27,673 bases of DNA from Pseudobdellovibrionaceae bacterium (lineage in GTDB: Bacteria > Bdellovibrionota > Bdellovibrionia > Bdellovibrionales > Bdellovibrionaceae), in contig JBIKLL010000030.1 in NCBI GenBank assembly GCA_044359815.1, positions 1 to 27,673 on the forward strand, given 5' to 3'. Each line of letters starts with the position of its first letter. The first letter of the stretch is position 1. The notes under the pieces were generated by a model that worked only from the letters and a program-made list of their open reading frames with translations, ran no database searches and was not told the DNA's origin. Below are positions 1 through 27,673 of this stretch, one piece after another. The translations under genes and the position numbers were made by a program.

Positions 1-2
1 CA

Positions 3-242
3 CATTGGGATTTAAGCGCTCAAGGCGCGAACACTTGCAAAAACTTTATCGACATCCCTGATTTTGCAATTCCCACATACCATTTCAGAGTTTCTGCCTG
101 CACCAACGGAGTTTTTTATGAAAACGGCAGAAAAATGGTCGGCGTAGTTGGTTCCATCAGATACCGAACCGATGTCCGAGGTTTGCCCGATGGTCGATAC
201 ATGGATTTTGTCCGAGAGAATTTTCAAGTTTTGACCTACTGA
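3..242 (+). CDS. 3' end of a hypothetical protein entering from the left edge
   Basis: Frame +3 is open from the window edge (HWDLSAQGANTCKNF...RENFQVLTY) to TGA at 240-242 and is followed by a terminator. It is absent from the ORF track because the start lies outside the window. Confidence 0.7.
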   Translation, partial: HWDLSAQGANTCKNFIDIPDFAIPTYHFRVSACTNGVFYENGRKMVGVVGSIRYRTDVRGLPDGRYMDFVRENFQVLTY

Positions 243-288
243 GACCTTCAGTTAAACCGAACCGATTAATCAGTCTGTCATCAAATTC

Positions 289-326
289 AAAAGCCCTATC
301 TGGCCGTCGCTAGTTAGGGCTTTTTT
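289..326. terminator. Probable bidirectional intrinsic terminator
   Basis: AAAAGCCCTA...TAGGGCTTTTTT stem with A and T tails, between two convergent genes. Confidence 0.7.
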
Positions 327-366
327 GCGTTTATTCCAAAGGCTTCTTAAATCATATCGTAAAAGT

Positions 367-1104
367 CTACTGCGGCCCAAAGGCATACAGCAGGGTTCCG
401 CCCTTTAATAGATCGATCACCCTTGTGCGGTTTTGCATCGAAATCGCGGGGCAGCCCCAACTGCGGCCCTGAATCACAGATCGATCCTGTACATAATCCG
501 CACCATGGATGACGACGGCTCGGCTGCGAGCATTTGAATTGCTGGTTGATAAGCCATCAAGCCTTAGCGAATATCCATGTTTGCCGCTATAAGTTTCTGC
601 AGCCTTATATGGACCCAGTGACGAAGCATTAGATCCTGATTTATTACTGAATTTTTCGGCATAGCCATCGTGATTGGCATCAGAGCCTTTACCATGTGCT
701 GTATGCAGGGCCCAAACCGCGCCCGTGTTCAGATTGATAATAAAAAGTCTTTTGCGCTTTGAGCTTTTTCGAAAATCTATGATTGCTATATGACGGTTGT
801 TATTAAACCTGGATTTGTTGGCATCATAAAAAGCCACTGTCCTGGCCAACAATTTGGGATCGATTTCTTTATTAGGATCCAAGTGCGAATAAGATTCAGG
901 CAAAATTTCAGGTTCAGTTAACTCTTGATCAGGCGACGTAATGATGTCGGGCTCACCCTGTGAGTCACCGTCGCGGTCAGGATTGTTTGCCGATTCATCG
1001 CTGGGATCATCGGGTAAAAATTCGGCAGAAATATTGGGCTCAGAACAACTGGTTAATGCAAAGGTAGTAAACATCAAAATGCCAAGGCTGATTGAAAGTT
1101 TCAT
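367..1104 (-). CDS. L,D-transpeptidase catalytic-domain (YkuD-like) lipoprotein
   Basis: Lipobox LTSC, acidic linker, DFRKSSKRKRLF, HGKGS, and catalytic VIHGA...GRSWGCPA (HxxxxSxGC-type). Start placed at MKLSIS behind GGAGG; the ORF track starts at 1116. Confidence 0.85.
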   Translation of the reverse strand: MKLSISLGILMFTTFALTSCSEPNISAEFLPDDPSDESANNPDRDGDSQGEPDIITSPDQELTEPEILPESYSHLDPNKEIDPKLLARTVAFYDANKSRFNNNRHIAIIDFRKSSKRKRLFIINLNTGAVWALHTAHGKGSDANHDGYAEKFSNKSGSNASSLGPYKAAETYSGKHGYSLRLDGLSTSNSNARSRAVVIHGADYVQDRSVIQGRSWGCPAISMQNRTRVIDLLKGGTLLYAFGPQ

Positions 1105-1140
1105 TCTTTCCTCCATGAAAGATTGTTTTCAAACGTCTGC

Positions 1141-1158
1141 TTAGACAAATTGTCTCAA
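1141..1158. promoter_or_regulatory. Palindromic putative operator upstream of the L,D-transpeptidase gene
   Basis: TTAGACAAATTGTCTCAA, core AGACAA-A-TTGTCT, about 40 bp upstream of the start codon. Confidence 0.3.
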
Positions 1159-1263
1159 TTTATTTGGGGACAGCAAAAGGCCTGCTGGACCTAATCTCGC
1201 CGTTTTTGATTTGCACTAAGGCTTGGTGGGACCAGCTTGTGAGTATTTAATTTAATTTCAGTT

Positions 1264-1773
1264 GAAACCTTCATTAGATTTAGTTTTTTTGGCTCTAAGA
1301 ATAAGATTTTTCAAAATCTTTCTTAAACTGGCCCACTTGGCTTCGGTTACTTTGAATTTTAAAAAATATTTCTATGATTTTACATCTTGTTAATACTTGC
1401 TAACGGCCGCAAGCTCATCTCTCGTATTGCTTGCATGCAAAGGTAATTTGTTTTTACTGTTTTTAGACACATGCAGCGAGCGTGCGGGGCATATCTGGTG
1501 TTGAGTCATTTTATAAAAGCAAAAGAATTGCTTTTATAAAATGAATCAATACGAGAGATGAGCCCGCGGCCGTTAGCGAGTGTCTAAAAATAGTGAAAAA
1601 AATTATCTTTGCATTTACGCATCACGAGATATGCGTCGAAAAATTAAACGTCGCGCTCGCAAATGTATTCACAAGATGTAAAATCATAGAAATATTTTTT
1701 AAAATTCAAAGTAACCAAAGCCAACGGTGCCATCTAGAATCTTGTTCCAACAGAATGAAAAACTAAATCTAAA
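1264..1773. repeat. ~510-bp multi-palindromic non-coding element (structured ncRNA or ssDNA-folding non-autonomous element)
   Basis: Inverted-repeat pairs: 1274-1288/1758-1772 (15/15), 1299-1308/1738-1747 (9/10), A 1337-1390/1671-1724 (53/54), B 1396-1429/1547-1580 (31/34), C 1435-1470/1580-1614 (32 matches, 3 G-T, 1 bulge), D 1476-1486/1649-1660, E 1489-1500/1623-1634 (11/12), hairpin F 1501-1522/1528-1549 (21/22). No ORF of 60 aa or more. The repeats are certain; the function is not. Confidence 0.9.
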
Positions 1774-1787
1774 TAATTTCAGTTCAT

Positions 1788-2069
1788 CTACAGATTATTG
1801 AGTGATTTACCCATGGATTCGATTTCTTTTTTGAATTCTGCAAAAACGGCTTCTTCGATCATGGCTCTGGTTTCTTGATTTAGGGGATGGGCGATGTCGC
1901 GGAACTGTCCGTCCTTGCGTTTTTTACTGGGCATGGCGACGAATAATCCGTCAGTTCCTGCGATGACTTTTAAATCGCGGATCACAAAACATTCATCAAT
2001 GGTAATGGTGACATAGGCTTTCAGGCGTTCCTCATTAACAGGGAACACTTTGACTTCGGTGATTTTCAT
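1788..2069 (-). CDS. spoVG: SpoVG family nucleic-acid-binding regulator
   Basis: MKITEVKV...LKAYVTITID..FVIRDLKVI.G..GLFVAMPSKK.KDG.FRDIAHPLN matches the SpoVG pattern. SD AAGGAG precedes the ATG at 2069. Confidence 0.95.
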   Translation of the reverse strand: MKITEVKVFPVNEERLKAYVTITIDECFVIRDLKVIAGTDGLFVAMPSKKRKDGQFRDIAHPLNQETRAMIEEAVFAEFKKEIESMGKSLNNL

Positions 2070-2119
2070 AGATGACTCCTTGTTGCAAAATCTATTGCGG
2101 GGCTCTCGCCACAAGAAAT

Positions 2120-2147
2120 CTATCGGACGAAGGTCTAGGTAGCTTTA
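2120..2147 (-). promoter_or_regulatory. Putative sigma28 (FliA) promoter of spoVG
   Basis: Minus strand reads TAAA-N16-TCCGATAG, about 50 nt before the start. Confidence 0.6.
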
Positions 2148-2181
2148 TAGGTTATCTGGTTTCTGCAGCTAACATTAAGGA

Positions 2182-3261
2182 TTATTGTCTTTTTTTAGGA
2201 CGTTCACCGACTAAAACTGAGAGTTTTTTTGGACGCCCGTCGCGCAGCACTTCAACGTCTATTTTTGAACCAATTTTGGCATCGCCCACCAGATCCCTCA
2301 GGTCATCCGATGATTTTACTTTTTTGCCGTTAAATTTAACCACAATGTCGTAAATTCTTAAACCACTGCGATCAGCAGGGCTGCCCCTTTCGATCCCAGC
2401 TACGACGGCACCATCAGTGTCCTTTAATCCCAACTGTTTTGCTGCAATCACATCTAAATCTGCTAATCCCACACCCAAAAATCCCCTAACAATCTGACCG
2501 TTTTTTTCAAGCTGAGGAATAATAGTCTTAACGTCATCAATAGGAATGGCAAAACCAATGCCCTGTGCCCTGGCATCAATGGCCGCATTAACCCCGATGA
2601 CCTGTCCCCGCAGATTCACCAATGGTCCTCCGGAATTTCCGGGATTAATGGGAGTGTCTGTTTGGATTAATGGAAATTTATTAATTTCGCTTAAGGCTCG
2701 GCCCTTGGCGCTGATGATACCCTTTGCCATTGAATGACCTTGGCCAAAGGGATTTCCAAAAGCCGCCACCCATTCTCCGACCTCAAGCTCGGTCGAAGAG
2801 CCCAACGTCACAGCCGGAAGTTTTCCATCATGGGAAATTTTAATCAGAGCTATGTCGGTTCTTTCATCGCCACCGATGACCTTGGCCTCATATAATTTGG
2901 TGCTGGATTCTGATAGCTGAATCTGGATCACATCAGCACCTGCAATGACGTGATTGTTTGTTACAATTAATCCGTCATCCCTGATTATAAATCCCGAGCC
3001 CAAAGATTGTTGTGGCCGATTATAGGGAGTCATCGGGAATCCATAAAATTGTTCCAGCATTTCCATCATAGGGTCACGCATGCGACCCTTTTTGGGCGCT
3101 GAGCTGGTTGAAATATTAACGATGGATGGATTGATTAATTTTGCCAATTCGACAAAAGCATTTACCGGCAAGGGGTCGTTCATTTTTGTCGTCGGTAATT
3201 TGCTTTGAGCAAATCCAATCGAAGCCACACAAATAGACAAAGCCAAAATTAACAGTTTCAT
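2182..3261 (-). CDS. HtrA/DegQ-family periplasmic serine protease with a single PDZ domain
   Basis: Signal peptide; GSGFII, TNNHVI, TDIALIKI, INPGNSGGPL catalytic triad; one C-terminal PDZ. Start placed at MKLLIL behind GGAGG. Confidence 0.95.
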   Translation of the reverse strand: MKLLILALSICVASIGFAQSKLPTTKMNDPLPVNAFVELAKLINPSIVNISTSSAPKKGRMRDPMMEMLEQFYGFPMTPYNRPQQSLGSGFIIRDDGLIVTNNHVIAGADVIQIQLSESSTKLYEAKVIGGDERTDIALIKISHDGKLPAVTLGSSTELEVGEWVAAFGNPFGQGHSMAKGIISAKGRALSEINKFPLIQTDTPINPGNSGGPLVNLRGQVIGVNAAIDARAQGIGFAIPIDDVKTIIPQLEKNGQIVRGFLGVGLADLDVIAAKQLGLKDTDGAVVAGIERGSPADRSGLRIYDIVVKFNGKKVKSSDDLRDLVGDAKIGSKIDVEVLRDGRPKKLSVLVGERPKKRQ

Positions 3262-3286
3262 AAAAAATCCTCCCAAATATTCAGAC

Positions 3287-3562
3287 TTATTTTGTATTTA
3301 AAAATTTGGTCTGAAGGTCGTTAATGATTGATTGTAAAAACTGAGTTTCATCAGAATTTAAATTTCCTGTGGTTTTTTCTTTAAGCATCAACAATAAATC
3401 AATGTTGAATCTGGCCATGTCCTTATCCACCGTAGTTTTGTTGCCATCATGGGGGTTGGGGGCCAGTCCCAAAGACATTACGGCACTAGACGCAATGGAC
3501 ATGGTCAAGACACTAAACGATGCCTCTAGTTGTTGCATTGATTGTTGCGATGGGTTTTGCAT
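3287..3562 (-). CDS. DUF1844-like protein
   Basis: F..L..S..SSA...LG..PNP...D...A+..ID.L..L.EKT.GNL..DE..FL...L+..F pattern. Confidence 0.75.
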   Translation of the reverse strand: MQNPSQQSMQQLEASFSVLTMSIASSAVMSLGLAPNPHDGNKTTVDKDMARFNIDLLLMLKEKTTGNLNSDETQFLQSIINDLQTKFLNTK

Positions 3563-3604
3563 AAAGGCCTTTCCGTAAATGCTATTGCTATAAATTTATA
3601 TCCC

Positions 3605-4414
3605 TTAAAGGGGATAGGTACCTATAATATTTTTTATTCTTGATTTCAACTCGGGCTGAAAATGCAAAAATAAATTTTCGCGCTGAGTTTGATCGGGATT
3701 TACAATAAATAAATGCCCAGTGCAGGGCGGGATTTTTTGTTCAGAGGCCAGTGCCAGATTTTCCAGTTTATACAGTGCAGAGGCCAAATCGCGCTTGTCC
3801 TCGATCAGGTGAACAGCGTCTAAATCATTACGCAGGTAGTTTTTTGAGTTCACAGTCATACGCACAATAAACCAGCTAAAGGGCGAAAATATTTTGACAA
3901 AAAACTTAAACTTAAAGGGCCAAAATTCATCAGCAATAGCCGCAAAACCCAACAGCGAATTAGCAATCACCGATGCCACTCCAAATGCCAAGGTGTCAAA
4001 ACGATTGATCTGACAGATTTGATGGGCCAAAACCGCACGGACTTCATTTTTGCTAAGGTGCTTCATAAGCCCGGTTGACACACCGATGCTGCCCTTTTTC
4101 AAATAAGTGCCAATAGTCATCGCAGTGGGCAATTCCCAATCGACCACATACAGTCTGGGCGCTTCGATATGCAGTTTCTCAGAATGTTCCTTAATAATAG
4201 GCAACAGTCCCCAGGGATCCTGTCCTTCAATTAATTTTGCATTTAATTTTCCCAGAAGGTTTGATTTGCCAAAGAAAAAAACCATCATGTTTATATTTGT
4301 GGCAATCAAGAAACCGATAAACAAACCCCATCGCTCAGCGATTTCGTAGCCAAAAAACAAAACACTCAAGCTAATCAATATGCCGACAAGCCAGACTTTG
4401 GTGGGTGTAGTCAT
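3605..4414 (-). CDS. HtpX/M48-family membrane protein with degenerate zinc motif
   Basis: N-terminal TM helices, P.LYV, IGVSTGL, EVRAVLAHQICQI, LASALYKLE, HLFIVNP. Start probably MTTPTK; the ORF track starts at 4471. Confidence 0.8.
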   Translation of the reverse strand: MTTPTKVWLVGILISLSVLFFGYEIAERWGLFIGFLIATNINMMVFFFGKSNLLGKLNAKLIEGQDPWGLLPIIKEHSEKLHIEAPRLYVVDWELPTAMTIGTYLKKGSIGVSTGLMKHLSKNEVRAVLAHQICQINRFDTLAFGVASVIANSLLGFAAIADEFWPFKFKFFVKIFSPFSWFIVRMTVNSKNYLRNDLDAVHLIEDKRDLASALYKLENLALASEQKIPPCTGHLFIVNPDQTQRENLFLHFQPELKSRIKNIIGTYPL

Positions 4415-4577
4415 GATTTGTCTATTAAACAAACCGCGGATCAGTTTGTAAAGCTCGGTTTTGCTTTGCATCAGTAGGTGTTAAAAAATCTTCATCGCAG
4501 CAATATTGAAAAATCATCTGTATTCTGCAAACTGGTTTGCAAACCCAAGACTGAATTTAGTTGGTAAAGGAGTTCTT

Positions 4578-5567
4578 ATGGAAGTCGATGTTCTGGCCCT
4601 AAACGCAGCAGTGAAGCAAGAAAGCCAATTTGTCGAAAAAATGATGAACGAGGTTTCAAAGGTCATCGTCGGTCAAAAAGAAATGGTCGAAGGCATTATG
4701 ATGGGGCTTTTGACCGGAGGCCACGTGCTGTTGGAAGGCGTACCGGGTCTTGCGAAAACTTTGACCATATCAGCGATTTCAAATTCGGTGTCTTTGCAGT
4801 TTCAAAGAATCCAGTTCACTCCGGATTTGTTACCCACAGATTTAATCGGGACTATGATTTTTAATCCCAAATCAGGTGAGTTCGCACCAAAAAAGGGGCC
4901 GATTTTTACAAACATCGTTTTAGCGGATGAAATCAATCGCGCTCCCGCAAAAGTGCAATCAGCCTTGCTGGAAGCCATGGCTGAAAAACAAGTCACCATT
5001 GGTGATCAATCTTATCCACTGGAAGCACCCTTTCTGGTTTTAGCTACACAGAATCCTCTGGAGCAAGAGGGCACTTATCCATTGCCAGAAGCGCAGATGG
5101 ATCGATTTATGTTTAAAATAAATGTCGAATACCCCAACAAAACAGAAGAACTGGAAATTGTAAATCGCATGGGGAAAAACCAAAAGCCCGAAGTCAAACC
5201 CGTGATCACCAAAGAAGATTTACTCAGAGCCTCTGAGCGCATTGATCAGATTTATGTCGACAACAAAGTTAAAAACTACATCGTAGAAATCATTATGGCT
5301 TCACGAAAACCAAACGACTACGGACTGGGTACAGTGGCACAATTGATTTCGGTGGGTGGATCGCCCCGGGCCAGTATTTCGTTAATCAGAGCTGCAAAAG
5401 CTCACGCGTTTTTGCGTGGCCGTGGTTATGTGACATCAGAAGATGTTAAGTCCATTGCGTATCATGTTCTAAGACACAGATTGATTTTGACTTACGAAGC
5501 CGAGGCCGAAAATGTTAAAACCGACGAAGTCATCAAGGAAATCCTGGCCAAGGTAGAGGTTCCATGA
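4578..5567 (+). CDS. moxR: MoxR-family AAA+ ATPase
   Basis: GHVLLEGVPGLAKT, RIQFTPDLLP, LADEINRAPAKVQSALLEAM, ATQNPLEQEGTYPLPEAQMDRF. SD AAGGAG precedes the ATG at 4578. Confidence 0.97.
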   Translation: MEVDVLALNAAVKQESQFVEKMMNEVSKVIVGQKEMVEGIMMGLLTGGHVLLEGVPGLAKTLTISAISNSVSLQFQRIQFTPDLLPTDLIGTMIFNPKSGEFAPKKGPIFTNIVLADEINRAPAKVQSALLEAMAEKQVTIGDQSYPLEAPFLVLATQNPLEQEGTYPLPEAQMDRFMFKINVEYPNKTEELEIVNRMGKNQKPEVKPVITKEDLLRASERIDQIYVDNKVKNYIVEIIMASRKPNDYGLGTVAQLISVGGSPRASISLIRAAKAHAFLRGRGYVTSEDVKSIAYHVLRHRLILTYEAEAENVKTDEVIKEILAKVEVP

Positions 5568-5571
5568 ATCC

Positions 5572-6450
5572 ATGGAAATACCCAGCCATATTCTTAAAAA
5601 AGTAAAACTACTGGAGCTGCAAACCCGCAAACTGGTTAACAACACCTTGGCTGGTGTTTATCACACACGCTTTAAGGGGCAGGGGATGTCCTTTGCGGAT
5701 TTTAGGGAATACGTTCCTGGTGACGACGTCCGATCTATCTCGTGGACGCTGACCGCGAAAGCCGGCAAACCCTACATCAAAAAATTTGACGAAGAACGCG
5801 AGCTCACCATGATTTTAGCTGTGGATATCAGTGGATCAACAGAATTTGGAACGGGTGAATTTTTAAAAGGCGAAGTTTTGACCTTTGTATCAGCGCTGCT
5901 GGGATTTGCAGCTGAACGAAATCGGGACCAAGTAGGGTTGTTATTATTTTCAGATCGGGTCGAACACTTTGTGCCGCCAGGCAAGGGCCGTGGTCATATT
6001 TTACGTATTTTGCGGGATTTGTTTTATCACAAACCTGTCAGTTCAAAAACCAACATCAAAATCGCCAGTGATTATTTAATTGGTATTTTAAAAAAACGAG
6101 CCAGTATTTTTTTGATGAGTGATTTTTTTGATGAGGGTTTTGACCGAGCACTAAAATTACTGGGGAAAAAGCATGATGTGGCAGCCTGCTTGGTTCAGGA
6201 CCCCAGCGAGGTCCAATTGCAAGAGGTCGGTTTGCTGGATGTCGAAGACGCCGAAACCGGAGAATTTATCACGGTCGATACCTCGTCTGGATTTTTCAAA
6301 CAGGGGTTTCACAAAAATCAGGTGCAGTGGTTAAAAAATCGTGAACAGATTTTAAAATCCTCGGGCATTGCCAGAATTAATTTATCCACCCGGGGTGATT
6401 ACGCAAAACCGATTATGGAATTTTTTGAAAGGCAAAAGCGATCCAGATGA
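5572..6450 (+). CDS. DUF58 domain protein (MoxR-associated)
   Basis: G.Y.TRFKGQG..FAD.REY.PGDDVR.I.W, FDEERE, VDISGS; canonical position after moxR. Confidence 0.93.
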   Translation: MEIPSHILKKVKLLELQTRKLVNNTLAGVYHTRFKGQGMSFADFREYVPGDDVRSISWTLTAKAGKPYIKKFDEERELTMILAVDISGSTEFGTGEFLKGEVLTFVSALLGFAAERNRDQVGLLLFSDRVEHFVPPGKGRGHILRILRDLFYHKPVSSKTNIKIASDYLIGILKKRASIFLMSDFFDEGFDRALKLLGKKHDVAACLVQDPSEVQLQEVGLLDVEDAETGEFITVDTSSGFFKQGFHKNQVQWLKNREQILKSSGIARINLSTRGDYAKPIMEFFERQKRSR

Positions 6451-7301
6451 TAGAGCTTAATTGCAGGGTGCAAGAAAATCCAGAACCACTAACGGTCGGG
6501 AGCCTCATAGCCGTTCGTTGCGATGGTGATGTGTCGGCGATTAATGTGGACACATCAACTGTTTCCCTGGCTGATGCTGATTTGTATAAATTCAAAGTTT
6601 TGAAAGCTCAGAAGGAAGGCGGAGCGCTTCAGCTGCAGGTCACCAGTTACGAACCTGGCAATCACCAGTTTGCAGAAATCAAAATGATCGATGGGGACAC
6701 TCAGTACAGTCTTAAAAATATTCAATACACTGTGACCAGTGTGATCGATCCCCAGGATCCACCTAAGGGGCCCTTTCCACCTATGGGGCCATTTACAATC
6801 AGCTGGCCTGTTTATGTTTATATTGTGTTAGCCAGTTTGTTGTTAGCGTTGTTGGGTCCGATAATTTGGTCAATGCTTAGACGGCGCAGATTCAAATCTT
6901 GGCTTAAACAAATGGATGTGGTCGGCAAACAGGACCAAGCCAGTTCACAGTATTTTTTTGCAGCCAGAAAATTAAATTCCTCAAAATCCGAAAATATTTC
7001 AGTGGGCGAAAAACTGGCGACGCTTGAAAATGAGTTTATGATTTGGCTTGCTAAAAAATTTCAGATCCCCAGTTTAAAAATAGGACCTGACAAAACCGTT
7101 AAAATGATTGCTACCAAAAATAAAAGTCTGATGGTGGAAACAGAAAATAATTTAAAAAAAATCATCAATGAGTTTCAAAAAATCAAAAAATCAGAAACAA
7201 AGCATCAGAAAGATTTTGAGCAAATGTACAGGACTTGCCAAAGATTTATCGACCAGACTGATAAAATTTTAAAAGATTCCCGAGGTAAAAATGCAGTTTA
7301 G
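6447..7301 (+). CDS. Single-pass membrane protein of the MoxR/Bat operon
   Basis: Overlaps both neighbours; Pro-rich linker, TM helix, then RRRR; usual position between DUF58 and BatA. Confidence 0.75.
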   Translation: MIELNCRVQENPEPLTVGSLIAVRCDGDVSAINVDTSTVSLADADLYKFKVLKAQKEGGALQLQVTSYEPGNHQFAEIKMIDGDTQYSLKNIQYTVTSVIDPQDPPKGPFPPMGPFTISWPVYVYIVLASLLLALLGPIIWSMLRRRRFKSWLKQMDVVGKQDQASSQYFFAARKLNSSKSENISVGEKLATLENEFMIWLAKKFQIPSLKIGPDKTVKMIATKNKSLMVETENNLKKIINEFQKIKKSETKHQKDFEQMYRTCQRFIDQTDKILKDSRGKNAV

Positions 7302-8304
7302 AACCTCAGAATTTTTTGTGTTTTTATTGGCGGTGATTGCCCTGGGGCTATGGCTGTTTTTTAGGAACAAACATAAATACCAGGGTTCGTTAAAATTTTC
7401 TTCGATCGTAAACATTAAAGCCACTCAGGCTGGCATCAGGGCCAAGCTTAAAGACTTTCCTTTGTTGCTAAAGCTGATTGCCATGGTTTTAATTGTGATT
7501 GCACTGGCCAGGCCCCAGACTTCAGACACCTTGGTTAAAAAAAATGTGGATGGGATTGATATTATCATCGCGCTGGATGTCTCGGATTCGATGACGATCG
7601 AGGACATGAAGCCCAACAACAGATTGGAAGCCGCAAAAGACATCATTGCCAATTTTATGGATAAGCGAGAAAGCGATCGTATTGGTATGGTGATTTTTGC
7701 CGGTGAATCCTTCACCCTGGTGCCGCTAACATTGGACTATGATTTGCTGAAATCCAGGGTTGATGAAATCACCACCGCCAGAAAAGCCCGTATCAAAGAC
7801 GGCACAGCCATTGGTGTGGCCCTGGCCAATGCCGCAGGAAGGTTGAAAGAATCCACTGCTAAAAACCGTGTGATTATTTTTCTGACGGACGGGGAAAATA
7901 ATTCGGGAACCATTGATCCTTCAACAGCTTTGGATATTGCAAAAGGGTATGGATTAAAAATTTATTCAATCGGTATTGGTAAAGACGGACCGACCAGAAT
8001 TCCTGTTCCCGGAGTTGATTTATTTGGAAATCCTGTGAAAACCTATCAGCCCTTTGAATCCTACGTTAACGATGAGTTGCTGGGGCGAATGGCTTCCGAG
8101 ACTTCGGGTAAATACTATCGCGCCACCGACGAAAAAGCTTTAACCGAAGTTTTTAACGACATTGATCGGTTGGAAAAAACAAAAATCGACGTCAATAGGT
8201 TTACAAAATACACAGAGCTGTTTCCCAGATTTTTAATGCTGGCAATTTTATTTGCCATGTCTGGTATGTTTTTAAGTGCTACGGTTTTACGGAGGGCTCC
8301 ATGA
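7291..8304 (+). CDS. batA: BatA-like VWA domain membrane protein
   Basis: ALARPQ, MIDAS DVSDS, PLTLD, GTAIG, LTDGENNSG; N- and C-terminal TM helices. Confidence 0.9.
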   Translation: MQFRTSEFFVFLLAVIALGLWLFFRNKHKYQGSLKFSSIVNIKATQAGIRAKLKDFPLLLKLIAMVLIVIALARPQTSDTLVKKNVDGIDIIIALDVSDSMTIEDMKPNNRLEAAKDIIANFMDKRESDRIGMVIFAGESFTLVPLTLDYDLLKSRVDEITTARKARIKDGTAIGVALANAAGRLKESTAKNRVIIFLTDGENNSGTIDPSTALDIAKGYGLKIYSIGIGKDGPTRIPVPGVDLFGNPVKTYQPFESYVNDELLGRMASETSGKYYRATDEKALTEVFNDIDRLEKTKIDVNRFTKYTELFPRFLMLAILFAMSGMFLSATVLRRAP

Positions 8305-9356
8305 GATTTGAAAACACATGGGCGTTTAATCTGTATTTTGCCCAGATTGCCCTGTTGGTATTGATTGTGCTTTCGGCCAAGCAATTAAATTCCAAGATGA
8401 TCAAAGTTTTTGGCAAAAAAACATACAGTTTTTTAACTCAATCAGTGTCCTTTCAAAGGCGCAAACTTAAATTAACTTTATTGATGCTCAGTTTGTTTTT
8501 TATGATTTTGGCTTTGGCCCGGCCGCAAATAGGTGTCAGCCAGCAAGAAATCAAATCAGAAGGCATCGAGCTGATGCTGATGGTGGATGTTTCAAACAGC
8601 ATGATGGCCGAAGACGTCAGGCCCAATCGATTAGAACAAGTTAAACATGAGTTTTCGAAATTAATTGATCAACTGCCGGGGGCAAAGATCGGTGTGATTG
8701 CTTTTGCGGGCAGTGCGGCCCTGTTGTCCCCATTAACAACTGATCCCAACGCATTGAAAATGTATTTGGAATCCTTGAGTCCTGATTCGGTGTCATCGCA
8801 GGGGACAAATTTTAAAGCAGCGCTGGAAGAAGCCCAAGAATCCTTTAAACGCGGGGGAACCCAGAAAGACGAAACCACTCGTGTTACCCGTGTGGTATTA
8901 ATTGCCAGTGATGGTGAGGACAACGAACAAGGTGCTTTGGATTTTGCAAAAGAGCTTTCCAAGGACGGCACCAAAATATTTACTCTGGCCTACGGCACTG
9001 AAAAAGGCGCGCCCATTCCAGACAGGGATCAAATGGGTTTTTTGCGGGGATACAAGAAGGAAAAATCAGGACAAACCATTTTAACAACAGTTAAAGGCGA
9101 TGCACTTAAGTCCCTGGCTGATGCGGGTGGCGGGACATTTTATTTTGCGGTGTTTGCTGGCAACCACATTGAAAAATTAATTTCAGATTTTGATAAATTA
9201 GAAAAAGCTCAGTTTGAAACCAAGGTCGCGACCCAGTACGATGAGCGCTATCAATGGTTTTTGTTTTTAGCTTTGATTTTGATGATGCTTGAACTGAGTC
9301 TGGGTGAGCGTAAGCCGCGGGGTCGTTACCGAGGCAGATTGGAGGCCTCGGTATGA
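8301..9356 (+). CDS. batB: BatB-like VWA domain membrane protein
   Basis: ALARPQ, DVSNSMMAEDVRPNRL, PLTTD, QGT, SDGED, ERYQWF. Confidence 0.9.
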   Translation: MRFENTWAFNLYFAQIALLVLIVLSAKQLNSKMIKVFGKKTYSFLTQSVSFQRRKLKLTLLMLSLFFMILALARPQIGVSQQEIKSEGIELMLMVDVSNSMMAEDVRPNRLEQVKHEFSKLIDQLPGAKIGVIAFAGSAALLSPLTTDPNALKMYLESLSPDSVSSQGTNFKAALEEAQESFKRGGTQKDETTRVTRVVLIASDGEDNEQGALDFAKELSKDGTKIFTLAYGTEKGAPIPDRDQMGFLRGYKKEKSGQTILTTVKGDALKSLADAGGGTFYFAVFAGNHIEKLISDFDKLEKAQFETKVATQYDERYQWFLFLALILMMLELSLGERKPRGRYRGRLEASV

Positions 9357-10063
9357 TCAGCATTTTTTTAGCGTTCGCAGTGCAAGCATCAGAGCTTAAG
9401 GGAATCTATTCAAACAATACGGGCGTTTTATATCTGAGCAAGGATTTAAATGGCCAGGCTCAAAAAAGCTTTGCGGATTCATTGACTGAGCTGCCAACGG
9501 CCAGCCCTGTGCATATGAATATGGGTCTTAGTTTTTACAAAGCAGGTGATAAAGACAAAGCAGAAAAATCTTTTAAAATGGCGTTAAAGGCTGCCAGTAA
9601 TCCCGGCGAAAAATTTTTAGCCCTTTATAACTTAGGTGAGCTTGCGCAGAATCTGAAATTCCGTGACAAGGCCTTATCCTATTACCAAGAAGCTTTAGAG
9701 ATTGACCCTAATAATAAGGAAATAAAAACCAATATTGAACTGATGATTCAACAACAGAAGCAGCAAAGCGGCGGTGGTGGGCAAAACCAACAGGATCAGA
9801 ATCAGAATCAAAATCAGGATCAAAAACAAAATGAAGCCCAGGACAACAAAGACGATAAAAATAATCAAAACAAAGATGGGCAGCAGGATAAGCCCAAGCA
9901 ATACGCGCCTAACAACAAACAAAAACAGGATTTTAAAAGTCAAAATCTGTCCCAGAGTGATGTGAATAAAATTTTAGGCGAGATCAAACAACAAGAGGGC
10001 AAAATCAGAGCTGAGTATTCAAAAAAAGAAGCAAAGGAAAGGCCCAATGAAAAAGATTGGTAG
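9353..10063 (+). CDS. batC: BatC-like TPR protein with Q/N-rich linker
   Basis: TPR motifs (YNLG, YQEALEIDP), low-complexity QNQNQ tract, terminal EKDW. Confidence 0.85.
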   Translation: MISIFLAFAVQASELKGIYSNNTGVLYLSKDLNGQAQKSFADSLTELPTASPVHMNMGLSFYKAGDKDKAEKSFKMALKAASNPGEKFLALYNLGELAQNLKFRDKALSYYQEALEIDPNNKEIKTNIELMIQQQKQQSGGGGQNQQDQNQNQNQDQKQNEAQDNKDDKNNQNKDGQQDKPKQYAPNNKQKQDFKSQNLSQSDVNKILGEIKQQEGKIRAEYSKKEAKERPNEKDW

Positions 10064-11978
10064 TTTAATTTTTGTTATTGGTTTAATGGCTTCGACGCTG
10101 GTATCAGCGGCCGTCACTGTGCAGTCAGAACTGGATACCGAAGAGGTCTCTGTCGGCGAAGGTTTCAGAGTGATTGTTACAGTCAGTGCGACGGACAATG
10201 AAGACGTTGAGACTCCCAAACCCGGATCAATGAATCAATTTGATTTTCAAGGTATGAGCCAAAGCACTTCCTCAAGCATGAAGATGGAAATTTTAAATGG
10301 CGGAGTGAAATACAATAAATCCAATGTGCATGAGTTTGTTTTCAGTTACGTTGCAAAAAACGAAGGAACCTTTAGTATTCCAGGTTTTGAAGTTTCAGCT
10401 GGTGGGAAAGTCCTGGTTAGCAAACCATTAGAAGTCAAAGTTTTAAAAGCAGGAACAGCTTCAAACAAAAGAAGGGCTCAGCCTCAGCAAGATCCCTTTC
10501 AGGATGAAACAGAAGAAATTTTTAATCAGCTGCTCAGACGCCATGGCATTGGTGGTAGGGGTTTTCCGCAACCTCAGCCTCAGGAAAAAGAACCGTCACT
10601 TGCTGATGAGCAAGAAATAAAAAATCCACCCAAAAATCCCAACGAAACCTTTTCAATCAGATTGGAAGTCGACAAGACTGAAGTTTTTGAAGGCGAACAG
10701 ATTGTTGCAAACTGGTATATCTATACCCGGGCAAATATTTTGACTTTGGACCGGCAAAAGTTTCCCGAGCTGAGAGGGTTTTGGAAAGAAATCATCGAAG
10801 AAGTTCCAGCGCTGAATTTGAGTCAAGTTATTGTAAACGGGATTCCTTACCACCGAGCACTTCTAGCCAGCCATGCGCTGTTTCCGATTAAATCAGGCAC
10901 TGCCGTGATTGACGAATACCGAGTGAAGGCTCAGGTGCAGGTGGTGGACAGCACTTTTGGAGCGTTTGGATTTGGGAAGCCATACACATTTGTCCGAGCC
11001 AGTGAGCGGGTTCCAATCAAGGTCAAGCCACTGCCAACAGAAGGGCGTCCAAGTAATTTTGCAGGCGCTGTTGGTCGATTTGAAGTAAAAGCATTTGTGG
11101 ATGGAAATAGCTTTCCGGTTAATCAGCCATTTTCGTTGCGTGTGCGGTTTGAGGGTGATGGGAATGCAAAATTAATTGAGCTTCCTAATTTAAATCTGCC
11201 TAATAATCTGGAAGTCTACAGTACCAAAAACGATTCTAAATATTATAAAAATGGCAGATCGTACAAAGAATTTGAGGTTTTGATAATTCCCAGATCAGAA
11301 GGGGATGTGAAAATCCCTGCGATGGAGTTTTCGATTTTTGATCCAGTTCAAAAAAAGTACGTGCAAAAAACCACTCAAAGTATTGATGTAAAAATTGTTC
11401 CTGGAAACGCTGCCAAGCCGCCAGATGAGCCCAAGGGATTGTTGTCTGGATTAACCGGTAAAAAAGATTCCGCTGATGTTATGCCCAGTATTATTTTGCA
11501 GTCATCCGTCGAAAGCCCCTTTAAGGCTTGGGGAGCGGGATTGTTTTGGGGCAGTTTGTTTGGGACTATTTTAATTGGTGCCTATGTTTATTATCGCAAA
11601 GTGTTTGGCACAGGATCTAAACGCATCAAGATAAAAACAAAACTGATAAGCCGCATCAGCAAATTAAGGCCAGCTCTGGCAAAAAATGACTACAGAAAAG
11701 TCGGGGTTGAGGGCGTTAATTTAATTTATTTTGTTTTAGGGGAAATTTCGGGCCAGAAATCAGCAGGTTTAGAGCTGAGAAAGATTTTAGAGTTTTGTCC
11801 CCCGTCGCTGAGAAATGATCAGTCGGTTAAATTGGAAAAGCTAATGGATGATTGTCAGATTTTAGGCTTTGCGCCAGAGGAAATTGCCCAAAAGCTGGGA
11901 GATTCAAAAAAGCTCAATAAAATTTGCGACGATTTGTCAGAGGTTTTGGGCAAATGCTGCGAGTATGAGGATTTTTAG
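10047..11978 (+). CDS. batD: BatD-like protein
   Basis: Signal peptide, repeated beta-rich modules, VKPLP...F.GAVGRF, GDGN, FDP...Y, late TM helix. Confidence 0.88.
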   Translation: MKKIGSLIFVIGLMASTLVSAAVTVQSELDTEEVSVGEGFRVIVTVSATDNEDVETPKPGSMNQFDFQGMSQSTSSSMKMEILNGGVKYNKSNVHEFVFSYVAKNEGTFSIPGFEVSAGGKVLVSKPLEVKVLKAGTASNKRRAQPQQDPFQDETEEIFNQLLRRHGIGGRGFPQPQPQEKEPSLADEQEIKNPPKNPNETFSIRLEVDKTEVFEGEQIVANWYIYTRANILTLDRQKFPELRGFWKEIIEEVPALNLSQVIVNGIPYHRALLASHALFPIKSGTAVIDEYRVKAQVQVVDSTFGAFGFGKPYTFVRASERVPIKVKPLPTEGRPSNFAGAVGRFEVKAFVDGNSFPVNQPFSLRVRFEGDGNAKLIELPNLNLPNNLEVYSTKNDSKYYKNGRSYKEFEVLIIPRSEGDVKIPAMEFSIFDPVQKKYVQKTTQSIDVKIVPGNAAKPPDEPKGLLSGLTGKKDSADVMPSIILQSSVESPFKAWGAGLFWGSLFGTILIGAYVYYRKVFGTGSKRIKIKTKLISRISKLRPALAKNDYRKVGVEGVNLIYFVLGEISGQKSAGLELRKILEFCPPSLRNDQSVKLEKLMDDCQILGFAPEEIAQKLGDSKKLNKICDDLSEVLGKCCEYEDF

Positions 11979-12023
11979 TCCAAATTTCTGTGCATTTATT
12001 TATGACCGTGCTAGGCTTTTTGG

Positions 12024-14282
12024 ATGATAAAAAAAATTTCTAAAAACATGTGTGTTTTTATCTGGGCCATCAGTTTGCATCTGATAGCAGCCAATGCCTT
12101 TGCTCAGTTTGATGTTTTAAAACTTAAATTCAAACCCACCACTAAGCAAGTTTCCACGGGTTCCAATCTGTCTTCTATGAAGGCGGCTGAGTTATCAAAG
12201 AACTGGAAGAAATGCGTTTCATTGGTGGAAAGCAACATGAAACAAAACCCTTCAATCAAGGGCTGGGTATTGCTGTCTGGCTTAAAATGCGCAGCAAGGG
12301 ATTTTCAAGAAACTAAAAATCAATCGGATCTGCAAAAAATGTTTGAAATCGCTGAGCGTAATCTTGAGTTACTGCACATTGGTACTTGGGCAGCTCAATT
12401 GGAAAATGAGTACGTCAAAAATAAGCTGTCGTTCGCCGAATCTATTTTGAAAACTCAGCCTAAGTCAGCTTGGAAGCATTTGGACAGTTTGATTGCAATG
12501 AAGAATCAGATTTCTAAAGCCAGTTTGTCGAAAGTTTATTTGATGATGGCTGAATTGGCTCAAGCCCAAGCAAAACTGCGATGGGCTGCAGAGCTTGCGC
12601 AGTATTCGGTCAATGAAGCTGACTCGCCAGCAGCACGTGAAAAGCTGCAGCAGTTACAGTTTGCCTTGAACAAAGAAAAGCCAACGACGGAAACTAAGAC
12701 CACCGAATTATTTAATGAAACTGAAATCAAGTTTGATGAACGGATCAGGACTTCGTCAAAAGCCAACGAAGGTTTTGCGTTGAGCGAAGACTGTGTGGCT
12801 TATTTGAAAGCTCTTCCTGGTGGTAAAAAATCAAAATGGTGTGTCGACAGGTTACTGGAAACTCACACTAGTTTGTTTGGAAAAAGTGATGATGCCAAGT
12901 TTGCTCCAACCATGGAAAGATTTATTAATATCGTTGATGGACTGGACGCGGACAGATTGTCTGAGCTTGCCCGGAATTTTCACAGACGAGGTGATTTTGA
13001 TGGAAGCCTTAAACTGGCTTCAAAGGCCTACAGCAAAATGGAAAATTCAAAAGACGCTGCTGTTTTGCTGTACGTGATGGGCAGATCCAGTCAGTTTTTG
13101 GGTCAGTATTCTAATGCTCAAAAATATTTTCAGACTTATCTGGAAAAATTCAGTGGTGCAGATGATGTGGTGGAAGTTTTGTTTCGCTTAGGATTGGTGT
13201 TCATCAGACAATCTGATGCCACTTCGGCCATCGCGACTTTTGAAAAACTATTAAATATCAAAGGCATCGAAAAATACGAACTGTCTGCCAGATATTGGTT
13301 GGTCCGAAGTCTGCAGTGGACATCCAATCCCCGTGCAGAAGCCGAACTGACGGCATTACACGATAAATTTATGTTTTCATATTATGGGCTAAAATTAAAG
13401 CTGGAAAAACAAAATGGGGTCAGCGATTGGCCGTCAGCACTGAAATTGGATGCTGATTTAGACGGGGAATACCATTTATCACATCAACAAAAAAAATCTT
13501 GGGACCGTGTGCAGTTGTTGGCTAACAATGGTTGGTCCGTTGAGGCTCATCAAGAATTTTTGGATTTGCCCCATCCAGTGGATGCTGATCTGAAGGTGTT
13601 GGTTGCAGGTGAGTTGTCTAAAAACCAAATTTTTCCGCCCATCATTAAACTGATTCAAGGGGCCACTGACATCAACACCAGATACAGATCCTTTGATGTG
13701 GTCAATTTAGCTTTACCGAAGCCTTTTAATCAAATCATCGAGGCTAACGCCAAACAGTTTAAGCTCAGCCCCATTTTAGTTCGCAGCTTGATGCGACAGG
13801 AAAGTGCTTTTAACATTCAGGCTGTCAGCACTTCTCCGGCATTTGGGTTAATGCAATTGATTGCGCCGACTGCAGAGGAAGTAATTAAAGATCTAGGCTT
13901 AAAGCAAACCACAGTGCCAGATGATTTATTTATTCCTGATATAAATATTAAATTGGGAAGTTCCTACATTGCAAAAATGCTGAATCGTTTTTCAGGACAG
14001 GTGCCCTTTGCATTGGCCGCTTACAATGCCGGTCCTACAAGGATGAAAATTTTTATCGAGGCCAGGCCTGAAATCAAAAGATTACTGGGGCAGGCGTCTG
14101 CTGACCCCTATGACGAATTGTGGATGGACGAAGTGCCTTGGTATGAAACCAGTTTTTACGTAAAAGCAATTTTGCGAAATACGATTTTGTATAAATTGGC
14201 TGACAAAGCTAATGCAAAGACTCCTGATGAGCGCAAGGTGACTTTTGCACCTGTGCTTTGGTCTGATCTAGTTGTGAACTAG
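12024..14282 (+). CDS. slt: Slt-type soluble lytic transglycosylase with TPR repeats
   Basis: Signal peptide, TPRs, MRQESAF, GLMQL, AAYNAGP, ETSFYVKAI. Confidence 0.92.
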   Translation: MIKKISKNMCVFIWAISLHLIAANAFAQFDVLKLKFKPTTKQVSTGSNLSSMKAAELSKNWKKCVSLVESNMKQNPSIKGWVLLSGLKCAARDFQETKNQSDLQKMFEIAERNLELLHIGTWAAQLENEYVKNKLSFAESILKTQPKSAWKHLDSLIAMKNQISKASLSKVYLMMAELAQAQAKLRWAAELAQYSVNEADSPAAREKLQQLQFALNKEKPTTETKTTELFNETEIKFDERIRTSSKANEGFALSEDCVAYLKALPGGKKSKWCVDRLLETHTSLFGKSDDAKFAPTMERFINIVDGLDADRLSELARNFHRRGDFDGSLKLASKAYSKMENSKDAAVLLYVMGRSSQFLGQYSNAQKYFQTYLEKFSGADDVVEVLFRLGLVFIRQSDATSAIATFEKLLNIKGIEKYELSARYWLVRSLQWTSNPRAEAELTALHDKFMFSYYGLKLKLEKQNGVSDWPSALKLDADLDGEYHLSHQQKKSWDRVQLLANNGWSVEAHQEFLDLPHPVDADLKVLVAGELSKNQIFPPIIKLIQGATDINTRYRSFDVVNLALPKPFNQIIEANAKQFKLSPILVRSLMRQESAFNIQAVSTSPAFGLMQLIAPTAEEVIKDLGLKQTTVPDDLFIPDINIKLGSSYIAKMLNRFSGQVPFALAAYNAGPTRMKIFIEARPEIKRLLGQASADPYDELWMDEVPWYETSFYVKAILRNTILYKLADKANAKTPDERKVTFAPVLWSDLVVN

Positions 14283-14369
14283 TGCTCAGCAGAATTAGCC
14301 GACATAATCAATTGATTGCAGTACCTAATTTAGCTGGTTAATCTATTAGGTACAGGATGTGGAGGTTCG

Positions 14370-16238
14370 ATGGCTCAGCTTTCGACTAAACTGGGGTGGC
14401 TTACTGTTGCCTTGGTGTTTGTGACAGGATGTTCGACTCTAGAAAGAAATGAAACTTTAAATAAAGGTGATTTAAAGGTCGTTCACGAGCTGAGTTCTGT
14501 CCGTGCGACAGAGCCTTCAGGCGAAAAAATTGAATCTCAAGAATTTGAATCCATCCCGATAGAAGTCAATAATCTGGTGGAAAAATGGATTGCCTATTTT
14601 CAGGGACGTGGAAAGCCACATATGGAAAGATATTTGGCCAGAAGCACACGTTATTCAAGCGTGATGAAAAAGATTTTACGCCAAAATGGTTTGCCCGAAG
14701 ATTTGCTTTACATAGCGATGATTGAATCCGGATTTTCATCCAAGGCCTACAGCAGTGCTGCAGCTGTTGGTTATTGGCAGTTTATCAGAGGCACGGGCAG
14801 ACGTTACGGTCTGGAAATCAATCCTCTGGTTGATGAGCGCCGCGATCCGATTTTATCAACACAAGCCGCTGCAGAATATTTTAAGGGATTATATTCGGTT
14901 TTTGGATCTTGGTATTTGGCAATGGCCAGCTACAACGTGGGCGAAAACCGTGTGAAAAAAGAAGTCATGAATCATTACACCAGGGATTTTTGGGAACTGG
15001 CACGTAAGCGAAGACTTCCAAAGGAAACTATTAACTACATCCCTAAATTTATTGCCGCAAAAATGATTGGCAATAATCCCAAAAAATATGGATTCACAGA
15101 AGTTGATTATTTGGCACCCATCGAATTTGATCTGATCAAAATCGACAAACCTGTGAACCTGAAAAAAATGGCTGAGTTGCTTAATTATGATTACGACGAA
15201 TTCAAATTGTTGAATCCAAAATTTAAAGGCGAAGTGGCTCCCTTGACTGACAATAAACTGGAATTGCGAGTCCCAGTGGGTGACCAATCAAAAGCACTGG
15301 CGGCTGCCAGTCAGAGCTATGTCGACAAGGTTGAATACGTGGCCGATGCTGGTGAAACACAGATTCACAGAGTCCGTTCGGGTGAAAGTTTATATTCGAT
15401 CGCTCGTAAATACCGCACTACAGTTGTGTGGTTAAAGGATGTGAACGATCTGAAAAGAGGCAGAAAGCTCCGAATTGGTCAGAAATTATTTGTACCTGAT
15501 CGCACGGGAGTGGTCTTAGCAAACAAAGCATTGGCTCAAGCTAAAAAAGACAAAAAGGAGGATTTGCCAGAGGCCAAAGAAGCCGCCACGCAGACCAATG
15601 AAATCGTTGCTGGGAATGTGGTTTATTATATCGTGCAAAACGGCGACAATCTGACAACCATTGCAAATGAGTATGATTCCAGTGTTGAGGAACTCAGAAA
15701 AATGAACAAGCTTTCAAAAAGAGCCCTTTTGAAAGTCGGCATGAAGTTAAAAGTACCAAAAGATGAAGGTTTACCAACTGACCCGAACGCTAAGCCCGAG
15801 GAAAGCTCTAAAATCGAGCGGGCAGAAGCGGAGGGGGCCGGGACACCCACCGCCAGAGAGCCAGGAAGTGAATCCGATTACGACGGAAAGCAAAGAATAA
15901 ACGATAAAATTTTGTACCGAGTGCGCAAGGGCGAAAATCTGACCGAGATCGCAAAAAAATATGGGATGTCGGTGAGGCAATTGGCTGTTTACAATGATCT
16001 GCCCCCACGGGTGATGTTGAAGGCAGGTACAAGGCTTGAAATACCTGTGAGATCTAAAAAAGAAGTTTCACAGCGTAAAGCAAAACCAAAATCGAAATTT
16101 CATGTTGTTCGCCGGGGCGAAAATCTGACCAAGATTGCCGATCGTTACCAGATTTCGTTGCAAGAACTGAAAAACGCTAATCGTCTGAAAAGCGGCTCTA
16201 AGGTTTTAGCCGGCATGCGATTGCTAGTGCCGCTTTAA
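14370..16238 (+). CDS. mltD: MltD-like lytic transglycosylase lipoprotein with four LysM domains
   Basis: Lipobox VTGC; IESGF, GYWQF, DERRDP, SYNVG, LPKETINY; LysM starts HRVRSGESL, YIVQNGDNL, YRVRKGENL, HVVRRGENL. Confidence 0.93.
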   Translation: MAQLSTKLGWLTVALVFVTGCSTLERNETLNKGDLKVVHELSSVRATEPSGEKIESQEFESIPIEVNNLVEKWIAYFQGRGKPHMERYLARSTRYSSVMKKILRQNGLPEDLLYIAMIESGFSSKAYSSAAAVGYWQFIRGTGRRYGLEINPLVDERRDPILSTQAAAEYFKGLYSVFGSWYLAMASYNVGENRVKKEVMNHYTRDFWELARKRRLPKETINYIPKFIAAKMIGNNPKKYGFTEVDYLAPIEFDLIKIDKPVNLKKMAELLNYDYDEFKLLNPKFKGEVAPLTDNKLELRVPVGDQSKALAAASQSYVDKVEYVADAGETQIHRVRSGESLYSIARKYRTTVVWLKDVNDLKRGRKLRIGQKLFVPDRTGVVLANKALAQAKKDKKEDLPEAKEAATQTNEIVAGNVVYYIVQNGDNLTTIANEYDSSVEELRKMNKLSKRALLKVGMKLKVPKDEGLPTDPNAKPEESSKIERAEAEGAGTPTAREPGSESDYDGKQRINDKILYRVRKGENLTEIAKKYGMSVRQLAVYNDLPPRVMLKAGTRLEIPVRSKKEVSQRKAKPKSKFHVVRRGENLTKIADRYQISLQELKNANRLKSGSKVLAGMRLLVPL

Positions 16239-16270
16239 AAATCTAACTTTAGAGATTTAACTGTAAAGAC

Positions 16271-16654
16271 TTAAGAGACTCGGGATTCGTAAAAATTGGC
16301 GACGATGGCTCTGTAGGCTGCATGAAAAAACGGGTGGCTTTCGGGATCTGACTCGCGCAAGCAGCGTTCGAATCCAAACCGTATGCGCTCAATCGAGCTC
16401 CCAGCAGGGATGCCCAAGATTTCGTAGGCATCAAAGTCATTACCGTTGTACATAAATCGGGTGTTCAGATTTCTGATCCCAGAAAAATGTTCGCTGCCAA
16501 AAGGAGTGAACTCATCGATATTAGAAATAGATTTTTTTGGTTCTTTCAAATTCAGTCTGGAGGGTTTGGCAATAGAATTGCGCCCCCATAAAAACATCAC
16601 CACAACCCCTATGGCGACAAGACCATTAAGTAATAAAAAACCTTGGCTAGACAT
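16271..16654 (-). CDS. Membrane-anchored protein with a truncated J-domain-like C-terminus
   Basis: N-terminal TM helix; DAYEILGIPAGSS.E.I...F...AAY..I. Start probably MSSQGF, since the ORF-track start at 16726 overlaps mrp. Confidence 0.65.
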   Translation of the reverse strand: MSSQGFLLLNGLVAIGVVVMFLWGRNSIAKPSRLNLKEPKKSISNIDEFTPFGSEHFSGIRNLNTRFMYNGNDFDAYEILGIPAGSSIERIRFGFERCLRESDPESHPFFHAAYRAIVANFYESRVS

Positions 16655-16717
16655 GCTTTCTTTATTATCTAAGTGGTTAAACAGAATTTCCACTTTATCA
16701 ATTAAGGATGTCTCAGA

Positions 16718-17512
16718 ATGATACAAAACCCAAATCCCTCATCGCCAAATCCGTTTCAAAATAAAAAACCGATTCCTGGGATCAAAAAAATCATAGCTGT
16801 TAGCAGTGGTAAAGGCGGTGTGGGTAAATCCACAGTGGCTGTGAACTTGGCCAGCGCTTTATCGAAAAAATTCAAGGTGGGCTTGTTGGATGCTGATGTT
16901 TATGGTCCCAGCATTCCGCGGTTGATGGGGTTGAGCAATGCCAGGCCACAGGTTTCGCCGGAAAATAAAATCGAGCCCCTAGTAAAATTTGGCATCAAGG
17001 TTATGAGCATGGGATTTTTGATTGATGAAAACGCTGCGGTGGTTTGGCGGGGACCGATGTTGTTTAAAGCTATGGATCAATTTTTAAATGATGTTAATTG
17101 GGGTGAACTGGATTATCTGGTGATTGATTTACCACCGGGAACTGGTGATATTCAGCTGACTTTGGCGCAAAAAGTTTATTTGGCAGGAGCTGTGGTTGTC
17201 ACGACTCCACAGAATTTAGCATTTATTGATGCTAAAAAAGCCATTGATATGTGGACCCGGTTGGATGTCCCGGTGATTGGGATTATTGAAAACATGTCGT
17301 ACATGTTATCGCCGGATAAATCTGAAAAAATTCAATTGTACCCAAAGGGTGAACTGGATTCCTATTTACAAACCAAAAAATTGCCCAAGCTTGGTGAAAT
17401 TCCGTTTAATCCTTCATTGGGAATATCAGCAGAGTCTGGGGTCACGATGATTGACGGGCATTCAGAGTCCGAGGAATCCAAGGCCTTTTTTAAAATTGCT
17501 GAATTTTTGTGA
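16718..17512 (+). CDS. mrp: Mrp/ApbC/NBP35 family P-loop ATPase (Fe-S carrier)
   Basis: SGKGGVGKST, DADVYGPS, WRGPM, DLPPGTGD, VTTPQ, IENMS. Confidence 0.95.
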   Translation: MIQNPNPSSPNPFQNKKPIPGIKKIIAVSSGKGGVGKSTVAVNLASALSKKFKVGLLDADVYGPSIPRLMGLSNARPQVSPENKIEPLVKFGIKVMSMGFLIDENAAVVWRGPMLFKAMDQFLNDVNWGELDYLVIDLPPGTGDIQLTLAQKVYLAGAVVVTTPQNLAFIDAKKAIDMWTRLDVPVIGIIENMSYMLSPDKSEKIQLYPKGELDSYLQTKKLPKLGEIPFNPSLGISAESGVTMIDGHSESEESKAFFKIAEFL

Positions 17513-17691
17513 TTATTATTTGTGTGTTTAGTTTGTTTTTTGAGATCTGATGAGACTGACAATCTAATATTGATTTGAGTTAGTTTTTTCGGTTTCGGTT
17601 TCGGTTTAAGTTTTGGATTTGGTTCGCGTTTTGTGTTGGACCTGTGTTTTTAGATTTGACTTTGATTTTTGTGACCTAGATTTAAATTTAT

Positions 17692-18078
17692 TTGGTGGTA
17701 CATAGTGTTTTTTTTGAATCTGTTATCAGTAAAAATTTTGGAGACTTTTTGGAGCTAAAGCAAAAGATCTGTAATGAACTAAAGTCAGTTGGAATTCCCT
17801 TTAAGGAAGGCCAGATTCAGTCGGTGGCGGGTATGGATTCAGGCTCGGTTTCTGGCTTTGAGGCTGATTCTGGCTCTGAATCGGTTTTTGGATCAAAAAT
17901 AGGGGCAAGTGTGGGACAAAATCCCGGCTCTGCAGTGCAGTTGGTTTTAATTATCAACGATCGTTTTCGCAGATCAGCCGAAGTTGTGCTGCAGAATCTG
18001 ATGTTCAAAATGACCTTCACCTCTGACCAAGAAACTATTTACGACAACAAAATCAAACTGCTCTGGCAAAAAAACTAA
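17692..18078 (+). CDS. Hypothetical protein with a central Gly/Ser low-complexity segment
   Basis: 128-aa ORF with protein-like N and C parts; start uncertain (TTG or GTG). Confidence 0.5.
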   Translation: MVVHSVFFESVISKNFGDFLELKQKICNELKSVGIPFKEGQIQSVAGMDSGSVSGFEADSGSESVFGSKIGASVGQNPGSAVQLVLIINDRFRRSAEVVLQNLMFKMTFTSDQETIYDNKIKLLWQKN

Positions 18079-18345
18079 TTTTTTTGTTATCAATCTTTCA
18101 AGATAACTCCCTTTTCTGCAGTTAATATTAAATTCTATTTTTAGACCCAATATTTTGACCCTCAGAAAATAAACTCAATCAAAATTTTGAAGTCTGGCAA
18201 TGACTTGGTTCCATCAAAATAATTTCGCAAAAAATGTTTTATTGGTTTTGAGGTATTCAGATCTTATAAATTACTGTAGCCATAAGAAAATCTTTTTGCA
18301 AAAAGCCTTTGATAGTATTGAAGAATCCAAGCCTTTATATTCGCA

Positions 18346-18921
18346 TTAACCCGATGAAAACTCTTTTAACAAAATACCTTTGCTGATCAGCACCCTTGCC
18401 ATTTGTCGGTGGGTGCCCAAGCCTTCCCATTGATTGATTTGCAGATAATCTTTTAAATTTAAAAAATATTTAAACGAGTTCACAATCCTAGTGTAAGGGC
18501 GGTAGTCCCAAAATTTCAGTCTTGGAGCGCCTGCATTGGTCCATCGGCTGACCCCTGTGATTCTGATTGCGATGGCCGCAGTCAATGCCCTGATAAAGGG
18601 TTTGTACAGATGGCGTTTGGTAACCTGCAATTGAAAATGCAAATGATTACCGACGTTTGCCAATGAAACAATTCTAACTGCGAATCTTTGCCCAAATTTT
18701 TGAGCCAATTGATAAATCATTTTTTCGTTCTGTGATTTTCTGAATGACCAGGGGCCGCTGGCTTTGCTGGATCGCAATACCAGATGCATGGTGTGTTTGG
18801 TGCTGATGGGACGACCGTAACTGCGCCCTTTTCTTTTCGTCATAAGACTTCCACCATAGCCACCGGCTAAGGTGGAGAATTCTTTGTGGGACAGAGAATG
18901 TTGATGTGATGAGCGCTTCAT
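18346..18921 (-). CDS. HUH (Y1) nuclease of the IS200/RAYT-like transposase family
   Basis: MHLVLRS, NVGNHLHF (HUH), FW..RPY.RIV, and LKDYLQIN (catalytic Tyr in a Y-x-x-x-N helix). No tnpB next to it. Confidence 0.8.
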   Translation of the reverse strand: MKRSSHQHSLSHKEFSTLAGGYGGSLMTKRKGRSYGRPISTKHTMHLVLRSSKASGPWSFRKSQNEKMIYQLAQKFGQRFAVRIVSLANVGNHLHFQLQVTKRHLYKPFIRALTAAIAIRITGVSRWTNAGAPRLKFWDYRPYTRIVNSFKYFLNLKDYLQINQWEGLGTHRQMARVLISKGILLKEFSSG

Positions 18922-19028
18922 TTTTAGCAACGACCCTTTCGTTTGGTCATAAGGCTTCCACCATAGCCACCAGCTAAGGTTGAAAATTCTTTGTGGGACA
19001 GAGAATGTTGATGTGATTGGCGCTTCAT
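18824..19028. repeat. Tandem direct duplication (98-bp units, period 107) of the 5' end of the HUH gene
   Basis: 18824-18921 versus 18931-19028, 10 nucleotide differences. Confidence 0.95.
18924..19028 (-). CDS. 34-aa minicistron or gene fragment, near-identical to the HUH protein N-terminus
   Basis: MKRQSHQHSLSHKEFSTLAGGYGGSLMTKRKGRC-stop; its TAA lies 2 nt before the ATG of the HUH gene. Confidence 0.5.
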   Translation of the reverse strand: MKRQSHQHSLSHKEFSTLAGGYGGSLMTKRKGRC

Positions 19029-19037
19029 ATGTGAGCG

Positions 19038-19066
19038 AAGGTATAAAATAAGAGTCGTTTGGTCAA
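19038..19066 (-). promoter_or_regulatory. Putative sigma70 promoter of the minicistron-HUH unit
   Basis: TTGACC-N17-TACCTT, ending 9 nt before the ATG at 19028 (near-leaderless). Confidence 0.45.
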
Positions 19067-19383
19067 TAAAAAAGTCTTTAAAGTAATTAAAAACTTCAGT
19101 TATATGGCGCAATCCAGCTGATTGATGCGAACTAAGAATCTGTAAAGCATTGATTGATTGTCAGGTATTGGGTGTGAACCAACCGAACGCCATAGGTCCA
19201 AAGGTTGGCAGTTCTATCATTCAGAGAATCAAAAATTGTTAGGAATATGAGTTAGTCGCCGAAACTAGAAAATTTGGAAATTTGGAAATCAAAGAGAATC
19301 AAAGTTTTAGGGATTTGTATGAATCAAAGTAGCCTGAGGTTTTAAGGAATTTTTTCGTGATTGCAGAAGATGATGTTTTTCGA

Positions 19384-20334
19384 TTAATACTTCTGTTGCA
19401 TCAAAGTAACAGAATCGTTGAACTGTATCAAAAGCGGATCTGTCAACTCAACATAATCAGAACCGGCTTCACCCCCAGTACTATCAAATACCGCCAAGAC
19501 TGGGTCGGGGACAGCACTGTAAGGCTTTAATTGCGAAACAACTTTGCGTTTTACCAATTCAGAAGATCGATCTATTGGTTGCGTCGACGTCCATTGCAGC
19601 ATTCGATTTTTATATTTATAAGGAATTTCTGACATTACAAAAGACTGAACGTTTTCTCCAGTCATCTCTAATGTAACTGGATCTAACTCTATTACCGTGA
19701 ACCCGCGAAAGTCAAATTTGCCTATCATATTATCGTTCAAATCAAAAATAATCTCGGCAGCAAATCGATTTTCTTGAAAATCAATAATTTTATAAATCAA
19801 TCGGGCTTCGACCTTATCGCCGTCACGATCTGAATCAATAGTATCTGGCACCTCAATTTTTAGCTCGTCACAAAATCTTGAACCGTCCATTTTTTTAAAT
19901 GTTTCTGGATCTGGATTTTCAGGTGAACCAGGGGCTGGATTGTCTGAACCGGTATACTTATTATCTGACTTTAAAAAATTGAAGACGGTTCTCGGTTGAT
20001 AAGCATAATTATCCTTTTTCATACGATCGTGATAGTTTTCATTCACCCATCCGTAAGCCAAACCGCGTAAATACAATCGATCTCCATTTTTTAGTTTTGA
20101 TTTCATTGTTTGAACAGCTAAGTCATAGTTCCTAAATGGGGTTAGATTTTTACAATTATTTTTTAGAGCATCGACACTCAAATTAGATGTCGGAGGATCG
20201 AACTCTGATTTGGATGACAGAGCATTTGAAGTTAGATTTTCATTTTCGTTAATGGTGGGTGAACAATTTTGAAAAGCGAAAATTAAGACAGCAACGCTAA
20301 TTAAGGTGAACAGGTGTTTCAATCCATACCCCAT
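19384..20334 (-). CDS. Hypothetical lipoprotein with FQNC signal
   Basis: Hydrophobic N-terminus ending AFQNCS; 316-aa ORF with no recognised domain. Confidence 0.8.
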   Translation of the reverse strand: MGYGLKHLFTLISVAVLIFAFQNCSPTINENENLTSNALSSKSEFDPPTSNLSVDALKNNCKNLTPFRNYDLAVQTMKSKLKNGDRLYLRGLAYGWVNENYHDRMKKDNYAYQPRTVFNFLKSDNKYTGSDNPAPGSPENPDPETFKKMDGSRFCDELKIEVPDTIDSDRDGDKVEARLIYKIIDFQENRFAAEIIFDLNDNMIGKFDFRGFTVIELDPVTLEMTGENVQSFVMSEIPYKYKNRMLQWTSTQPIDRSSELVKRKVVSQLKPYSAVPDPVLAVFDSTGGEAGSDYVELTDPLLIQFNDSVTLMQQKY

Positions 20335-20363
20335 TAAAGTGAATTAATGAAACCACACCTGTC

Positions 20364-20391
20364 TTATCGGATTGCTGATCGATATTCTTTA
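20364..20391 (-). promoter_or_regulatory. Putative sigma28 (FliA) promoter
   Basis: TAAA-N16-TCCGATAA, 30 nt before the ATG; same geometry as the spoVG promoter. Confidence 0.6.
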
Positions 20392-20438
20392 GTAAACGTC
20401 GTTAGGCAAATTAGCGAATCAAAACAAGTGAAGACTCC

Positions 20439-20485
20439 AAAAAAAAGTCCCACCTAACATTCTTCCGTAATCATTAGATGGGTAC
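20439..20485 (-). terminator. Intrinsic terminator downstream of the riboswitch
   Basis: Minus-strand stem CCCAUCUAAU/GUUAGGUGGG (two G-U pairs), followed by AC and U8. Confidence 0.75.
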
Positions 20486-20565
20486 TAAGGGGAATGAAAC
20501 CTGTAATTTTTTAAATTCTTTCTTTCCATATGCGCATATCCCAAAAGGTAATAATGCGTTTCCGT

Positions 20566-20659
20566 TTCCTCTGGTAACTGGCTGGCATCGGTCAAAGACC
20601 GGAAGCCCCTTTAGCTTTGCGTCCCCGCGTTTCCACGAGTTAGCCCTTGGCAACAGGAA
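20566..20659 (-). ncRNA. Cyclic di-GMP-I (GEMM-I) riboswitch aptamer
   Basis: Minus strand: UUCCUGUUGCCAAGGGCUAACUCGUGGAAACGCGGGGACGCAAAGCUAAAGGGGCUUCCGGUCUUUGACCGAUGCCAGCCAGUUACCAGAGGAA. It has a GAAA-capped P2, GGACGCAAAGC, CAGCCAGUUACC and P1 UUCCU/AGGAA. Confidence 0.88.
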
Positions 20660-20830
20660 GAAAGAAACTACATGTAAACTTCGGGCCTCCTTTGTTTGTT
20701 GATTTTCAGAATATCAAAGTGTGGAACTTTTAGCTAGACCAAGGCCCAAAGCATTTCATGTTCATACGATTTCGTGTCTCAAAATCAGAAAACTGTGCAA
20801 TTTCGATCCACATTTTGGTTTGATATATAA

Positions 20831-21253
20831 ATGATGTCTGTTTCAAAAAGCGAAAGCCGTTTGACCCGAAAATTCTCGCACAGGTTAAGGGTGCTGTTGT
20901 CCTACAAGTTTTTTTGGATACTTACCATTGCTGGGTTTTTTATTATGTGTGCTGGGGCTGTCACAATTTTTTTATTAGAAAATCACCACCAAGCCGAGCT
21001 TCAATTTATCGATTACGTTGTTTGGGTCATTGGAATCGTAACAACTGTTGGATACGGTGAAATCCAAATCAAAACCGTTATGGGGAAATTTATTGTCAGC
21101 GGCTTAATGCTGTTTGGATCGCTGTATTTATGGTCTTACATGGCTTTTCTGGTTACAGCCTTGGTCGAACCTGAAATCAATAAAATCAGCAAAGATGTCG
21201 ATCTCATCGAACATGATTTGGAAACAGTCAAAGAACAGCTGGATCGCAAATAA
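20831..21253 (+). CDS. Minimal 2-TM potassium channel family protein (KcsA-like)
   Basis: TM1, pore helix, TTVGYGE filter, GK, TM2, short coiled-coil tail. Confidence 0.88.
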   Translation: MMSVSKSESRLTRKFSHRLRVLLSYKFFWILTIAGFFIMCAGAVTIFLLENHHQAELQFIDYVVWVIGIVTTVGYGEIQIKTVMGKFIVSGLMLFGSLYLWSYMAFLVTALVEPEINKISKDVDLIEHDLETVKEQLDRK

Positions 21254-21329
21254 TCAAAATCAGCAAAGACGTCGATCTCATCGAACATGATTTAGAAATA
21301 GTCAAAGAACAGCAGGGTCGCAAATAATC
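21182..21329. repeat. Tandem duplication (2 x 74 bp) of the K+ channel 3' end
   Basis: 21182-21255 versus 21256-21329, 5 mismatches. Confidence 0.95.
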
Positions 21330-21494
21330 ACAAAAATGGCGAGGAAATGTCAGGCGATTTCAACACCATATCAAAACTGAACATCAGTTACTCGTTTTAG
21401 GGCCCTTTGACAGTATCTTAACCTTAAAACTGCCTTAATTTGAATCAAGCTGGCTTTCGGGTTGCAATGCTTAGGTGTAGCCAATCGGGGGGCT

Positions 21495-22502
21495 ATGCGT
21501 ATCAGTTTGAAACACTTAAAACTCAATGAAAATTCAGCGTGGGTGATCGCTCACATGCTGATGATGATATTGTGTTTTCAAAATTGTGCTGAGGGTGATT
21601 TGAATTCTTCCATCGAAGACGCCATCAATACTGACAATATGCTGGATTTAGGAAGCCTTAGTGATCTCACATTGGCATCTGCAAATCCAACAACCACAAC
21701 AACAACCATCAACAGTCTGCCTACGGATCCTACTTTGTTGATCCCGCTGCTGAACAAAGAATGCAATGATATCATTGTTGCCAAAGATCAGATGATTGCA
21801 GAATTCGCTGCCAGGCGCTCCAGTTTTACATACATAAACGGGGCGGTCACTGGCTCTGGATCAAGAAATTTCAGTAATTCAAATATCAGTTCGATTTTCA
21901 ATTTAGGCGCTGACTCGTTGATCGACGCCTGGGAAATTTCACCTTTGCCAATCAGCTCTGTGGTTGGAAACACAACTTTTGTTCCACCCTCTAGCCGTGT
22001 TCGAATTTTAAATATGTCGCGCATCACTTCTGTTTTTAGCAATCCTGCAGAATCGATTCCAGAAAACAGATTTATTTTTTCAGGGCGTGGTAACACGGAT
22101 CCCACAGGCGTCAATGGATCATGGGTGAATCAGATATATTCAAATGATCGTGATATCTGGGTTTATAATTCCTACATCGCCATGATTGATAATTCCAAGG
22201 TCAAATTGCATTCAGTTAACGTCTTGAACTTTACGGCCACTCGAGGAACCACTTACAATGCGGGAACAGTTTGTTCCTCAAGCATCACAGGTATGGCCGG
22301 AGTCCCTGGCGGAAATTTTGTTTCTTCAACCATTGATGCCATCAGCGGAGTTAACTCAGGTGTGTTTAATTTAGTTGATACCAATGTGAACACAATTTCA
22401 AATATCGGTCCAGGTGTTACAATCAATTGTTATGGTCGATCCATCATTCGCTCTCAATTGCAGGTATCAGCCACATTGAATAACTGCCCAGCAGGTCCAT
22501 AG
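21495..22502 (+). CDS. Hypothetical lipoprotein with FQNC signal, Ser/Asn/Ile-rich and possibly beta-solenoid
   Basis: ILCFQNCAE, poly-Thr linker, recurring S/T-x-I-x-x-I units. Start placed at the ATG behind a G-run. Confidence 0.75.
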   Translation: MRISLKHLKLNENSAWVIAHMLMMILCFQNCAEGDLNSSIEDAINTDNMLDLGSLSDLTLASANPTTTTTTINSLPTDPTLLIPLLNKECNDIIVAKDQMIAEFAARRSSFTYINGAVTGSGSRNFSNSNISSIFNLGADSLIDAWEISPLPISSVVGNTTFVPPSSRVRILNMSRITSVFSNPAESIPENRFIFSGRGNTDPTGVNGSWVNQIYSNDRDIWVYNSYIAMIDNSKVKLHSVNVLNFTATRGTTYNAGTVCSSSITGMAGVPGGNFVSSTIDAISGVNSGVFNLVDTNVNTISNIGPGVTINCYGRSIIRSQLQVSATLNNCPAGP

Positions 22503-22531
22503 ACTGCAAAAAAATCACCTGAATCTAGAAT

Positions 22532-22963
22532 TTAAGGACCGGTTTTAAAAGGATTTACAATGGGGTGCAGAGGTTCTTTGTAATCAGGTTTACTGACGCC
22601 TCGGTGGCACATATAGCAATCAGCTTTTGGACCGCTTTTGCCATCCATACCGCTATCAATCAGAATCTGAGTCAGCTTCATGTGTTCTCTGGCGACTTTA
22701 AACAGGGGTTTGTCGTCTTTCTTAAAATCTTCTGTGCTATGACAGTAGGTGCAAGTGATCCCCAGTTGTCTTGAGATAACTATCATTGATTCGCGGATCT
22801 GATCTTCGTTGGATTTGATTTTTTTGGCAGTCTGAGCATGGCCTTCTTGCGCAACGAGCAAAAGCATCACAATGATAAAGGGGACTGCAACAATACTAAG
22901 CAAGCTAAATAGGATATTCAGTCTGCGCCATTTCAGAATGAATTTTTGCTTTAAAAAACGAAT
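22532..22963 (-). CDS. Secreted diheme c-type cytochrome resembling half of the reaction-centre cytochrome c (PufC-like) fold
   Basis: M..ISRQLGITCTYCH, AREHMKLT, CYMCHRG..KP; signal peptide ending GHA. Start is either ATT 22963 or TTG 22903. Confidence 0.82.
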   Translation of the reverse strand: MRFLKQKFILKWRRLNILFSLLSIVAVPFIIVMLLLVAQEGHAQTAKKIKSNEDQIRESMIVISRQLGITCTYCHSTEDFKKDDKPLFKVAREHMKLTQILIDSGMDGKSGPKADCYMCHRGVSKPDYKEPLHPIVNPFKTGP

Positions 22964-22982
22964 GCAGTCCTCCTACCTAAAT

Positions 22983-23009
22983 TAATCGGCAAATGGGTAT
23001 TTTTTTTGA
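22983..23009 (-). promoter_or_regulatory. Putative sigma28 (FliA) promoter
   Basis: TCAA-N15-GCCGATTA followed by AGGAGG. Confidence 0.6.
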
Positions 23010-23070
23010 CTAGATTCAACAAATTAGCTACGAATTTTAAATCTAAAAACTAACGAAAGGCTGGCAAGCT

Positions 23071-24423
23071 GTGGCAGCACCCACTACAATTAGGAAGCTC
23101 AAAGATTTATCGACCTTAGTATCCCTCAGCAAAAGGCGGGGTTTTGTTTTTCAAAGTTCAGAAATTTACGGTGGCCTAGGCTCTTGTTGGGACTATGGCC
23201 CATTGGGCTCGATCATGAAATACAACGTCAAAATGGCGTGGTGGAAGGACATGACCCGCAGATCTGATGTCTGCGGAATTGATGCTGCGATTTTAATGGC
23301 ACCAATGGTTTGGAAGGCCTCTGGGCACGTCGATGGATTTTCGGATCCCTTGGTGGATTGCAAGGATTGTAAAACCAGGTTCAGATCAGACAACACTGAA
23401 AGCTATCTCAAGGATAAAAAATGCCCTAACTGTGGTTCTAAAAATTTATCAGAACCTCGACAGTTTAATTTGATGTTTAAGACTCACATGGGACCGGTTG
23501 AGGATACAGGTTCCGTGGTGTATCTGCGACCAGAAACCGCTCAGGGTATTTTCGTCAATTTCTTAAACTGCCAAACCACAACCAGATACAAAATCCCATT
23601 TGGTATTGCGCAGATTGGAAAATCATTTCGTAACGAAATCACTCCTGGAAATTTTATTTTCAGAACTCGCGAATTTGAACAGATGGAAATGCAGTATTTT
23701 GTAAAACCTGGCCAGGACGAACAGGCCTTCGAAAACTGGAAAAAAATCCGTATGGATTTTTACAGCCGATTTGGAATTTCTAAAGACAATCTGCGATTTC
23801 ATCCTCATGGTCCCACAGAACTGGCCCATTATGCAAAAGCCGCATTTGACGTTCAGTATTTGTTTCCTATGGGTTGGAGCGAGCTTGAGGGCATTCACAA
23901 CCGCTCTGATTTTGATTTAACTCAGCATATGAAATTTTCTGGCAAATCCTTGGAATATTTTGACGAAGCCGCCAAGGAAAAATTTGTTCCCTATGTGATT
24001 GAAACCGCCGTAGGCTGTGACCGATTATTTTTGGCATTTATGTGTGATGCTTACCGTGAAGAAGTCACTGTGGATGAAAAGGGCAGCGAAGACGTTCGCG
24101 TGGTTCTGGGTTTGCATCCATCCATTTCGCCAATTAAAGCTTGCGTACTGCCACTGTCAAAAAAGGAAGAACTGACCTCAGTGGCCGAAAAAATCCATGC
24201 TGATTTGGCCCTGGATTGGGATTCCGAATACGACGAAAGCGGTTCCATTGGTAAAAGGTACCGACGCCAGGATGAGATCGGAACTCCCTTTTGTGTGACT
24301 GTGGATTTTGAAACTCAAAACGATCAGTCGGTCACAGTCAGGCATCGTGACAAGATGACCCAAGACCGAGTGAACTTAAGCCAATTGAAAACCTACATTT
24401 TTGAAAAACTTAGAAATTTTTAA
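23071..24423 (+). CDS. glyQS: Glycine--tRNA ligase, alpha2 (homodimeric) type
   Basis: [62 protein letters not shown] start. Confidence 0.97.
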
Positions 24424-24455
24424 GGATCTTTTTTTCAAGCAAAGGAAACCAATCA

Positions 24456-27140
24456 ATGCAAGTGACCGAAGCTCAAAAACATAAAATCCCTCAGAAGTTT
24501 GTTTACTTTTTTTCTGCTGACGAAACTGACGGGAGCGCCGGGCTTAAAAATATCTTAGGCGGTAAGGGCGCTAATTTAGCTGAAATGACAGCTTTGAAAT
24601 TGCCAGTGCCCCCAGGTTTTACGATTTCAACTGAGGTCTGCACAGCTTATTACAACAATGGTGGCAAGCTTCCTGATTGGGTCAGACCAGCCGTTGAAAC
24701 AGCATTGAAAAAAATCGAAACAAAAATCGGTAAAAAATTTGGCGATCCTGCTAATCCATTGTTGGTTAGCGTGCGATCAGGTGCCAGGGCCTCAATGCCA
24801 GGTATGATGGACACGATTTTAAACCTAGGTATGAATGATCAGACAGTGGAAGGCTTAGCCAAAGTTTCTGGCAATCCGCGATTTGCCTGGGATTCTTACA
24901 GACGTTTTATCCAGATGTACACTGATGTGGTTTTGGGGATGAACTCCAGTTTGCTGGAAGTCACCTTGGAAGACCTTAAGGACGAAAAAAAATATAAAAA
25001 CGACACAGATTTATCAGTTGAGGATTTAAAAGTTCTTGTAAAGAAATTCAAAGACTTGGTTCGTAACACTGTTGGTACCAGTTTCCCCAATGATCCCATT
25101 GATCAATTGTGGGGAGCCATTTCGGCTGTATTTAAATCTTGGAACACTCCAAGGGCTATCACTTACCGTGAATTGCACAATATCCCAGCCAGCTGGGGAA
25201 CAGCAGTGAACATTCAGTCCATGGTTTTTGGTAATATGGGAAATGATTCAGCTACAGGTGTGGCATTTACTCGTGATCCATCCACGGGAGACAAAAAGTT
25301 TTTTGGCGAATACCTGGTCAACGCCCAGGGCGAGGATGTCGTTGCAGGCATCAGGACACCTCAGCCTGTTACCCGGGAGGCCGCAGCTAAATCGGGCCAG
25401 ATGTCGTTGGAACAAGAAATGCCTGAAAGCTTTAAACAGCTTACAGAAAATTATCAAAAACTTGAAAAGCATTATCGTGATATGCAGGACATCGAATTTA
25501 CGATTGAAAAAGGCAAGCTTTGGATGCTTCAAACCCGCAACGGTAAGCGCACAGCCAGAGCCGCATTAAAAATTGCATCTGATATGATTCGCGAAAAACT
25601 GATCACCGAGGAAGAAGCTATTTTGCGCATCGATCCTTCAAGCCTTGATCAGCTGCTGCATCCGACTTTGGACCCAAAATCTGCAAAAACAGTTTTGGCC
25701 AAGGGATTGCCAGCCAGTCCCGGTGGTGTCCACGGGCAGATTGTTTTCACATCTGAAGAAGCCGTTGAATGGAAGGAAAAAGGACACAAAGTGATTTTGG
25801 TGCGTGTAGAAACCAGTCCAGAGGACATTGCAGGGATGGTGGCATCACAGGGGATTTTGACCTCTAGGGGCGGAATGACTTCACACGCTGCTGTGGTTGC
25901 CAGGGGAATGGGTAAATGCTGTGTGGCCGGTTGCCCTGAAATCGAAATCGATTACAAAACTGAACAGATGAAGGTCAAAGGCTACGTTTTGAAAAAAGGC
26001 GACGTCATTACATTGGATGGATCAACGGGCGAAGTCTTTATGGGCGAGGTCAAAACCATCGATCCAGTGCTGGATGAAAATTTTGAATTCATTATGAAGA
26101 TTGCCGATAAAAAGCGAAGGCTCAGGGTTCGCACAAATGCGGATACTCCGAAAGACTCAACAGTTGCCAGATCTTTTGGTGCTGAAGGCATTGGGCTTTG
26201 CAGAACTGAGCATATGTTTTTTGGCGCTGACAGAATAGACTCGGTCCGTGAAATGATCATCGCAGATAATCTGCACGATAGGGAAAAAGCTTTATCTAAA
26301 TTATTGCCGATGCAGCGACAGGACTTTTTTGAAATTTTTAAAATCATGAAGGGCTTTCCCGTCACAATCAGATTGCTGGATCCCCCTTTGCATGAGTTTG
26401 TTCCGCACTCGGATAAGGAAATTCAGGAATTTTCAAAACGCATTGGTCAGGATGCTGATAAAGTTAAGCATAAAATCAAAGCTTTGCATGAGTTCAACCC
26501 CATGTTGGGACATCGTGGTTGCCGATTGGCGATCACCTATCCTGAAATTTATCAAATGCAGGTTCGTGCGATCGCTGAGGCTGCAGTGATGGCGATCAAA
26601 GATGGCATTACTTTGATTCCTGAAATTATGATTCCATTGGTTGGAGTGGATAAGGAACTGGAAACACTGCGAGCCTTGACGGTTAAAACCGTTGAAGCCG
26701 TTCAGAAAGAAAAAGCCACTCAGTTTGAATACACTGTGGGGACTATGATTGAACTACCCAGAGCTGCTGTCACAGCAGATGCCATCGCAGACTTTGCAGA
26801 TTTTTTCAGTTTTGGAACAAATGATTTAACTCAAACCACCTTGGGTTTATCCCGTGATGATGCCGGAAGGTTTTTAGGCAGCTACGTCAGTCAGGGGATA
26901 TTTGCTAAGGATCCCTTTGTCAGTATCGATAAGGTGGGCGTGGGTTCATTGGTAAAAACAGCTGTCGAGCTAGGTCGCAGAAGCAAGCCTAATTTAAAAA
27001 CAGGTATTTGTGGTGAACATGGTGGTGATCCTGACAGTATCGAGTTTTTTCATCGGGTGGGATTGGATTATATCAGCTGTTCACCCTATAGGGTGCCTAT
27101 TGCCAGGCTGGCTGCGGCTCGGGCGGCTCTTCTGCCTTAA
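24456..27140 (+). CDS. ppdK: Pyruvate, phosphate dikinase
   Basis: LGGKGANLAEM, SVRSGA..SMPGMMDT, GGMTSHAAVVAR (phospho-His), GLCRTEHMF, SFGTNDLTQ, GICGEHGG. Confidence 0.98.
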   Translation: MQVTEAQKHKIPQKFVYFFSADETDGSAGLKNILGGKGANLAEMTALKLPVPPGFTISTEVCTAYYNNGGKLPDWVRPAVETALKKIETKIGKKFGDPANPLLVSVRSGARASMPGMMDTILNLGMNDQTVEGLAKVSGNPRFAWDSYRRFIQMYTDVVLGMNSSLLEVTLEDLKDEKKYKNDTDLSVEDLKVLVKKFKDLVRNTVGTSFPNDPIDQLWGAISAVFKSWNTPRAITYRELHNIPASWGTAVNIQSMVFGNMGNDSATGVAFTRDPSTGDKKFFGEYLVNAQGEDVVAGIRTPQPVTREAAAKSGQMSLEQEMPESFKQLTENYQKLEKHYRDMQDIEFTIEKGKLWMLQTRNGKRTARAALKIASDMIREKLITEEEAILRIDPSSLDQLLHPTLDPKSAKTVLAKGLPASPGGVHGQIVFTSEEAVEWKEKGHKVILVRVETSPEDIAGMVASQGILTSRGGMTSHAAVVARGMGKCCVAGCPEIEIDYKTEQMKVKGYVLKKGDVITLDGSTGEVFMGEVKTIDPVLDENFEFIMKIADKKRRLRVRTNADTPKDSTVARSFGAEGIGLCRTEHMFFGADRIDSVREMIIADNLHDREKALSKLLPMQRQDFFEIFKIMKGFPVTIRLLDPPLHEFVPHSDKEIQEFSKRIGQDADKVKHKIKALHEFNPMLGHRGCRLAITYPEIYQMQVRAIAEAAVMAIKDGITLIPEIMIPLVGVDKELETLRALTVKTVEAVQKEKATQFEYTVGTMIELPRAAVTADAIADFADFFSFGTNDLTQTTLGLSRDDAGRFLGSYVSQGIFAKDPFVSIDKVGVGSLVKTAVELGRRSKPNLKTGICGEHGGDPDSIEFFHRVGLDYISCSPYRVPIARLAAARAALLP

Positions 27141-27669
27141 GGGCCATGGGACAATGAGTGTGACTGGTTAGGTTGACCAGCTCTTGATCATTGGGACCAT
27201 ACAATGAGCCGTGATAGTGATCTGATTTTTCACAGTTTGGTGGCTCAGGATATTCCTCTGACATCGAACACTGAACAGACTTGTAATTTCCAGAACCTTT
27301 CAGCTCATACTTAACAAAATAATGTCCATAATAGGGAAGCTGATCCTCAGGTGAAGCATTGAAATTCATTCTGGTGGATTCATTAGCCATTTCTTGATCT
27401 AGCCAAAATTCATCAAAATAAGAATCAAACTCAACATAGGTCACAGACAGGTTTTTCATTTTGCTTTGGTCGATCAGGCCTTTTTGTATTAAATTTTTTG
27501 CGCATTCAACGGCAATATCTGAAAAACCAACTTCAGGATCAGAAGACTCAATGATTAAGGGCGTGGGTTCAAAAAACGCCAAGGGTTTAGGAGGATCCGT
27601 TGATATACGGACCTTATAGCCAACTACAGTTAATATGATCAATGCAAACGTGAGCTTTATTCGTTTCAT
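27097..27669 (-). CDS. Hypothetical secreted or membrane-anchored protein
   Basis: 190-aa ORF with N-terminal basic residues and a hydrophobic helix; four Cys; 3' end overlaps ppdK by 44 bp. Confidence 0.7.
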   Translation of the reverse strand: MKRIKLTFALIILTVVGYKVRISTDPPKPLAFFEPTPLIIESSDPEVGFSDIAVECAKNLIQKGLIDQSKMKNLSVTYVEFDSYFDEFWLDQEMANESTRMNFNASPEDQLPYYGHYFVKYELKGSGNYKSVQCSMSEEYPEPPNCEKSDHYHGSLYGPNDQELVNLTSHTHCPMALKAEEPPEPQPAWQ

Positions 27670-27673
27670 AGCT

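What the first reader, a model, noticed from the sequence alone, without database searches (positions are those of the whole stretch)
1264..1773. ~510-nt non-coding element of permuted inverted repeats, with three mutually crossing helices inside a long closing stem
Seen: the left half reads A(1337-1390) B(1396-1429) C(1435-1470) D(1476-1486) E(1489-1500), then hairpin F(1501-1549). The right half reads B'(1547-1580) C'(1580-1614) E'(1623-1634) D'(1649-1660) A'(1671-1724), with further outer pairs out to 1274/1772. A simple palindrome would return E' D' C' B' A'. Here B, C and D/E all cross each other. If all pair at once, a single strand forms two four-way junctions (A-B-C-D and B-C-E-F) joined by three arms, two of nearly equal length (34 and ~35 bp), with a few shared bases at the junctions (GTGT 1580-1583, CAA 1547-1549) that could branch-migrate. 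Otherwise it has three alternative nested folds (A+B+F, A+C+F, A+D/E+F). Most mismatches are G-T/G-U compatible, more of them on the + strand. Inference: one inversion or duplication does not easily give this block order, so it may be a selected structure, such as a large pseudoknotted ncRNA, a multi-state switch, or an ssDNA-folding mobile element. I do not recognise it as a known family.
Basis: partly seen in the sequence, partly recalled or inferred. Interest (0 to 1): 0.9.

Follow-up and report, generated by a model that had tools for sequence, protein, structure and literature searches.

The report
Nested palindromic intergenic repeat element
The odd "crossing" inverted repeats are one copy of a repeat found about a hundred times in this genome, built from two copies of one lopsided hairpin unit nested head-to-head; it is a new family of a familiar kind of bacterial repeat, not a knotted RNA.

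Summary
The block order A B C D E F B' C' E' D' A' is real and far beyond chance. It is not a unique structure. It is one copy (family unit 1326-1735) of an interspersed palindromic repeat with 109 places on 63 of 125 contigs of the same genome, with 129 copies of its 35-nt core motif. The basic short form (~266 nt) reads arm A, P, M, variable hairpin, m', R', arm A'. The window's long form is a second such unit, inverted, nested inside a Q/Q' hairpin of the first. That nesting alone produces the crossing complementarities. The lowest-energy fold of RNA or DNA is one nested rod. Compensatory change is abundant in the arms (47 of 58 pairs) and the central hairpin (11 of 19), and absent in helices B and E (0 of 47). 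Arms evolve in concert within a copy, while the interior is ~96% identical between copies. Copies sit at gene 3' ends, 42 of 66 between convergent ORFs. I found no target-site duplication, no linked transposase, no Rfam hit and no relatives outside the genus except a sibling organism in one metagenome. It most resembles REPIN/BIME-type repeats. How it spreads and what it does remain inferred.

The parts
1253..1263 (.). 11-nt exact direct repeat TAATTTCAGTT, left copy; brackets the whole palindromic stretch
   Evidence: D2. Not a family property: among 27 copies the longest flank repeats (mean 7.4 nt) resemble mismatched-flank controls (mean 7.0). 7 of 702 control pairs reach 11 nt or more.
1274..1308 (.). 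Locus-specific outer palindrome, left arm (pairs with 1738-1772)
   Evidence: I5, 35 nt, 77%; exact 15-mer 1274-1288/1758-1772. No other genomic copy of this sequence. At least 11 of 28 complete copies have their own copy-specific extension.
1326..1394 (+). Arm A, the left arm of the family unit; terminus consensus A-R-C-TGGCCCACTTG
   Evidence: A at position -3 in 36 of 42 termini. Compensatory changes in 47 of 58 A/A' pairs.
1395..1429 (+). Outer unit: P (1395-1415) plus M1 (1416-1429). This is the 35-nt near-invariant core motif.
   Evidence: 129 occurrences in the genome at 6 mismatches or fewer, 54 of them exact.
1430..1470 (+). Q, left arm of the hairpin that holds the inner unit
   Evidence: The distal 19 pairs with Q' are 100% paired, 17 of them invariant.
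1471..1581 (-). Inner unit, inverted. On the + strand it reads R (1471-1489), m2 (1490-1503), S hairpin (1504-1546), M3' (1547-1560), P' (1561-1581).
   Evidence: The reverse complement aligns colinearly with a short-form core: 92 of 136 columns for the window, and 109 of 136 for an X65-type copy. PM motifs always converge and are never direct.
1582..1619 (+). Q', right arm of the Q hairpin
1620..1664 (+). Outer unit, right side: m4' (1620-1633) plus r' (1634-1664, the long 31-nt variant of R')
   Evidence: A 13-nt indel separates the r' and R' variants among copies.
1665..1735 (+). Arm A', the right arm
   Evidence: Within-copy arm identity is 93.8% against 77-78% between copies.
1738..1772 (.). 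Locus-specific outer palindrome, right arm
1774..1784 (.). 11-nt direct repeat, right copy; lies 3 nt from the stop codon of the SpoVG gene
1788..2114 (-). Upstream neighbour, SpoVG-family gene; its 3' end lies 55 nt from the family unit
   Evidence: PF04026, 111.9 bits.
367..1116 (-). Downstream neighbour, L,D-transpeptidase (YkuD_2) gene
   Evidence: PF13645, 175.6 bits.

Best explanation
Window 1326-1735 is one 'long-form' copy of a genus-restricted interspersed palindromic repeat.

Anatomy. The basic unit is asymmetric: P, M, a variable hairpin, m', R' (about 133 nt), held between two AT-rich arms A/A'. In the long form a second unit, inverted, sits at the tip of a Q/Q' hairpin inside the first. 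The crossing helices follow from this. B is outer P-M against inner M'-P'. D/E is inner R-m against outer m'-r'. They are by-products of the nesting, not a selected pseudoknot. As a single strand, RNA or DNA, the element folds into one imperfect rod of about 200 bp.

Shown.
- The family, its anatomy and the nested origin of the block order.
- Concerted evolution of the two arms of each copy.
- Near-identity of the interior among more than 100 units.
- Placement at gene 3' ends, mostly between convergent genes.
- No target-site duplication, and termini that are the least conserved part.

Inferred.
- Arms are kept complementary by recombination or conversion between them at the DNA level. This also inverts the interior and the hairpin loop.
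- The interior is held constant by sequence-specific selection, most likely a protein that reads the imperfect P/R'-M/m' section, and/or by exchange between copies.
- Transcripts from the flanking genes end in or are processed at the rod, so the element acts as, or is tolerated as, a two-way transcript-end hairpin.
- Spread was not by a cut-and-paste DDE transposase. It more likely resembled REP/REPIN-type hairpin elements.
For: Family. 84 BLAST matches in the own genome, 95 places, and 109 places on 63 of 125 contigs, totalling 23.8 kb or 0.8% of the assembly. 36 of the 109 places are at contig ends.

Anatomy. Module parse of 28 complete copies. PM motif 129 times. PM motifs only in converging pairs. 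The inner unit, reverse-complemented, aligns colinearly with the short-form core, 109 of 136 columns.

Fold. One nested rod, z -21.8 for RNA and -20.0 for DNA.

Covariation in 25 long forms (alignment A1). Compensatory pairs: A 47 of 58; S stem 11 of 19; Q 3 of 40; B 0 of 35; E 0 of 12; D 1 of 11. In 28 core units (A2), 15 of 36 predicted pairs carry both-side changes, 13 of them in the variable hairpin.

Arms. Identity 93.8% within a copy against 76.8-78.5% between copies; the partner arm is the nearest neighbour for 39 of 56 arms. Mismatches show no wobble or strand bias: 64 transversions, 30 and 38 transitions on the two strands.

Gradient of between-copy identity: outer arms 55%, inner arms 84%, interior 96-97%, central hairpin 74%.

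Context. 42 of 66 internal places lie between convergent ORFs (background 432 of 2645, p 9e-18) and 4 of 66 between divergent ORFs.

Target-site duplication. None as a family property.

Sibling organism. 8 metagenome contigs with flanks 87-96% identical carry the element at orthologous sites. Orthologous inner arms match at 347 of 360 positions, outer arms at 213 of 246, flanks at 2076 of 2245. The interior is inverted relative to the flanks in 2 of 4 pairs inspected, and the subtype differs in 4 of 4.

Loop orientation. Flipped in 2 of 31 X65 hairpins with a recognised loop, and in 2 S hairpins read by eye.

Independent assemblies. Logan contigs of runs X1 and X2 join both flanks to the arms (700-1374 and 1687-2400, 0 differences). 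Unitigs cover 1444-1511, 1482-1575 and 1550-1616.
Against: Mobility itself is not shown. I found no empty site, no insertion polymorphism, no target duplication and no transposase next to or matching the element.

The single RAYT-like gene is flanked by a different REP. The 8 Y1-like paralogues are not flanked by the element, and their family is multi-copy in 24 of 40 relatives that lack it.

The interior is 96-97% identical among copies whose arms differ by about 25%, and it keeps fixed mismatches (3 in M/m', 3 in Q/Q'). That points to a sequence-specific function I cannot name. It could be an RNA function.

B, D and E are almost invariant, so covariation cannot exclude them. M1/M3' pairs 14 of 14 whereas M1/m4' pairs 11 of 14.

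All assemblies are short-read. With arms that are perfect inverted repeats of about 50 nt, the orientation and subtype of an individual interior may be mis-assembled. The 'flip' between orthologues is therefore provisional. No contig spans the window's interior.

The terminator or RNA-end role is inference only. No T-run follows the rod consistently.
Confidence: 0.7

Rival explanations
1. A family of structured non-coding RNA genes. The rod, or part of it, is transcribed from its own promoter in the arms. The invariant imperfect section (P/R', M/m', Q) is the functional part and binds a protein or target. The variable stems need only pair.
For: Invariant, partly unpaired interior next to stems that vary with compensation. 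Orthologous inner arms are at least as conserved as the coding flanks. Promoter-like hexamers occur in both arms: TTCACA-17-AATATT facing outward, and TTGAAT-15-TATGAT facing inward (read).
Against: Stem mismatches show no G-U excess and no strand bias, as expected for DNA-level pairing. Orientation relative to the flanks appears to flip. The promoter scan found 3 sites against 2.5 expected in shuffles. There is no Rfam family. About 100 loci sit exactly at gene 3' ends, which fits repeats better than genes.
Confidence: 0.13
2. One reading: a single strand forms all of A, B, C, D/E and F at once (two linked four-way junctions or a pseudoknot), or switches between three nested folds, and this topology is the selected feature.
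For: All the complementarities exist. B is 98.6% paired in M1/M3' and 90% in P/P' across 25 copies, and E is 96% paired. The arrangement is the same in every long form.
Against: The arrangement follows automatically from nested inverted units. There are 0 of 47 compensatory pairs in B and E. Variants in outer P (TT to CC in 3 of 25 copies, read) are not compensated in P'. The allele differences match P to R' of the same unit, not P to P'. The nested rod is the lowest-energy fold. Short forms lack the second unit yet are equally conserved.
Confidence: 0.04
3. An ordinary MITE: a deletion derivative of a DDE-transposase insertion sequence, moved in trans through its terminal inverted repeats.
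For: Long inverted arms, high copy number and intergenic location.
Against: There is no family-wide target-site duplication. The termini are the least conserved part and the centre the most. No copy carries or adjoins a transposase; 3 of the 109 places overlap an ORF call by more than 60 nt. The palindrome runs on into copy-specific flanks in at least 11 of 28 copies.
Confidence: 0.06
4. Assembly artefact of a short-read metagenome bin.
For: 36 of 109 places are at contig ends. No Logan contig spans the interior.
Against: The same architecture appears in 25 aligned full copies and in a separate assembly of a sibling organism with both flanks present (L043). It also appears in unitigs of 4 runs from 4 studies.
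Confidence: 0.01

Closest known systems
REP / REPIN elements with RAYT transposases. I saw the search listing and abstract starts of PMC3116915 and PMC3337134. Further properties are recalled.
   Same: Extragenic, hundreds of copies, hairpin-forming. Built from inverted GC-rich motifs with a spacer. No target duplication. Vertically inherited and shared with a sibling organism. Common between convergent genes.
   Different: Units here are about 133 nt in elements of 266-426 nt, against roughly 20-40-nt REPs in about 100-nt REPINs (recalled). The two sides of the unit (P against R', M against m') are not copies of each other but fixed, different sequences. The genome's one RAYT-like gene is flanked by another REP family. 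No sequence similarity.
BIMEs, bacterial interspersed mosaic elements of enterobacteria (recalled; no paper read)
   Same: A mosaic of a few conserved motifs in alternating orientation joined by set linkers. Several size classes built from the same modules. Located at 3' ends.
   Different: Here the modules are nested (unit within unit inside long arms) rather than strung in tandem. Different sequence and a different lineage. Binding of IHF or gyrase is unknown here.
Bacterial MITEs such as Correia and ERIC elements (review PMC3184786, seen in the listing; properties recalled)
   Same: Non-coding inverted-repeat elements of 100-400 nt in intergenic DNA that fold into long hairpins when transcribed.
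   Different: No target duplication, termini poorly conserved, no parent insertion sequence found.
Flip/flop hairpins of parvovirus and poxvirus termini (recalled analogy only)
   Same: The loop, and apparently the whole interior, occurs in both orientations between inverted arms.
   Different: A chromosomal repeat, not a replicon end. Flips are rare (2 of 31 X65 loops), and at the level of whole interiors they may be assembly choices.

Membership tests
Any Rfam family | Covariance-model score at or above the curated gathering score | tested here: not met
   9 matches at E of 1 or less, all plant or animal miRNA-precursor models or a viral frameshift element. The best scored 51.9 bits against a gathering score of 245.
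MITE (DDE-transposon derivative) | Target-site duplication of fixed length flanking each copy | tested here: not met
   across 27 copies the longest flank direct repeat averages 7.4 nt, against 7.0 in 702 mismatched-flank controls. One search found no consistent repeat at palindrome limits.
MITE (DDE-transposon derivative) | Terminal inverted repeats conserved as the transposase-binding ends | tested here: not met
   between-copy identity is 55% in the outer arms, 84% in the inner arms and 96-97% in the interior; conservation stops 3 nt outside TGGCCC.
MITE (DDE-transposon derivative) | A parent insertion sequence with the same ends in the same or related genomes | tested here: inconclusive
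   All 109 places are short non-coding copies. The assembly is 91% complete and fragmented at repeats. No relative carries the element.
REP/REPIN | Association with a RAYT gene that is itself flanked by the repeat | tested here: not met
   The RAYT-like gene C8:9500-10140 (NF047646, 72.5 bits, cut-off 80) is flanked by a different REP with about 38 other places. No PM motif lies within 4 kb of it.
REP/REPIN | Two inverted copies of one short REP forming a hairpin; extragenic; no target duplication | tested here: inconclusive
   Extragenic and without duplication: met. The inverted partners P/R' and M/m' are related but fixed as different sequences (M and m differ at 3 of 14 positions in all copies). 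The unit is several times larger than a REP.
IS200/IS605-type palindrome-associated elements | A Y1 (HUH) transposase gene linked to, or co-distributed with, the element | tested here: not met
   9 PF01797 matches in the genome. None is flanked by the element. The 203-aa paralogue family is present in 24 of 40 relatives that lack the element.
   B 0 of 35, E 0 of 12, D 1 of 11 in a single sequence. Most of these pairs never vary, so the test has little power.

The most novel reading that the evidence does not exclude
The invariant, deliberately imperfect section (P/R', M/m', Q/Q', with fixed mismatches) is a docking site read in folded single-stranded form by an unlinked enzyme, for instance one of the genome's many Y1/HUH-like proteins. 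That would make this a REPIN-like within-genome replicator several times larger than known ones. It would nest into the hairpin tips of its own kind, invert between its arms, and have been kept for a long time at the ends of convergent genes as a two-way transcript stop.
Probability: 0.2. Interest if true: 0.65.

Novelty: new variant of a known kind. Interest (0 to 1): 0.38.

Why it matters
It shows that a striking 'pseudoknot-like' permutation of inverted repeats can arise simply from nesting an asymmetric palindromic unit inside another. That is a useful caution for scans for structured RNAs.

The family itself is a clean natural case of three processes acting side by side in one element: concerted evolution of paired arms, near-freezing of an imperfect core across more than 100 copies, and occasional inversion. 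It occurs in an uncultured lake bacterium.

If the core proves to be a recognition site, it would extend the REP/REPIN idea to much larger, nested units without a neighbouring transposase.

In practice the family also explains much of this bin's fragmentation: 36 of 109 places lie at contig ends.

Tried and rejected
- Rfam: nothing above threshold.
- BLAST of the element in 40 relatives: 0 matches.
- Covariance model R1 of the 133-nt unit in 120 further genomes of the same family: 0 matches at E of 0.01 or less. Stricter filters applied, and only 27 candidates per genome were scored.
- Motif scan of species-representative genomes: one hit, inside what I read as a ribosomal protein L27 gene of an unrelated MAG. 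I take it as a chance match; the gene name is my reading of the translation, not a tool result.
- Viral contigs: 0.
- Target-site duplications: none.
- Link to Y1/RAYT genes: none.
- Earlier notes of this scan: nothing on this genome.
- RNA evidence: no RNA holder listed among 24 runs, so expression is untested.
- No Logan contig spans the interior.
- A 'skips 222' joint (1429 to 1652) in X1 and X3 comes from short-form copies elsewhere, not from this locus.
- The count of structure pairs failed because I mistyped the structure length. I counted pairs with my own script instead.
- My first register for helix D was off by one and was corrected.
- The local P hairpin is only weakly supported. 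Alleles are TT/AA 62, TC/GG 51, TT/GG 5, CC/AA 10 and TT/AT 1 of 129; it amounts to essentially two haplotypes.
- An attC-like reading: I saw no match to the recalled R''/R' consensus by eye, and did not test it formally.
- Literature: two searches (Bdellovibrio + palindromic + repeat + intergenic; MITE + convergent genes + hairpin + terminator) listed nothing describing this family.
- I did not establish the organism's taxonomy.

Full report
**What is in the window.** The strongest are:
- A: 1329-1396 against 1665-1732 (68 nt, 93%).
- B: 1395-1429 against 1547-1581 (35 nt, 3 mismatches).
- F: 1490-1522 against 1528-1560 (33 nt).
- C: 1416-1453 against 1596-1633, and 1451-1470 against 1580-1599.
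- E: 1489-1500 against 1623-1634.
- D: 1476-1484 against 1652-1660 (my first register was off by one).
- An outer pair, 1274-1308 against 1738-1772.

The stretch folds far better than shuffles: RNA -208.3 kcal/mol, z -21.8; DNA -130.8 kcal/mol, z -20.0. The claim that mismatches are mostly G-T compatible does not hold. In the window I count 9 G-T on the + strand, 5 on the - strand and 20 others (with D corrected by hand).

No ORF of 40 aa or more is shared with other copies. The neighbours are a SpoVG gene (1788-2114, -) and an L,D-transpeptidase gene (367-1116, -).

**It is a repeat family.** BLAST against the window's own genome (2.95 Mb, 125 contigs, 41% GC, 91% complete) gave 84 matches. 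That amounts to 95 places with one query and 109 places on 63 of 125 contigs with the core query, in all 23.8 kb or 0.8% of the assembly. 36 of the 109 places touch a contig end.

The shared unit corresponds to window 1326-1735. Conservation stops 3 nt outside the motif TGGCCCACTTG. The outer 1264-1325 and 1736-1773 have no other copy. Rfam has nothing above threshold.

**Anatomy and the origin of the block order.** Parsing 28 complete copies shows a short form of about 266 nt. It reads: arm A; P (21 nt); M (14 nt); a hairpin X of 65 nt or 43 nt; m' (14 nt); R' (19 or 31 nt); arm A'.
- M and m are versions of one motif that differ at 3 fixed positions.
- P and R' face each other as an imperfect section.
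- The 35-nt P-M motif occurs 129 times and is almost invariant.

The window's long form reads A, P, M1, Q, [R, m2, hairpin, M3', P'], Q', m4', r', A'. The bracketed part is a complete unit in reverse orientation. Reverse-complemented, it aligns colinearly with a short-form core (109 of 136 columns for an X65-type copy, 92 of 136 for the window).

P-M motifs always occur as converging pairs, never as direct repeats. Nesting an asymmetric unit, inverted, inside another necessarily makes outer P-M complementary to inner M'-P' (helix B) and inner R-m complementary to outer m'-r' (helices D and E). Both cross the Q/Q' helix (C). So one nested inverted duplication does give the observed order.

**Which helices are supported.** The lowest-energy fold of both RNA and DNA is a single nested rod: A, then M1-Q with Q'-m4', then m2-hairpin-M3'.

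Compensatory pairs in an alignment of 25 long forms (A1):

| Helix | Pairs with compensatory change |
|---|---|
| A | 47 of 58 |
| Central hairpin stem | 11 of 19 |
| Q | 3 of 40 |
| B | 0 of 35 |
| E | 0 of 12 |
| D | 1 of 11 (one sequence) |

In 28 aligned units (A2), 15 of 36 consensus pairs have both-side changes, 13 of them in the variable hairpin.

The two allele classes of P (cols 17-18, AA or GG) go with AT or CC in R' of the same unit in 28 of 28 rows (9 and 19). This fits pairing within a unit, and it puts mismatches into helix B. Because B, D and E hardly vary, this is weak evidence against them, not proof.

**How the family evolves.**
- The two arms of one copy are 93.8% identical, while arms of different copies are 77-78% identical. 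The partner arm is the nearest neighbour for 39 of 56 arms.
- Arm mismatches show no wobble excess and no strand bias: 64 transversions, and 30 and 38 transitions. This points to pairing kept at the DNA level rather than by selection on one RNA strand.
- In at least 11 of 28 copies the palindrome continues into copy-specific sequence beyond the family terminus. The window's 1274-1308/1738-1772 is such an extension.
- Between-copy identity rises from 55% (outer arms) through 84% (inner arms) to 96-97% (interior). It drops to 74% in the central hairpin.
- This conservation pattern is the reverse of that in transposase-driven MITEs.
- There is no family-wide target-site duplication. The window's 11-nt direct repeat (1253-1263, 1774-1784) is a local oddity; 7 of 702 control flank pairs do as well.

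**Distribution.**
- BLAST found nothing in 40 relatives: 24 of the same family and 16 of the same order.
- A covariance model of the unit found nothing in 120 further genomes of the family (filtered search).
- An exact-motif scan of species-representative genomes gave one chance hit. Viral contigs gave none.
- A metagenome scan gave 8 short contigs of one assembly. Their flanks are 87-96% identical to this genome, so they come from a sibling organism with the element at orthologous sites.

In 8 orthologous arm pairs, inner arms match at 347 of 360 positions, outer arms at 213 of 246, and flanks at 2076 of 2245. I dropped one spurious regex hit, one non-orthologous row and 6 rows without an orthologous flank. 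The copies therefore predate the split of the two organisms, and the inner arms are at least as conserved as the mostly coding flanks.

In the 4 pairs I inspected base by base, the interior lies in the opposite orientation in 2 (L043/C110 and L050/C49), and the subtype (r' or R', 43- or 65-nt hairpin, deletions) differs in all 4. The hairpin loop is flipped in 2 of 31 X65 units with a recognised loop.

One caution applies. Both assemblies are short-read, and arms can be perfect inverted repeats of about 50 nt. The orientation and subtype of single loci may therefore be assembly choices.

**Genomic context.** I used my own crude ORF calls (90 aa or longer). Of 66 places with two neighbours, 42 lie between convergent ORFs (background 432 of 2645 intergenic gaps, binomial p 9e-18), 20 lie between co-directional ORFs and 4 between divergent ORFs. 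Among 28 complete copies the arms often begin 3-20 nt from the stop codons. The window's copy follows the 3' end of SpoVG by 55 nt.

**Independent sequence support.** Six lake-water runs from six studies hold half or more of the sampled words of window 700-2400. In runs X1 and X2, contigs join the left flank to position 1374 and the right flank from 1687 with no differences. Unitigs cover 1444-1511, 1482-1575 and 1550-1616. None spans the whole interior. Summed depth in the interior is up to about 300 times that of the flanks.

**Search for a mobilising enzyme.**
- The genome has 9 matches to the Y1 transposase family.
- One is a RAYT-like gene, flanked on both sides by a different, short REP that has about 38 other places.
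- Eight are paralogues of a 203-aa distant Y1-like protein. They are not flanked by any interspersed repeat.
- That family is multi-copy in 24 of 40 relatives that lack the element.

No link to the element was found.

**Verdict.** The stretch is a copy of a new, lineage-restricted palindromic repeat family, and its permuted block order is the signature of one asymmetric unit nested, inverted, inside another.

It most resembles REP/REPIN and BIME elements in life style and mosaic build (abstract starts of PMC3116915 and PMC3337134 seen; the rest recalled). It fails the tests for membership of those families, of DDE-type MITEs and of any Rfam family.

Two things stay unexplained: why some 200 nt of imperfectly paired interior are kept almost identical in more than 100 copies, and how the element spread.

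Noticed in passing
G000 contig C8:9474-10300 (not in the window): A RAYT-like gene (NF047646, 72.5 bits; cut-off 80) is flanked on both sides by a 25-38-nt REP (GAAAAAGTCGTACGGTCTCTTTTC...). That REP has about 38 further places in the genome. This is a second, unrelated and classical REP/RAYT system.
   Followed up: partly
G000 C48:48186-48794, C49:93340, C23:210, C47:11973, C100:636, C56:3008, C8:23385, C125:2390: Eight paralogues (87-93% amino-acid identity) of a 203-aa distant Y1_Tnp-like protein. Each has a conserved promoter-like block and is preceded by a different 7-8-nt tandem repeat (for example CTAACTAT, CCCGATT, TTGGTTGA). The family is multi-copy in 24 of 40 relatives.
   Followed up: partly
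window 18427-18873 (-): A more distant member of the same Y1-like family (35% identity to the paralogue query). The 149-aa piece I submitted had no Pfam hit at E of 0.001 or less.
   Followed up: no
window 1253-1263 and 1774-1784: An exact 11-nt direct repeat, TAATTTCAGTT, brackets the whole palindromic stretch. It looks like a target duplication but has no counterpart at other copies.
   Followed up: yes
window 1178-1192 (-): A terminator-like hairpin with a T-run on the minus strand. It lies downstream of the element and about 60 nt upstream of the L,D-transpeptidase start codon.
   Followed up: no
G000 C48:47641-47955: A tandem repeat with a period of about 85 nt, upstream of one Y1-like paralogue (self-hits).
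   Followed up: no
G000 C62:2032-2164, C107:28852-28984, C46:4117-4249: Units that combine 'outer-type' and 'inner-type' alleles of P and R' (TT..GG with CCCC..AAATG). This suggests recombination between unit types.
   Followed up: no
G000 C52:42854, C9:13707, C6:21215: Units whose central hairpin (77-81 nt) has a quite different sequence between the same M and m' motifs. The hairpin therefore behaves like a replaceable cassette.
   Followed up: no
G000 C124:63799-64229: The palindromic extension of this copy contains the TAA stop codons of both convergent neighbour ORFs at mirror positions. The element's ends may supply stop codons (read by eye).
   Followed up: no
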